Source: Pirellulales bacterium (lineage in GTDB: Bacteria; Planctomycetota; Planctomycetia; Pirellulales; PALSA-1355). Taken from it: DNA of 64,000 nucleotides. Position numbers and translations under genes: made by a program. Under the pieces are notes generated by a model, which searched no databases, had not been told where the DNA came from, and saw only the letters and a program-made list of their open reading frames with translations. The DNA lies in NCBI GenBank assembly GCA_963733035.1, contig CAVTBU010000005.1, positions 352,001 to 416,000 of the forward strand. The letters run 5' to 3'. Below are positions 1 to 64,000 of this stretch, in pieces; position 1 is the stretch's first letter; each line of letters opens with the position of its first letter.

Positions 1-802
1 CGCCGCCGTAGGCACAGGCGAAGATAATGGTCGAGACAATCGTCGTACGGCGCAACTCTGGGCTGAACAGTTCGGCGAAACTCGGCCGACGGAGTTGTCC
101 GCTGGCACGCTTTTTGGCCCAGATGGGCGACTCCGGCAGGAAAGGCCGAATGATGATCAGCGGCAGCGCCGGGATCAAACCCGACATTAGAGTATAGCGC
201 CAGGGTGCATTGCCGTTGTGGATCTCACCCATAAAGCTCAGAAAGCCGGGGAATTGGATCGTCGGCCAATCAGCGGCAAACTTCGCGGCCAGCCCATAGG
301 CACCGGCAACCAGGAAGCCGCCAAGCGATGAGAATGCCTGCGTGTAGCCCAGCACGTTCTCGCGCTGCCGTGGGTCGGGGAACAGCTCGGCCAACCAGGC
401 CACGGCGGCCACGAACTCGACGCAAACGCCTACGAAGGTCAGGCAGCGGAGCACTAGCAACATCTGAATAGACGTGGAATAGCCAGCCGCGAACGCCGAG
501 AAAGCATAGATCAAGATGCTCCAGGTGAGCACGCGCCGCCGACCTAAGCGGTCAGTCAGGTAGCCGCCCAACAGTCCGAAGATGCCGCCAGCAACGGCCG
601 GCACGTAGAACAATAGGGATCCCCAATAACGAAAGCCGTCGCTGCCTGGCTTGAAGTCGGTCAGTTCGACGATCAAGTCCTTGATAATGAACTGCATCAT
701 CAGCAGTTCGTAGATGTCGAAGGCAAAGCCGATGGCCGCCAGCGAAACGATTAACCATTGCGTTGCGGTCAGCCTGTTGGAGCCAAGGGCCGGTGAGCTC
801 AT
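1..802 (-). CDS. MFS transporter, C-terminus beyond the window edge
   Basis: Manual translation from the ATG at 802 gives MSSPALGSNRLTATQWLIVSLAAIGFAFDIYELLMM...GGYLTDRLGRRRVL (MFS motif A)...WRYTL...LPESP. The frame is open to the window edge and is absent from the ORF track. Confidence 0.9.
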   Translation of the reverse strand, partial: MSSPALGSNRLTATQWLIVSLAAIGFAFDIYELLMMQFIIKDLIVELTDFKPGSDGFRYWGSLLFYVPAVAGGIFGLLGGYLTDRLGRRRVLTWSILIYAFSAFAAGYSTSIQMLLVLRCLTFVGVCVEFVAAVAWLAELFPDPRQRENVLGYTQAFSSLGGFLVAGAYGLAAKFAADWPTIQFPGFLSFMGEIHNGNAPWRYTLMSGLIPALPLIIIRPFLPESPIWAKKRASGQLRRPSFAELFSPELRRTTIVSTIIFACAYGG

Positions 803-970
803 GAAATGCCCTTCGTGGGTTTGCTTAGCGCGGGTGGAACGAGCGAAAGGTGGGAGCGACGACTGTGGGGGCATCCGTTCACGCGAGTCGTAGCCTCGCA
901 TGATAGTGAAACGGGTCGGCCGCTGGCAAGCAGCCGTGCCAAACGCTTCGATTGCGGCCCCCGAAGCAGA

Positions 971-988
971 TACTTCGCATGCGAAGTA
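971..988. promoter_or_regulatory. Perfect 18-bp palindrome, putative transcription-factor operator
   Basis: TACTTCGCATGCGAAGTA is its own reverse complement. It lies in the divergent MFS/kamA intergenic region. Confidence 0.5.
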
Positions 989-1017
989 AATCCGTTGAAA
1001 ATCAGGACTTGGCTCGC

Positions 1018-1046
1018 TTGCTTGACTTGCGTACCAATGGTATAAG
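1018..1046 (+). promoter_or_regulatory. Putative sigma70 promoter of the kamA operon
   Basis: TTGCTT-N17-TATAAG with an extended -10 TG. Confidence 0.5.
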
Positions 1047-1131
1047 CACGCCACAGTTCGCACGCCGAATTCGGATGCTCCGAGCGCGCGTTGCCGATGG
1101 ATGGCACTCTTGCTGGAGGGATTCGCTCAAC

Positions 1132-2559
1132 ATGAACCGATCGGAAACTGCGTCCATTGCAGTGCCCGCGGGCACCGCCACGCCGGACGACTTCGAGGAG
1201 CCTCCTGGTAGTCCTCGCCGGCACCCGAAATGGACCCTCGTCCCTGATGCGCAATGGGACGACTGGCGATGGCAGATGCAAAACGCCATTCGCACAACCT
1301 CTCAATTGGCCGAATTCTATTCTTTCGGCCCCCAGGAACTTGCCGCTCTGGAAGACCTGGAACAGAAGTACAAACTGGCGATTCCGCCGTACTACTTTTC
1401 GCTGATCGACCCGTTGGACCCGGCCGACCCAATCGGATTGCAAGCGCTGCCCTCATGGCGCGAACAATCAAGCACGGCCGGCGTGGAGCTGGAAGATCCG
1501 CTGGAGGAGGACAAGGACTCGCCCGTGCCGGGCCTGACGCATCGGTATCCCGATCGCGTGTTGCTGGTCACGACACACGTCTGCACGATGTATTGCCGTT
1601 TTTGCACGCGCAAGCGAGTCACGATGGACCGCGACGGTTGGGATGCTCCCAGCCACAACGACGAGCGGATGATCGCCTACATTCGCGACCACCGACAGAT
1701 TCGCGACGTGGTCGTTTCCGGCGGCGATCCCCTCTCGCTACCGCCCGCCCGACTACGATGGTTTGTCAGCGAATTGGCGGCCATCGATCACGTCGACGTG
1801 ATTCGCATCGGCACGCGGGTGCCGGTGACACTGCCGCAGCGACTGTTCGATCCGGAATTGATCGCGCTGCTCCGCAATGCCGGCAAGGTCTGGATCCAAA
1901 CGCACTTCAATCACCCTCGAGAAATCACACCGGCCTCGGCCAGCGCGGTTCGCAACCTGATAAACGCGGGCATGCCAGTGAGTAATCATGCGGTGCTGCT
2001 CAAGGGCGTGAACGACTCGGTCGACACGATGCGACAGCTCGTGCGCGGGCTGCTGCGGATCAAGGTGCGGCCCTACTACTTGTTCCATTGCGATCCGGTG
2101 ACGGGTGCCGGGCATTTTCGCACGCCAGTCTGGAAAGGTCTCGAGATCATCGAAGGGTTGCGGGGGCACGTTTCGGGGCTGGCCGTTCCGACCTATGTCG
2201 TCGACGGCATGCATGGCGCCGGCAAGATTCCGCTGATGCCGAACTACCTGGTGTCGGCCTCGGAGAATGCCGTCGTGCTGCGCAACTACGAGGGCCTGCT
2301 GTTTCGCTACGCTCCGGAAGATCGTCCCGAAAACGCGACCGCGGGTTACGCCTCGATCGGCGTCAGTTCGCTGCTCAGTGGCACACGTTCGGCGTTGTTC
2401 CCCGACGGCACTCCGCGATTGGAACGCCGTCAGCAACAGGCGTCGACTCCCACGTGCGAATCGGGAGAACCCGACGTGATCCAGCTTAGCGGTTACCAAG
2501 CCGGGGAAATGCGGGACGACTCACAAGACCCCTGGGCACGGTTGCCGAAGGCCAGGTGA
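1132..2559 (+). CDS. kamA: KamA-family radical SAM lysine 2,3-aminomutase
   Basis: Motifs W.DW.WQ, THRYPDRVL, CTMYCRFC (CxxxCxxC), SGGDPL, HFNHP, PYYLFHCD and the PLP lysine in GAGKIP. GGAGG RBS precedes ATG 1132. Confidence 0.92.
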   Translation: MNRSETASIAVPAGTATPDDFEEPPGSPRRHPKWTLVPDAQWDDWRWQMQNAIRTTSQLAEFYSFGPQELAALEDLEQKYKLAIPPYYFSLIDPLDPADPIGLQALPSWREQSSTAGVELEDPLEEDKDSPVPGLTHRYPDRVLLVTTHVCTMYCRFCTRKRVTMDRDGWDAPSHNDERMIAYIRDHRQIRDVVVSGGDPLSLPPARLRWFVSELAAIDHVDVIRIGTRVPVTLPQRLFDPELIALLRNAGKVWIQTHFNHPREITPASASAVRNLINAGMPVSNHAVLLKGVNDSVDTMRQLVRGLLRIKVRPYYLFHCDPVTGAGHFRTPVWKGLEIIEGLRGHVSGLAVPTYVVDGMHGAGKIPLMPNYLVSASENAVVLRNYEGLLFRYAPEDRPENATAGYASIGVSSLLSGTRSALFPDGTPRLERRQQQASTPTCESGEPDVIQLSGYQAGEMRDDSQDPWARLPKAR

Positions 2560-2624
2560 GCCGCGGCAAGCAATTGCACCTGGGTTTTGTTTCCCCCCCA
2601 TCACCTCTTGTAGAGGAACGGCGC

Positions 2625-3686
2625 GTGAGAATTGGTTTGACTTTTAACGTCCGACGGGCCGAGCGCCCGTCGGACGTTTCGAGAGCAGGCTTTCTGCCTC
2701 TTCCCGGCGACGATCAAGAAGAGGAATTCGATTCGCCGGAAACGATTGCAGCGATTGCCGAGGTGCTCTCAAGCCTGGGGCACGAAGTCGAATTATTGGG
2801 AAACTGCGAGACGCTGCTCGAGCGGCTGCTCAACGGACCACGGCCGGACCTGGTCTGGAACATCGCCGAAGGCCAGGGTGGCGGCCGCTGTCGAGAAGCT
2901 CAGGTGCCGGCCGTACTCGAGATGCTCGGCATTCCGTACACCGGTTCCGATCCGCTCACGCTGTCCGCGACACTCGACAAGGATTGTGCCAAGCGATTGG
3001 TGTCCAGCGTAAACGTGCCGACCCCGCGTTGGTTCTTATATGACGGAGCCGCCGAATCGGTGTCCGTCGAGGCAAGCGCACTTGCCTTTCCCGTGTTCGT
3101 CAAACCGGCGTACGAAGGTTCGAGCAAGGGGATTCTCAACCGCAGTGTTCTTCACGATGTCGACGAACTGCAAGCAGCCCTCGAGCAGCTCCACGAAGTC
3201 TACCGACAGCCCGTGCTCGTCGAGGAGTTCATCGACGGCGACGAACTAACGGTCGGCGTCGTCGGCAACGAGGCTCCCGAAGTGCTGGGCATCATGCGGA
3301 TCCTTCCCCGCTTGAAATCGAGCCAGCCGTTCGTTTACGGTCTGGAGGTCAAGCGAGACTGGCAACGGCTGGCGAGCTACGAGTGCCCAGCCCGCCTGGC
3401 CCCCAAAGACATCGAGGCGGTAAACCGCGCGGCGCTTTCCGCGTGGCGCGTGCTGGGCTGCCGCGACGTGGCACGATTCGACTTCCGGCTGCGCGACGGC
3501 GTGCCCTATTTTCTGGAAACCAATCCCCTACCGGGTCTGTCTCCCACGTCTGGAGACCTGGTGTTGCTGGCCCGGGAGATTGGCGTCGAGCACGCCGCGC
3601 TCGTCGCCAAGATTCTGCAGGCCACGTGCGACCGGTTGGCGCATACGGACGCGCGACCGCACGCGACCAAGGTGTTGGCCCGCTAA
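2625..3686 (+). CDS. D-Ala-D-Ala-ligase-like ATP-grasp protein, copy 1
   Basis: Motifs NIAEG, PYTGSD, LDK, FVKP..EGSSKGI, LVEEFIDGDE, RFDFR and FLETNPLPG. It lacks the GGxSxE N-terminal motif of true Ddl. The start is GTG 2625 after GAGG (ORF track start 2556). Confidence 0.85.
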   Translation: MRIGLTFNVRRAERPSDVSRAGFLPLPGDDQEEEFDSPETIAAIAEVLSSLGHEVELLGNCETLLERLLNGPRPDLVWNIAEGQGGGRCREAQVPAVLEMLGIPYTGSDPLTLSATLDKDCAKRLVSSVNVPTPRWFLYDGAAESVSVEASALAFPVFVKPAYEGSSKGILNRSVLHDVDELQAALEQLHEVYRQPVLVEEFIDGDELTVGVVGNEAPEVLGIMRILPRLKSSQPFVYGLEVKRDWQRLASYECPARLAPKDIEAVNRAALSAWRVLGCRDVARFDFRLRDGVPYFLETNPLPGLSPTSGDLVLLAREIGVEHAALVAKILQATCDRLAHTDARPHATKVLAR

Positions 3687-3809
3687 AACTGCTGGCGTCG
3701 ACACCCCGCGCTGGTGTAGCATGTCTTGGCCCACAACGGCTACGTCATCGGCAACCTAGTCTGCCAGCTCTTACCGCCCACGAAGCGGTGGAACCAAGGG
3801 AGATTCGAC

Positions 3810-5801
3810 ATGGCAACGAACGGCAAAGCCAAGAAAAAGATCCAACGGACACTCGATGCACGGCCCGACACGTTGGACTTTCGCGACCAGATGTATGTGG
3901 CGACACTCGTCGAGGTACCGCCGCAGATCTCGCTGTCGAAGTACAAGAGTTTGAAAGTTCCCATTCTCGACCAGGGAACTGAGGGGGCCTGCACCGGTTT
4001 TGGATTGGCCACGGTGGCTAACTACCTGTTGCGTCATCGCCGCGTGTCTCCAGGCAACGCGCAGGTGAGTCCGCGAATGCTCTATGAAATGGCTCGGCGC
4101 TACGATGAGTGGCCGGGCGAAGCATACGAAGGTTCAAGCGCCCGCGGAGCCATGAAGGGCTGGCACAAGCATGGCGTATGCTCAGAGAAGATATGGCCGT
4201 ATCAGGCGTCCGATCGCGGGGAACTTTCGGCCCTGCGAGCCAAAGACGCGACGCGACGACCTTTGGGGGCCTATTTCCGCGTGAACCACAAAGACCTGGT
4301 TGGCATGCATGCCGCCCTGGCGGAGGTGGGCGTGCTCTATGCCACGGCTGTTGTTCACGACGGTTGGGACCGCGTTGGGAAAAACGGCAAGATAGCATTC
4401 AGCGACAAAGTGCTTGGCGGCCACGCATTTGCCATCGTGGCTTACGACCAGCGTGGGTTCTGGCTGCAGAATTCCTGGGGCAAGTCCTGGGGCGCGCAAG
4501 GCTTCGGGCACTTGACGTACGACGACTGGCTGCAAAACGGCACCGACATTTGGGTGGCGCGGTTGGGCGTGCCGGTCACAATCACCTCTGCCGGCGGCGT
4601 CGCGCTCACACATTCCGGCCAGCACCGCACAAGTGCCTACACGTTCGAAGAATTGCGACCGCATATCGTGAGCGTGGGCAATGACGGTTTGCCGAGAAAC
4701 GAAGGCACGTATGCCACGACGACAGCCCGTATCAGCGCGATCTTCGCCGATGACTTTCCGCGAATTACCAAAAGTTGGAAAAAGAAGCGGCTGCTGCTCT
4801 ATGCGCATGGGGGGCTCACCGACGAGGAGTCGGCCGTCCAACGGGTGGCCGACTTTCGCACCTCGCTACTCGAAGCCGAAATCTATCCCGTTTCCTTCAT
4901 TTGGAAAACCGATTACTGGACGACACTCAAGAACGTGCTGGAAGATGCCCTGCACCGTCGTCGACCGGAAGGCCGACTGATCGATGCTGCCAAGGATTTC
5001 ATGCTCGACCGACTCGACGATGCCCTGGAGATTCTCGCCCGTCGGCTGACAGGCAAGCTCGAATGGGATGAAATGAAGGAGAACGCGCTGCTTGCCACGA
5101 CGGGCCTCGGGGGTGCCGCCAGGCTGGTTGCACAAGAGGTGGCGAAGCTGAATTCGGTCGAATTGCACCTCGTCGGTCACAGCGCCGGCAGCATTTTGCA
5201 CGCGCCGCTGGCGCAACTGTTGGCAACGCCCGGCAAGATCGCCTCCGGCCCGATGAAGGGCGAACAGGGCCACGGCCTGAAAATTGCCTCATGCACGATG
5301 TGGGCGCCGGCCTGTACGGTTTCACTCTTTAACGACACCTATCGCCCGTTGATTGGCGGCGGACAACTCCAGCGGTTTGCCTTGTTCGGGCTGACGGATC
5401 AGGCCGAACAGGACGACGACTGTGCCGGCATTTATCACAAGTCGCTCCTGTATCTGGTCTCCAATGCATTCGAGCAGTTTGAACGGCTGCCGTTCGGTTC
5501 CTCGCAAGGAGAGCCGATACTGGGCATGCAGCGGTTCATCGATTCCGGACTGCGAAAACTATTGAAGCAAGCGCCGCACCAGTGGGTCTTGGCACCAAAC
5601 GCCGAACCGGTCGGCTCGGTCGCCGCCTCGGGCTCGCGGTCGCACGGAGGGTTCGACGATGACCGGGCCACGCTACGTGCCACACTGGCCTTCATCCTGA
5701 ACAAGGCCGTCTCGCACAACGGCACACACCTCGATCACACACTCTCGGGCCTGCGATCGATTCGAGGGCGGATCAACGACGCGTTGGTGTCGCTGCGCTG
5801 A
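3810..5801 (+). CDS. C1 (papain-like) cysteine peptidase fused to an alpha/beta-hydrolase domain
   Basis: The N-domain has QGTEGACTGF, GGHAF and QNSWG (Q/C/H/N catalytic set). The C-domain has HGGL, the nucleophile elbow LVGHSAG and a late HGGFD. No evident signal peptide. Confidence 0.85.
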   Translation: MATNGKAKKKIQRTLDARPDTLDFRDQMYVATLVEVPPQISLSKYKSLKVPILDQGTEGACTGFGLATVANYLLRHRRVSPGNAQVSPRMLYEMARRYDEWPGEAYEGSSARGAMKGWHKHGVCSEKIWPYQASDRGELSALRAKDATRRPLGAYFRVNHKDLVGMHAALAEVGVLYATAVVHDGWDRVGKNGKIAFSDKVLGGHAFAIVAYDQRGFWLQNSWGKSWGAQGFGHLTYDDWLQNGTDIWVARLGVPVTITSAGGVALTHSGQHRTSAYTFEELRPHIVSVGNDGLPRNEGTYATTTARISAIFADDFPRITKSWKKKRLLLYAHGGLTDEESAVQRVADFRTSLLEAEIYPVSFIWKTDYWTTLKNVLEDALHRRRPEGRLIDAAKDFMLDRLDDALEILARRLTGKLEWDEMKENALLATTGLGGAARLVAQEVAKLNSVELHLVGHSAGSILHAPLAQLLATPGKIASGPMKGEQGHGLKIASCTMWAPACTVSLFNDTYRPLIGGGQLQRFALFGLTDQAEQDDDCAGIYHKSLLYLVSNAFEQFERLPFGSSQGEPILGMQRFIDSGLRKLLKQAPHQWVLAPNAEPVGSVAASGSRSHGGFDDDRATLRATLAFILNKAVSHNGTHLDHTLSGLRSIRGRINDALVSLR

Positions 5802-5887
5802 GAGCAATGGGGCGGGCTTCGCGAACGATAGGAGATTGGCTACGATGACGCTCGTCCAATGGGCCACGGCACAGGGTCGTTCGCGGC

Positions 5888-6916
5888 GTGAAAGTCATTC
5901 TCCTCTATAACGAACCGTCGTTGGCGGCCGACGATCCGGACGTGGAATCGGAGGCCGGGGTGCTGGAATCCGTGGACGCGGTCGATGCTGCCCTGGCCTC
6001 GCACGGCCATCGGACGCATCGGGTCGGACTGTCGGCCGAGCCTGCGCTGGCTGCCGAAACCATCGTGCGGCTTGCCGAGGCCGACGTGGTTTTCAATCTG
6101 TTCGAAGGATTTGGAGGCGTCGGCCACGGCGAAGCGGAGATTGCCGGACTGGCCGAGCTTTGCGGGCACGCCATCACCGGTTCGCCAGCGGAATGCCTGG
6201 CGCTGGTGCGCGACAAAGCCCGAACGAAATGGCTGTTAGCGGGTGGGGGCGTGTCGACGGCTGAATTCCGGCTTGTCGTGCCTGGCGACTTATTCGATCG
6301 CGAGGGGCTGCAACAGTTGCTCGAACTCGGGCCAGCAATCGTCAAACCAGCTCAAGAGGACGCCAGTCTGGGTATTGGGCCCCAGAGTGTCGTGAGTGAA
6401 CTAGCGCGGCTCGAAGAGCAGCTCGGTGTGATTCATCGCCGCTACGGACCGGCACTCGTCGAGCGGTTCATCGTGGGTCGCGAGTTCAACGTGTCGGTGC
6501 TCGCACTTCCCGAACCGGAGCTGCTGCCGCTGGCGGAGATTGAATTTGGGCCCGCGTTCGGAGAGGACCGGCAAATCGTCACGTACGCGGCCAAATGGGA
6601 ATTGGCGAGCCAGGACTTTTCGCACACGCCGGTGCGTTGTCCGGCGGACGTCGCACCGGAGCTGGCATCCGAGATCGGCCAAGTGGCCTTGGCGGCATTT
6701 CGGCTGACCGGTTGCCGCGACTACGCTCGCGTCGACTTGCGCGTCGATGCGGAAGGGAGGCCGCATGTACTGGAAGTCAACGCGAATCCCGACATCAGCC
6801 CCACAGCAGGTTTTGCCAGGGCCCTGCGAGCCGCCGAAATCGAGTACGATACGTTCATTGACCGACTGGTGAGAACGACGCATGCCAACCGCGCAGAAAT
6901 TCGAGCCCGCCGATGA
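5888..6916 (+). CDS. D-Ala-D-Ala-ligase-like ATP-grasp protein, copy 2
   Basis: Motifs VFNLFEG, ITGS, DK, IVKP..EDASLGI, GREFNV, YAAKW, YARVDLR and LEVNANPD. Confidence 0.87.
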   Translation: MKVILLYNEPSLAADDPDVESEAGVLESVDAVDAALASHGHRTHRVGLSAEPALAAETIVRLAEADVVFNLFEGFGGVGHGEAEIAGLAELCGHAITGSPAECLALVRDKARTKWLLAGGGVSTAEFRLVVPGDLFDREGLQQLLELGPAIVKPAQEDASLGIGPQSVVSELARLEEQLGVIHRRYGPALVERFIVGREFNVSVLALPEPELLPLAEIEFGPAFGEDRQIVTYAAKWELASQDFSHTPVRCPADVAPELASEIGQVALAAFRLTGCRDYARVDLRVDAEGRPHVLEVNANPDISPTAGFARALRAAEIEYDTFIDRLVRTTHANRAEIRARR

Positions 6917-6971
6917 ACGCCCGGCCGCGACCGCCTCGAAACCACGTACTCGCCCGAGGAGGCTTCGGCGC

Positions 6972-7742
6972 ATGATTCACGTGCTAATCTGGGGCTTGGT
7001 TGTGTGGGTTGCTATCGCTTACCTGATACTTCCGGCGCTGTGGCGGCACTACGAACATCATCCGGATCTGGCCGTTGCGCCAAAGACCACCGAGACAAGC
7101 ACGGACATTCCCGGCGATCCACTCAACGTCGCCTTGATCGGCAGCAAGAGCGAAGTGATTCGGGCATTTCTCGACGCTGGTTGGTATCCGGCCGACCCGA
7201 TCACGCTAAAGACTTCGCTGGAAATCGCCGAACGGGTGTTGGTCGACAGGCCTTACCCCAAGGCCCCCGTAAGCAGCCTGTATCTATTTGGCCGCAAGCA
7301 GGACTTGGCTTTCGAGCGACCGGCCACCAAAAGCCCCAAGCAGCGCGAGCACGTGCGATTTTGGTTGTGGAAGGGACACGAGGAACAGAACCGGCCGATT
7401 TGGCTCGGCGCGGCCACGTTCGATAAGAGCGTGGGGCTCAGCCACTACACAGGACAAATCACGCATCACATTGCGCCAGACATCGACGACGAGCGCGATC
7501 GGCTGATCGCGGACCTGGGCAAGGCGGGGCAGTTGGTGCGCTCGTCGCAAGTGACCGGCATCGGCCCGACACTCAACGGTCGCAACGGCGGCGGCGATCG
7601 CTACTTTACCGACGGCGAAGTGGATGTCGCCGTCCTTTCGCCCGACAACGCTAAACAACAGGCGCCTCCCGAGCAGTTGCCCAACCCGCCGGCAGTGAAG
7701 CTGAAGAACCGGATTTGGGGATGGATTCGGCCCTGGCTCTAG
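6972..7742 (+). CDS. Membrane-anchored LssY C-terminal-domain protein
   Basis: N-terminal TM helix, then GDPLNVAL, AGW, LFGRKQDLAFE, RxHVRFW, WLGAATFD and THHIAPDIDDER. GAGGAGG RBS precedes ATG 6972 (alternative start 6882). Confidence 0.75.
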   Translation: MIHVLIWGLVVWVAIAYLILPALWRHYEHHPDLAVAPKTTETSTDIPGDPLNVALIGSKSEVIRAFLDAGWYPADPITLKTSLEIAERVLVDRPYPKAPVSSLYLFGRKQDLAFERPATKSPKQREHVRFWLWKGHEEQNRPIWLGAATFDKSVGLSHYTGQITHHIAPDIDDERDRLIADLGKAGQLVRSSQVTGIGPTLNGRNGGGDRYFTDGEVDVAVLSPDNAKQQAPPEQLPNPPAVKLKNRIWGWIRPWL

Positions 7743-7784
7743 CCGCGTACGATCGTTCGGTACATGGCGGCACGCGGGATTTGC

Positions 7785-9152
7785 TCAACCATCGACGCGC
7801 CGATATTGCCCCGAGTTCTTTTCCGAAAGCGTGCGCAGGAATTCGTCGGTGGGGCTGCCGGGAAATCCGGGAGCAATGCCGATCGTGTAGATGCTGATGC
7901 GGCGGACGCGATTCACCGTGGTGATGGCCCGGATGATGTCGACCGGAGCCAAAATCTTGCCGCTGGTCGGAGCACCATCGGAGAGAAAGTAGATTGCCTC
8001 GGTGTCATATGTCAGCGCGGTCTCCAACGCGTTGTAAGAGGCCGTGTTACCCTCTGGCGATTGGCGCTCGACGTAGATCACTGCCGCCTTCTTGTTTGTC
8101 GCGTTGGCCGGCATGAGCTTTTGCTGCCAGCGATCGACGCTGCCGTTGAACACCACGATGCCGAAGTGGGCGTAGTCTGGTAACCCTTGGATTGCCCGGA
8201 TCAACTCGCGTTTGGCCGCCAGCATGCGACCACCTTGCATGCTGCCGGAAATATCGAGCACGAAGACAAGTCGTTCGGCAAACAGGGGAATACCGTAGTA
8301 CTGCCCCGCCTCGCTGTCGAGTTCGTCGGCCCGCGTGACTTTCACGGTGAGTTGGGAGGGAACCGTAGCGGTGTGCGCCGAAGCGGTTTCCCGACGCTCG
8401 GCCAACCGCCACTTTTGCCAGGCGTCGACGTTCAGACCAAATGATTGTCCGGTCGCTCTCATCAGGTAGCGGACGGCGTCGGCCTTGGCTTCGCCACCGA
8501 CGATCCCAAGCATGCCAATCAGCGGATCGAGCGATTCCTCGGACGGAGTTTTGGTAAGCGCTTGAACAACGGCCCGGCGAATACCGAAGTGCGCCGCAAA
8601 CAACTTGGCGTTCGACATTCGCGCCAGAGGCCTGACGTCGGACGCCGTGCCGTGCGAACCCAATTCGTCGGCCAGCGCGACAAGCAGTTCGGGACCTTGG
8701 GGCGAGCTGGCCAGTTGTTCGTCCATGAATTGCTGAGCTTGCACTTGCGCCAGGGGCAAGTCCGAGGCCAAAAGGGCCGCCAGCGCCGGCAGCACCATCG
8801 GTGAGCCATTACGTTTTTTAAGGCTCGCCTGAGCCGCCGCCAATAGCGCATCGCACACTTCCTGCTCGTCGTTCATCTTGTGCAGCGCTTCGTAAGCTGC
8901 CGCGCGGACGCTGTCGTCCACGTCGACGAAACAGCTATGCACCAACCGAGCCGATTCCGCCACCCGATACTTTTCGAGCGACTTGAGGGCGTCGATTCGC
9001 TGCTCTACCTTGTTGCTATGCAGTTGCCGACGCAGCTTCGGTTGCATCTCGTCAAACTGCTCGTACACGCTTTGGGCGAGCGACGACTGCGATGCAAATA
9101 GCAATCCGGCGGCGGTCAGCACGTGCGCGAGAGTGCGCGCGATCTTTGACAT
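7785..9152 (-). CDS. Secreted HEAT-repeat and VWA domain protein
   Basis: Signal peptide, helical HEAT-like repeats, and C-terminal MIDAS DISGS...T...SDG. GAGGAGG RBS precedes ATG 9152. Confidence 0.8.
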   Translation of the reverse strand: MSKIARTLAHVLTAAGLLFASQSSLAQSVYEQFDEMQPKLRRQLHSNKVEQRIDALKSLEKYRVAESARLVHSCFVDVDDSVRAAAYEALHKMNDEQEVCDALLAAAQASLKKRNGSPMVLPALAALLASDLPLAQVQAQQFMDEQLASSPQGPELLVALADELGSHGTASDVRPLARMSNAKLFAAHFGIRRAVVQALTKTPSEESLDPLIGMLGIVGGEAKADAVRYLMRATGQSFGLNVDAWQKWRLAERRETASAHTATVPSQLTVKVTRADELDSEAGQYYGIPLFAERLVFVLDISGSMQGGRMLAAKRELIRAIQGLPDYAHFGIVVFNGSVDRWQQKLMPANATNKKAAVIYVERQSPEGNTASYNALETALTYDTEAIYFLSDGAPTSGKILAPVDIIRAITTVNRVRRISIYTIGIAPGFPGSPTDEFLRTLSEKNSGQYRRVDG

Positions 9153-9338
9153 GCGGGACACCTCCTCTGACCCACCGACCGGCTGGACTCATCCAAGACG
9201 CACCATACGTCGGGGGCAACATCAATTGTCCTGCCTGATGCCGCGGTCTGTCAAGCAAGCACTCCGCGGTTGAGGGCATCCCGGGGAGACCACCGTGCGA
9301 TCGATCCGCGGTATTTCGTGCCGATCTCGTCGGCCAGA

Positions 9339-11385
9339 TCAAGCGACCACGTCGGTGATCTCCGTCGTCGATGGCGCCGCCTGCTGGCGACGGCTCATCT
9401 GCCGCCACAGTTGGCGAAGTTGGTCGCTTGTACTCTGCGGCAGCCGGCCACGAGCGTAGGCGGCCCGGGAGTAAAGCTCGGCTAGATTGCGGGCGTCGGT
9501 GGCGATTTCGCGATTCAGGCGGCCGACGTCGCGGGCCAGTTCGTGCGGAGTTTGATCGGCGTCGCGCTGGCAGCCGTGCTCGCGCGACCAGGCTTCGAAG
9601 GCCTCGAAGCTGTAGCGGACCAGTTCCTCCGGGGCCAGGCCAGATGCCGCGCCGCTGGCAAACGGATCGGCAAAGCTCGCAAACGGCGGCGGCGGAACGC
9701 GAATGTCGAGCACGGCGTCCTCGGCTACACCGTAATCGCGCTTGCCGCCCCACAGCGTCCGCCACCAGTTACGAAGCTCGGTGAGAAAATTGCGGATTGC
9801 CCGCAGAACTTCGTGCCAATAGCGCCACAAGGCGAGCAGCACTGCCAGGATAAACAGACCATAGAAGATGTATTTTGCAATCGTCATCAGCGGACTTAGC
9901 GGCGCCTCGAAAGACGGGATGTCCATTGGCTCGGAAGCTTGACTTTCAGCGTCCGCACTCGGTTCGGCCTGCTGACTCTGTTCGCCTTTCGGCTTGTTCT
10001 CATAGGGGGCCGCCAATTCCTTTTGCGCCTCTCGATACTTCTTCATGTTCCGCACAAATTCAGACTCGCGCGGAGTGTCTGTTTCTTCTGGCTGGCTGTT
10101 TTGCTCGGAAGGCGACTGTTGCTCGTTCTGAGCGGCCTGGCTGTCTGCGCCCTGTGCGGACTTACCAGACGGGCCGGACGACGGTTTGGACTGAGATGGC
10201 CGCGATTGCTGTTTGTCTCCTTGGCCTTGCTTTTCCGAAGATTGCCCGCTCGATTGATCGCTAGATTGCCGCTTGCCCGGCTGTTCACCTTGTCCGGAGC
10301 CCTCGCCGGGCGAGTCACCGGGCGAGTCGCCGCTTGCCTTGCCGGCCGACTGGCCGCCAGGTTGATGGCCAGTACCTTCCGGGGGATGATCGCCGGCTTG
10401 GAGTTCATTTTCTTTTTCTGCCGCCGGGCCTTGCTGATCGTCATGCGTGCCGTTTTTTTTGGAGGGGGCAAAGCGAGACGCTTGCTGATCTGGCGAGCCG
10501 ACGTTGAACGGCAGTTTCGAAATCGCGTATTCCGCGCTCGGCCGCGGCAGCAGCGCCGCCGTCACGATCAACACAGCGACGATGGCGGTGCCGGTCGCAA
10601 GCCAGAGATTGGCCATCATCGTCGGCATTTCGATACGGCGCTGGCGCAGATAGCGCCGCAGGCCGAGGAAGCTGGTCGTGAGTAGCAGTCCCAATCCGCT
10701 GGCTACGTAGACACACAACAGTAAAAAGACGTAGCGACGTCCGCCGGTGTCCGACGCGGGAATCAGCCATTGTCCCAGGCCAAAGATCGGCAGAGCCGCC
10801 AGTGAAAAATACACCACCCAAACGCCCGGCGCGTGCGGCCGTCGCTGATGCTCGACGTAGCGCTGCCAAAAGCTCGCGGGAACTTGCCGCGTAGTCGTGC
10901 CGGCCAGGCGCTCTTGGTCTGCAACCGCGTTTCGCTCGTCAGCCGGCCTCTCCAACCCGACGACCTGCATCAATCCTTCGCCAGATGAATCTTCCGCGTC
11001 GTCGACTACCGTGCAATCCCAGGTCAATTGATGGGCGCACCACCAGACGATTCCGATCACGGTGAAATTGATGATCCAACTGTACGGATCGACCCACGTG
11101 CCCTGGTATTCCATGAATCGGTTGGCGGCGATGCCGACCAGGATGGCCAAGACCGCGCCAAACGGTGCCGCCCGCTCGAATCCCTGTTCGATCGAGATCC
11201 GGCCGATCAGGACGGCGGCAAACACGAAGCAGGCCATCACGAAGTGCAATCGTTCTTGAAATTGCCCCTGGTAAAACACGCGTAGCAGAAAGAACATCAA
11301 GCTGCCGACCAGCGCCATGATCGAGCGCCGGGCTGATGGCGATCACGACGTAGTCGGCCAGCGTTTGATGGAGGCGGCGAGGCAT
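9339..11385 (-). CDS. Multi-pass membrane protein with a low-complexity linker and C-terminal DUF4129-like domain; apparent frameshift near 11322
   Basis: The N-terminus MPRRLHQTLADYVVIAISPAL joins IMALVGSL if one base is removed. The C-terminus has R..DQTPHELA...Y.RAAY. Confidence 0.7.
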
Positions 11386-11431
11386 ATTAACAGGATGCAG
11401 CCAGAAGGCTGGCAAGTGAAACAACACTTCC

Positions 11432-12772
11432 CTATTGATAAATCGATTGCGGGATGTCGGGGGCCGACTGCAGGACATGGGCCTGGCAGACGCTGCTGAC
11501 GCTCGTTTCGTCGCGGAGGTGGCGCGCGTCGATCTGCTCTGCCAGCAGCTTACCAGCCGCTGCGGCGTACTCGCGATCTTCGTAGATGCTGACCAGCGCC
11601 GTCACGGCAAAACCTCGTCGCCGGAGGTTGCCCAGCGCCACGGCGGTTTCGTCGCTGACGCTTGTCAGAATGGCAACCACGGTTGCATCGCGCGGCAGGC
11701 GCGGGGCGGTCTCCATGACCAGTTGCGCCAGTGTCAGGCCGTCGGTCAACTCGGCCCGCGCGAGCGTTTCGAGAATTCGCATGAGTTGTTCCGGGCCCCG
11801 GCGCGTCTCGACGACGAGCGGTTGCAGCCGGTCGCTGGCGTCGCGCATGCTAGCGGCACGCATGGCGGCGTCGCGGGTGCGAATGTCAAAGTCCCAGCCT
11901 TCCTGGCGAATGCGGTCGGCGGCGTCGCGGGCGTTGGTCACCAGCCCCACCTGCTGGCCCATTTGAAACACGGCGTTGGCCAATGATGCGGCGGCCGTGA
12001 CCGCCAATTCCGATCGCATCGGTTCGTGCCGCGCTTCGAATGAATCCCGATGAAAATCGAGCACGACGGTAATGCCGGCGACCGTCGAGGGCTCGTAGAT
12101 CTTGCTGTGTAGCTCGCCGGTCCGCGCGGTTGCGCGCCAATGTATGCGGTTCAGTGGATCGCCCGATTCGTAGCGCCGCACGCCGGCCATGCGCGTGGGA
12201 TCCTCGAACAGGCGATAGCTCATTTTCACTTCGCCGATCGGCCGCCGCGAAGCCAGATCGAATCCGGCCAGCGGCTGCACCTGTGGATAGACGAGCAGAA
12301 AATGCGGCTCGGTGGCCACGCGGTAGCGGCGATGCAGACCGAACACGTCTCCCGTCTCGAGCACCAGGGGACCAATCTGGTAATAGCCGCGGCGGTTGCA
12401 CTGCAGTTGGTAGTAGACGGTCTTGCGACCACGGCGGCCAAACATGGCCAGATTTAGTCGTTTGCCGCTAGGACGCAGACTAGGCGGGTCATAGACAAGC
12501 GAGTCGCGCGGCAGCAGATCTTCGGCCAAGACCCAGGCAATCGGCAGCGCTCCGCGATTCTCGATGTTGATGACCACGGCCACGCTTTCGCCGACATAGG
12601 CGGCCAATCGATTGCACTCCCGCGTGGCCGAAAGATTCTCGGACCAGGTGCGGGCCAAAAAGCGGCTGACCAGCATCACGCCTAGGAGCGTGTACATGGC
12701 ATAGGCCAACAGCCCCAGGTTGAACGCCAGGGCCACGACCAGCAACGACGTTGCTCCCAGGAACCATTTCAT
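11432..12772 (-). CDS. DUF58 domain protein (MoxR partner)
   Basis: Motifs RRGYY.IGP, VRRYESGDPLNRIHWRATAR and ELAVTAAASLA. Its start overlaps the MoxR stop codon. Confidence 0.88.
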   Translation of the reverse strand: MKWFLGATSLLVVALAFNLGLLAYAMYTLLGVMLVSRFLARTWSENLSATRECNRLAAYVGESVAVVINIENRGALPIAWVLAEDLLPRDSLVYDPPSLRPSGKRLNLAMFGRRGRKTVYYQLQCNRRGYYQIGPLVLETGDVFGLHRRYRVATEPHFLLVYPQVQPLAGFDLASRRPIGEVKMSYRLFEDPTRMAGVRRYESGDPLNRIHWRATARTGELHSKIYEPSTVAGITVVLDFHRDSFEARHEPMRSELAVTAAASLANAVFQMGQQVGLVTNARDAADRIRQEGWDFDIRTRDAAMRAASMRDASDRLQPLVVETRRGPEQLMRILETLARAELTDGLTLAQLVMETAPRLPRDATVVAILTSVSDETAVALGNLRRRGFAVTALVSIYEDREYAAAAGKLLAEQIDARHLRDETSVSSVCQAHVLQSAPDIPQSIYQ

Positions 12773-13728
12773 GACGCGCGGGCTTCGGCGGCCATCGTGG
12801 GAACGGGAATTTCGCTCAAAATCTCCTCGACGATCGAGGCGCTGGTCACTTTGCGCAGGCGGCTTTCGGGCCGCACGATCAGTCGGTGCGTGAGCACCGC
12901 CGGAGCAACGCGTTTCACGTCGTCGGGCAGCACGAAGTTGCGCCCCAAAATCGCGGCCATCGCCTGCCCGGTGCGGAACAAGGCGAGCGACGCACGGGGA
13001 CTGCCACCAAGGCTTAACTCCTCGTGCGTGCGGGTTTCGTGCACGATCTGCATCAGGTAGCGGCGGACCTTTTCGTCGACGTGCACCTCGCGAACGGCGC
13101 GTTGGCAGGCGACCAGGTCGGCCGCCGAGACGACCGGCTCGAGCTTGTCGAGCGGATGGCCGTGCTCGAGCATGTCGAGCATTTTCAGCTCCTGATCCAT
13201 GGTCGGGTAGCCGAGGCTGAAACGGACCAAAAAGCGGTCAAGCTGCGCCTCGGGAAGCGGGAAAGTACCTTCGTGATCGACCGGGTTCTGCGTGCCAATG
13301 ACCAGGAATGGCTGGTCGAGCGTGTGCGTGATGCCGTCGACCGAAACGCGGCCTTCGGCCATCGCCTCAAGCAGCGCGGCTTGCGTACGCGGAGTGGCGC
13401 GATTGATTTCGTCAGCCAAGACGATCTGGGCAAAAATCGGTCCAGCACGGAACTCGAACTCCGTCGATTTGGGATTGAATACGCTCGCGCCTGTAACATC
13501 GGTCGGGAGCAGGTCGGGCGTGCACTGGATGCGCTTGAACGAACAGCCGACGCTGGCCGAGAGGGCCCGGGCAAGCATGGTCTTGGCCACGCCCGGCACG
13601 TCTTCGAGCAGGATGTGCCCTTCACAAAACCAACTCACCAGCGAGAGCACAATCTGCGAACGCTTGCCGACGATGACGTTCTCGACATTGCCGATGATGC
13701 GCTTGGCTGTCGTGGCAACTTCCGCCAT
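12769..13728 (-). CDS. moxR: MoxR-family AAA+ ATPase
   Basis: Motifs LLEDVPGVAKT, RIQCTPDLLPTD, LADEINRA, TQNP..EGTFPLPEAQLDRF and SPRA. Confidence 0.95.
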   Translation of the reverse strand: MAEVATTAKRIIGNVENVIVGKRSQIVLSLVSWFCEGHILLEDVPGVAKTMLARALSASVGCSFKRIQCTPDLLPTDVTGASVFNPKSTEFEFRAGPIFAQIVLADEINRATPRTQAALLEAMAEGRVSVDGITHTLDQPFLVIGTQNPVDHEGTFPLPEAQLDRFLVRFSLGYPTMDQELKMLDMLEHGHPLDKLEPVVSAADLVACQRAVREVHVDEKVRRYLMQIVHETRTHEELSLGGSPRASLALFRTGQAMAAILGRNFVLPDDVKRVAPAVLTHRLIVRPESRLRKVTSASIVEEILSEIPVPTMAAEARAS

Positions 13729-13970
13729 GGCTCATGGCCTCGGGGTCTCAGTTCCGGCTACCAGAGTGGTAAGCCTTCATGCTACCCCGGAAATGGGCAG
13801 TTCGCCACCTGGGACGAAACCGACGGAATAACTCTGCATTCACTGGCTCGGCGGAGCAGTACCTAACGGGACACGAATTGCATTCCCCGACGAAAGCGGC
13901 TGGGAGAACGCACCCGGCCGCATGACTAAGGCTTGCTTCCCAGCCGCAACCATATGCCATACGGCGACGG

Positions 13971-15146
13971 TTATTGCGTGGTGGATGTCTTTTCTTCTTC
14001 CGCCGGCTTGTCGTCAGCCGGTTCGGCGGGGCCCAGCAGCTCTTCCAGCAGTCGGCTTAGCTCCGGGCCGCGGGCTCGGGTGCTGACGACGTTCCCTTCT
14101 TTATCGACCAGGATGACGGTTGGAATGCCCATCACGCCGTAGTAGTTGGCCACGGGGTTGTCGCCCCAGTCGCCGTCGTGCAGCGTAACCCAAGGGTTTT
14201 GCTCGTCGGCAAGGAACTTCTCCAGAGCCTGGCGGTCGCGGTCAAGACTGATGCCGACAACGTCAAAACCCTTGTCATGGTAGAGCTCGTAGTTTTTCTT
14301 TACATTCGGCAACTCCGCACGGCACGGGCCGCACCAGGTGGCCCAAAAGTCCACCAGTACGACCTTGCCACGGTACTTGGCCCAATCGAACTTGCTGCCG
14401 TCCATTTCGGTGCCCGTGATTTCCATCGGATGCCCGATGAGCCCCAATCGCCGGGCCGCGCCTTCCATCTGTTCACCCATCTTGGCAGTCGTTGCAACGG
14501 GGCTCTTGGCCAGAATGCTTCCCAGCTCGCGATAGACGACGATCGCTTCGGCGGAATTGCCGCCGTACTCGAAACTCGAGGCGAGGGTACGGGCCGCCGC
14601 CACCGCGTACTTGGAGGGATTGTCGTGGGCGGCAAAATAGTTCTTCAAGTCGTCAAGCAACTGGCCTTTCTCTTCGTCGCTGGCATTGCGCTCCTGCGAC
14701 CGAGCATAGAGCAAATAGGCTTCCACGTCGCCGTACGTGGGCAGCTTCTTTTCCACGTCGGTGGCCAGCTTCTGAATCTTTTCGGCCGCCTCCTTCATGG
14801 CCTGCGTGCCACGGAGTCGGAACTGAAGGTATTCCTCCTGCGTTTTGGGCGAAAAGTCTGCCAGCTCCTTGAAGAAAGCCATCAATTTCTTGACGTCTCC
14901 TTCGGGCACGGCAAACCGATCGACTTTCGGCTCCTTCTCATCGTCGCCCGCCTCTTCTGACTTCTTTTCCTCGGACTTGTCGTCTTGTTGAGCGAAGGCG
15001 AGCTCAGCGACTACCGCGTGATCTGGTTTCACAATAGGTTTGGCCGTCCCCGAAGCGGACGGTTCTTTGGCCGATGCGCTCGCGCCTGCCAACACCACTA
15101 GCCCCGCCGCCCACATCAGCCCTTGGGTGAATCGTCGCACGATCAT
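13971..15146 (-). CDS. Exported TlpA/ResA-family thiol-disulfide oxidoreductase
   Basis: Signal peptide and a C-terminal thioredoxin domain with VLVDFWATWCGPC and GIPT. Confidence 0.9.
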   Translation of the reverse strand: MIVRRFTQGLMWAAGLVVLAGASASAKEPSASGTAKPIVKPDHAVVAELAFAQQDDKSEEKKSEEAGDDEKEPKVDRFAVPEGDVKKLMAFFKELADFSPKTQEEYLQFRLRGTQAMKEAAEKIQKLATDVEKKLPTYGDVEAYLLYARSQERNASDEEKGQLLDDLKNYFAAHDNPSKYAVAAARTLASSFEYGGNSAEAIVVYRELGSILAKSPVATTAKMGEQMEGAARRLGLIGHPMEITGTEMDGSKFDWAKYRGKVVLVDFWATWCGPCRAELPNVKKNYELYHDKGFDVVGISLDRDRQALEKFLADEQNPWVTLHDGDWGDNPVANYYGVMGIPTVILVDKEGNVVSTRARGPELSRLLEELLGPAEPADDKPAEEEKTSTTQ

Positions 15147-15374
15147 GGCTTGGCCTCCTAATTGAGTGAAGTCACCCTATTCCGAGCGTTTACCTACAAC
15201 AACTATAGTCTTATAGAATTGAGCCGAGAGAATCCATCCTTTTACGGACACGAATCCTGCCAGTTTACTCCACTTGAGATCCGGCAAGGGGGACCGGTAG
15301 CACGAGCTCCCGGCATTGTGTAGCTTGTCGATCAAGTCAGTCCTCAACGAGACCGGTTTGGCCTGGAGATTGCC

Positions 15375-16301
15375 GTGCGAGCGATTAGCAAAGTTGCGCC
15401 CGATTGGTGGGACTACACGACCCTCGATACCGAACTACTGGACGATGCGGCGCGGCTCTCGGCGGAAGACTTGCTGGGCCTTTCACGCCAAGGTTTTACG
15501 GTCCGATTCTATGACACGATCGAGGACTTCTATCTGGCCGAGGCCCTGGAGTACATCACCGCCTGGCGGCAAGCCACGGCCGACAATCCGGCGGGCATCT
15601 GTGGCCCGATCGGCCCGACCGAACAGTTGCCGCTCGTGGCGCGACTGGTCAACGAACTGGAGTTGGATCTGCGGCATGCGCACTTCTGGGGCATGGACGA
15701 ATGGGCGGTCGACGGCCGCGAGGTTGGCGAGGACTTTGCGCTGAGCTTTGCCCGCGCCGACAAGGAGCTGTGTTTCAACCGCATCCGCCCCGAGTTGCAA
15801 ATACCGGACAGCCATTTGCATTTCCCGGGCATTGATTCGACAGCCTACAGCCGCAGTTACGACGAGGTGCGCTGCGTGGTGATGCAGGGAGGTCAAGGCG
15901 AAGTGAAGCACTGGGCCTTCAACGATCCGGTGCGCCGCGGCGGCCAGTATCAGGACGCACCGCCCTCGCCCGAGGAGTACCGCAGGCTGGGTACGCGGCT
16001 CGTTGAGCTGCATCCCATGACTTTGATTCAAAACGCGCGCACCAGCGGCGGTGGCGTGGTGACGGGTGTGCCGACGCACGCCATCACCGTCGGCCCTCTG
16101 GAAACATGGAAGGCCGAGAAGGTGTCGATCTGGCACGCTGGCACGCACGACAATCCGTTCGGACTGCGGCTTACATCACTGATGATTGCCGAGCGGCTTC
16201 CCGATTCATCGGTGCCCATGTCGCTGTTGGCCGATCACCCGAACGTGCAGTTCAATTTTTTCCGGCCGGGCATCGGAACGTGTACGACAGAAATGCACTG
16301 A
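15375..16301 (+). CDS. Glucosamine-6-phosphate isomerase/deaminase (NagB)-like protein
   Basis: Motifs GPTEQ, FWGMDEW, G...[16 protein letters not shown] and S.PMSLL..HPNV. Confidence 0.75.
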
Positions 16302-16356
16302 CAAGCGGTTCGTGCAATGGGGTGAAGGATCAGACAGGTAAAAAGGGGAAACTCCG

Positions 16357-17151
16357 ATGGGCAAGGAGAGAAAGCCGCGAGCATTTGCGGTGGCCGCGCA
16401 TCCAGACGATATCGAATTCGTGATGGCGGGGACGATGATTCTGCTCGGCCGCGCCGGGTACGAGCTGCACTACATGAATATCGCCAATGGCTGCTGTGGC
16501 TCGACCGAATACAGTGCTGCACACACGGCCGAGATTCGCGCCCGCGAAGGGCTGGCCGCGGCCGATTCGATTGGGGCGGAGTTCCACCCTAGTTTGGTCA
16601 ACGATCTGGAGATTTTCTACAACCACGAAACGCTGAGTCAATTGGCCGCCGTGATGCGCGAGGTGGCGCCGACGATCCTACTGGTGCACTCGCCGATCGA
16701 CTACATGGAAGACCACATGAACGCCTGCCGGTTAGCACTCACGGCGGCGTTTGCACGCGGCATGCCCAACTATCCGACCCAGCCATCGCGCGAACCGGTG
16801 GAAGAGCCGGTCACCGTCTACCACGCCCAACCTCATGGGAATCGCGATCCATTGGGTGCGGTGGTGCGACCGAGCATCTTCGTGAATATCGGCCCCGTGA
16901 TGCAGGAGAAGACGGCCATGTTGGCCTGCCACAAGAGCCAGCAGCAGTGGCTCGACACGAGCCAGGGACTCGACTCCTATTTGGCGGCGATGCAGGACTT
17001 GTCACGCGAGGTGGGACAGATGTCCGGACGGTTTGAGTTCGCCGAAGGCTGGCGACGGCACAATCACCTCGGATTTGGCGATCCGCATGCCGATCCGCTG
17101 GTCTCGGCGCTAGCGGCCGAAGTTTTAGGGCCTTTGGAGGCGTCAGGCTGA
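16357..17151 (+). CDS. PIG-L/LmbE-family deacetylase
   Basis: Motifs AHPDDIE, R..E, DH and K..ML.CH.SQ. Confidence 0.9.
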
Positions 17152-17267
17152 ACCGCGTCACCGGTTTGTCCCACAAGTATCGTCTGGCCACCGAGCGAGG
17201 GCATGTAGCGGTCTTAACGACAGTGCAAGCCCTTGCAGCGTAAGTTGCTTGGACACTGGATCTTAGC

Positions 17268-17295
17268 TTGACAGTGCCCCCCGCAGGACTATCAT
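17268..17295 (+). promoter_or_regulatory. Putative sigma70 promoter upstream of the STAS gene
   Basis: TTGACA-N16-TATCAT. Confidence 0.6.
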
Positions 17296-17465
17296 TAGAT
17301 TTTTGCGGAACCATTTGTCGCGAATACAATTACGACAAATGGAGCCGACCGGGCAACCAGCCTGCGAGGCAAGGACGAGTTAACGACTGGATAAGAATCG
17401 ACTCGATCTGGCTTGCGTCGCCCCTTGGCGGCGGACGCTGGAAATCGACATGAGGAGCACGATTG

Positions 17466-17819
17466 ATGGCCGTTCATCGGCGGTTGCAATTGAATGAAGT
17501 CGGCGACGTGACCGTGGTACGGTTCGTCGACCGCAAGATCCTCGACGAAGCCAACATTCAGGAGTTGGGGCAGGAATTGTTTCAACTGATCGAGGAGGAA
17601 GATCGCAAGAGTTTGCTGCTCAACTTTTCGTCCGTCGAGTTCCTGTCGAGTGCCGCGCTCGGCAAGTTGATCACGCTCGATAAAAAGGTTAAGGCCCACG
17701 GCGGAAAACTAAAGCTCAGCAATATCCGACCTGAAATATACGAAGTCTTCGCCATCACGAAGCTCAACAAGTTGTTCGACATCAAAGACGACGAGGCCGA
17801 CGCGCTAGCCAGCTTCTAG
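17466..17819 (+). CDS. STAS-domain anti-sigma-factor antagonist (RsbV/SpoIIAA-like)
   Basis: LLLNFSSVEFLSSAALGKL carries the phosphorylatable Ser region. GAGGAG RBS. Confidence 0.92.
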   Translation: MAVHRRLQLNEVGDVTVVRFVDRKILDEANIQELGQELFQLIEEEDRKSLLLNFSSVEFLSSAALGKLITLDKKVKAHGGKLKLSNIRPEIYEVFAITKLNKLFDIKDDEADALASF

Positions 17820-18017
17820 CGCATGGGCCGATTCCCTCTTTAGGCGGCTCTCTGGCGATTCGGGGAGCATGTGCACATCCTGGCAGGGTGTGACCCATGC
17901 AAATCGGTTCGCTTCGGCCCCGCAAGAGGACAGTGGCGGGCCATCGCCCCAGCGCGATGGCAAGGGGACGCGCCTAGTGCAATGACCTGGCGGGCGCGTC
18001 AGGAAACGCGGTGAGCC

Positions 18018-18476
18018 ATGTCAAAAAATTCCGCAGCCTGGACTTACGAACAAACGATCCCCAGCGAATTGCACGAGGGGCATCGGGTACTCGAGGAATT
18101 GCTAAGCCGTCTGCAGTCCGAGGGCTGGGATTCAAGGCAAATCTTTGGCATTCGCCTGGCCCTGGAAGAAGCCGTCGTCAACGCCATCAAACATGGCAAC
18201 TGCTTGGACTGCCAAAAACAGGTGCACGTCATCTGCCAATCGACGTCCGATAAAATCTGGATCAAGGTCAGCGACCAAGGCCAGGGGTTCAATCCCCAGG
18301 AAGTACCCGATTGCACCGACGCCCAGCACATCGACCGCCCGAATGGCCGCGGCATTATGCTGATGCGAAACTTCATGAGCCGGGTCGAATACAACAAGAA
18401 GGGCAATGTCGTGGAAATGGAAAAACTCCGCGACAACGGCCATTCTGACCCGGTGGACGAAGCGGACGAACGCTAG
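18018..18476 (+). CDS. Anti-sigma factor Ser kinase (RsbW/SpoIIAB-like)
   Basis: HATPase boxes LEEAVVNAIKHGN, DQGQGF and GRGIMLM. Confidence 0.92.
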   Translation: MSKNSAAWTYEQTIPSELHEGHRVLEELLSRLQSEGWDSRQIFGIRLALEEAVVNAIKHGNCLDCQKQVHVICQSTSDKIWIKVSDQGQGFNPQEVPDCTDAQHIDRPNGRGIMLMRNFMSRVEYNKKGNVVEMEKLRDNGHSDPVDEADER

Positions 18477-18593
18477 CACCGTAGCGCCCTCGACTGCCCT
18501 TGAACCGCAAGGGCGATTTGGCTACAAGCCACGTCCCATTTTCCCCCGTCCCTTACCGTCCCGGACGATTGGATGCGTCCAGGAGTTGGGTTC

Positions 18594-19745
18594 ATGTGGT
18601 GGCGCGCGACAATTCTGTCACTGTTTACGGTGCTCGCCGGCCATGCTGCGCTCGGCGACGGCTTTCCGTACGTGGCCTACGTCAATTCCACCGACGTTTA
18701 CGTACGCAGCGGCCCGGGCCGCGACTACTACCCCACCGACAAACTGCCCAAGGGGGAACGGGTGGAAGTCTATCGCCACGATCCGGGCGGTTGGCTGGCC
18801 ATTCGTCCTCCCCGCGATAGTTTCAGTTGGGTATCGGCGCGGCACCTCGACCTGGAAGAGGGCGAGCTGGCCGTTGCCAACACCGACCGCGTGGTGGCCC
18901 GCGTCGGTAGCGCATTTAGCGACGTGCGCGACGTGATCCAAGTGCGCCTGGACCGCGACGAACAAGTGCGATTGTTGGAGCCGCCGCGTAGTGATTCTCC
19001 GTGGTGCAAGATCGCGCCTCCCGCCGGCGAATTTCGCTGGATTTTTGCAAAGTACGTGGATCGCCAACTCCCGCAGGACCTGGCCGAGGACGAGCACGAA
19101 GCCCGAGGATCCACGGCGCTGGTCGAAACGCGGACGGTAGATGGAGTGCGGCTGACCGCGGGCAGCAACGACGCGGATACGGCCGTCGACCCCGAAACGC
19201 GGCAACAGTTCGTCAGCGATCTCCAGCGGCTGCGCGAGCTGGAGGACATCGAGCTGGATCTCTCGGAAATCGTCGCCGAGGACATTTCACAGTGGTCCTT
19301 CACCGAGTTGCAAAAGCGGGCCGAGCTGGCACTCCGCGCGGCGCAGGGTTCGCTCGAGCGGGGACGGGCACGCGTGCTACTCGACAAATTGGCGCGGTTC
19401 GACGACATCAAACGTCGGCACGACGATGTCCGCGCCGGTGCCACGGCTCGACAGTCGGCACCGGCATTGACCAGCGTCTCACCGCTGGGAATGCGCGATC
19501 AACGATTTGACGGCGTGGGCCGATTGTCGCCTGTCGTTTCGCAAAAGACCGGCGGACCGCAGTACGCCTTGCTCGATCAATCCGGCGCGGTACTGTCGTT
19601 CGTCACGCCGGCGCCGGGAATCAACCTGCGTCAGTTCGTCGACCAATACGTTGGCGTCAACGGCCAGCGCGGCTATCTTCCCGACCTGCAGCGGCAGCAC
19701 GTGAGCGTGCAGCGGGTAACAGTGTTGGACGTCAAGCGCCGTTAG
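18594..19745 (+). CDS. Secreted SH3-domain protein
   Basis: Signal peptide, then VYVRSGPG..Y...L.KG..V......GW.AI, a second SH3-like repeat (WCKIAPP..RWI) and a coiled-coil region. Confidence 0.7.
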   Translation: MWWRATILSLFTVLAGHAALGDGFPYVAYVNSTDVYVRSGPGRDYYPTDKLPKGERVEVYRHDPGGWLAIRPPRDSFSWVSARHLDLEEGELAVANTDRVVARVGSAFSDVRDVIQVRLDRDEQVRLLEPPRSDSPWCKIAPPAGEFRWIFAKYVDRQLPQDLAEDEHEARGSTALVETRTVDGVRLTAGSNDADTAVDPETRQQFVSDLQRLRELEDIELDLSEIVAEDISQWSFTELQKRAELALRAAQGSLERGRARVLLDKLARFDDIKRRHDDVRAGATARQSAPALTSVSPLGMRDQRFDGVGRLSPVVSQKTGGPQYALLDQSGAVLSFVTPAPGINLRQFVDQYVGVNGQRGYLPDLQRQHVSVQRVTVLDVKRR

Positions 19746-20013
19746 CCAAATTCGCTGGCCGGCCTCTTGCCCATTCCTCCCAGTCAATCCTGGATGAATG
19801 TTGCCTTTCCACTTCGTACGTCCTAAGGCTACGCCGATCGGCACGACCTGCTAGCTGCCGTCAGCCAGCGACCGCGCGGCGAAAAATTTCTCTCGCCTCA
19901 GCCGCTTCCCCGAGCCGAAAATCTTCTAACGTCGGCAGAGCCGACCAAGTCTGCCGCCTGGGCTCTTTGCAGCCTCGGTGGACCGGGGGAAGATCTGGGA
20001 TTGGGGGGAAACC

Positions 20014-20931
20014 ATGCCAGTACGACTTTTTGGGTGCCGCTGTGCGCCTTGGGCGGAAAAACTCGAACTTCAAAGGGCACTGAAGCACTTCACCGGGGCG
20101 GCCGTAATCGCCCTTGTCTGTTGCGCGTGGGCCGTGGCCGCCACGCCGAATCAAGCAACGTCGAGCCGCGCGGCGCGCGAAGACGCGCTACGCTCGATTC
20201 CGCTGGAAAAATTACCTGCCGAGATGCGCGAACAGGTCACTTCGACACTCAAGGCCACGAGTCTCTTTCGGCGACTGCCTGTGCAAGTCACGCCGTGCGA
20301 CCCGGAAATGTACCTGTTTCTGGTACGTCATCCGGAGGTGGTCGTCAACATCTGGGAAGTCATGAACATCAGCAACGTGGCGCTGCAGCGAACCGGTTCC
20401 GATACCTTTCGCGCAACCGACAACGCGGGCACCTTGTGTAACGTCAAGTTTTGTTACAGCGACGACGAGACACACGTTATCTATGCCGAAGGAGCGTACA
20501 GCGGCCCGATGTTTAATCGTCCGATTCGCGCTCGCTGCGTGCTGTTGCTCAAGAGCGGCTACATGCAAGAGACCGACGGGCAGTACTATGTGACCAGCCG
20601 TATGGATACGTTCATTCAGATCGAGCACGCCGGCGTGGAAGTGTTGGCCAAGACGCTGCAAATGCTGATTCATCGTTCGGCCGACTACAATTTTGTCGAA
20701 ACAGCAGCCTTCCTGGGCACCATTTCGCGAACAGCCGAGGCCAACCCGTACGGCATGCGACGACTGGCCGACAAACTTACAAACCTGCGTCCGGAAGTTC
20801 GCAACCAGTTCGCCGAATTGTCGGTGGAAGTGGGGGAAAAAGCCCGCGAGCGGCAGGCCATGCTGGGTAATTCAAAGATTGTTCCGGTAAGCAGTACCAC
20901 GCCGAAGCCAGACGACACGAAAGCGCGGTAG
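20014..20931 (+). CDS. Hypothetical exported protein
   Basis: Long ORF with typical codon usage and an N-terminal hydrophobic segment. No motif recognised; start uncertain. Confidence 0.65.
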   Translation: MPVRLFGCRCAPWAEKLELQRALKHFTGAAVIALVCCAWAVAATPNQATSSRAAREDALRSIPLEKLPAEMREQVTSTLKATSLFRRLPVQVTPCDPEMYLFLVRHPEVVVNIWEVMNISNVALQRTGSDTFRATDNAGTLCNVKFCYSDDETHVIYAEGAYSGPMFNRPIRARCVLLLKSGYMQETDGQYYVTSRMDTFIQIEHAGVEVLAKTLQMLIHRSADYNFVETAAFLGTISRTAEANPYGMRRLADKLTNLRPEVRNQFAELSVEVGEKARERQAMLGNSKIVPVSSTTPKPDDTKAR

Positions 20932-20970
20932 CGGCGCGCTCCAGACCCAATGCCATGGCGCGCGGCTCGC

Positions 20971-22591
20971 TTAGGTGCGGGCCGCGCCCGTGCCGCCGCA
21001 TACCCGTTCTTCGACAAGATGTTTGAGGCCCTGCAGGTCGAGCTTGCCGGTACCCAGCAGCGGAATCTCGTCGACCTGGTAAAAGCTGTCCTTGTCGGGA
21101 ATCCATAAGTTGGGCAGCCCCGTGGCGACGAGTTCCTTCAGCACCTGGTCGAGCGGTTTGTCGCAGGGCAAATGGAACACGATCAGACGCTCCCCTTTCT
21201 TCGGGTCGGGGACGGACGTGACTGCCACGGCAAGTTTGTCCTCGTCGTCGCACATGATCTTCTGCAGCAGTTCCTCGACGCGGATGTGAGGCACCATTTC
21301 GCCGCCAATTTTCGAGAACCGACTGAGCCGCCCCGTGATGTGGATGAAACCGTCGTCATCGACCAACCCCATGTCGCCCGTGTTGTACCAACCGTCGTGC
21401 AATACCTCGGCGGTCTTTTCGGGCAGTTTGTAGTAGCCCTGCATGACGTTCGGTCCCTTGAAGAGCAGGATGCCCGTTTCTCCCTGGGGCAAGTCCTCGC
21501 CCGTTTCGTGGTCGATGGCCTTGCCGACGACGCCGGGAATGGGCCGCCCGACGGTGCCCAGTTTGGCCTGCGTGGTATCGCCACCGATGGCGCGGTTGGC
21601 CGGCACGTTGACCGAAACGATGGGCGAAAGTTCGGTGGTTCCGTAGCCCTCCATCGGTCGGATGTGAAATCGCTCCTCGAACGCCTCGCACAGCTCATTG
21701 GGCAGTTTCTCGGCGCCGGTCACCACCAGTTCCAGGCTGGCGAATTCCTCGGGTGTGCAGCGCCGCATATACCAGCGCAAGAACGTCGGCGTGGTGACCA
21801 GAATCGTTACCTTGTAGTCCTTGCACATCTTGCCAATCACTTTGGCATCGAGCGGACTGAAGTGATAGCAACCCTTGGGGCCCAGCGCCAGCACCGACCA
21901 CAGGCCCACCGTAAAACCGAACGAATGAAACAGCGGCAGAATGCCGAGCACCATGTCGTGGTCGTCGAGTTGCAAGATGTCGTCGATGGCAGCCGAGTTC
22001 GTGCCGACGTTTTTATAGGAGAGCATCACACCCTTTGGCTGCCCGGTGGAACCGGAGGTGTAGATGATCGTAAACAGCTCATCTGGGTCGATCGTGTGCA
22101 GGCCCAGCCAGCGTTCAAGCACGGCCGAGGGCCACGTATAGGCCTGCACGGCGGCGACAAGCTTATCGGCGGTCGTTACCTTTTCGCGCAGGTCTTCCAG
22201 ATAGACCAACTCGGCATCGAGCTTGAAGTTGAACCGTTCCATGAATCGCCGGCTCGTGAGCACGTGGCGAATGCCGCACTGGGCGATGCAATAGTTGAGC
22301 GTTTCGGACGGAACCGTGTAGTTCAGATTTACTGCCACACGACGACACAGCGTCGTGGCGGCGTTGGCCAGCACGCCACCGGCCGACGGCGGAACTAGCA
22401 AGCCCACAAACCTTTCGTCCGGCGCCAAGACCTCGCGCAGCAAGAGCCGTCGGAAGATAAGCGTCCGCATCAGGAGGCTGCCGCCGGTCATTTCCACGCC
22501 CGTCGAATCGACGATCTTGCGCAAACATCGATTTGCGGCATTGACGCAAAAAGGCCCGGGGCACGATGATCGTGCGCGCTTGAGGAGTCAT
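20971..22591 (-). CDS. AMP-binding acyl-ACP synthetase (Aas C-terminal-like); apparent frameshift near 22520
   Basis: Motifs YTSGSTGQPKGV, EGYGTTE, TGD and GRLSRFSKIGGEMV. The N-terminus MTPQARTIIVPRAFLRQCRK is in another frame. Confidence 0.85.
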
Positions 22592-22829
22592 CTTGTCCTG
22601 GTTCACTGGGGTTGGCCGGCCTCGCCGAGGGGGCACACGCAAAGCTTGCGCACCTTCGCGAAGCGCGAGATTTTTCGCGGCAGTGGGTCGCCCGTCCGCG
22701 ACGAACTGCCCTTCATAAAGATACTACCTTGCGCGGCCCTGGGGTAGACCGATCGACGCCCCCGGCGGCAGCCACGAGAGGTATCGGAAAACGGTTCGAA
22801 CGATGTTCCGCCTTGGCCGCCGGCGACAA

Positions 22830-23636
22830 CTACAGGGGCTCGTCGCGCACCGGATTGGTCAACGATCCGATTTTTTCGATTTCGACGGTGATCTCGTCGC
22901 CGTCCTTGAGAAATACGGGCGGCTTGCGGGCCATGCCCACGCCGTGCGGCGTGCCGGTCAGGATCAAGGTGCCCGGCAGCAGGCGCGTGCTGCCGCTGAG
23001 AAATTCGATCAGCGTGGGGACGTCGAAAATCATGTCGTTGGTATTCCAATCCTGCATAACCTCGCCGTTTAAGATGGTCTTGATTTGCAGCACGTTGGGA
23101 TCGGGAATGTCGTCGGGCGTGACTAGCGCGGGACCCAGCGGACAGAAGGTGTCGAACGTCTTCCCTCGGCACCACTGACTGCCGCCCATTTGCTTTTGCC
23201 AATCGCGCGCGCTTACGTCATTCGCGCAGGTATAGCCCAACACGTGCTTCAGTGCTTCTTCGCGAAGTACGTTTTTGCACTCGCGCCCGATCACGACGGC
23301 GAGCTCACATTCGTAATCGACTTCGTCGCTCTTTAGTTGCCGGGGGAGCTCGATCGGGTCACCAGGATTTTGCGCGGTGCTGGGAAGCTTCATAAACAGC
23401 ACCGGCCACTTCGGAATCGGGGCATTTCCTTCCGCGGCATGGCGGCGGTAGTTTAGCCCGATGCAGAGGATCCCGGTGGGAACAATCGGCGTGAGCAGTT
23501 TTTGTACATCCGCGGTTCGTTCCGTTACCTCGTAGCGGCCGAAGATGTCGCCGGCGATTTCACGCGCCGAGCCGTCACCGAGTTGCGATGCGAACTTGAT
23601 CTGATTCTGACTGTCGCGATAGCGAATGATTTTCAT
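22830..23636 (-). CDS. Fumarylacetoacetate hydrolase family protein
   Basis: Motifs CIGLNY..HA.E, DYECELAVVIG, NDVSARDWQ, GKTFDTFCPLGP and TGTP.GVG. Confidence 0.93.
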   Translation of the reverse strand: MKIIRYRDSQNQIKFASQLGDGSAREIAGDIFGRYEVTERTADVQKLLTPIVPTGILCIGLNYRRHAAEGNAPIPKWPVLFMKLPSTAQNPGDPIELPRQLKSDEVDYECELAVVIGRECKNVLREEALKHVLGYTCANDVSARDWQKQMGGSQWCRGKTFDTFCPLGPALVTPDDIPDPNVLQIKTILNGEVMQDWNTNDMIFDVPTLIEFLSGSTRLLPGTLILTGTPHGVGMARKPPVFLKDGDEITVEIEKIGSLTNPVRDEPL

Positions 23637-23950
23637 GGCGGCCACGTGATGTCTGGGAGGTTTCGGTAAAGTCGCGATTATCCGTTCGCGAGGTAGCATT
23701 CGTCAATTGGGGCACCCGTGATCTGCACAAAGGCACTAACACCCCTAGCTGACGTATCTTGTGCGCTGCATGGGCGGGATGGGTCATGGCGACTCTCAAA
23801 TTACCAGCCAGAGACTCGTAATTGCCACTCTACGATCTATGTCATAACGCCCAAAAGACTGGTTGCGGAAGCTAACTTCCACTCCTAAAGTGCACTTCAG
23901 ACTGGTCGACGGGCCGCGACCGGCACTCTCCTCTCCCCCGCGATACGCAC

Positions 23951-24628
23951 ATGGCGTCGGCCAGGCGTCAAAACTTGAGCGAGCAAGTTGCCGCACGGAT
24001 CAAGCAACTCATCATCGATGAGGGGCTCAAGCCGGGCGACCGCCTCCCCACGGAACAGGAAATGGCCGACCGGTTTGGCGTCAGCCGTGTCAGCGTCCGC
24101 GAGGCCACCAAAGCCCTTAGCTTCCTGGGCATCATTCACGCCGCTCCGCGCCGCGGACTGACGATCGGCGAAGTCGACATGAGCCGCGTCACGGAATATC
24201 TCGGCTTTCACTTCGCGTTGGGCAGCTACCCGAAGCGAGAGCTCCTGCAAACGCGACTCGTCATTGAGTCTGGAGCCCTGCCCTACATTTCCCAGGCAAT
24301 GGCCACACAAGGGGATCTGTTCGACCGCCTTGTGCAGTTGATCGAAGCGAGCAAGCCGATCGTCAGCGTGCGACAGCGGATGGCAAGCGACCTGGCATTC
24401 CACCACGAACTGATAGCGGCCAGCGGCATGGGCCCGCTCCGTGTCTTCGACGACTTGCTGCAGATATTCTTTGGACATTTCGCGCCCGACCTCAGCGATG
24501 ACCAGTGGGAGTTGGCCACGGACCACCACGCCTGCTTGATCCGACTGCTGCGGGACGGCAAGGTGGAAAACGCAAGGCAATTGCTCTCAGAGCACCTGGG
24601 CACCTATTCGTCTCGAATTGGCGACTAG
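23951..24628 (+). CDS. GntR/FadR-family transcriptional regulator
   Basis: Winged HTH LKPGDRLPTE..MA..FGVSR.SVREA, and an FCD domain with D..FH...H. Confidence 0.92.
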   Translation: MASARRQNLSEQVAARIKQLIIDEGLKPGDRLPTEQEMADRFGVSRVSVREATKALSFLGIIHAAPRRGLTIGEVDMSRVTEYLGFHFALGSYPKRELLQTRLVIESGALPYISQAMATQGDLFDRLVQLIEASKPIVSVRQRMASDLAFHHELIAASGMGPLRVFDDLLQIFFGHFAPDLSDDQWELATDHHACLIRLLRDGKVENARQLLSEHLGTYSSRIGD

Positions 24629-24698
24629 TCTCACGCTCTGCGTTCAAGCCGGGTAGAATGGCAAGAATTGCCGCTCTGCCGATTGCCGGTCCGCTTGC

Positions 24699-26636
24699 AT
24701 GCCGCCCGACCCAATTGTTTCTATTGTCGATCGTTGTCTCGCGCCCGGCTGCTTCTATGTCGTGCCGGGGGCCCGGTTGCGCATTGAGGGCCACGTCGCC
24801 CAAGAGCTTCCCTGGGAAATCTACTTCGGGCATCTGCTAGATGCAAAGGTCGCTCGACGTCGCGAGCGATTCACGTCGTGGAAAATCTCCCTGGATGAAC
24901 CCGCTAGTTCCAATCATGGACCGCTTGTCTCGGTTCATTGGCAACCGCCAAATCGGCAATTGCACGTAACCCGGCAGATTCTGACACACGGTTTCGAGGC
25001 GTACGAAGACGAACCTGGTGTCATCCTGACCCGGCCGACACAGAAATGCGTCACGGAACTTGTCGGATCGGTGAGGCTCGCGGACGCCCGTTCGGAGCGC
25101 TTGGGGCATGAGCTTGGCGAACTCTTGTTTTTGGCGGTCATCGGTACCAGCCGTTTGCCAATCACGTCGCTCGAGTCGCCGCTGCCCGCCTATTCGCTGG
25201 GGCGGCTCGCTTACATCCCGGACTTGTCCCTGGCGGATGCTCCCTGGTCCGATGTGTCGTCGTTTCTCGGTGCGACGCTCACTGGCGAGCACTCCCTGAT
25301 CCAGCAGGCCAAAGCGTTGGAAACTGCCCTGCGGTCAGGCTCCGGGGCCGATATCGGGGAATTGACGGCTGTGTTGCGGCATAGCATCGGTGATGCGACC
25401 GCCGCGACTCGCTTGCTGCGCACCGTCTTCAACACGGCCGCGTTGTCGCCGTATACCCATTTCGCTGATTCGCTAATTGGTCTAATCATCGAACTTGCCG
25501 AAACGGAATGGTACGGCTCCGTTGAAGCGCTTGAATTGCTCAGTTACATGCTACGGCACCTATGCCGGCATCTGACGGCCTTCGATCTGGTCGTGTTCCA
25601 TAGTTTTGGTGCCAACTACCCTGACGCGCTATTCCTCGATGCACTGCTCAAGGCGTTTCTGAAGCTGCTTCCGCGACATGGCGCAACGGCGCTCGGCACA
25701 ACGGGTCGAATTCTAAGACGGGGCCTTCGGCAGGCCTGCTTGGCGCGTAAACACTATGAAGGCCATCGAGTACCCGACGCGCCGACTTCGATGGGCGAAA
25801 ACGTCCGCGTGCTACCTGAGCCGTTTCGACGCGTGCCCGACGAACAGATTCTCGAGTCAGGAAAACGTCGGCGACGTCTTTTCGACGGCGAACCGACCGA
25901 CAGCCTGCTGTCGGACGTCACGCGTGCCATATTCACGGCCAGTCTTGTCGATTTGGACGATCTCCGCGAGTTGCGCGAACTGGGAATGGCTCACTACCTC
26001 GACCGACCCTTGGGGGTGCTGAAGGCAGCCGGCGAAATCGATCGCACGCCGCTGCTTGCCTATGTGGCTTGCAGCCGGTTTGTCGCCGCTCGACGGCTTG
26101 CAAGTTTGCAATCCGCTGGTTGGATCGACGCGGCACGATATGAGGCTCTGCGCACGGCGTTGCCGGGAATTTCCGTCGTCGGGGTGCCAGCAAGTGAATT
26201 GCGAGCCACGGAGCGGCCGGGGGTCGTTTCGTTGGCCGATGCCAACAAGGCAGCGTCCGACTTCGTGTTCCTGCGCACAACACGCAGCTCGCTCGACGAA
26301 TTGCTTGGACGGTACGATTGGCGGCCGCTGGAGGAGTCTTATCCAGACGTCGTGCACTGGCTTCACGCAGATCGTGACGTGCTCGTCGTGCAACATTGTC
26401 CGCTGGAATCGCCCGATGGACCGGTTTTGCAGGCTTTTGCCGGCGAGGAATTACGATTGGAACTCGGATTTCCGCGCGAGCGAAGTACAATGGGCATTTA
26501 CCGGCAGCAAGCCGGTGGCGAAGTCGTCTGCAAGCTGCACGTATTGCGAGCGTGGGACGTGGCGAGGTGCGAATTGGTGCATATGCGCGAGCGTGGTCTT
26601 TGGCTCGAAGCCCGCGTGGAAGCAGGCACAACCTAG
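24699..26636 (+). CDS. Large hypothetical protein (645 aa)
   Basis: Long ORF filling the gap between gntR and the sulfatase. No family recognised. Confidence 0.7.
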   Translation: MPPDPIVSIVDRCLAPGCFYVVPGARLRIEGHVAQELPWEIYFGHLLDAKVARRRERFTSWKISLDEPASSNHGPLVSVHWQPPNRQLHVTRQILTHGFEAYEDEPGVILTRPTQKCVTELVGSVRLADARSERLGHELGELLFLAVIGTSRLPITSLESPLPAYSLGRLAYIPDLSLADAPWSDVSSFLGATLTGEHSLIQQAKALETALRSGSGADIGELTAVLRHSIGDATAATRLLRTVFNTAALSPYTHFADSLIGLIIELAETEWYGSVEALELLSYMLRHLCRHLTAFDLVVFHSFGANYPDALFLDALLKAFLKLLPRHGATALGTTGRILRRGLRQACLARKHYEGHRVPDAPTSMGENVRVLPEPFRRVPDEQILESGKRRRRLFDGEPTDSLLSDVTRAIFTASLVDLDDLRELRELGMAHYLDRPLGVLKAAGEIDRTPLLAYVACSRFVAARRLASLQSAGWIDAARYEALRTALPGISVVGVPASELRATERPGVVSLADANKAASDFVFLRTTRSSLDELLGRYDWRPLEESYPDVVHWLHADRDVLVVQHCPLESPDGPVLQAFAGEELRLELGFPRERSTMGIYRQQAGGEVVCKLHVLRAWDVARCELVHMRERGLWLEARVEAGTT

Positions 26637-26647
26637 AGGTGTTCGAG

Positions 26648-28048
26648 ATGCATTTGCGATGGGCGGCGCTCGCCGCGTTGTTGAGTCTATGCTTCTTGCC
26701 GGTGGCCTGGTCGGCCGAGAAGAACGTGGTGCTGGTGGTGGCCGATGACCTGGGCTTGGATCTGGCCTGTTACGGCAATCGCTCGATCCGCATGTCGCAC
26801 CTCGACGCCTTGGCGAAAGACGCCACTGTATTCACGCATGCTTTTTGCACGACCTCCAGTTGCAGTCCCAGTCGGTCGGTAATCCTGAGCGGCACCTACA
26901 ACCACGCTAACGGCATGTACGGCCTGGCGCATGCGGAGCATCATTTCAGTTCATTCGAACGGCTACCGACGCTGACCGTGCAGCTTGCGAAGGCGGGATA
27001 TCGCACCGCCACGAGCGGCAAATTGCATGTCGGTCCACCGTCGAGCTACCCGTTTGACGTGGCATTGCCTGGCAGCCCGCGAAACGGCGTGCAGATGGCG
27101 GAAAACTGCCGCAAATTCGTCCAGTCGGACGACGAGCGCCCGTTCTTCCTATACTTCTGCACTGCGGATCCGCATCGCGGCGCCGGAGACGGTCCGCCAC
27201 CTTACCGGCCTAACCGATTCGGTAACGAAGTGAAACACCCGGGCATTGAGGAACAAAATTACACGCCCGAAGAAGTCGAGGTGCCGCCGTTCCTACCCGA
27301 CACTCCCACAGTGCGGGCCGAGTTGGCCGAGTACTACCAGGCGAGTTCGCGGTTCGACCAGGGTGTGGGACGGTTAGTCGAGGTGCTTAAAGAGGCCGGT
27401 TGTTGGGACAGTACGCTGCTGATCTTCATTTCCGACAACGGCATCCCCTTCCCGGGCGCTAAGACCACGCTCTACGAACCCGGCATGCGGTTGCCGTGCA
27501 TCGTGCGGAACCCGTATCAATCGGAGCGGGGAGTACGATCGTCGGCAATGGTCTCCTGGGTCGATATTGCGCCCACGATTCTCGATTTCGTCGGCGCTCC
27601 AATCGAACCCAAAATGCAGGGCCGATCGTTTTTATCCGTCCTCAACCAGACAGCGCCGGCAGGGTGGGACGAAGTGTTCGGCTCACACACGTTTCATGAG
27701 GTGACGATGTACTATCCGATGCGCGTCGTGCGCGGCCGGAAATACAAACTGATCTGGAATCTCGCACACGAGTTGACCTATCCGTCGGCCTCCGACCTAT
27801 ACAGTGGGGCCACGTGGCAGGAAGCACTCGCCAAGGGCACTGACTCGATCTTTGGGCAGCGAACCGTGGGACAATATCTGCATCGCCCCGAATTCGAGCT
27901 CTACGATTTGGAGAACGACCCGGGCGAATCGAAAAACCTTGCAGGCGAAAAAGAGCATGCCGCCACGCTGGCCGAGCTGAAAGCCAGGCTCAAGGCCTTT
28001 CAACAGCGCACCGGCGACCCTTGGATTCACAAGTGGGTCTACGAGTAA
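26648..28048 (+). CDS. Exported sulfatase (N-sulfoglucosamine sulfohydrolase-like)
   Basis: Signal peptide, then ADDLG, the formylglycine motif CSPSR, GKLH, DPH, SDNG.PFP.AK and ELYDL..DP.E. Confidence 0.92.
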   Translation: MHLRWAALAALLSLCFLPVAWSAEKNVVLVVADDLGLDLACYGNRSIRMSHLDALAKDATVFTHAFCTTSSCSPSRSVILSGTYNHANGMYGLAHAEHHFSSFERLPTLTVQLAKAGYRTATSGKLHVGPPSSYPFDVALPGSPRNGVQMAENCRKFVQSDDERPFFLYFCTADPHRGAGDGPPPYRPNRFGNEVKHPGIEEQNYTPEEVEVPPFLPDTPTVRAELAEYYQASSRFDQGVGRLVEVLKEAGCWDSTLLIFISDNGIPFPGAKTTLYEPGMRLPCIVRNPYQSERGVRSSAMVSWVDIAPTILDFVGAPIEPKMQGRSFLSVLNQTAPAGWDEVFGSHTFHEVTMYYPMRVVRGRKYKLIWNLAHELTYPSASDLYSGATWQEALAKGTDSIFGQRTVGQYLHRPEFELYDLENDPGESKNLAGEKEHAATLAELKARLKAFQQRTGDPWIHKWVYE

Positions 28049-28069
28049 TCGTCAACGAGCGGTCGTCAA

Positions 28070-29017
28070 CTACGCCTGAAAGAAGACTCGTTCGGCTGTC
28101 TTGCGGAGCAGCCAATTGCGATCTGCCGGCGAAAGGAACTCGATTCGGCTTCGCACCAGTTCGATCGAGTCGCGATACGTGTGGCCGTTCTGCACCTGGT
28201 AAGGACAGTCGGTCGCCCACATCAGCCGCTCCGGGCCATACGCATCGACAAGCCGACGGATCATCGGCGTCAGATCGGTGTACGGGGCGGCTTTCTTTCC
28301 CAGCGCATAGAAGGCTGACACTTTGACGTGCGTGTTGTTGTGTCGCGCCAGCCGGCAGAGGTTGTCGACATCGCGTTCCCGTATTTTCCCGTCGACACCG
28401 ACGCGGCCAAAGTGATCCACCACCACGGGCGTCTCGGGAAACTTCTCGCACATCTTGTCGAGGGGCTCGAGGGCCTCGGGATTGACGAGTCCGCACATCG
28501 CCATGCTTTCCTCGGCGCCAACCTTCCACATGGTGGCCATCCCGTCCGAACCGAGCCACCGATCGACCGCCTGCTTGGCCGGATGGATGCGAAACCCTCG
28601 TACGCCCTGCTTCTTCAGATCGCGCATCGTGGCCGGCACGCCGCCGTCGTGTTCGTCGATGACCGCCACGCCGGAAAACACGCCAGGATAGTCGCGGATC
28701 GCGTCGAGCATATAGCGGTTGTCGAAACCGTAGAAACTCATCTGGATCAGTACCACGCGGCCCACGCCGGCCGGCCGGGCCTCGGCCAGCAACTGGTCGG
28801 GCGTGAAGCTGGGGGGCTGCATGTCGGCGACGGTGTAGCCTTTGGTCAGGGGATATCGCCGAACGTCCGGCGTCCACACGTGGACATGGGCGTCGATTGC
28901 CAACTCATCGCGTTTTGGTTCGTCGGCCTTAACCGAGTAACTCATTGCTGCCGCGGCTGTCGCCAAACCGCCCTGGAGAAGTCGTCGCCGAGAAAGCCGA
29001 ACGTCGAAGTCGAGCAT
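28070..29017 (-). CDS. Amidohydrolase_2 family protein with a Tat signal
   Basis: Twin-arginine motif SRRRLL, then IDAHVHVW, VDHFG, KVSA and WATDCP. Confidence 0.88.
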   Translation of the reverse strand: MLDFDVRLSRRRLLQGGLATAAAAMSYSVKADEPKRDELAIDAHVHVWTPDVRRYPLTKGYTVADMQPPSFTPDQLLAEARPAGVGRVVLIQMSFYGFDNRYMLDAIRDYPGVFSGVAVIDEHDGGVPATMRDLKKQGVRGFRIHPAKQAVDRWLGSDGMATMWKVGAEESMAMCGLVNPEALEPLDKMCEKFPETPVVVDHFGRVGVDGKIRERDVDNLCRLARHNNTHVKVSAFYALGKKAAPYTDLTPMIRRLVDAYGPERLMWATDCPYQVQNGHTYRDSIELVRSRIEFLSPADRNWLLRKTAERVFFQA

Positions 29018-29123
29018 TTCATAACCACATGTCGAATGAACCTACGAAGACCATCGATGGCGTAATCGTAGCATCGCGCGTCAACGAAAGAAACTTGTCC
29101 GCCTGACAACGGTCCGTTTGCCG

Positions 29124-31226
29124 TCAGATCGTGAGGTTCATGAGATATTCGTCCAGCGATTCCCGTTGGCGGGTTTCCTCGTCGGTGAGTTTCTTGATCT
29201 CATCCCGCAGACTTTCAACCGTGGTCTCCTGCTCGCCGAACTTTTGAACGTAGCGGCGATAGAGGTCGGAATTGCGGTCGAGCTGCCCCATGTTCTGACG
29301 AATACGAGTCTGCTCCTGAGTGATCTCGCCGATCTGGCCCGTTAGTTGCTCGCGGCTTTGGGCGACTTGCTGCAAGGCGTGTTTCCGCTTGACGACTTCT
29401 TGCAAGGCTGCCTTCACCTCGGGCCGGATCACCTTTTGGCTCGTGAAGAAGGCAATTGCACTGTCGTCGAGATTGGTCAGCGCCAGGGACTGTTGCACAA
29501 CTTGTTCCTCGACGACATCCAGCGTGACCGGTTTACCGGGTTCGGCAGTCACGGCAAACCGGTAGCGATCGCGGGTTTTTTCCGTCGGCTCGTGAGGCGA
29601 GACAAGCTTCCAATTGGCCTGCAGCGGCTGCTCGATCAGCACGGTCTTGGCCTTCGCATCGGAATTCTTCACCGTGTAGTCAGTCTCGCGCACGTATTTC
29701 CGAGTGACTTCGAGCGTACCCTTGACGATCTTGACGTTGGTCACCTGCTCAGGATGGCCCTTGCTCTGAGGGGCGACCTCGGTCTTCAGGTCCAGGGCGT
29801 AGCTCAGCAGGCGCTCGGCGCCAGGGGCCAGATCTTCGATCTTGGCGTCGCCCGCGTACGTGGCGCCGTCGAATACCGTGATCGGTCCCTGCATCAAGTT
29901 CAGGTCGGTCGAATTGACCAGCCGCAATCCGTTGAGTGGGTGCTTGGCCTGCACCGCCTGGTTGTAGATCGACACCTTTTCGCCTTCAACGCTTTCATTG
30001 ACGATCGGCAACATGGCCGACTTCTGCCGGGCCAGCTTAACCGGCCCATCGATCACGTATTGAAACAGTTCGCCCACGTCACCGCCCTGAGCTGCGCTGA
30101 CCGACCCCTGTAGAGACAGCTCTGATGTACCGAGCGTGTCAGCCGGCGCTGCGGCAGGCGCGGCGACGTCGCCGACGATCTTCGCACCCTGGGCGTAGAG
30201 CGCTGGTCCCCTCGCGCTGCCGCTAACGCCCCCCGGCCGCGCACGATTCTCGCCCGCGGCTCGCTTCAACTGTTCCACCTTTGCCAAGTCATCACCATAG
30301 ACTTGCGGTCGAAGCGCGGCATACAGCTCGAGCTGTTCCAGTGGCCGCTGCACGTACAGGGGCTCATAGAGGTCCATGCGGTAGGAAATCGGTCGGCCGC
30401 TGACCAGCGTCAATTGCACGTCGATCCAATCTTCCTCGGTCGTGTTTTCGACGATGGCCCAGCCTTGCAGAAAGGGCTTGCCCCGCTCGTCAAGCACCAG
30501 CCGATAGCTGGTTTTCCAGACGGGCGTCTCTTGGATATAGCCCACTCGCACGGGGCGCTTGCCGGTGCCGAGAAAATCGAGCGTGACCGATTTCTTGTCG
30601 TTGTTATGGCCCGTGGCCAGCACGGCTAGCGCCTGGTGAAAGTCCTTGTCGAGTTCGGCATTCAGCAGCTTGATGCGGCTAATCGAATCCATCGGCAAGC
30701 TGCGGAGGCCCTCGTCGGTCAGCAGGTTCAGAAATTCGACCTCAACCACTTCATCCTTGCCGGCCTCCTTCTTCCGCTTCTCGACGCCGAGCAGTGTTCC
30801 GCTGGTGGCCGCGGGTGCGTCGATTTGCACGCGTTCGCCGCGAACCTGGTTGAGAATGTCGGCCAGCGTGGGGTTGTTGGTCAGGTCAATCGGAAAGGTT
30901 TGCAGCGTCTTGGTGATCGGATCGCGCGAGCCGTAGGTGACGGTTGAGATTTTTCCACCGCCGCGGTCTTCCAGAATCATGCTTTTCAGCAGGTCGTTGA
31001 TGTCGTCGACATTGAACCGCAGCTCAATTTTTGCGTTGCCGTCAACTTCTCCCTGCCGTTCGAAATAGCCGACACCGGACGTGAACATCACCACTTTGCC
31101 GAGCGGTACACGATCGGCGACCGCCTGGTGCTTGTCGTCTTGCGCAATACCAAGCGGGGCCGACAGGGCGACCATTGAAAGTGCGACAAAACTGAACCGC
31201 AAGCCGCGCGCAACGGTGGTCAACAT
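29124..31226 (-). CDS. Secreted DUF4139-type protein with a C-terminal coiled coil
   Basis: Signal peptide, then FTSGVGYFER, INDLLKS, WKTSYRL and LQGWAIVEN....DW..V.L.LVSGRP. Confidence 0.75.
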   Translation of the reverse strand: MLTTVARGLRFSFVALSMVALSAPLGIAQDDKHQAVADRVPLGKVVMFTSGVGYFERQGEVDGNAKIELRFNVDDINDLLKSMILEDRGGGKISTVTYGSRDPITKTLQTFPIDLTNNPTLADILNQVRGERVQIDAPAATSGTLLGVEKRKKEAGKDEVVEVEFLNLLTDEGLRSLPMDSISRIKLLNAELDKDFHQALAVLATGHNNDKKSVTLDFLGTGKRPVRVGYIQETPVWKTSYRLVLDERGKPFLQGWAIVENTTEEDWIDVQLTLVSGRPISYRMDLYEPLYVQRPLEQLELYAALRPQVYGDDLAKVEQLKRAAGENRARPGGVSGSARGPALYAQGAKIVGDVAAPAAAPADTLGTSELSLQGSVSAAQGGDVGELFQYVIDGPVKLARQKSAMLPIVNESVEGEKVSIYNQAVQAKHPLNGLRLVNSTDLNLMQGPITVFDGATYAGDAKIEDLAPGAERLLSYALDLKTEVAPQSKGHPEQVTNVKIVKGTLEVTRKYVRETDYTVKNSDAKAKTVLIEQPLQANWKLVSPHEPTEKTRDRYRFAVTAEPGKPVTLDVVEEQVVQQSLALTNLDDSAIAFFTSQKVIRPEVKAALQEVVKRKHALQQVAQSREQLTGQIGEITQEQTRIRQNMGQLDRNSDLYRRYVQKFGEQETTVESLRDEIKKLTDEETRQRESLDEYLMNLTI

Positions 31227-31418
31227 GGCAGTAGAGCTCCCAACTTTGTGTTCCGGTGCCTAGAGCGAACCGGGAAGTGCTTTCCCCCGGCAGAATGCCC
31301 CCTAGCAGGCAATTCTAGCTCTTCGACGCTAGAGACGGGACCAAAGTTCCCAGCGGAATTTGGGAAATTGGCGAAAAGACGCGGCCCCTTGGCGGCACTA
31401 GCTGATTGTCGGCCGCGG

Positions 31419-33020
31419 CTAGCCGAAGAACGGCCGCAATGTCTCGATTGCGGTGATCGTGGCGAGCACGGAGAAGAAGATTCCGCCGATGAGCAAGCCA
31501 ATCCGCGAAATCCAGCCGGGCCGGAGTTCGGGCGGCAACAGCGTAACGTTGATCACCAGGGTATGGAAACAACTGAATCCGAGCGCGAAGTTCATGATGG
31601 TGGTCGCCGTGGTCAACAGGCCTAGCGGCTTACCGGTGGAGAGCAGCACCAAACCCAACAACATGTATCCCATGAGCACACCGAAATAGACTACTCGAAT
31701 GTGTTTGGGATCCCAGTTTCGCAGTCGAGGGCTCGAAGTCCAGATCACATCCACCCAGCGACGGATCGCGCCGTCGGCACTGGTGGCCATGGTGGGAGCG
31801 AGCACAAGGAAGCCGCACAACAGCGTGCCGTACCACATGATCGTGCCGGCCGTCACGCCCCAACTGGCCGCGACCGTGGAACGCACCCCATCGGCCGTCA
31901 TGCCCGCGGCATACCAGTCGCTGGCCTCGGTTCCGCGCGGCAGGAACTGCACCGACAGCATGCTCGGCAGAGCCATGCCCAGAAAACAAGCTGGCATCCA
32001 GATGACGATCTGGTCGCGGCGCACGTGCTTGACCCAATGCTTCCAGCGTGAGAGGGCGTCTCTCGTGACCGGGAACACCATGCCGACGTGCGAAAGTTCG
32101 ATATCGCGACCGCCGATCACGCTGGGGATGGCACCCACGTGGCGCCCCATACCCCAGCCCTGGTCGCGGGTGTAATTGCTAATCGGTGTGTTCGAAAGAC
32201 CACCGCAGCCGGCCACGGCGGCAAACGCCGCCAGAATGGCAATCGTGCTGAAGTCGATCGTCGGAAAGCCGCGACCCTGTATCAGAGCGAGAAAGATGTT
32301 CTCAGTCGCGTCGTCGGCACCCCCTTGAACCGGCACCGTGCCAAACCGCACAAAGCCCGTGATGATCTCGCTCCAAGTGTCGAAGTTCGAAAAGAAGATC
32401 GCCAGAAACAGCAGGAAACCCAGGACGGTGACAATCTTGAACGACATCACGAGCTTGAGGGTGTTGTAGATCTTGCCGCCAAAAACCAACGGCAACATGG
32501 CCAACAGAAACACGGCAATGCCCAGGCCGCGGACGAGCGCTTCATCCCCTGCGCCCGACGGAATGCGGCCGAGATAGACCGCGGCTAGCGGTGTGGCCGC
32601 GTTGGCGGCCAAGTAGGGAAACACGGCGCCGAAATCGAGCAGCAGGTAGATGAAGAGCCAGAATCGTGGCCCGGGAAGCGTGCGAAATTTGCCCGTGAAA
32701 ATCGGCTCGCCGGTATAGAGCGTGTAGCGGCTGATCTCGATGTTGTAGAAAACCTGGCCGAGGATGCTGAGCGTGGCCAGCCACATTAGCGCCCCGCCGT
32801 AGCGAGCCGTGACCGCCGGGCCCGCCAGCCATTCTCCGCCGCCGATTGCCGAGCCCCCTACCAGCAGGCCAGGGCCCAGCATCGCGAACCAGTTCTGCCA
32901 GGTGAAGCGTGGAGCGTCGACCAGCGGGCCGACGTCCCAGCGGGGCATTTGATGCGAACCGGGCCATGGCGCAACCGGCGCGTCTTCGCGCTCGGCCGAG
33001 GCGATTGTAGCTTCCGCCAT
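31419..33020 (-). CDS. Nramp-like (APC superfamily) membrane transporter
   Basis: Motifs LGPG......IGGGEW and EISRYTLYTGE, with about 11-12 TM helices. It lacks the DPGN motif of true MntH. Confidence 0.75.
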   Translation of the reverse strand: MAEATIASAEREDAPVAPWPGSHQMPRWDVGPLVDAPRFTWQNWFAMLGPGLLVGGSAIGGGEWLAGPAVTARYGGALMWLATLSILGQVFYNIEISRYTLYTGEPIFTGKFRTLPGPRFWLFIYLLLDFGAVFPYLAANAATPLAAVYLGRIPSGAGDEALVRGLGIAVFLLAMLPLVFGGKIYNTLKLVMSFKIVTVLGFLLFLAIFFSNFDTWSEIITGFVRFGTVPVQGGADDATENIFLALIQGRGFPTIDFSTIAILAAFAAVAGCGGLSNTPISNYTRDQGWGMGRHVGAIPSVIGGRDIELSHVGMVFPVTRDALSRWKHWVKHVRRDQIVIWMPACFLGMALPSMLSVQFLPRGTEASDWYAAGMTADGVRSTVAASWGVTAGTIMWYGTLLCGFLVLAPTMATSADGAIRRWVDVIWTSSPRLRNWDPKHIRVVYFGVLMGYMLLGLVLLSTGKPLGLLTTATTIMNFALGFSCFHTLVINVTLLPPELRPGWISRIGLLIGGIFFSVLATITAIETLRPFFG

Positions 33021-33330
33021 CTAAAACTTCCCGTGCCTGGGGTGCAGGGAGCCGGCCGCGCCCTTCACTCCGAAGACGGCCGCCAACGTCCGGAGCGGCC
33101 ACTCGCAAGCGTTTCGGGAGACCGAGCCAGGACCGCACCATGGGCCGGTCAAGGCCGGAAAAACGCCGTCGCCGCCGGCTCCGGGCTATTCGTTTTACCG
33201 TCCGTGGCAAACCTACCAGGTACGTGTATAACCGGCCGCGTGGGCGGCGTCCACCATTGTCCGCGCGACACGCAAAAAAGTTCCCGACCGTGGCAGACTT
33301 TGACGATTACCTCGGGGGCGATTCGCCCCT

Positions 33331-33507
33331 CTACAGTGCTCCGCGACGGTCCTCGAAGAAGGCCACGAGCGCAAAGGTGGCGATCGGCCCTAGCAACAGC
33401 GACAACAAGAACCAGTTCAGCCCGCTGCGGTATTTTCCCTGGGCCAGGCCGGCATTGATGAGCGCGAGCGTGCCCCAGCCAACGAAGTATGGCGAAGGAT
33501 CGTGCAT
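33331..33507 (-). CDS. Small two-TM membrane protein (58 aa)
   Basis: MHDPSPYFVGWGTLALINAGLAQGKYRSGLNWFLLSLLLGPIATFALVAFFEDRRGAL, with a GGAG RBS. It is hidden inside the longer 33331..33780 track ORF. Confidence 0.75.
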   Translation of the reverse strand: MHDPSPYFVGWGTLALINAGLAQGKYRSGLNWFLLSLLLGPIATFALVAFFEDRRGAL

Positions 33508-33542
33508 GGTTTTCTCCGGGTGGCCGGCAAGTACGAGCGGTC

Positions 33543-34121
33543 CTATCGATGCGACCGTTCCATTCCGAAGTTGAGCTTGAGCTGGGGATCCTTCTCGCAG
33601 TCGGGATTCAATTCCTTGAACAGCAGGCTCGGTTGAATGTCGCGATTGTGTTGGTACTTGTCGCTGGAGTACTCGGTGAAAGAGCCGTTTATCTCGTGGT
33701 AGAAGATCTGGCAGATGGGTACGCCGGGATAGATCCGCACCGGCTGCACGGCAAACATCTCCAACGTCCAATAGCCGCAAAAACCCACGTCGCCGAAGCC
33801 AGCGGTCACGTGCACAAATAGCCCTAGACGGCCAACCGACGAGCGCCCCTCGATCATCGGCACCAGGTCGTGCGTTTCGGTTCGTTCGACGGTCCGACCC
33901 AGATAGAGTTGGTTTGGACCCAAGACGACTCCCTCGGGCGGAATCGTGATCCGGCGGACGCGATTCGGTTTCGCCATGTCGAGCACAACCTCTTCGTAGG
34001 TCATCAGCTCGTTGTGCAACGTGAGGTTGTAGCTGTTGGGGTTGAGATTCGCCTCGTTGAACGGATCGATCACGATCGAGCTGCCCAGGCGACGCCGAAT
34101 TTCATGTCCGGAAAGAATCAT
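33543..34121 (-). CDS. dcd: dCTP deaminase
   Basis: Motifs MILS, NPNSYNLTL, EGRSSVGRLGL, TAGFGDVGF.G..TLE and QI.Y...KYQ. Confidence 0.93.
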   Translation of the reverse strand: MILSGHEIRRRLGSSIVIDPFNEANLNPNSYNLTLHNELMTYEEVVLDMAKPNRVRRITIPPEGVVLGPNQLYLGRTVERTETHDLVPMIEGRSSVGRLGLFVHVTAGFGDVGFCGYWTLEMFAVQPVRIYPGVPICQIFYHEINGSFTEYSSDKYQHNRDIQPSLLFKELNPDCEKDPQLKLNFGMERSHR

Positions 34122-34189
34122 GGCTTTGCTGCCTTTCGGCTAACGGTTCTCCAAGGCCGGCTGGCGCCGTAACTGCTGTCGTGATGCGA

Positions 34190-34873
34190 TCAGACCGTTG
34201 CCTCCACGCCGATCCGCGGGCAGATGTCGGCCAGCGGGCACACCTCGCATTTCGGTTTGCGGGCCACGCAAATCTGCCGTCCGTGGGCGATCATGCGGTG
34301 CGAAAAATCAACCCACTCGCGCTTCGGCAAGAGGGCGATCAGGTCGCGTTCGATCTTCACCGCGTCGCTATGTCGCGTGAGGCCCAGACGTTTGCTCAAA
34401 CGAGTGACGTGTGTGTCAACGACCACACCGGTGGGAATGCCATAGGCCGTGCCTAGCACGACGTTTCCCGTTTTGCGTCCCACGCCGGCCAGCTTGACCA
34501 TCGTGTCGAGATCCCGGGGCACTCGGCCGCCGTAGTTTTCGACCAGTTCGGTGCAGCAGGATTTGATGTTTTTGGCCTTGTTACGAAAGAAGCCCGTACT
34601 CTGAATCGCCCGCTCGAGCTGAGGCAGCTTCGCGCTGGCAAACGCCCGGGCATCGGGATACTTCTTGAACAGGTCCTTCGTGACGATGTTCACCCGGGTG
34701 TCAGTACACTGGGCCGAGAGAATGGTGGCAATCAGAAGCTGCAGCGGCGTTTTAAAGTTGAGCGCACAGTGCGCGTCGGGATAGGCCGCCTTCAGCCGCC
34801 TGACAACTTGGGCGGCATGGCGCTTTGCGTCGGCAGTCGCAACCATGCGGAGCCTGGCGGATTTCGGGGGCAA
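34190..34873 (-). CDS. nth: Endonuclease III
   Basis: LLIATILSAQCTD, HhH motif L.GVGRKT, VDTHV and the Fe-S motif C.ARKPKCEVCPLADIC. The start may be 34846. Confidence 0.95.
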   Translation of the reverse strand: MPPKSARLRMVATADAKRHAAQVVRRLKAAYPDAHCALNFKTPLQLLIATILSAQCTDTRVNIVTKDLFKKYPDARAFASAKLPQLERAIQSTGFFRNKAKNIKSCCTELVENYGGRVPRDLDTMVKLAGVGRKTGNVVLGTAYGIPTGVVVDTHVTRLSKRLGLTRHSDAVKIERDLIALLPKREWVDFSHRMIAHGRQICVARKPKCEVCPLADICPRIGVEATV

Positions 34874-34974
34874 AGACGAGTTGCTAACACACGCGGCCCC
34901 CGGTTTATCCCTCCGGCGGCCCGCTAATTGTCGCGCACGTGAACGGCGGGGTCAAGTATGCGAAATTGCGCGCC

Positions 34975-35760
34975 CTAGTACTCGTCCGTAAAGCGGCGGA
35001 ACAGGGCCCGGGCATTTCGGGTGGTCTGTTCGCAGAAATCTGTGACCGTTTGACCCCGCGCGTTGGCCAGGCAAGTCGCCGTGTGCACGACGTTGGCCGG
35101 CTCGTTGCGCTTTCCACGCAAGGGCTCGGGCGAGAGGTAGGGGCTGTCCGTCTCAACCAGAATGCGATCTTCGGGAATCGTGGTGGCCACTTCGCGCAGG
35201 GCATCGGACTTTTTATAGGTGACCATGCCAGCGAAGCTGATGTAGAGCCCCATGGCTACGCACTCGCCCGCCGTCTCGAGGCTGCCCGTGAACGAGTGCA
35301 TCACGCCTCGAAGCGGGCCGCGGCGATAGGCCTCGCGGAGCATTTCGAGGATGTCGGCCTCGCAATCGCGCATGTGTACGATGAACGGCAGATCGCGGTC
35401 CTGCGAGAGCCGCAGGTGGCGGTCGAAATAATCCTGCTGCAGTTCCAGCGGCGAGTCGTTCCAATGACGATCGAGACCCGTCTCGCCAATTGCCACAACC
35501 CGCGGCCGGTTGACCAGTGCAACGATACGGCCCCAGTCTCCCAACTCGGCCTCAGCCGTATAGTTGGGCTGGATACCCACGGCGGCATACACACTTGTAT
35601 TGTGCTCCGCCAAATCGCACACCACCTCGCTGGTAACCGCGGTGGTGCCGACCGCCACAATCGCCTCGACGCCGGCCTGCGCTGCCCGGGCAATCACCTC
35701 TGCCCGATCGGCGTTGAATTCCTTCTGATTGATGTGGGCGTGCGTGTCGATGAGGGGCAT
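34975..35760 (-). CDS. tatD: TatD-family DNase
   Basis: Motifs IDTHAH, AIGETGLD, VHMRD, GVMHSF, LVETDSPYLSP and RGKRNEP. Confidence 0.93.
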   Translation of the reverse strand: MPLIDTHAHINQKEFNADRAEVIARAAQAGVEAIVAVGTTAVTSEVVCDLAEHNTSVYAAVGIQPNYTAEAELGDWGRIVALVNRPRVVAIGETGLDRHWNDSPLELQQDYFDRHLRLSQDRDLPFIVHMRDCEADILEMLREAYRRGPLRGVMHSFTGSLETAGECVAMGLYISFAGMVTYKKSDALREVATTIPEDRILVETDSPYLSPEPLRGKRNEPANVVHTATCLANARGQTVTDFCEQTTRNARALFRRFTDEY

Positions 35761-35845
35761 GGGTCGTATTATGGCTTGGGCTGGCTCGCTCGATGAGCGC
35801 TGGTCACTCCGGCATACGGGAGAAACCGTGCCGGCGGCTTGGCCG

Positions 35846-36301
35846 CTACCGCTTCACCCACGTCGCGCCGACTTTGGCAACTTCGGCCGCCAACTCCTCG
35901 AGCGATTCGAGATGGCCGCGGGCGCTACCCAAGGCTTCTTCGGCGAGTGATCGAGCTTCAAAGTCGCCCTGCAATTGTCCCATATAACGTTCGATCGAGT
36001 CGACGTCGTTCTTCTGGCAGGCGACCAGTTTGCCGACGAGGTAGTCGAACGCGAGGTCGTTGGTGTCGGGAAAGTCGAGCGGATAATCGCCGAGTTCGAC
36101 GGGGCCGTAGTGATCGACAATGTGCTGGCCAATGCGCGTGGCAAGCTGTTCCTGGTCTTCGACGATGTGATGCAGGACCTCGACGGCTTTTTCGTCGCCC
36201 CGATGCGTCCAGGGCGCAGCATCGGTCAGATACATAGGAAGCGAACGATACAGAACCGTCAGCAGACGATTGAGCGCGTCGTGATTGCCAGGCTTGCTCA
36301 T
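35846..36301 (-). CDS. Hypothetical ferritin-like four-helix protein
   Basis: Helical acidic ORF co-oriented downstream of nuoN. The fold is inferred only. Confidence 0.6.
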   Translation of the reverse strand: MSKPGNHDALNRLLTVLYRSLPMYLTDAAPWTHRGDEKAVEVLHHIVEDQEQLATRIGQHIVDHYGPVELGDYPLDFPDTNDLAFDYLVGKLVACQKNDVDSIERYMGQLQGDFEARSLAEEALGSARGHLESLEELAAEVAKVGATWVKR

Positions 36302-36325
36302 GCGCGGTTCCGTGCAAAACGATTC

Positions 36326-38089
36326 TTAGAACAACTGCCCGGTAGCGACCCGAGCCAACAGATTCAGGCTCTCCGGCCAAATGCCGAGCACGATCAGCGG
36401 TAGGCTCACCAGCACCACAAAGGTGCCCGGAATGTACGACAGGCTCCCCGGACGGCGAGTTTCGGGCTCGGGGTCGATGGTCATAACTTTCACGACCCGC
36501 AGATAATAGTACAGACTGATCGCGGTGTTCAAGCCGGCAATCACCAGCACGACCCACATCTTGGCGGCCACCAGCGAGGCAAAGATCTGATACTTGCCGA
36601 AAAACCCAGCCAGCGGCGGGATGCCGATCAGGCTGATCAGAATGACCGAAAAGCAGATGGCCACGATCGGCGCCCGATTGATGAGCCCGGCATAGTCTTC
36701 GATCTCTTCGCTGTGCAGCATATTGCGCAGGAAGGCCACCACCGCAAAAGCACCGAGATTCATGAAGAGGTAGGCGCCCGCATAAAAGGCCATGGCGCTG
36801 ATCGCCGTGCGGGCGCTAACGGCGTCGCTACCGGCCAGCACCATGGCGGCCGCAACCGGCATCATCATGTAGCCGGCCTGGGCGATCGTAGAATACGCCA
36901 GCAACCGCTTGATGTTCGTTTGCCCGTACGCCGCCAGGTTGCCGAACGTGCAGGTGATAACCGCCACAAACGCCACCAGGCGCAAAAGGAAGTTCCGCGC
37001 AGGCTCGAGAGCGGCGATTTGAGTCTGACGGTCGGGAAGTGGCGCGAAACCGGGCGTTTCGGACGACGGTTGCTGTTCGGTGTGAGCGTCTTGGACATGC
37101 TCGGCTGTACCTTCCTTGGCGTGTTCGTCCGCCTTGGCGTCCGAGGTCTCGTCGGTCGCGTCCGCTTCACCGGAGACGTTGAACAACGCGACTTTCTGTA
37201 CCGGTGCTTCTTCAACCGGCGAAGGCACGTATCCAAATCCAATTGCCACCCGGGCCAACAGCGCCAGCGCGGCGGCCTTTGAGGCGACCGACAAGAAAGC
37301 GTTTACCTCGGCGCTGGCCCCCTCGAACACATCGGGGCACCAGAAGTGAAACGGCACGGCGGACAACTTGAACGCCAAGCCAACCATCACCATCAGTCCG
37401 CCGAGGACCAGCACCATGTGCGTGTCGACGCCGACACCTTGCTCGAGGTTGGCCGGTTGCAATAGTTCGGCCAGGCGAACCGCCATCGTTGGAATGTGTG
37501 CCGAACCGAGTACGCCGCACAAAAGGCTGATGCCGTACAGCATAATGCCGGCGGCGCCGGCGCCATAGACTGCATATTTAAGGGCCGCCTCGCTGCTCTG
37601 TCGGCGCCCCTTGAGCAAACCGGCCAGAGCATAGGACGGCACGCTTGCCATCTCCACCCCCAGAAAGATCATCAGCACATTGTTGGCCGAAGCCATGATG
37701 CACATGCCCAGCGTGGCCCCCAGCACCAGGGCATAGACGTCCGGCGCGGCATCGCGATCGGGCACGCCCGAAATGCGCGTAAAAATGGCGAATAGCACCG
37801 CGAAGAACAACAGCAGCGTACGGAAGTAAACGGTGAAAGTGTCGTAAACCAGCAAACCAGTGAATATCTCAGTGGGCTGCTCAAGCGTCTTCCAGGGACC
37901 GGCTAAATAGAGGGCCACGGCCGAGCCCGCGAGCATCACATAGAACGAGTCGATACGGCTGGTGACTCGCGGAATTCGCAGTAGGAGGAGCAGCACAATC
38001 GTAACGCAGAGCGTGAGTTCCCCTTCGAACCCAGCGGCACTGCGAATGGAATCGGCCGTCAACGAATGAATCAGATCGTACAGAGTCAC
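36326..38089 (-). CDS. nuoN: NADH-quinone oxidoreductase subunit N
   Basis: Motifs E.ASVPSYAL, EAALKY, FKLSAVPFHFW.PDV.EGA, IKRLLAYS and SL.GIPPLAGF.GK. Confidence 0.95.
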   Translation of the reverse strand: MTLYDLIHSLTADSIRSAAGFEGELTLCVTIVLLLLLRIPRVTSRIDSFYVMLAGSAVALYLAGPWKTLEQPTEIFTGLLVYDTFTVYFRTLLLFFAVLFAIFTRISGVPDRDAAPDVYALVLGATLGMCIMASANNVLMIFLGVEMASVPSYALAGLLKGRRQSSEAALKYAVYGAGAAGIMLYGISLLCGVLGSAHIPTMAVRLAELLQPANLEQGVGVDTHMVLVLGGLMVMVGLAFKLSAVPFHFWCPDVFEGASAEVNAFLSVASKAAALALLARVAIGFGYVPSPVEEAPVQKVALFNVSGEADATDETSDAKADEHAKEGTAEHVQDAHTEQQPSSETPGFAPLPDRQTQIAALEPARNFLLRLVAFVAVITCTFGNLAAYGQTNIKRLLAYSTIAQAGYMMMPVAAAMVLAGSDAVSARTAISAMAFYAGAYLFMNLGAFAVVAFLRNMLHSEEIEDYAGLINRAPIVAICFSVILISLIGIPPLAGFFGKYQIFASLVAAKMWVVLVIAGLNTAISLYYYLRVVKVMTIDPEPETRRPGSLSYIPGTFVVLVSLPLIVLGIWPESLNLLARVATGQLF

Positions 38090-38120
38090 GGTCGTGGCTG
38101 CTTCTGCTGGTATTTAAGTC

Positions 38121-39885
38121 CTACTGCGAACGATGACTGGCAACGGACGCCGCCGGAGCCGATCGAATGACGCTGGCCGTCTTGGGCTCGCCCGGCTCGA
38201 CTCGCGCGGTCCAAGCCGCCAGGTTGTCGACGGTGCGGTCCACGCTGGGAGTCATGTAGCGGAATACAAATTGGGGATATACGCCAAGCAAAATCGCAAA
38301 GGCAAACAGCGGCGCCGCAATGGCCAACTCGCGGCCGGTGATCGGCGTGAGATCTTCAGCGTGCGGGCCCTTGTATTCGGGTCCGAGGTAAACTCGCTGC
38401 AACGTCCAGAGGATGTAGGCCGCGGTCAAAACCACGACCGACGCCGCCACCACGGCCAATGCGTGGCTATAGCTCCACACGGACAGCGTCACGAACACTT
38501 CGCCGATGAACCCGCACAAACCGGGTAGTCCCAAACCGGCGAAGAAAATGCCGATCGCCAGGCCCGAGTAGACGGGCATCTTGGCGAACAGTCCGCCGAA
38601 CTGATCGAGGTTGCGGTGATGCACGCGCTCGTAAACCACGCCCACGATAAAGAACATGCCAGGCGAGGCGATTCCGTGGGCGATCATTTGGAACATGGCG
38701 CCGTTCATTCCCATCTTCCAGGCATCGGCATTGAACTGGTTGCCGGCCACGGCCGACCAGACGCCAATGCCGAGCACAACGTAGCCCATGTGACTCACCG
38801 AGCTGTAAGCAACCAGTCGCTTGAAGTCCTTTTGGGCAAGCGCCGCGAAGGCACCGTAGACCATGCTTACCACGCCCAAGGCACACACGAAGTACGCCAA
38901 TTCGTAACCAGCCGCGGGGCAGATCGGGTAGCAGATGCGAATGATGCCGTAGCCGCCCAGCTTGAGCAAAATGCCGGCCAGGATCATCGAGATCGGCGTC
39001 GGTGCTTCGACGTGGGCGTCGGGTAGCCACGTATGGAGCGGCACCGAGGGAACCTTAATCACAAAGCCGATCAATAGCAGCAGAAACGCCCACCATTGCA
39101 GTGGCTTGCCCAGGATGTCGCCATTGAAGGCGTCGGTGTGCTGGCCGAGCTGCTGCAAGGCCAGGATATTGAACGTGTGCCGGGGGGTCGAGTGAGACTG
39201 CAATTCGGCAAAGCGGGCGGCCTGATCCGACTCGCTCAGCTGGGCATCAATCACGTGCGCGGCGACGAGTTGATCCTTGTCGAGCAACTTCAAGTCGCTG
39301 GCAAAGTACAGCATCAAGATCGCAATCAGCATGAACACACCGCCCAACAGCGTGTAGAGAAAGAACTTGATTGCGGCATATTCACGCCGCGGACCGCCCC
39401 ACACGCCGATGAGGAAGTACATCGGCAACAGCATCACTTCCCAAAATACGTAGAACAGGAAGAAGTCGAGGGCCAGGAACACGCCCAAGACGCCCGTTTC
39501 GAGGATCAGAAACAGGATGCAGTAGGCTTTGACATGTTTTTGGATGGGCCAACTGGCGGCCATCGAAAGCATGGTCACAAACGTGGTAAGTAGCACCAGC
39601 GGAAAACTAATGCCGTCGAGGCCCATGAAGTAGTTGATGTCGAAGCTGGGGATCCAGCCGACCGAAAAGACCTTTTGCATGTCGGAGACGGCCGTATCGA
39701 ACTGCCAGCTTCCGCCCTCGCTCGGAAGTGCCATGACGGCCGTCAGCAAGAACACCACGGCGGTGACCACCAGCGAGAACATCTTCATCGCTTCGGTGCT
39801 CTCCCGCGGAAAAAACGCGAGCACCAGCGCCGACCGCCGGCAAGAAGACTACAAGGCTAAGCAGCGTGAGGTAGGTCGATTCCAT
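38121..39885 (-). CDS. nuoM: NADH-quinone oxidoreductase subunit M; apparent frameshift near 39828
   Basis: Motifs LDGIS, FYVFWE.MLLPMY, AAIKFFLYT, K.P..PLHTWLPDAHVEAP, LLKLGGYG and GLPGL.GF.GE. The N-terminus MESTYLTLLSLVVFLPAVGA is in another frame. Confidence 0.93.
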
Positions 39886-39951
39886 GGTCGCTTTGTTTCC
39901 AACTTTGACCACAACGTCCGGAGCAACCGAACACGCGGCCGAATAGGTTGC

Positions 39952-42384
39952 CTAGGGGCTTGCAAAGGTCGAACTCAATAGCGAAATCAGCACGAACAGC
40001 GTTACCGTACCGATGACGATGAACATTACATATTGCCGAATCCTGCCGGTCTCGGCGGCCCGCAACGTCACGCCCAGGCTGTAGGTCCAGGCGGCAAAGG
40101 TGTTGATCAGACCGTCGACGATGAAGCGATCCGCCAGGTCGTCAAGCCGGGCCAGCATGCGGGTTAAGAGCGCCAAGCCGTCGATGATGCCATCGATGAC
40201 GACCTTGTCGAAGTCGGCAACGCGGCGGGCAACGAACAACACCGGCTGCACAAAGATGACGTTATACAGCTCGTCGAAATACCACTTATTCACAAGGAAG
40301 GTATAAAGCGGCCGGAATTGGTTGGCCACTTCCTTTGGGTTCAGCCAGTTCATACCGTAAAACGCGATCGCCAAACCGAGCCCCGCCAAACCGGTGAGCG
40401 TGGCCCACCAGGTCGATGCGACGTGGATTTCTTGAATGTGCGAAAGATGCTCGTCCGGGTGCGTGAGCTCGGGCAGCAGCGCGCCATTGACCGTCGACAG
40501 AATGCCGGCGGGGCGAGCCTGTTCCAGTAGCGACTGAACGCTAACCGGCAGGAATGGCCAGCCGACGGCCACGGCAAACACCGCCAAGACGACCAGCGGG
40601 TAATACATGATCTTGGGCGATTCATGGGCGTGGTCGTAGCGATGTTGGTCGCGCGGCTTGCCGGCGAAGGTCATGAACCACAGACGGAACATGTAGAACG
40701 CCGTGATCGCGGCACCGCCCGCGGCCACGTAAAACAGCCAGCCGTACTGGGGATTCGCGTTCTTGAACGACATGGCCTGAGCCAGGATGGCGTCCTTCGA
40801 GTAGTGACCGCTCAAGCCGATGGCGAACGGCACTCCGGCACCCATGATGGCCAAGCAACCGGCCAACATCGTGTAGGCCGTGAAGGGCATCTTCTTTCGC
40901 AATCCGCCCATCTGCGTCATGTCGTTCGTATGCACGGCATGGATCACCGAGCCGGAACACATGAACAACAAGCTTTTGAAAAACGCGTGCGTGATCAAGT
41001 GGAACATGCCGGCGCTCCAGCCACCGACGCCAAGGGCCAGCATCATGTAACCGAGCTGGCTCACTGTCGAATAGGCGAGCACGCGTTTGATGTCCACGGC
41101 CACGATGGCGATCGTCGCCGCTACGAACAACGTGATGCAACCGATGATCGCAATTACCAACAGCGCCTCGGGCACGAATACCGGGAAAAATCGCCCCACC
41201 AAGTACACGCCCGCCGCGACCATCGTCGCCGAGTGAACCAGGGCGCTGACCGGAGTGGGACCTTCCATCGCGTCGGGCAACCACACGTGCAGCGGGAACT
41301 GAGCACTCTTTCCCACGCAGCCACAGAAAATACCCAAACCGGCGATGACCAGCAGCCAGTAAGCCGTGCGTCCAACGCCGCCGGGCTCCATATCGGAACG
41401 CCAGTTGGCGATTTGGTCTGTGGTCGGTTCGACTCCTTGGTCGATTTCGTCGGCAGCGGCCGCCTTGACCATGCCGTCGGGTACGACCAGTGCGTGGTGA
41501 TTGGCCTGGCTACGGACCAGTGAGAAGATGCCCGGTTCGGGCGTGCCATCACCATCGGTATCGACGTCGCCAAAGCTGAAGGTTCCCAAAGTGGCGAACA
41601 GGATCATCAAGCCGATGATCATACCGAAGTCGCCCACGCGATTGACAATGAACGCCTTGTTGGCAGCGTTCGAGGCACTTTTGCGTTCGATGTAGAAGCC
41701 AATCAGGAAGTACGAGCAAATGCCCACCAACTCCCAGAAGACAAACACCATCGCGATGTTGCCGGCGATCACGATGCCCAGCATGCTGAAGCAAAATAGC
41801 GACAGGTACTGGAAGAAACGATGAAAACGGCCGGGGCGATGGAGGTGATGGCCATCCGAGAGTGTGACCTCGTGATCGGTCACGTCGTGCAGCTCATCGT
41901 GCATGTAGCCATTGGCATAAAAATGGATACAGGTGGCGATGAATGTGACCATCGAGAACATCAACACCGTGAGTGAGTCGATGTAGTAGCTGATTGACAC
42001 GCGAAGCTTGCCGAACTGGCCAAGCGTGTACCATTCGCCGGCAACGTAGGGCTTTTCAAACGGCTCGTGATGCTCGCCGGCCGTCTTGTGTTCTTCGGTC
42101 TTGGTGTCGTGGTGGGTTTCGCCGTGCCCCTCGTCGTGAGCCGATGCGCCGTGCGAGGCTTCGGCGTGGTGTTCCGGAGGCATGTCGTAATTCGGCAACC
42201 ACACGAAGAACAAGGCGAACAGGGACAAAAGGCATGACGTCAGGATGGCGCCCGTGGCCAGGTAGCCGGCTCCCTGACCGTGCTTACCCATCCGCGGACC
42301 GAAAAACACGATCAACGCAAAGGACGCCAGCGGCACGAGCCAGGCGAGACCTAACAGTACGGGTAGCGTGGAAACCGGATCCAT
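39952..42384 (-). CDS. nuoL: NADH-quinone oxidoreductase subunit L
   Basis: Motifs WELVGICSY.LIGF, KAF.VNRVGD, GKSAQFPLHVWLPDAMEGPTPVSAL.HSATMV.AG, HAFFK and NKWYFDE. Confidence 0.96.
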   Translation of the reverse strand: MDPVSTLPVLLGLAWLVPLASFALIVFFGPRMGKHGQGAGYLATGAILTSCLLSLFALFFVWLPNYDMPPEHHAEASHGASAHDEGHGETHHDTKTEEHKTAGEHHEPFEKPYVAGEWYTLGQFGKLRVSISYYIDSLTVLMFSMVTFIATCIHFYANGYMHDELHDVTDHEVTLSDGHHLHRPGRFHRFFQYLSLFCFSMLGIVIAGNIAMVFVFWELVGICSYFLIGFYIERKSASNAANKAFIVNRVGDFGMIIGLMILFATLGTFSFGDVDTDGDGTPEPGIFSLVRSQANHHALVVPDGMVKAAAADEIDQGVEPTTDQIANWRSDMEPGGVGRTAYWLLVIAGLGIFCGCVGKSAQFPLHVWLPDAMEGPTPVSALVHSATMVAAGVYLVGRFFPVFVPEALLVIAIIGCITLFVAATIAIVAVDIKRVLAYSTVSQLGYMMLALGVGGWSAGMFHLITHAFFKSLLFMCSGSVIHAVHTNDMTQMGGLRKKMPFTAYTMLAGCLAIMGAGVPFAIGLSGHYSKDAILAQAMSFKNANPQYGWLFYVAAGGAAITAFYMFRLWFMTFAGKPRDQHRYDHAHESPKIMYYPLVVLAVFAVAVGWPFLPVSVQSLLEQARPAGILSTVNGALLPELTHPDEHLSHIQEIHVASTWWATLTGLAGLGLAIAFYGMNWLNPKEVANQFRPLYTFLVNKWYFDELYNVIFVQPVLFVARRVADFDKVVIDGIIDGLALLTRMLARLDDLADRFIVDGLINTFAAWTYSLGVTLRAAETGRIRQYVMFIVIGTVTLFVLISLLSSTFASP

Positions 42385-42725
42385 CAGCCTTTTAGCTCGT
42401 CAGCCCGATCGACGTCGACCGTCGAATGGTTGTTGTAAAAGTTCAAAACAATGGCCAGCGCCACGGCGGCCTCCGCAGCAGCCAGCACGATTACAAACAG
42501 GGCGATCAACTGCCCATCGAGGCCCACTCCGATCATGCCGGGTCGCAAGTAGTCGCTGCCGAAGGCCACGAAATTCACGTTCGCACCGTTGAGCACTAGC
42601 TCGATGCCCATCAGAACGCCCAGGGCATTGCGCTTGGTGGCCATGCAGAGAGCACCCGTGACAAACAGGATCGCACCAACGATTAAATAATGCGACACGC
42701 CGACCGGCTGGGTAAGAAGGTTCAT
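42384..42725 (-). CDS. nuoK: NADH-quinone oxidoreductase subunit K
   Basis: Motifs RN....LM.IEL.LN..N and AAAEAAVALAI. Confidence 0.95.
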   Translation of the reverse strand: MNLLTQPVGVSHYLIVGAILFVTGALCMATKRNALGVLMGIELVLNGANVNFVAFGSDYLRPGMIGVGLDGQLIALFVIVLAAAEAAVALAIVLNFYNNHSTVDVDRADELKG

Positions 42726-43321
42726 TGCAGGCCCTCCAACGAGCCGGGCTGAACGCGTTTCTTGGGCCGGGCCAGATAAGCCGAACCGACCAGCACGACC
42801 AGCAGATGCACCGAGACGATTTCAAACGGCAGCAGATAGCCCGACATGCCCCCGCGCTGCGTGGGATCCTGTTCTTCGAGCTTGTCCACCCGGGCACCGA
42901 GCAGAGCAAAACCAAGCCGGGTGGCGGTTGGCCGAGGCTCGCCGTCGATGGCGGCGGCAGGCTGCCAGGCGCGGATGCTTGTGGCGGCCGACAGCAATAC
43001 GACCAGCAGCGCCCCGCCGACCAGCACGCTGAGCATCCACTCGCCAGCCGAGGTCTTCATCGAGATGAACGGCCCCTTGGCCGTTAACATGACGCCGAAG
43101 ATCAATAGCACGAGTGTTCCGCCCACGTAGATCATGATCTGCATGGCGCCGACAAAATCCGCGCCCGCCAAAAAGAACAGGCCGCTCGTCGCCGCCAGCG
43201 AGATCACCAGATAGAAAGCCATTCGGACCACATTGCTGGTAACCAACACGGCAATCGAAAAACTGCACGCAACCAGCGCGAACAGCAAGAAAAACACGGA
43301 ATGCCAGTTAATTGGTTCCAC
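42722..43321 (-). CDS. nuoJ: NADH-quinone oxidoreductase subunit J
   Basis: Motifs A.FV...Q..IYVGG..VL..F.VML and YLLPFE..SV.LL. The start is GTG 43321 or 43330. Confidence 0.93.
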   Translation of the reverse strand: MEPINWHSVFFLLFALVACSFSIAVLVTSNVVRMAFYLVISLAATSGLFFLAGADFVGAMQIMIYVGGTLVLLIFGVMLTAKGPFISMKTSAGEWMLSVLVGGALLVVLLSAATSIRAWQPAAAIDGEPRPTATRLGFALLGARVDKLEEQDPTQRGGMSGYLLPFEIVSVHLLVVLVGSAYLARPKKRVQPGSLEGLQ

Positions 43322-44567
43322 GACCCGCACCTACCTGTTTCGTCTTGGCGACACTGGCTTGAGCTACACGGGTTGCCCGAGGACTGGACTCGATGGCGGC
43401 TGTTTCCTCTCCGGAAACCAGCTGCGTTTGTGCCTCGCGGACCAAACCCTGATCGCTTTGTAGGATCAATCCTCCGGGAAGCAGAAACCGCCACACGACG
43501 GCGCCGGCAAACATGAAGGCCGCCAGCGGCGTGCAGTATTTCAAACAGGTGGTCATAACCTGATCGATTCGCAAGCGGGGGAGCGTCCACCGCACCCACA
43601 TCATGAACGTCACGCCAAAGATGCACTTGCCGATGAAGTTCAGCATGCCCAGGAAGTTGCCGAGGTAGTGTAAAACCGGATTGGCCGAGTCCGCCAGACC
43701 CAGCCAGTGCGTGATCGGCAACGGTCCGTTCCAGCCGCCGAAAAACAGGATCGCGGCCAGGCCGCTGACGGCGAACATCGAGCCGTACTCGGCCATGAAA
43801 AAAATGCTCCACCGCAGGCCTGAATATTCGGTATGGAAGCCGGCCACCAGTTCACTTTCGGCTTCGGCCAAGTCAAACGGGGCGCGGTTCACACTGGCCG
43901 TGGCGCAGGTGAAGTAGACCCAGAAGGTGATGAACGTGAACGGATCGTTGAAGACATACCAGTGCGTGAACCAGCCCAGCTGTGCCGGGCCGGCGGTTTG
44001 CATTTGGGCAATCGACACCAGATCCATGGTGCCCGCCAATAGCACCGGCACGACAACACACATGCCGAGCGGCACTTCGTAACTGACAACCTGAGCCGCT
44101 TCGCGCATGGCGCCGAATAGCGACCATTTGGACGCCGAGGCATAACCGGCCAGAATTACGCCAAACACCTCGATGCCCAAGACTGCGACGATGAAGAACA
44201 CGGCAACGTTTAAGCGAATGGCTACCCAGCCATCGGCAAACGGCAGCGCCATGTAGGCTGCGTACGACGCACAAAAACTGATGTACGGCGCCAGCAGGAA
44301 CAACATGCGGTCGGCGCCGGCCGGACAGAGGTCTTCCTTGGTGATGAGTTTCAGACCGTCGGCCAGCGTTTGCAGCCAGCCGAACTTGCCGCCGACGCGC
44401 GTCGGGCCGAGGCGGTCTTGAATTCGGCCCGAGACCTTGCGTTCCAGCCAGATGAACACCAGGGCCCCCACGGCCACCAGGTTCACCAGCAAAAAACCGT
44501 GCACGAAAGCAGCGATCGCGTAGGCGAGCCACTCGGGCGACAGATACTGTTTGAGAAATTCAGCCAC
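43308..44567 (-). CDS. nuoH: NADH-quinone oxidoreductase subunit H
   Basis: Motifs ERK...RIQ.R.GP, Q..ADG.KL..KE, AQ..SYE, NR.PFDL.EAESELV.G..TEYSG and RWTLPR.R.DQ. Confidence 0.96.
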   Translation of the reverse strand: MAEFLKQYLSPEWLAYAIAAFVHGFLLVNLVAVGALVFIWLERKVSGRIQDRLGPTRVGGKFGWLQTLADGLKLITKEDLCPAGADRMLFLLAPYISFCASYAAYMALPFADGWVAIRLNVAVFFIVAVLGIEVFGVILAGYASASKWSLFGAMREAAQVVSYEVPLGMCVVVPVLLAGTMDLVSIAQMQTAGPAQLGWFTHWYVFNDPFTFITFWVYFTCATASVNRAPFDLAEAESELVAGFHTEYSGLRWSIFFMAEYGSMFAVSGLAAILFFGGWNGPLPITHWLGLADSANPVLHYLGNFLGMLNFIGKCIFGVTFMMWVRWTLPRLRIDQVMTTCLKYCTPLAAFMFAGAVVWRFLLPGGLILQSDQGLVREAQTQLVSGEETAAIESSPRATRVAQASVAKTKQVGAGRGTN

Positions 44568-44896
44568 CGATTTGATCCTGCAGCTTCGAGACCCTGGCCC
44601 GCAGCTGGGGTGAAACGCGATTAATCTGCCCGGTCGTCGCGGTAACGCGTGCCGTGAATGCCCCTTGAGGACAGTTCTAAGATCGTGAAATATCGCACAA
44701 ACTACCCCGCACCGACAAGCCCCTCGTCGTCCAACTTTTTTGTGTCGGCCGAGCGTCGGCCGCTACAACTGCTCGCTGCTCAACAGCATTTCCCCGCAGC
44801 GGGGGCTTGTTCGCCGAAAGCGCAGCGTTTCGTTTCGTTAAACCCCGATCAAATCGGGCAGACTCAGAATTGGACCAGTCTAAACGGCAAGGTGAC

Positions 44897-46105
44897 TCAC
44901 CGGTCAATTTCTCCCATCACGATGTCGAGCGAACCGACGATCGCCGGCACGTCCGCAATTAGGCAACCGCGGCACAGGTCGTGCGTGACCGACAAGTTGC
45001 AGAACGAACTGCTGCGCGCCCGCACCCGCGACGGAATCGCTCCGCTGCCGTTACTTACGATGTAAAAGCCCATTTGACCGCGTGGCGCCTCGGTTTCCAT
45101 GTAGGCCTCCCCCTTGGGAAGCTTCTCGGTGAGCTTGACCGGAATGCCCCATGAACCGCTGCACATGCTGTAGCGATCAATCGCCTGGCGGCAAAGGTCC
45201 ATCGACTGCATCACCTCGAGCATCCGCACATAGAAGCGGTGCCAACAATCTCCCAAAACGGCGCTTTTGGGTACCGGCGGATAGTGGTGGTCCTTGGGAT
45301 AGTGGCCCTCCTTTTCCACAATCACCTCGAAGGCATAGCCGTCGTACATCTCGGTGTAACGCTGCTCGCCGTCGCGGCGGAGGTCGTAATCGACCCCGGA
45401 ACCGCGGAGCACAGGACCGGTGCAGCCAAAGTCGATCGCCTTTTCGGCCGACATGACGCCGATATTAGCCGTGCGGCGGACGAAAATCGCATTCGTGGTC
45501 AATAGCGCGTGATACTCATCGATCACGGGACGCAACTGGTCGAGAAACGTTTCGAGCTTCTGTAGCCAGCCGGGGGGCAAGTCGGCCGTGGCCCCGCCGA
45601 CGGTGAGATAGCTATAAGTGAGCCGCGCGCCGCACACATCCTCGAACAGGTCAAGAATCTTCTCACGCTCGCGGAAGGCATACAAGAACGGACTGAACGT
45701 GCCCAGATCGAGCCCATAGGCGCCCATGCCGACAAGATGGCTGGCAATGCGACCCAGTTCGGCGATCACGACCCGCAGATGACGAGCCTTCTCGGGCAGT
45801 TCGAGGTTCATCAACTTTTCGACGGTCAGCGCCCAGCCGAGATTCATGTTCATGCCGGCCAGGTAGTCCATCCGGTCGGTGTACGGAATCCATTGCCGGG
45901 GCGTGAGGTTTTCGCCGATTTTCTCGGCGCAGCGATGCAGGTAGCCGATGTGCGGCGTGACTTCCGAAACCACTTCTCCGTCGGTACGCAGCACCAACCG
46001 CAATACACCGTGCGTGCTGGGATGCTGAGGTCCCATGTTGACGAGCATCTCGTCGGTACGAACGTCGAATTCAATGATTCGCGGATCGTCTAGTTGCGTG
46101 GCCAT
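44897..46105 (-). CDS. nuoD: NADH-quinone oxidoreductase subunit D
   Basis: Motifs NMGPQHPSTHGVLRL, IGYLHR..EK, DRMDY, EAPRG and D.V.GE.DR. Confidence 0.96.
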   Translation of the reverse strand: MATQLDDPRIIEFDVRTDEMLVNMGPQHPSTHGVLRLVLRTDGEVVSEVTPHIGYLHRCAEKIGENLTPRQWIPYTDRMDYLAGMNMNLGWALTVEKLMNLELPEKARHLRVVIAELGRIASHLVGMGAYGLDLGTFSPFLYAFREREKILDLFEDVCGARLTYSYLTVGGATADLPPGWLQKLETFLDQLRPVIDEYHALLTTNAIFVRRTANIGVMSAEKAIDFGCTGPVLRGSGVDYDLRRDGEQRYTEMYDGYAFEVIVEKEGHYPKDHHYPPVPKSAVLGDCWHRFYVRMLEVMQSMDLCRQAIDRYSMCSGSWGIPVKLTEKLPKGEAYMETEAPRGQMGFYIVSNGSGAIPSRVRARSSSFCNLSVTHDLCRGCLIADVPAIVGSLDIVMGEIDR

Positions 46106-46156
46106 TTTGGCTTGTCTTTTAGTGGCTGTTGATTAGGGGGCGCATACGACGATGCG

Positions 46157-46687
46157 TTAGCGTCCGCGGATGCCGTGGTATTCGAGTGGGAATTCGTAAT
46201 CTTTTCGCAAGGGATGTCCGACCCAGTCTTCGGGGCAGAGGATCCGCCGCAGATCGGGATGATCGGTGAAGCGGACGCCGATCAGGTCGAACACCTCCCG
46301 TTCGTGCCACTCGGCCGTGCTCCAGACTCCGCTGACCGAAGGAACCTCCGGCAAGTCGCCCGCCTTATCGTCTTTCCAGCGTGGAACGAGCACCTTGAGT
46401 ACGAGTGTCGTTTTGTACGGCAGGCTAGACAGGTGATAAACCACTTCGATGTGCGGCTGCCAGTCGACCTTGGCAGCCTTCTTTGCATCGGGCTCGAAAT
46501 AGTCAACGCCCGAAACGCAATTGCACATATTGAACCGCAAGTCCGGTTCGTCGCGCAGATACTTGCAGACGTTCACGAGACCGGTGGGGGAAACTTCGAC
46601 CCAGGGATCGATTGCCGTCAGATCGGCTCCGATGATCGTGTCGCCAAACTCCTGCTTCAGCCGGTCGAGAAACGCTTGTCCGCTCAT
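46157..46687 (-). CDS. nuoC: NADH-quinone oxidoreductase subunit C
   Basis: Motifs W.ERE.FD..G..F..HPDLRRIL and GHPLRKDY. Confidence 0.95.
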   Translation of the reverse strand: MSGQAFLDRLKQEFGDTIIGADLTAIDPWVEVSPTGLVNVCKYLRDEPDLRFNMCNCVSGVDYFEPDAKKAAKVDWQPHIEVVYHLSSLPYKTTLVLKVLVPRWKDDKAGDLPEVPSVSGVWSTAEWHEREVFDLIGVRFTDHPDLRRILCPEDWVGHPLRKDYEFPLEYHGIRGR

Positions 46688-46753
46688 TTGGGTGCTGGTG
46701 ACTAATGTGAAAGGGATGCCATTGCGGTCTCAAACCAGGCAGAAACACAAATG

Positions 46754-47401
46754 CTACGCCGATACGACCGGCTGTTGCTCGGAAACCAGTGACGGAGCGC
46801 GCGGCCGCGCCTCGAGCGCCCGCTCCTTGCTAAGCGCGCGGACCCAATCCAAATCGCCTCGCCGCCACACGTAGGCGAATCCGACCAAGAGCACGGCGAA
46901 AAATACGGCGATATCGATCATTGAAAACAGCGCGATCCGCCGGCTCAAATCCTCGACAGCGCGACTCGTTTTTTGCTGCGCACTAAGTCCTTGGGCCTCG
47001 GCCGCCAGTTCTTTCGGCAATGGCGGAACAGTCGGCTCAGCCACTCCCATTTCGATGATCACGGCTTTGGCGTGGGGTGTTAGTTCACCTTGCGCCGTGG
47101 CTTTCGGCATGTTGGGATCCATCAGGTGCGTGGCCTTGCCATACACGGTGGCCCACGGAAAAAAGAACGCGACTTCCACGTCGAAGATGATGAACAACAG
47201 CGCGACCACGTAAAATCGCAGATCAAACTGCACGAAGCTTGACCCGATCGTGGGCTCGCCGCACTCATAGACTTCGAGCTTCTCGCGGTTCGGTTCGCTG
47301 GGCCGCAGGAAGCGCCCGACGACGAGCGTGACGAATAAGAACAGGAAACCCAACGTCGCAAAAAAGGCGATATAGGCCGCGACGGCAGTGGGCGACGCCA
47401 T
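46754..47401 (-). CDS. nuoA: NADH-quinone oxidoreductase subunit A, with a long TM2-TM3 insertion
   Basis: Motifs K...YECGE, FYVVALLFIIFDVE..F.FPWA and YVWRRGDLDW. Confidence 0.93.
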   Translation of the reverse strand: MASPTAVAAYIAFFATLGFLFLFVTLVVGRFLRPSEPNREKLEVYECGEPTIGSSFVQFDLRFYVVALLFIIFDVEVAFFFPWATVYGKATHLMDPNMPKATAQGELTPHAKAVIIEMGVAEPTVPPLPKELAAEAQGLSAQQKTSRAVEDLSRRIALFSMIDIAVFFAVLLVGFAYVWRRGDLDWVRALSKERALEARPRAPSLVSEQQPVVSA

Positions 47402-47621
47402 GGTTTGTATTTCCCTCAATAGCCAATTCCGGGCACGGCGGAACGGCATGCCTGCCTTGAGATCAAGCGGCGACTCCTGACGACGTCGACCACCGAACAG
47501 CAAGGCTCAAAACCGGTGCGAATTGCAACCGCTCAGGTCGCCGAATGCGACGCAGAGACGACCGCCGTCCGCACCACGGAAAGGTGCATTCTAAAAGAGG
47601 GCACCGGCTGCTGGCAAGCGG

Positions 47622-48101
47622 TCACAGCGAGTCGTCTTGTTGCTCGTCGTCGTCTTGCCCGTCGCCGTCGGCAACGGCGCTGCCAGCCACCAAGGACTGG
47701 CGCCCGGCAAAACCAGCCTGCAACTCGTGCCAGTGCGTTACCTCGGGTTCGCCGAGTTTCCAGCACAAAAACACGACGCGATCGTCCATCAAGCAGGGAA
47801 AATCGACCAACCCTTCCGGGCCGCTCTTGGGTTCGACGCCCAATTCGCGCAGTTCGTCCACATACGCTTGCAACTGCTCGCTGTCCTTGTCGAGTTCTTC
47901 CTCAATTTGGGCCAATTCCTCGGAGTACAGGTCCTTGGCCGCGGAGCTTCGGCCCGTCGAAAGCAGGGCCAACCGCTCGCGACGCTCCATCACCTCGCGC
48001 GACAACTGCACCAAATCAGACGTGATGGCACGGACCAGCGGCAACACGGCATTGGCTTGTTCAACCGTAAACAGCTTCGTCGGGCGATAGGCGTCGGACA
48101 T
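47622..48101 (-). CDS. DUF2203 domain protein
   Basis: Motifs FTVEQANA.LP, GLVDFP, V.LCWKLGE and WH....GFAGR. Confidence 0.85.
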   Translation of the reverse strand: MSDAYRPTKLFTVEQANAVLPLVRAITSDLVQLSREVMERRERLALLSTGRSSAAKDLYSEELAQIEEELDKDSEQLQAYVDELRELGVEPKSGPEGLVDFPCLMDDRVVFLCWKLGEPEVTHWHELQAGFAGRQSLVAGSAVADGDGQDDDEQQDDSL

Positions 48102-48169
48102 GAACTTCACTCGCACTTTCAGGGTGTCGTGAGTCGTGGGCCTGCGCTACGCTACTGGCAGGCTCGCAA

Positions 48170-48697
48170 CTACTGGTTCGGTCCGCCATGAACAGGTTCC
48201 ACAATCACCTTCGACGCGGCCACGGCCGTGGGATTCAGCGTCGACTTGCCCCAGGCCACGTCGACGGGCAGCCGCGCAAAGTCCACCAGACATCCGTCGC
48301 GGCTATAGCAGCTCAGGTCGTGCGTCGCACCCATAAAGATACAATCCACCGGACAAGGTTCGACGCACAAAGCGCAGAACATGCACTTTGAGTAGTCGAT
48401 GGTGAATCCGGTGACCTTGAAGCCCTTACCGGTCGTCACCCGTTCTTTGCCAATATAAATGCAGTCGACGGGGCACGCTTTTGCGCACTGGTCGCAAGCG
48501 ATGCAGGTCGTCAGGTCATAACGGTGAAATCCGCGGTAGCGAGCCGACACCGGCACGGGCAACTCGGGATACTCAAAGTGCTCGGTGAACGTTTTTCGCT
48601 CGGGCTGATAAGTAATCAGCCAATAGCGAAGCGTAACCCACATGCCGTAGGCCACGGTGTAAACGGCGTCCCAAATATCACGCAACCACCGGCCCAT
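48170..48697 (-). CDS. nuoI: NADH-quinone oxidoreductase subunit I (2x[4Fe-4S])
   Basis: Motifs YPE...RYRG.H, CIACDQCAKACP and CMFCALCVEPCP. Confidence 0.9.
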   Translation of the reverse strand: MGRWLRDIWDAVYTVAYGMWVTLRYWLITYQPERKTFTEHFEYPELPVPVSARYRGFHRYDLTTCIACDQCAKACPVDCIYIGKERVTTGKGFKVTGFTIDYSKCMFCALCVEPCPVDCIFMGATHDLSCYSRDGCLVDFARLPVDVAWGKSTLNPTAVAASKVIVEPVHGGPNQ

Positions 48698-49362
48698 GTG
48701 CGCTCTCAATCGCGGCTGTATTACAGGAATTACTATCTCGCTCGTGAACCACCGGCGAAGGCGCGGCGAGCCCTTCGGAAACCGCCATGAATCGCGAGTT
48801 GTTTTATTATAGGCAGCGCGCGATAGCCCGCAAGCGACGTTGAAGTTGGACGCCTTGAACTGTGTGTTTTTCCCGGGGATTTCGCGGTGTTACGACCAAA
48901 CCAGAGTTCGGCGCAGCGCGCTCGGCGACTTGCTGCCGCCGCGCGACACGTCATCCAGCCATCGATCGCCACGGTGGCGTTTCTGGAAAGTCCGCCCGGC
49001 TGGCAAGCAACACCATGTTCCAAGTCGTGGTCGGTGTACGGCGCTGCTGCCCAGCACGTTTCGTGTGACCCTCACTTTGGCCCATGCCCCCCGGCGATTG
49101 GCCACCGCTTGTCTCACGCGGGGGGCGGCCGATTGCGAACTCCCGTTTGCCGGAATGTCCCTCGGGTCGAGTGCGCTTGTGGCCAGAAAACTGTCTGGGG
49201 TAGACCGACGTTTGTCACATTCGACGCGCATCAATGGAGCGAACATCGTGTCAAGCCTGGAAATATAGGAAGACCTTGCTGGGTAATGGCCGGGAGCGCA
49301 GAGCGGTCGGGGCGAACCATTGCGCATACGCGCGTAATAATTATGGGCAAAATGGTGTTGCC

Positions 49363-49406
49363 TTGGCACCGTCCATGCTTGACTCCCCTATTTCGCTACG
49401 TAGAGT
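49363..49406 (+). promoter_or_regulatory. Tandem putative sigma54 (-24/-12) and sigma70 promoters upstream of csrA
   Basis: TTGGCACCGTCCATGCT (GG-N10-GC) overlaps TTGACT-N16-TAGAGT. Confidence 0.55.
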
Positions 49407-49550
49407 GAATATTAGCAAGAGCCGGTGCGCGCGTAGTCACCATGGCGTCTGGTTGCCTTGGGGGGGGATGTTGCGACGCGTGTTGTCGGCTCGTGCCAGG
49501 GGTGCAAGACAGAAAAAAGGAAGCCCCGGACAACCATCGAAGGAATGGCC

Positions 49551-49769
49551 ATGTTGGTTCTATCTCGCAAGAAGAACGAGAGTATCGTCATCAACAATGA
49601 CATCACGATTGTCGTCGTGGAAATCCGCGGCGACAAGGTGCGGCTGGGCGTTGAAGCGCCAAAGGAAGTGCCGGTTCACCGTCGCGAGGTCTATGACGCG
49701 ATTCACCGCGACGAGATGACGCCCACGAAGAAATCGGACGCGCAGAACAACGGCTCATCGGAAGCCTGA
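49551..49769 (+). CDS. csrA: Carbon storage regulator CsrA
   Basis: MLVLSRKKNESIVINNDITIVVVEIRGDKVRLGVEAPKEVPVHRREVY, with an AAGGA RBS. Confidence 0.96.
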   Translation: MLVLSRKKNESIVINNDITIVVVEIRGDKVRLGVEAPKEVPVHRREVYDAIHRDEMTPTKKSDAQNNGSSEA

Positions 49770-49948
49770 TTCGTGCACTTTGACCGGAACAGTTGAAAAC
49801 GTCTCCCTGTCACGTTCCGTCGGTGCGCATTTCTAGCGATCTCGCCCGCGACGCTTCGCAAGCTTCGCCGCAGGCAGCACTTGACGAACTCGTGGGAATG
49901 ACCATCATACACCGGTGTCTGCGGCACAACCGCACGTGCCGCCCGCCT

Positions 49949-50023
49949 GGCCCCGTCGTCTAGCCTGGTCTAGGACACCGGCCTTTCACGCCGATAACAC
50001 GGGTTCAAATCCCGTCGGGGTCA
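49949..50023 (+). tRNA. tRNA-Glu (anticodon TTC), CCA not encoded
   Basis: Acceptor stem GGCCCCG/CGGGGTC+A, D-arm GTCTAGCCTGGTCTAGGAC, anticodon loop CTTTCAC and T-arm GGTTCAAATCC. The anticodon stem has a C27-A43 mismatch. Confidence 0.95.
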
Positions 50024-50101
50024 CTATTTCCATTCCCGTCCGAGCGTTCGCGTGACTCACCGCGACGACTGCCACTCGGGCCGTTCCATAAGGGTTGCCT
50101 G

Positions 50102-51142
50102 GTGACGCATCCCGACGACGCTCCCCCGCCCTACGATGCCGTCTTGGTCGTTTCATTCGGTGGACCCGAAGGCCCGGACGACGTGCTCCCCTTTCTGGAG
50201 AACGTGCTTCGTGGGAAGAATGTTCCTCGCGAGCGAATGCTCGAAGTCGCGGAACACTATAGGCACTTTGGCGGCGTAAGCCCGCTGAACGCGCAAAACA
50301 GGAATCTCGTCGCCGCCTTGCAAACGGAGCTCGACACGCACGGGCTCCGCCTGCCGGTGTACTTTGGCAACCGAAATTGGCACCCCCTGCTGCCGGATAC
50401 GCTGGCCAAGATGGCCCGGGACGGCATACGCCGAGCGCTCGCCTTCTTCACTAGCGCTTACAGCTCCTACTCAGGATGCCGGCAATACCGCGAGAACATT
50501 GCCGCGGCCCAGCAGGTAGTCGGTCGCACGGCCCCCGCAGTTGAGAAATTGCGCGTGTTTTACAACCACCCCCGGTTCATCGATGCGATGGCCGATCGAG
50601 TGCGGGAGGCGTTGGACCAGATCCCGGCGGCACGCCAAGCTGCGGCGCGACTTGTTTATACGGCGCACAGCATTCCCAATTCGATGGCGGACCATTGCGA
50701 CTACGCCCTGCAAATCGCGGAAGCCGCGCGGCTGGTTTCCACGGCCGTCGGGACGACGAACTATCAAATCGCTTATCAAAGCCGTAGCGGCCCGCCACAA
50801 CAGCCGTGGCTAGGTCCCGACGTTTGCGACGTACTACGCGAATTAAAGAACACGACTGATACGCGCGACGTGGTCATCGTGCCGATTGGATTTGTCTCCG
50901 ACCACGTTGAAGTGCTATACGATCTGGACATCGAAGCCAGGCAAGTGGCCGAGGAACTAGAGCTCGATATGGTCCGCGCCGCAACCGTCGGTGGCCACTC
51001 CGACTTCGTCCGCATGATCCGAGACTTGATCGAGGAGCGTGTCCTAGACACGCCCAAAAAAGCAATCGGCCGGTTTGGACCCAGCCATGACGTCTGCCCG
51101 GTGGATTGCTGCCTCTACATTCCCGCGCGCCCGAAGAGCTAG
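50102..51142 (+). CDS. hemH: Ferrochelatase
   Basis: Motifs SFGGPE, HY..FGGVSP, YTAHSIP, YQSRSG...PWL.PD and PIGFVSDHVEVLYDLD, with C-terminal CPVDCC. Confidence 0.93.
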   Translation: MTHPDDAPPPYDAVLVVSFGGPEGPDDVLPFLENVLRGKNVPRERMLEVAEHYRHFGGVSPLNAQNRNLVAALQTELDTHGLRLPVYFGNRNWHPLLPDTLAKMARDGIRRALAFFTSAYSSYSGCRQYRENIAAAQQVVGRTAPAVEKLRVFYNHPRFIDAMADRVREALDQIPAARQAAARLVYTAHSIPNSMADHCDYALQIAEAARLVSTAVGTTNYQIAYQSRSGPPQQPWLGPDVCDVLRELKNTTDTRDVVIVPIGFVSDHVEVLYDLDIEARQVAEELELDMVRAATVGGHSDFVRMIRDLIEERVLDTPKKAIGRFGPSHDVCPVDCCLYIPARPKS

Positions 51143-51148
51143 CGAGCG

Positions 51149-52320
51149 CTAGTCGCGCTCGATAATCATCGCCACGGCGTTTCCGCCTCCCAGGCAGAGC
51201 GAGGCCAGACCACGCCGCAGGCCACGTTCGGCCAACGCATACATCAAGGTCACCAGGATCCGAGCACCGCTGGCGCCGATGGGGTGTCCCAGGGCGATCG
51301 CGCCACCGTGGACGTTGGTTTTGGCCGGGTCCGCTTCGAGCGGCCGCATGCAGGCCAGCGATTGAGCCGCGAAAGCTTCGTTCAGCTCGACGAGGTCGAT
51401 GTCGGCCATGGTCATCTTGGCCTTGGCCAGCACCTTTTCAACCGCCGACACTGGCGCAATGAAGATTTCCTTCGGTGCCACGCCACTGGTGGCGCTAGCC
51501 ACGATACGGGCCTTCAGCGGCGAGCGGCTTGCGCGGGCGACGTCCGGCGAGGCAACAACAACGGCCGCCGCACCGTCGCTGATTTGCGACGCATTTCCGG
51601 CCGTCACGGTTCCCGAACTTCCAAAGCTTGGGCGAAGCTTCGCCAGGCCTTCGATCGTCGTATCTGGGCGAGGTCCTTCGTCAGTTGTGACGACGGTATC
51701 CCCTTTTCGACCGGGAACCGTCACTGGCACGATCTCTTCGATGGGCGAACCACCGCGCGCCGCGGCCCGGCGATGACTCTCAACGGAAAACGCGTCTTGG
51801 TCGGCCCGCGATACGCCGCGCGACTCGGCAATGTAGTCTGCCTCGGCTCCCATGGCCATGTCTTCGAACGCGCACCAGAGACCGTCGAAGAGCATCGAGT
51901 CGCGAATCGTTTGGTCGCCGAACTTCCATCCCGCGCGGCGCCGGAAATCAGAAACGGCGCCTGGCTCATGCATTCCATTCCGCCAGCCACAACGATCTTC
52001 GCGTCGCCGGCGCGAATTGCCTGATCGGCCAGCATTACCGCCTTCAGGCCGGATCCGCACATCTTGTTGATCGTAAGCGCGGCCACCGAATCGGGAAGGC
52101 CGCCGTGCAGCGCTGCCTGGCGTGCCGGCGCCTGGCCGAGTCCGGCCGAAAGGACGTTGCCCATGATGACTTCTTCGACGGCATCCACCGGCAAGCCCGC
52201 CCGTCGAATCGCCTCCCCGACGGCCACGGCCCCCAGCCGCGGCGCGGGCACCGACGAGAGCGTTCCTAAGAGCTTCCCAATGGGCGTGCGGCAACCGGCA
52301 ATCAAATAGGATGCGCTCAT
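51149..52320 (-). CDS. Acetyl-CoA C-acetyltransferase (thiolase); apparent frameshift near 51938
   Basis: The N-half ([28 protein letters not shown]) and the C-half ([25 protein letters not shown]) are in different frames. Confidence 0.92.
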
Positions 52321-52504
52321 GGCTAGAATCTAACGATGGGTTCGAGGAATCAAATCGACTCGCCGTCATCGCGCAGTGTAACGCGGTCTAGTCCAAGACA
52401 CCAGTCGCGACAATGGGTCCCCAGGCCCTCTGCCAGAATTGCAACACCGACGAAAACTCGTCAATATGGAATGAGAGCCACCGGTCCACAGGAGTGAGAG
52501 AACC

Positions 52505-53431
52505 ATGAAAATTGCCGTCACCGGGGCCACGGGGTTTGTTGGACGATACCTCGTGGCGCAATTCGCCGCCGAACTGCACGAGTGCCGTTGCTGGTACCGC
52601 CCCAGGAGCGACCGGAGCGGGCTGGAACACGTTGAGCGACATCTCGAATGGGTCGAGGGGAAACTGGGTGACTGGGACGCCTGTCAAAAGCTCGTCGACG
52701 GTTGCCAGGTGCTCGTGCACGCCGCCCTGGAACACGACACGCAGGGCCGCATTTCGAGTGGCAGTTTTACAGCCGAAATGGCCATGCATAACATCGCCGG
52801 CAGCCTGCAACTGTTCGAAGCAGCGCGGGCCGCCGGCGTCGAACGAATTATCTACATCTCGAGTTGCGCGGTCCACGACCGCATTCTCGGCGGTCGACAA
52901 CTCGACGAAACGCACCCGCTGTGGCCAGCTTCACACTACGGAGCGCATAAGGCGGCCATTGAAGCGTTCGTGCATAGCCATGCTTTCGACGACCAATACC
53001 CCATCTGCGCCTTGCGGCCGACGGGCGTTTACGGCGTGAACCATCCGATCGAAAAAACGAAATGGTACGATCTGGTGGCGGCCATCATCAGCGACAACCC
53101 GGTGGAATGTCATGGCGGCGGCAAAGAAGTGCACGCCGCCGACGTGGCCAAAGCAGCCAGTCTGTTGATCCGCGCCGACGTGGCGCGGATTTCCGGCGAG
53201 GCGTTCAACTGTTACGACTGCTATATCTCCCAGTACGAGGTGGCCACGATGGCCAAGTCGCTTGCATGCAGCCACTCCGAGATCACGGGGGAACCTTCCG
53301 AGCCCAAGCACCAGATCGACAACTCAAAGCTGTGCTCGCTGGGCATGGCATTTGGCGGCAAATCGCTGCTACACGAAACCCTTCGCGACCTGATCGGCCT
53401 GATCCGTGCGACGCGCGGCGCCGTCGTGTAG
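52505..53431 (+). CDS. NAD-dependent epimerase/dehydratase (extended SDR)
   Basis: Motifs TGATGFVG, ISSCAV, YGAHK (YxxxK), LRPTGVYG and VH..DVA. Confidence 0.9.
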   Translation: MKIAVTGATGFVGRYLVAQFAAELHECRCWYRPRSDRSGLEHVERHLEWVEGKLGDWDACQKLVDGCQVLVHAALEHDTQGRISSGSFTAEMAMHNIAGSLQLFEAARAAGVERIIYISSCAVHDRILGGRQLDETHPLWPASHYGAHKAAIEAFVHSHAFDDQYPICALRPTGVYGVNHPIEKTKWYDLVAAIISDNPVECHGGGKEVHAADVAKAASLLIRADVARISGEAFNCYDCYISQYEVATMAKSLACSHSEITGEPSEPKHQIDNSKLCSLGMAFGGKSLLHETLRDLIGLIRATRGAVV

Positions 53432-53531
53432 TCCGGCCGGCGGTTTGCCTTTGTCGCGAGAGTCAGTACGATAGTCGGCGTCGCACGTTCATGCGCCTCG
53501 GCGCACCACTCATCTCCGCAGGAAGCATTGC

Positions 53532-54137
53532 ATGACCCCGGAAGAATTGATGGATTCTCAAGACGTCAAGAAAGCAATACGCGAGCAGGCCCACGCCAAC
53601 CGCAAGGCCCAGGAAAACAAAGAACCCTTGAGCGAAACGATCTGCGAAAAGTTCGTCGCTCAGCCGGAGTTCGCCACGGCCGACACCGTCATGGTCTATA
53701 TCGACGTGCGTACCGAGGTCCGCACACGGCAACACTTGCCCAAGTTGCTCGAGGGGCAGAAACGAATCGTCGTTCCCTATTGCGTTGACGGCGAGTTGGA
53801 GCTGTTCCTGCTGGAAAACATGGACGAGTTGGCCGTCGGGATGTACAAAATCCTCGAGCCCAAAGTCGAGCTGCGCGATGCCCCCGGCAAGCGGATCGAC
53901 GTCAAAGAGCTCGACCTGATCATGGTTCCGGGAGTGGCTTTCGACCCACGGGGCGCGCGAATGGGACACGGCTTTGGCTACTACGATAAGCTGCTCGAAC
54001 ACGCGCGGCCCAATGCGCCGCTGGTGGCATTGGCGTTCGAGTGTCAGATCTTCCCCGAGATTCCCACGCACGCGCACGATGTCTTCATGGACAAGATCAT
54101 CACTGAGCAGCAGATCTATCAGGGGAAAGGGCGGTAA
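53532..54137 (+). CDS. 5-formyltetrahydrofolate cyclo-ligase family protein
   Basis: Motifs K..IR, EV.T, ILEP, DL..VPGVAFD..G.RMG.G.GYYD and HDV.MD.IITE. Confidence 0.93.
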   Translation: MTPEELMDSQDVKKAIREQAHANRKAQENKEPLSETICEKFVAQPEFATADTVMVYIDVRTEVRTRQHLPKLLEGQKRIVVPYCVDGELELFLLENMDELAVGMYKILEPKVELRDAPGKRIDVKELDLIMVPGVAFDPRGARMGHGFGYYDKLLEHARPNAPLVALAFECQIFPEIPTHAHDVFMDKIITEQQIYQGKGR

Positions 54138-54143
54138 AAAATC

Positions 54144-55076
54144 GTGGGCACTCTGACACGAGCCGAGGTGGAGGATACCTACGCCGAGGCATTTCGCAGC
54201 ATTTATGCCGAGTTTCTGATCACTGCCCGTGACCGCGGTTGGCTCGATCATGCCCTTGCCGCCGCCACCGGGAACGCGTCGAGCACGATCATGTGCGACT
54301 GCGAGGCCGGCGTCGACCGTTACGTGGGCCCCGGGGGCGATGAATCGTTTCACACGCCCGACGTACGACCTGGCGCGATCGTGCAATTTCACGTGCCGCG
54401 GTTTCGCAAGGATCGCCGCGAGGCGTTGGAACGCTCACTGCTGGTGCGGATCAGTCAGAACGTGCTGACTTGCCCGACGGCGGCAGCGTTCAACCTGCTC
54501 GATACCGAGGACTTTTTCAAGCTCGGCCGCAAGCTGGCGTTCTTTGGCGACGGACATCAGTTCCGCGATACGCGTCTTGGCCGGCCGGTGTGGGTGGTGC
54601 CAATCCTGGGCGGCGAATTCGTCATCGATCGGCGCTTTGGCTACCGTGACGGCCTAATGGGCGGCAATCTGTGGTTCATGGGTGATTCAGTGGATTCAGC
54701 CCTCTTGGCGGCCGAGCGCGCGGCAGCGGCGGTGGCCGATTCGCCCGGCGTTATCATGCCTTTCCCCGGCGGCATCGCGGCCAGCGGCTCGAAGGCCGGC
54801 AGCCGCTACAAATTCTCGATTGCCAGCACCTATGCCGAATACTGCCCAACCTTGCGGCAGAAGCTCGGTTCGCAAAGTTGCGTGCCCGACGGCGTCGGCT
54901 CGGTGATGGAAGTGATCATCAACGGTCGCGACCTGGCGACGATCGCCGCGGCCACGCACCGAGCCGTCGAAGCCGCCGTGGAAACCGCAGGGCTCGTGAA
55001 GATCTCGGCCGGCAACTACGGCGGGCGGTTGGGGAAAAGCTTTATTTATCTGCACCCCGAAAAGCAGCCCGCGTAG
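54144..55076 (+). CDS. fhcD: Formylmethanofuran:H4MPT N-formyltransferase (Ftr/FhcD)
   Basis: Motifs EDTYAEAF, LITA, CDCEAG, TPD.RPG, Q.VLTCPT, GGN, PFPGG...SGSK, E..ING and ISAGNYGG.LG. Confidence 0.92.
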   Translation: MGTLTRAEVEDTYAEAFRSIYAEFLITARDRGWLDHALAAATGNASSTIMCDCEAGVDRYVGPGGDESFHTPDVRPGAIVQFHVPRFRKDRREALERSLLVRISQNVLTCPTAAAFNLLDTEDFFKLGRKLAFFGDGHQFRDTRLGRPVWVVPILGGEFVIDRRFGYRDGLMGGNLWFMGDSVDSALLAAERAAAAVADSPGVIMPFPGGIAASGSKAGSRYKFSIASTYAEYCPTLRQKLGSQSCVPDGVGSVMEVIINGRDLATIAAATHRAVEAAVETAGLVKISAGNYGGRLGKSFIYLHPEKQPA

Positions 55077-55198
55077 CAACAATCTTGCCGCGACAAGAAG
55101 ACGGAATTTGCACGGGAAGCCCCTTTCCTGGGCCCAAGTTGCAGAGGATAGGGTAGAATTGGCGCGCGGCACCTGTGGGACACTGAGGAGCGCGTGGC

Positions 55199-55929
55199 TT
55201 GATTCAGGTCTTTGACTACTACAAGGTCTATCGCGATCTGGTCGCCGTTTCCGGACTCAGCTTCGAGGTCCGCGACGGCGCGATCCTGGGGCTCGTCGGA
55301 CCCAACGGCGCCGGCAAAACCACGACACTTCGGGCGCTGGCCGGCATCATTCCACCCACGGGCGGTCGGCTGTTGATTGCCGGGCAAGACATCGTGGCCG
55401 AATCGGTCGCCGCCAAACGCCAGTTGGCTTACATTCCCGACGATCCAAAGCTGTTTGATACGCTCACCGTCTGGGAACATCTGCGATTCATTGCGTCGGC
55501 CTATTGCGTGGAGAACTGGGAACCAAAGGGAGAAGAGTTCCTCGACATTTTCGAACTGGTCGAAAAGCGAGATACGGTCACACAGGAACTGTCGCGCGGC
55601 ATGCGGCAAAAGGTCGCCATCGCCTGCGCTTACCTGCACGATCCACAGGTGATCCTATTTGACGAACCACTCACGGGTCTCGATCCGCATGCGATTCGCA
55701 CCCTCAAGAGTACGATCGTCGCACGGGCGGCCGAGGGCGCGTCGGTCATCGTCAGCTCGCACTTACTTTCACTCGTTGAAAACCTGTGCACCGATTTGTT
55801 GATTCTGCGGCGAGGTAAGTCGTTGTTCTGCGGTCCCGTACAAGAAGCGCGCAGCGGTTTGGGACGCTTGGCCAGGAATCGCTGGAAGACGTATTCTTCC
55901 GGGCAATCGAAGAGCAGGAAGCCTCGTAG
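55199..55929 (+). CDS. ABC transporter ATP-binding protein; apparent frameshift near 55850
   Basis: Motifs GPNGAGKTT, LSRGMRQK, LFDEPLTGLDP and SSHLL. The typical C-terminus QESLEDVFFRAIEEQEAS* is in another frame and ends at TAG 55929. Confidence 0.85.
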
Positions 55930-55957
55930 TAGCGCGCTTTTGAATCGGGGCAACGCC

Positions 55958-57589
55958 ATGAATCGCTCGCTGCTGTTGCTCTCGAAGTTGCGATTTCTGG
56001 GGCAGGTTCGCCGCGCCCGTCGTACCCTTTTGACGCCCAGGGGATTCGTGTCGGGCTTGCTGGCGATTGGTTTCTTCAGCCTGATCTTACTGCCGTACCT
56101 GGTGACGCGCAATCTGCCGCGGGCCGTACCTCAAGAGCATTTGCCCTTGGCCACATGGTTCTTGCACCCGGCATCCCTATTTGGGTTTTGGGTTTTCAAC
56201 TTTGCCGGAAGCCACTTCAGAAGCCCGATCGCGTTTAGCATGCCGGAGGTTGAGTTTCTGTTTCCCGGTCCGTTCGGTCGCCAGGAACTGCTGATCTACA
56301 AACTGGCCGCGAGCCTGCTGGGAACGTTTGGCTTCGCCGTGATGACGCCGCTGATCCTGCCCATGATTTGGGGGCCAGCGGCGCTGGTGGGAATCTGGCT
56401 CGCCCTCACGTTCATGCAGTGGTCCTCCATACTCGTCACACTCGGTGCAAATCTGCTCGGGGCGCGCTTTCGACTGGCATTGATATCGGTGGTACTGGCA
56501 CTGGTTTCCGTCGTCGGTTTTTCGATCTGGAAGGCCGGCGTGTTCGAGGCCGGGCTTAGCATGCGCGAACGACTGACGGGCGTGGAGTCGACCTTGATCT
56601 GCCGGGCCGTTCTTGCTCCCTTCGGAGTGTTCAGCTGCGTCATGCGGTCGGAGGCGTACTCCGAGCTTGCCTCGTGGGCCATGCCGGCCCTGGCCATCAA
56701 CGTTTGTGTGGCGGTCGCAATACTTGCCCTCGACCAAGGGTTCCTCGAGGCCAGTCTCGAAGCCAGCCAGCGGCGCCATCAAGTTTTGGAACGGCTCAAG
56801 CGAACCGGCGGCGTGCCGTCGATCGGCGCGCGCAGTAAGCCGCGGCTCGGCCTACCGATGTACCCGCGCCTGTTGGGGGCGGGCACTATCGCTTGGCGGC
56901 AGTCTCTGGAAATGGTACGCAGTTCCGGTCGCTTGCTGCTTGTACTCCCCGCCGTTGTGGGTCCGTTTGCGGCGATCGTCCTGTCGACGAGCAAACGTGC
57001 CGGTTCGTCCGTTGAAATCATGATCTTCGCGCTGGTCCTCACCACGGGCTTCATGGTCACCACAATGCTGCAGCTTGGACTGCGCACCGACCTCGATCAC
57101 GTGGATGTCATCAAAACACTTCCGCTAAGTTCGCAGCGAATCGTGTGGGGCTCGGTGGGTGCGTCGGTCCTCTATCTGACACTTGTGCAAATCATTGTAG
57201 CCGGCGCAATGCTGGCCGCCGTGGGGCGCTGGGTGCCAATGGCGGCCGCGGCCATCGCGGTTGCCGTGCCCGTCAATGTGCTGTTCGTTGCGATCGATAG
57301 CGCGCTGGTGATCGTGTTTCCCTCGGCCCGCAGATTCATGCCCGGCGATCTGCTGGCCGGCATACGATTGATGCTGGTCAACTTCGTCAAATTCGCCACG
57401 GCGATTGTCGCCGTGGGCATTGCGGGCGCCGTCGTCGCGGCGTTGTACTTCTTGTTTCGCGGCCTGCCAATCGTGGCCTACCTGGCTGGCTGGTGCGTAC
57501 TGTGCATCGAAGGCCTGTTCACCGTGCTAGTCGCCGCGTGGCTTTTTCAGCACTACGATCCCAGCGAGCAGGTGACCGAGGCCGAGTGA
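55958..57589 (+). CDS. Putative ABC exporter permease
   Basis: Own ATG at 55958, about 12 TM segments, and motifs EVEFLFPGP and D.IKTLP. Confidence 0.8.
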   Translation: MNRSLLLLSKLRFLGQVRRARRTLLTPRGFVSGLLAIGFFSLILLPYLVTRNLPRAVPQEHLPLATWFLHPASLFGFWVFNFAGSHFRSPIAFSMPEVEFLFPGPFGRQELLIYKLAASLLGTFGFAVMTPLILPMIWGPAALVGIWLALTFMQWSSILVTLGANLLGARFRLALISVVLALVSVVGFSIWKAGVFEAGLSMRERLTGVESTLICRAVLAPFGVFSCVMRSEAYSELASWAMPALAINVCVAVAILALDQGFLEASLEASQRRHQVLERLKRTGGVPSIGARSKPRLGLPMYPRLLGAGTIAWRQSLEMVRSSGRLLLVLPAVVGPFAAIVLSTSKRAGSSVEIMIFALVLTTGFMVTTMLQLGLRTDLDHVDVIKTLPLSSQRIVWGSVGASVLYLTLVQIIVAGAMLAAVGRWVPMAAAAIAVAVPVNVLFVAIDSALVIVFPSARRFMPGDLLAGIRLMLVNFVKFATAIVAVGIAGAVVAALYFLFRGLPIVAYLAGWCVLCIEGLFTVLVAAWLFQHYDPSEQVTEAE

Positions 57590-57759
57590 CGTTCGCCCCC
57601 CAGCGGGCCATTTCGAAGTGGACAGGTTCGCTTGTCGCGCCCCTAACCAAAGCGCTACAATGGCGTGCGGGGCTGGACAGCTTTCGTCTGTCGTTGCCAT
57701 CGGCCCGCTATCGTTCTTGAGCTTCCACAGGCGCGAACCTTCCAAGGAGGTTTTTCGAC

Positions 57760-59230
57760 ATGGCCACCATGACCAAAACAGCCCGGGCACCGCAAATCCG
57801 GCAAACGCAATGCTTCATCGGCGGCGAGTGGGTTCCCGCTGCCAGCGGCAAGACGTTCGAGACGATTAACCCGGCGACCGAGGAAGTGCTCGCCTCGGTC
57901 GCCGAAGGTGATGCCGCCGATGTCGATGCGGCGGTCAAGGCGGCCCGCGAAGCGTTTGAGCACGGCCCTTGGCGTACGATGGACGCTCGCGATCGAGGCC
58001 GGCTAATGCACAAGTTGGCCGACCTGATCGAACAGGAAATCGACGAGCTGGCGCTGCTCGAGACGCTCGACAACGGCAAACCGATTCGCGAAGCACGTCA
58101 CGGCGACCTGCCGCTAACGATCGACTGCCTGCGCTACTATGCCGGTTACGCCGACAAGATTCATGGCCAAACAATTCCGATCCGTGGCAACTACTTCTGC
58201 TATACCAAGCGCGAACCGGTGGGCGTGGTCGGACAGATCATTCCCTGGAACTTCCCCCTGTTGATGACCGCCTGGAAATGGGGCCCGGCGCTGGCTGCCG
58301 GCTGCACGATCGTGATGAAGCCGGCCGAGCAAACGCCGCTGACCTGCTTGCGGCTGGCACGGCTGGCGCAGAAGGCCGGCATTCCTGATGGAGTGATCAA
58401 CGTTGTGCCAGGCTACGGCCCCACGGCCGGTGCTTCGATCGTCAAACATCCGGGCGTCGACAAGGTGGCATTCACTGGCGAGTACAAGACCGCGCAAATC
58501 ATCATGAAGGATGCCAGCCAGACGCTGAAGCGATTGACGTTCGAGTTGGGGGGCAAGAGCCCCAATATCATCTTCGCGGACGCCGATCTCGACGCCGCCG
58601 CAGCCGGCACGCACACGGGGTTGTATCTGAACCAAGGACAGTGCTGTTGTGCCGGTAGCCGCGTGTTTGTCGAAGAGAAGATTCACGACAAGTTGATCGA
58701 CAAGTTGGCGGCGATGAACAAACAGCGGAAAGTCGGCGACCCGCTCGATCCGGCAACCGAGCAAGGCGCAGGTCGACAAGGCGCAGTTCGACAAGATCAT
58801 GCACTACGTCGATCTAGGCAAGAAAGAGGGGGCCAAGTGCGTCACGGGGGGGACGCGAGTCGGCGACAAAGGCTATTTCATCGAGCCCACGTTGTTCGAC
58901 GGCGTGACCGACGACATGTCGATTGCGAAGGATGAGATCTTTGGCCCCGTCCTTTCCGTGCTGAAGTTCAAGGATATCAATGAGGTGATCGAACGCGGCA
59001 ACAACACGTTCTTCGGATTGGCTGCGGCGGTGTGGACACGCGACATCGGCAAGGCCCACAAGGTCGCCAACTCGGTCCGCGCCGGAACGGTGTGGGTCAA
59101 TTGCTACGACGTGTTCGACACGGCCGCCCCGTTCGGTGGATTCAAGATGTCGGGCCTCGGCCGCGAACTCGGCGAAAAAGGGCTGGAGGCCTACACCGAG
59201 AACAAGACGGTGACAGTGAGCTTGGACTAA
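57760..59230 (+). CDS. Aldehyde dehydrogenase (ALDH1/2-like); apparent frameshift near 58767
   Basis: IIPWNFP, KPAEQTP, FTG, ELGGKSP and [11 protein letters not shown] are followed by [15 protein letters not shown] and GRE in another frame. AAGGAGG RBS. Confidence 0.94.
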
Positions 59231-59253
59231 GCTTGGCGCTGCAAACAGCGTGT

Positions 59254-59294
59254 GCGGCCGCGCTACCGAACGTTGTTGGTGGCGCGGCCGTTTC
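59254..59294 (+). terminator. Putative intrinsic terminator after ALDH
   Basis: GC-rich stem GCGGCCGCGCTACC / GGTGGCGCGGCCGT followed by a short T run. Confidence 0.5.
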
Positions 59295-59323
59295 GCATGA
59301 CGCTCGGCGAGTCAGGGGGCCGT

Positions 59324-59353
59324 TTGACAATTTGCAAACGGTCCTCGTAAAAT
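59324..59353 (+). promoter_or_regulatory. Putative sigma70 promoter of purM
   Basis: TTGACA-N18-TAAAAT. Confidence 0.6.
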
Positions 59354-59388
59354 GCCTCTCTCGATTGCTTACGGTGCAGGTAACCTGA

Positions 59389-60450
59389 ATGGCCAAAGCG
59401 ACTTACAAGGATGCGGGCGTGGACCTCGAGGTCTATCGCCAGTCCATGGCCCGGTTACCGCGGCTGCTGCACCGCACGTACAGCCCTCGCGTGATTCCTA
59501 ACGACGGCGGCTTCGCCGGTCTGTTTCAGCTCGACTTCGCCAACGCCCTGTTCGCCCGGCGCTACGAGGATCCCGTGCTCGTCTCCTGCACCGACGGGGT
59601 AGGAACGAAACTAAAGGTCGCCAGCCTCGCCGGTATTCACAACACGGTCGGCATCGATCTGGTGGCGATGAGCGTCAACGACGCCATCTGCACCGGCGCC
59701 GAACCGCTGTTCTTTCTCGATTATGTGGCAATGTCGCACGACGAACCCGAGCTGCTGGAACAGATCGTTGAAGGCATTTCGCAGGGCTGCGTCGAGGCGG
59801 ATTGCGCGCTACTGGGGGGCGAAACGGCCATCATGCCCGACTTGTATGCCCGCGGCGATTACGATTTGGCCGGTTTTTGCGTGGGCGTGGCCGAGCGAAA
59901 AAAGCTCGTCGACGGTAGGTCGATTTCCGACGGCGACGTCGTGCTGGGTGTTGCCTCCAGCGGCTTGCATTCGAACGGCTACAGCCTGGCCCGCAAAATC
60001 GCGTTCGAGATTGGCGGCCTGGCCCCCGCCGATCATGTTGAAGAACTCGGTACGACCGTCGCTCACGCCCTGCTCGAGCCCACGCAAATCTACGTCCGCG
60101 GCGTTCGCCAGGTGCTCAACTATTACAAGGTGAAGAGAGTCGTCCACGGTATCGCACACATTACCGGCGGAGGATTGTGCGAAAACCTTGAACGTATCGT
60201 GCCCGAGGGAATTCACATTACGATCGACCGGAGCAGTTGGGAGGTGCCCCCCGTGTTCACGTGGCTGCGGCGCCTGGGCGACGTCGATGCTGACGAAATG
60301 GACCGCGTGTTCAACATGGGCCTCGGCCTCGTGATGATAGTCGGCCCACACTATGCCGAGAGCATTCGCCACCAGTTGACCGATTGCGGACTGGAGTGCT
60401 GGACGATCGGCCGAGCCACGGCGGGTGAACGAGGCGTCGCCTGGGCCTGA
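59389..60450 (+). CDS. purM: Phosphoribosylformylglycinamidine cyclo-ligase
   Basis: Motifs [54 protein letters not shown] and FNMG.G. Confidence 0.96.
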
Positions 60451-60615
60451 AACCACTCCAATATCGCAGGCAATCGGTCGGGCGGTGCATCGGTTCACTC
60501 CGAGGATCCGCAGTGCAAACACGTAGGGACTCGGCCTGAACGAATTGAACCAGTGTCATCGGGGCACGGTTGTTCGCCGGCCCGCACCCTGTCGAGTAGA
60601 CCAAAACGCGATTCA

Positions 60616-61935
60616 ATGTGGACTGTTGAACTCGTCGTCATGGCGATGATGATCGCCCTGAACAGCATTTTTGCCGCGTACGAAATCGCGCTGGCATCAA
60701 TCGGCCTGGCCCGACTTGACACGCTGGTGCATGAAGGTCGGCACGGTGCGGCTTCGGCCATGCGAATGAAACAAGGCATGGAAGCCAGCCTGGCGGTCGT
60801 GCAATTGGGTATCACGCTGGTCGGCGCCATTGCCGCGGCCACCGGTGGGGCGGGCGCGGCGGAATCCTTTGAGCCGGGACTACGCCAGCTTGGCTTATCG
60901 GTAACCACTGCCAAGATTATCGCGATTGCCGCGGTCGTCGTGCCCCTCACCGTGGTCACGATCATCCTCGGCGAACTGGTGCCCAAGGTATTCGCGCTGC
61001 GTAACCGCGAATGGGTCTGCCTACAGCTCTCGCCGCTGATGGAATGGTTTGCCTTTTTGGTGTGGCCGGCCGTTTGGTTCCTGGAGTCTTCCACGTCGCT
61101 GATTGTGCGGCTGGGCGAGCGACGCTGGAGCCACAAGGAACCGGTGTCCGACGCCGCCGCGCTGCAGGAATTGCGGGCCATTGCGGCGCTGGCCCGAACG
61201 TCGCGCCTGATCGGCCGCCGCGAGGAAGGCATCATTGTGAGCGCGGCACGGCTTTCGAGCACGACTGTCGATTCGATCATGGTGCCGATCGAATCGGTCA
61301 GCTACTTGTTCGTCGAGGAATCGCTCGACGACGCGCTCGCGGCAGCGCACCTGGACATGCATACGCGCTATCCGGTTACGCAACGGAGGGGCGATCCGCA
61401 GGACTTTATCGGCTATGTGAACTTCAAGGACATCGTCGCAACGTTGCGGCTGACGACTGAGAAGACATCGCTACGGGGGATCCTGCGGCCGCTGGTGGAT
61501 TTCGAAGCCCAGGCCACCGTAGCGGCATGTCTCGAACGCCTCATTCACGGGCACAATCACATCGCCGTGGTCCGCGGCGAACACAACGGCGTGCTCGGCA
61601 TCGTCACGTTGGAAGACATTCTGGAAGAGTTGGTCGGGGAGATTCACGACGAATACGACCGCTTGCCCGGCTACATCGTGCCGGCCGGAAGCGGCTGGGT
61701 CGCGGGGGGCAGTCTATCACTCGACGAATTAAAAACCACGTGTCTCCGTGAGCTGCCGTGGTCGGAAGTCGGACCGCCGCCGCAAACATTGAGCGATTGG
61801 GTCGTCCGCCGGCAGGAACGCCCGCCGCGGGCGGGAGACGTGCTGGTCGCCGGCGGGCTGCGAATTCTCGTCCGCAAAGTACGCCGCCAGGCGGTATTCG
61901 AAGCGTTCATCCTGCCCGAATCGGCGACGAACTAG
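60616..61935 (+). CDS. CNNM/CorC hemolysin-family protein (DUF21 + CBS + CorC)
   Basis: Motifs LN..FA..E.AL, VQLGIT, ILGELVPK, HTRYPV and G.VTLEDILEELVGEI.DE.D. Confidence 0.92.
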   Translation: MWTVELVVMAMMIALNSIFAAYEIALASIGLARLDTLVHEGRHGAASAMRMKQGMEASLAVVQLGITLVGAIAAATGGAGAAESFEPGLRQLGLSVTTAKIIAIAAVVVPLTVVTIILGELVPKVFALRNREWVCLQLSPLMEWFAFLVWPAVWFLESSTSLIVRLGERRWSHKEPVSDAAALQELRAIAALARTSRLIGRREEGIIVSAARLSSTTVDSIMVPIESVSYLFVEESLDDALAAAHLDMHTRYPVTQRRGDPQDFIGYVNFKDIVATLRLTTEKTSLRGILRPLVDFEAQATVAACLERLIHGHNHIAVVRGEHNGVLGIVTLEDILEELVGEIHDEYDRLPGYIVPAGSGWVAGGSLSLDELKTTCLRELPWSEVGPPPQTLSDWVVRRQERPPRAGDVLVAGGLRILVRKVRRQAVFEAFILPESATN

Positions 61936-63154
61936 GCCACGGGTTCCAGGGGGCTCGATGCTTCGACCGTCCCGGGCAATCCGGCTCGCCAGCTCTGGAG
62001 TTCCCAATAGCGCCGAATGAAGCGCGGCGCACATCGCGTGCTGGCCGTGCGAGCACCGAGGAGAGCCACTGCGATTCAAACCGCAAAGCGTCGTCAAATG
62101 CCGCTTGCGATTCGGGTGGATTCGCCAACCAATTGGCCTCCAGTGCGTCGCGTTCGGACTGAAAGAGCGTGAACAACCGTTCGGGGTCGCGCGTTACTTC
62201 GCGATGAAACAGCTCGTGGCGCCACCATAGCGAGTCGTCGGCGTGAGCGCTCGGCGCGGGGCCAACGTCGATCGGCTGTGCGACCGTGACGGGTTTGAAT
62301 AGGCTCGTACAGGGTGCCGCCGTTCCGGTCACCCAGTGACGACAGGCAGCTGGACGAAGGTCGGCGACCCAGGACGCGGTGGTTTGCGACGAGGCGACCA
62401 GTCCCCCGGCGTGCACGCAAGGCGCGTTCAAGCCACCGTTGAGCCACGAATAGGTCGGCGCCGTGTGACCTTCACCATGGTCTCGCAAGATGCGCATCAT
62501 GTCGGCCGGTCCCTCCGCCTGATCGGCCAGTTGTTGCGTGCGTCCTTGGCGCAAACGGCAGGCCGCGACGCGACCCTTGATCCGGTCGCTATGTCGCTGC
62601 GCAAAGCCGTCGATCGTCAGGCCGTTGGAAATGCTGCGGGCACCGTGAATTTCCTCGACGGCATGAAATCGGCCGGCCGTTTCCAGCACGAACGCCCGCT
62701 GCGGATCGGCCACGACAAAGCTGTTGTGATACATGAAGCCCGGCCGGGCCAGACTGCACGAGCCGCCTTGTCCGTGCGTTTCCAACAGCTCGACGATCGT
62801 CCGCACGGCCAATTCGGCGCTGTCGGCCCGTTCCAGTGCCAGCCGCAACAGGTCCATGCCAAGTAGTCCAGTCTTGGCGTACTTCTGGCGTGTGAACACG
62901 GCTTCATTGCCAATCGTCACTCCGTGCTCATTGCTTCCGATTTCAGCTCCCCACATCCAATACGGGCGGCTGAGCAGCACGGCGTATGTCTCTGCGACCT
63001 GAGGAATCTCGATCCAGGTGCACTTTACGCGCGAGCCCACCGGATGGCTTCGCCTCGGTTGCCAGTCGAGATATTGGGCTTCGTTCGGATCGCGATCGGA
63101 GTTCTTGGCGAACAGCACTCCGTCGGAACGAACGATCGCCAGGGTATCGCACAT
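61907..63154 (-). CDS. C69-family (secernin-like) Ntn dipeptidase; C-terminus probably frameshifted near 62027, with the true stop near 61932
   Basis: N-terminal MCDT (Cys nucleophile), then FAKNSDR.PNE, WGAE.G.NE.GV.IGNEAV, LLGMDLLRLALER and YHNSF. Confidence 0.85.
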   Translation of the reverse strand: MCDTLAIVRSDGVLFAKNSDRDPNEAQYLDWQPRRSHPVGSRVKCTWIEIPQVAETYAVLLSRPYWMWGAEIGSNEHGVTIGNEAVFTRQKYAKTGLLGMDLLRLALERADSAELAVRTIVELLETHGQGGSCSLARPGFMYHNSFVVADPQRAFVLETAGRFHAVEEIHGARSISNGLTIDGFAQRHSDRIKGRVAACRLRQGRTQQLADQAEGPADMMRILRDHGEGHTAPTYSWLNGGLNAPCVHAGGLVASSQTTASWVADLRPAACRHWVTGTAAPCTSLFKPVTVAQPIDVGPAPSAHADDSLWWRHELFHREVTRDPERLFTLFQSERDALEANWLANPPESQAAFDDALRFESQWLSSVLARPARDVRRASFGAIGNSRAGEPDCPGRSKHRAPWNPWPSSSPIRAG

Positions 63155-63184
63155 AATCGGCAGAGCACCAAAGCGGAGTGAGAG

Positions 63185-64000
63185 TCAGGGGCCGCGGGAT
63201 GCGGTCAACTGCGAACCTTCCTTCGACGGCCCGGCCTGCTCGATGGCGTCGAGCAGCTGCTTCTGTGTGATGATATCGCGTAGCACGATTGGCTGATCGG
63301 GTCGGTCGGCCGGGAAGATCGCCAAGAGGGGAATTGACCTGCTCTGCAGCGATTCGAGCATGTTCGTAATCTCGGGGGGACTCTTGGTGTAGTCGGCCAG
63401 CATCGGCACGATCTTGTTGTCTTCGATCGCCTCGCGGACTTCGTCCGTTTCGATCGCCAGCAGAAGATTCGCTTTGCACGACAGACACCAGTCGGCCGTG
63501 AAATCAACGAGCACGGTATTGCCCGACTCTCGCAACCGGGCAAGTTCCGCTGACGAAAACGGCTGCCACGGAATGATCGAGCTGTGTGGCACGAGCCAGG
63601 TGAATGCCACGAATGTAACTATGCCCGCCACCAGAGCCCCTTGCCCCCAAGCCATCAGCTTTTTTCCCAAATCCGCGGCCAGCGACGTGCGCGCAATCCA
63701 CCAGCAGGCCAACCAAAGGCCGACCATCATGGCGAACGTCGGCACGATGTAGTCGCGGTCCATGAAGCTGAGCAGGAACACAATCGTGCCCAAGAGCACA
63801 AAGCCCATCAGATTCTTGAACGTGTCCATCCAGGCGCCGGGCTTCGGGATGAAACGAATTAACGTGGGAAACGCGCCGATGAGTAAATAAGGAGCGGACA
63901 TTCCCAAAGCGATGCAGCCAAACAGCAGGTAGGTAATCGAAGGGGGAGCTTGCAGCGTGAATCCGAACACTGGTCCGAGCGCCGGTCCGCTGCAAGGGGT
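63185..64000 (-). CDS. dsbD: DsbD-family thiol:disulfide interchange protein (N-terminus outside the window)
   Basis: TPCSGP TM-domain Cys, PKPGAWM, and C-terminal thioredoxin VDFTADWCLSCK. Confidence 0.88.
   Translation of the reverse strand, partial: TPCSGPALGPVFGFTLQAPPSITYLLFGCIALGMSAPYLLIGAFPTLIRFIPKPGAWMDTFKNLMGFVLLGTIVFLLSFMDRDYIVPTFAMMVGLWLACWWIARTSLAADLGKKLMAWGQGALVAGIVTFVAFTWLVPHSSIIPWQPFSSAELARLRESGNTVLVDFTADWCLSCKANLLLAIETDEVREAIEDNKIVPMLADYTKSPPEITNMLESLQSRSIPLLAIFPADRPDQPIVLRDIITQKQLLDAIEQAGPSKEGSQLTASRGP

Follow-up and report, generated by a model that had tools for sequence, protein, structure and literature searches.

Among the five same-strand genes at 1132-7742 of the window (the whole stretch of 64,000 nt of Pirellulales DNA that was analysed), only kamA, lig1 and lig2 form a conserved unit, whose products are not Ddl, EpmB or AblB. 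We consider it rather likely that these three genes represent a pathway to a small beta-lysine amide or peptide. The gene separating lig1 from lig2 is, judging from the comparison of loci, a local (strain-level) later insertion unrelated to the module. No description of the kamA-lig1-lig2 module was found in the literature searched.

The kamA locus and its conserved genes

The preliminary description had placed five co-oriented, closely spaced genes behind one predicted promoter. The five ORFs were confirmed within 1132-7742 (Table 1), but their reading as one functional unit was contradicted by the comparison of loci. The kamA stop and the lig1 start overlap by 4 nt, the inserted gene follows lig1 after 123 nt and precedes lig2 by 86 nt, and lig2 either overlaps the LssY_C gene by 35 nt or, if the latter starts at 6972, is separated from it by 55 nt. 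As for the promoter, the consensus scan reported no site on the + strand, the conserved block upstream of kamA included; what stands is a promoter-like block seen on alignment. Precisely, it consists of a -35 region GCTTG/TTGCTT (1016-1023), a 17-nt spacer and an extended -10 TGGTATAAG (1038-1046), followed by CACGC. All 14 upstream regions that were aligned share the block TGGTATAAGCACGC without change, at 86-105 nt 5' of the kamA ATG, and the 14-mer of the promoter-like block occurs once in the 6.6-Mb genome. A search for RNA runs covering the stretch found none.

Table 1. Positions of the features of the kamA locus in the window.
Feature	Position	Strand	Description
MFS transporter, divergent	2..1063, runs off the window	-	PF07690 E 4.9e-18
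Promoter-like block 5' of kamA	1016..1051	+	conserved on alignment
kamA	1132..2559	+	KamA-family radical-SAM/PLP aminomutase, most likely lysine 2,3-aminomutase; Pfam Radical_SAM + LAM_C
lig1	2556..3686	+	Ddl-like ATP-grasp ligase, clade A; PF07478 (Dala_Dala_lig_C) E 2.9e-34
Inserted gene	3810..5801	+	ATG at 3810, 663 aa; papain-like C1 peptidase domain + C-terminal probable Ser-Asp-His hydrolase domain; outside the module
lig2	5888..6916	+	Ddl-like ATP-grasp ligase, clade B; PF07478 (Dala_Dala_lig_C) E 1.9e-25
LssY_C membrane-anchored protein	6882..7742, alternative start 6972	+	PF14067 E 4e-66

The linkage of kamA to the twin ligases held up in the neighbourhood comparison: the order KamA, Lig1, Lig2 was kept in 61 of 80 related loci, which belong to Planctomycetota, Chloroflexota (Dehalococcoidia) and Armatimonadota, and a contig end cuts 7 of the 19 exceptions. 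Lig1 and Lig2 are normally adjacent, with a median of 93 nt between their aligned stretches; this distance exceeds 431 nt in one of 71 loci. When 301 Planctomycetota genomes were sampled, 28 carried Lig1 and 62 the window's type of KamA; both were present in 25 of the 28, and in 21 of these 25 they were on one contig, at most 2.2 kb apart. Seven more genomes had KamA less than 3 kb from a Lig2-like gene, and Lig1 orthologues were present in 22 of the 151 genomes of the class containing locus L077. Against the unit count seven loci with a full upstream flank and no adjacent KamA, six loci with a downstream flank and no adjacent Lig2, and the 37 of 62 genomes with the window's KamA type in which a close Lig1 is missing.

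The product of the inserted gene matches papain C1 (PF00112, E 3e-9, 37.7 > 20.7 bits) and PDB 3OIS (E 1e-13), and its residues C61, H205 and N221, which by motif we take to be the Cys/His/Asn papain triad, are invariant in 34 homologues together with the neighbouring residues. The C-terminal half had no Pfam match (at E <= 5) and no PDB sequence match of its own, and the PDB profile search gave matches in the N-terminal half only. We read this half as a probable hydrolase because it has a GHSAG motif and invariant Ser/Asp/His residues, and because one homologue, 61% identical, matches DUF900 (PF05990, 24.4 > 20.5). In this way, of the dual-hydrolase fusion described beforehand, the papain half was confirmed and the second half is a putative assignment. 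The gene was found in none of the 80 related loci and its family, of at least 7700 relatives, is ~60% identical across unrelated phyla, and for these two reasons we consider it a local insertion. A search of three genomes of the same genus gave no full-length copy; in the same-genus genome G003 (locus L111), examined in detail, Lig1 and Lig2 are adjacent, and in genome G007 a copy of the gene and the ligases are on different contigs. A soil-metagenome contig, ~93% identical, spans the Lig1/insert junction. The gene has its own ribosome-binding site and, in our reading, was gained horizontally.

The other neighbours vary among the loci. LssY_C (PF14067, 222.6 > 25 bits; 256 aa in the database gene call) is encoded 3' of Lig2 in 4 of the 80 loci and likewise in G003 and G007, and its predicted model (pLDDT 86.7) had no PDB match above Z 4.5. 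Homologues of the MFS transporter, present in 15 of the 80 loci, all of them close Pirellulales-type, align from residue ~85 onward only, and its true start is probably below about 900; Gemmatales-type loci have an amino-acid permease in its place (13 loci). The commonest fourth member in other loci, overlooked in the earlier reading, is a small GNAT of ~160 aa, found 3' of Lig2 in every one of the 9 loci from Chloroflexota and in 5 from Planctomycetota. Its best NCBIfam match is rimI (E 1.6e-8), no AblB model being among the NCBIfam matches, and a 40% identical homologue is encoded, unlinked, in the genome of the window.

KamA and the two Ddl-like ligases

KamA exceeded the cut-off of the NCBIfam KamA family (TIGR00238, 305.9 > 199.2 bits). 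Its highest-scoring model was the AblA lysine-aminomutase equivalog (TIGR03820), yet with 462.5 against a cut-off of 525.4; the glutamate and arginine equivalogs gave 408.6 (cut-off 650) and 368.7 (cut-off 600), and the cut-off of the EpmB model (TIGR03821) was missed with 231.5 against 369.3. In the alignment to the solved lysine 2,3-aminomutase 2A5H (E 1e-124), from which the residue numbering was counted, the CxxxCxxC motif (C125/C129/C132), R134, D293, D330 and K337 of 2A5H are identical in KamA. We assume that CxxxCxxC is the cluster motif, K337 the PLP lysine, and D293 and D330 the Asp pair holding the lysine side-chain amine. The HCD and VVDG motifs of KamA align with D293 and D330, as the preliminary description had suggested, and the retention of both positions supports its preference for lysine over glutamate; L-lysine would be the favoured substrate. 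The C-terminal Cys cluster of 2A5H (CNCDVC) has no counterpart in KamA, where the aligned stretch is Cys-free; this difference and the AblA score below cut-off count against a lysine 2,3-aminomutase.

Lig1 and Lig2 are mutually distant (32% identity), and in the tree Lig1 occupies its own clade and Lig2 a separate one, sister to the third Ddl-like gene of the genome. Both missed the cut-off of every Ddl/Van model, the best Ddl scores being 167.5 for Lig1 and 119.7 for Lig2 against 243 (NF002378 / TIGR01205), and neither matched the N-terminal Ddl domain PF01820 (Dala_Dala_lig_N). As read beforehand, the GGxSxE motif is missing from both sequences and the ATP loop is EGSSKG in Lig1 and EDASLG in Lig2. 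The Arg/Asp and Glu/Asn positions of the Ddl catalytic core, presumably catalytic and Mg-binding, respectively, are kept in both ligases and invariant in 20 orthologues of each; positions of the D-Ala site are altered in both. Over these orthologues, the invariant residues of Lig1 include an acidic N-terminal motif (D53, E56, E57, D59), EGSS, KRD, R307/D309 and E321/N323, and those of Lig2 include N8, P10, FNLxEG, K236, W237, R281/D283 and N298/N300. The closest solved structures of Lig1 and Lig2 are all Ddl/Van enzymes (Ddl, E 5e-27 and 1e-20).

Six Lig1(N)-Lig2(C) fusion proteins (P0006-P0011) were present among the 40 tabulated of 120 listed long relatives, and none among the 80 related loci; for the five placed in the tree, the halves fall within the Lig1 and the Lig2 clade. 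Since such natural fusions exist, Lig1 and Lig2 probably work as a pair, which fits the joint action proposed at the outset.

The known roles that these genes might recall are covered elsewhere in the same genome. A true Ddl (C7:674978-675922, 290.3 > 243) with PF01820 and a GGESAE motif adjoins a Mur ligase gene and, together with the scores below cut-off, bears out the claim that Lig1 and Lig2 are not the cell-wall Ddl. A Pfam search of the locus also confirmed that efp/epmA, ablB and kamDE are absent from it. The set epmB-efp-epmA is present in the genome outside the kamA locus: EpmB (C6:516658-517695, 387.7 > 369.3) is encoded beside efp and epmA (EpmA 343.3 > 286.9), and the set is complete with EF-P. 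A search of the genome (92% complete) for AblB (TIGR03827) found nothing at E <= 0.001; as a control, the search gave matches in 6 control genomes, 2 of them over the cut-off.

Proposed pathway and alternative explanations

In the pathway that we favour, KamA would convert L-lysine into beta-lysine, which would then be the substrate of Lig1 and Lig2. These ligases, with the ATP/Mg catalytic residues kept and the substrate pockets apparently rebuilt, would use ATP to form amide bonds from beta-lysine to one or two amino/carboxyl partners. The product would be a small soluble beta-lysine amide or peptide, for which a compatible solute, a polyamine-like cation or a bioactive peptide are candidate roles, and in other lineages the small GNAT encoded directly 3' of Lig2 probably N-acetylates it. 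Going further, we tentatively propose, with less confidence than the pathway itself, that KamA and a heteromeric Ddl-derived ligase pair make a beta-peptide-type metabolite independently of ribosome and NRPS, of an undescribed solute/polycation class. Examples would be beta-lysyl di- or tripeptides, with acetylation in those lineages that have the GNAT.

Two unlike ligases with a single amino-acid supplier could also make a polymer or oligomer, either a homo-oligomer of beta-lysine or a polyamide of the cyanophycin kind, with one ligase for initiation of the chain and the second for its elongation, and with the C1/hydrolase fusion and LssY_C for its processing or turnover. Other Ddl-like ligases do adjoin peptidases: in the window's genome Lig3 adjoins Peptidase_Mx, and Myxococcota-type tandem ligases have Peptidase_S58 adjacent in 36 of 45 loci. 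These peptidase-paired systems, however, are without KamA (0 of 80 loci), no peptidase is conserved alongside the KamA module, the hydrolase fusion is missing from the related loci and unlinked in G007, and the nearest solved relatives of the ligases are dipeptide-forming Ddl enzymes. We therefore consider a polymer unlikely.

Slightly less probable still is that KamA acts on arginine, ornithine or glutamate, the product not being a beta-lysine compound. This reading is supported by the fact that KamA reaches none of the three equivalog cut-offs while scoring considerably with the glutamate and arginine models, and by a C-terminal region unlike that of 2A5H, but the lysine model scores highest and both positions for the lysine amine are kept, against glutamate.

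The favoured small-molecule product has also to be compared with a modification of EpmA or RimK type, in which Lig1 and Lig2 would couple beta-lysine, or a further residue on beta-lysine, to a protein or envelope component. Protein modification by ATP-grasp enzymes has an example in RimK, the modification of bacterial EF-P with beta-lysine is established, and in the window's family a membrane-anchored LssY_C is encoded 3' of Lig2. We regard this target as improbable, given that the genome already has the complete EpmB-EF-P-EpmA set, that the genes conserved beside the module include no candidate target (LssY_C being so rare) and, as circumstantial evidence, that the recurring divergent neighbours are small-solute transporters.

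The preliminary description had counted the dual hydrolase and LssY_C, and tentatively the MFS, as pathway members, and a single pathway of the five genes plus MFS, with the hydrolase and LssY_C as integral steps, would agree with the same orientation and tight spacing in the window and with the related soil population that retains the Lig1/insert junction. We consider it very improbable: the hydrolase gene is missing from all 80 loci and, at full length, from the same-genus genomes, it is on another contig in G007, and its family is ~60% identical across unrelated phyla, while LssY_C and MFS are neighbours in the window's own family only. Finally, that Lig1 and Lig2 are spare or variant cell-wall D-Ala-D-X ligases, beside kamA without functional meaning, is hardly credible in spite of their nearest solved structures all being Ddl/Van enzymes, given scores far under the Ddl cut-offs, no Dala_Dala_lig_N or GGxSxE, changed D-Ala-site positions, a true ddl in the genome and a KamA linkage conserved in three phyla.

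Significance and comparison with known systems

To our knowledge, few fates are described for beta-lysine: it serves to modify EF-P, is turned into N-acetyl-beta-lysine, is fermented, or goes into NRPS antibiotics. An operon that is widespread and conserved and would pass beta-lysine to two ATP-grasp ligases points to a new metabolite. The hosts of the module include soil/groundwater Planctomycetota and Dehalococcoidia-class genomes down to 1.2-1.9 Mb. If our reading is true, a second phylum retains the module even where the genome is very small, and Lig1 and Lig2 add to the chemistry known for the Ddl branch of the ATP-grasp enzymes. The label 'D-alanine--D-alanine ligase' is misleading for genes of this type, and the conspicuous hydrolase gene at the locus would be outside the pathway.

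The AblA/AblB pathway produces N-epsilon-acetyl-beta-lysine in methanogens and some bacteria (kamA-yodP in B. subtilis). The module resembles it in starting with a putative AblA-type lysine 2,3-aminomutase, by best NCBIfam model, and in having a GNAT in the same operon in other lineages. It differs from it in that the conserved partners are two ATP-grasp ligases, the GNAT does not match AblB, the genome search gave no AblB and the product must hold at least one ATP-dependent amide bond. As in the EpmB/EpmA system for EF-P beta-lysylation, a KamA-family enzyme would feed beta-lysine to a dedicated ligase, but the ligases of the module are ATP-grasp enzymes, whereas EpmA is a lysyl-tRNA-synthetase paralogue.

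With the Ddl/Van enzymes, Lig1 and Lig2 share the PF07478 ATP-grasp C-terminal domain and the Arg/Asp and Glu/Asn core. Unlike Ddl, they have D..EE(F/Y)D (Lig1) or YN.P (Lig2) in place of GGxSxE, and Lys-Arg (Lig1) or Lys-Trp (Lig2) in place of the omega-loop Lys-Tyr, the roles of these aligned positions being those presumed for Ddl; they are also outside any cell-wall gene cluster. Other ATP-grasp ligases make small amides, as the L-amino-acid ligases, carnosine synthase (beta-alanine + histidine) and NAGGN synthase (GNAT + ATP-grasp) do. The module is likened to them by chemistry, not by sequence membership, in its proposed small peptide product and, in some of them, the use of a beta-amino acid or N-acetylation; unlike the module, the L-amino-acid ligase, carnosine and NAGGN systems include neither a radical-SAM aminomutase nor paired Ddl-like paralogues.

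Conservation of kamA-lig1-lig2

We compared the window proteins by tblastn with the best 80 of the 384 loci in which a one-genome-per-species scan had detected Lig1 relatives. These 80 loci belong to Pirellulales, Gemmatales, Phycisphaerae-type and other Planctomycetota, with nine from Chloroflexota (Dehalococcoidia) and one from an Armatimonadota record. KamA and Lig1 were found together in 69 of them, Lig1 and Lig2 in 71, and all three in the order KamA, Lig1, Lig2 in 61, so that the comparison of gene neighbourhoods proposed in the preliminary description turned out in favour of a conserved arrangement. As for the 19 exceptions, seven were cut by a contig end, seven had a full upstream flank without KamA and six a downstream flank without Lig2, one locus being counted in both of the latter groups. 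The gap between the aligned stretches of Lig1 and Lig2 had a median of 93 nt and was <=431 nt in 70 of the 71 loci; in the window the two stretches are 2,201 nt apart.

We also surveyed 301 evenly drawn Planctomycetota genomes, with thresholds of E <= 1e-60 for Lig1, E <= 1e-90 for KamA and E <= 1e-42 for Lig2-type matches. Lig1 was present in 28 genomes and this type of KamA in 62, with both in 25 of the 28; precisely, the two genes were <=2.2 kb apart on the same contig in 21 of these 25. A Lig2-type match was obtained in 37 of the 301 genomes, among them 22 of the 28 with Lig1. In the class holding locus L077, a Lig1 orthologue was found in 22 of 151 genomes, several of them single-contig and of 1.4-1.9 Mb. 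We considered it close to certain that kamA, lig1 and lig2 form a genuine unit.

Variant cassettes exist as well, since in seven Lig1-negative genomes a Lig2-type match lay <3 kb from KamA. In these cassettes, seen in G214 (see the table), G065, G115, G249, G313, G319 and G332, KamA adjoins one or two Lig2-like ligases and there is no close Lig1 orthologue.

No description of the cassette was found in the literature searched, which consisted of titles and the starts of abstracts and left outside the ATP-grasp amidoligase survey of Iyer et al. (2009), which may bear on novelty; the portion of the Dehalococcoides literature searched contained nothing relevant to it.

Features of the locus and of related loci (window coordinates unless a genome or locus is named; G000 is the window's genome)
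Feature	Position	Strand	Remarks
Divergent MFS gene	2-1063	-	5' of kamA
Promoter-like block	1016-1051	+	from alignment of upstream regions, 14 loci
Invariant 14-mer	1038-1051		17 nt 3' of conserved GCTTG
KamA	1132-2559	+	Radical_SAM and LAM_C domains
Lig1	2556-3686	+	C-terminal Ddl domain alone; start 4 nt before kamA stop
C1/hydrolase gene	3810 (ATG)-5801	+	own GGGAG ribosome site
Lig2	5888-6916	+	C-terminal Ddl domain alone
LssY_C	6972-7742	+	3' of Lig2
VWA/HEAT, DUF4129, DUF58 genes	7785-12772	-	unrelated conserved cluster
Third Ddl-like ligase	G000:C5:1801957-1804141 (L089:4958-7142)		~30% identical to Lig1 and Lig2
Unlinked GNAT homologue	G000:C6:776042-776671 (L114:6042-6671)		
Variant cassette	G214:C5:27082-30951		
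KamA-Lig1 open frame	G007, L110:3823-6927		1034 aa
Tandem-ligase example	L142:6001-8124 and 8164-9498		Myxococcota-type

The two ligases, KamA and a putative beta-lysine product

Lig1 and Lig2 are 32% identical to each other and, in a tree of 73 sequences, they fall in separate clades. Orthologues from Planctomycetota and Chloroflexota make up the Lig1 clade; the Lig2 clade covers the same taxa and has as sister the third Ddl-like gene of the window's genome. (The end of a Peptidase_Mx-like gene overlaps with this third gene, and a hybrid histidine kinase comes after the ligase.) Neither ligase contains GGxSxE, and their ATP loops differ, EGSSKG against EDASLG; both points, reported earlier, were confirmed in the two sequences. 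Alignment of 20 orthologues of each ligase shows that the sites corresponding to the Arg/Asp and Glu/Asn core of Ddl are retained. In Lig1 an acidic block that does not vary (D53, E56, E57, D59) occupies the place to which the profile alignment assigns the Glu of the Ddl GGxSxE motif, and Lys-Arg stands in place of the Ddl Lys-Tyr; Lig2 has an N-terminal YN.P, EDAS instead of EGSS, and Lys-Trp. A diamino acid such as beta-lysine would fit an acidic pocket. The clusters found in the ESM Atlas were unnamed 'Ddl family' clusters only.

Long Lig1 relatives, of 659-2000 aa, numbered 930 at E <= 1e-20, and 40 of the 120 listed were tabulated. Six of these 40 (P0006-P0011) are Lig1(N)-Lig2(C) fusions, and the halves of the five placed in the tree lie inside the Lig1 and the Lig2 clade, respectively. 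We consider these fusions the best evidence here that Lig1 and Lig2 may act together. Fused ORFs were absent among the 80 Lig1-related loci. A single open frame of KamA and Lig1 in G007 was left out of the fusion count, and may be an assembly error, because that genome has many frame breaks.

We favour, with moderate confidence, the view that the module's product is most likely a small amide or peptide containing beta-lysine. Two successive ATP-dependent ligations would yield this compound, which would then be acetylated in the lineages having the cassette GNAT, a small acetyltransferase gene of ~160 aa. This gene lay directly 3' of Lig2 in 9/9 Chloroflexota loci and in five Planctomycetota loci, 3' of Lig1 in the Armatimonadota locus and 3.6-3.9 kb downstream in three more (18/80 in total); its NCBIfam matches included no AblB model, the best being rimI. 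The window's genome has an unlinked GNAT homologue, 40% identical to the Dehalococcoidia-type cassette GNAT. It is divergent from the genes for an OPT oligopeptide transporter and a Peptidase_S46.

Less probably, the ligases build a polymer or serve to modify a protein or the envelope; when all flanking ORFs of the 80 loci were clustered, no widely shared gene emerged other than those named in this text, and a complete EpmB-EF-P-EpmA set, with every member above cut-off, is encoded elsewhere in the genome.

A third rival is that KamA acts on another substrate. The window protein exceeded the KamA-family model (305.9 vs 199.2 bits) and scored below the equivalog cut-offs of lysine (462.5/525.4), glutamate (408.6/650) and arginine (368.7/600) 2,3-aminomutases, as well as below that of EpmB (231.5/369.3). 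When it was aligned to the solved clostridial lysine 2,3-aminomutase 2A5H (E 1e-124), the CxxxCxxC motif, R134, K337, D293 and D330 were all identical, and the C-terminal Cys cluster of 2A5H had no counterpart. Since D293 and D330 presumably hold the lysine side-chain amine in 2A5H, their identity speaks for lysine.

Neighbouring genes and the upstream region

The five ORFs at 1132-7742 run in one direction, and all five had earlier been taken as one pathway, with the MFS as a possible transporter. The comparison of loci speaks against this fourth rival. LssY_C is 3' of Lig2 in 4/80 loci, also in G003 (same genus) and G007, and the divergent MFS gene occurs in 15/80 loci, with an amino-acid permease in its place in 13 Gemmatales-type loci; neither was therefore retained as a pathway member. 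The predicted LssY_C model, of high confidence (pLDDT 86.7, pTM 0.83), gave nothing in Foldseek at E <= 0.001, and in a wide structure search the best Z, 4.5, was in the background range, with no solved match above it. Several of its His, Asp and Arg residues (H26, H29, H127, H165, H166, D151, D172) do not vary among 40 homologues, which suggests a metal or catalytic site. Beyond LssY_C, the VWA/HEAT-DUF4129-DUF58 order is kept in the close relatives L001-L009, L039 and L110.

The hydrolase gene between the ligases was likewise dropped from the pathway: it has a counterpart in 0/80 related loci, the two ligases are adjacent in G003, and the only full-length relative among 41 related genomes, that of G007, is on a different contig from kamA-lig1-lig2-lssY, the remaining matches being to the C1 domain alone. 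The family, of ~660 aa, has 7700 or more members at E <= 1e-5 and is ~60% identical in anammox bacteria, Gimesia, Nitrospira, Bacteroidota, one cyanobacterium and one betaproteobacterium (taxa as named by the sources). Such identity across unrelated taxa fits horizontal spread, and this seems to be a single gene that moves horizontally. A soil contig ~93% identical spans the Lig1/insert junction, which shows that the insertion did not arise from misassembly. No insert-free form was found among the related DNA contigs, all short pieces, and the only repeat flanking the insert was a 21-nt match of 81%, taken as chance. PADLOC gave no match for any of the five proteins. The earlier label of dual hydrolase is half shown: the C1 peptidase assignment holds for the N-terminal half, and a C-terminal hydrolase is plausible because the other half, which has no match of its own, carries a GHSAG motif together with Ser, Asp and His residues that do not vary, and one homologue has a DUF900 match.

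Upstream of kamA, TGGTATAAGCACGC shows no variation across 14 loci and occurs only once in the 6.6-Mb genome, and the promoter-like block holding it lies 86-105 nt upstream of the kamA ATG across these loci. Conservation continues past the -10, which suggests a specific regulatory site, not a generic promoter. The single promoter predicted earlier was not recovered as such by the consensus promoter/terminator scan, which did not rise above shuffles and gave no + strand promoter; what stands of it is this conserved block. In window 1-12000 no Rfam family reached the gathering score, with one chance-level match in the kamA leader. A 5' UTR hairpin is not claimed, its consensus fold being of -4.8 kcal/mol with little covariation.

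Comparison with known systems

The other 34 of the 40 tabulated long relatives are tandem proteins and not Lig1-Lig2 fusions, since both halves group with Lig1 and not with Lig2 in the tree. They are ~700 aa long and from Myxococcota wherever the source gives a name. Neither KamA nor the GNAT was found in any of 80 of their loci, and in 36 of the 45 loci >=7 kb a Peptidase_S58 gene is 3' of the ligase. The tandem ligase and its peptidase are a different, separate uncharacterised system. An RDD-family gene lies 5' of the tandem ligase in 41 of the 45 loci >=7 kb (within L115-L194).

That Lig1 and Lig2 are cell-wall ligases is the weakest rival: their best Ddl/Van scores (167.5 and 119.7, with a cut-off of 243) are far under all such models, and a canonical Ddl (290.3 > 243, with N-terminal domain and GGESAE) adjoins a Mur ligase gene on another contig. 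A search for AblB gave matches in control genomes and none in the window's genome (92% complete); the kamDE family search of the genome gave no match, with the control likewise silent. With the known roles filled elsewhere in the genome, the window KamA has no known consumer beyond the genes next to it.
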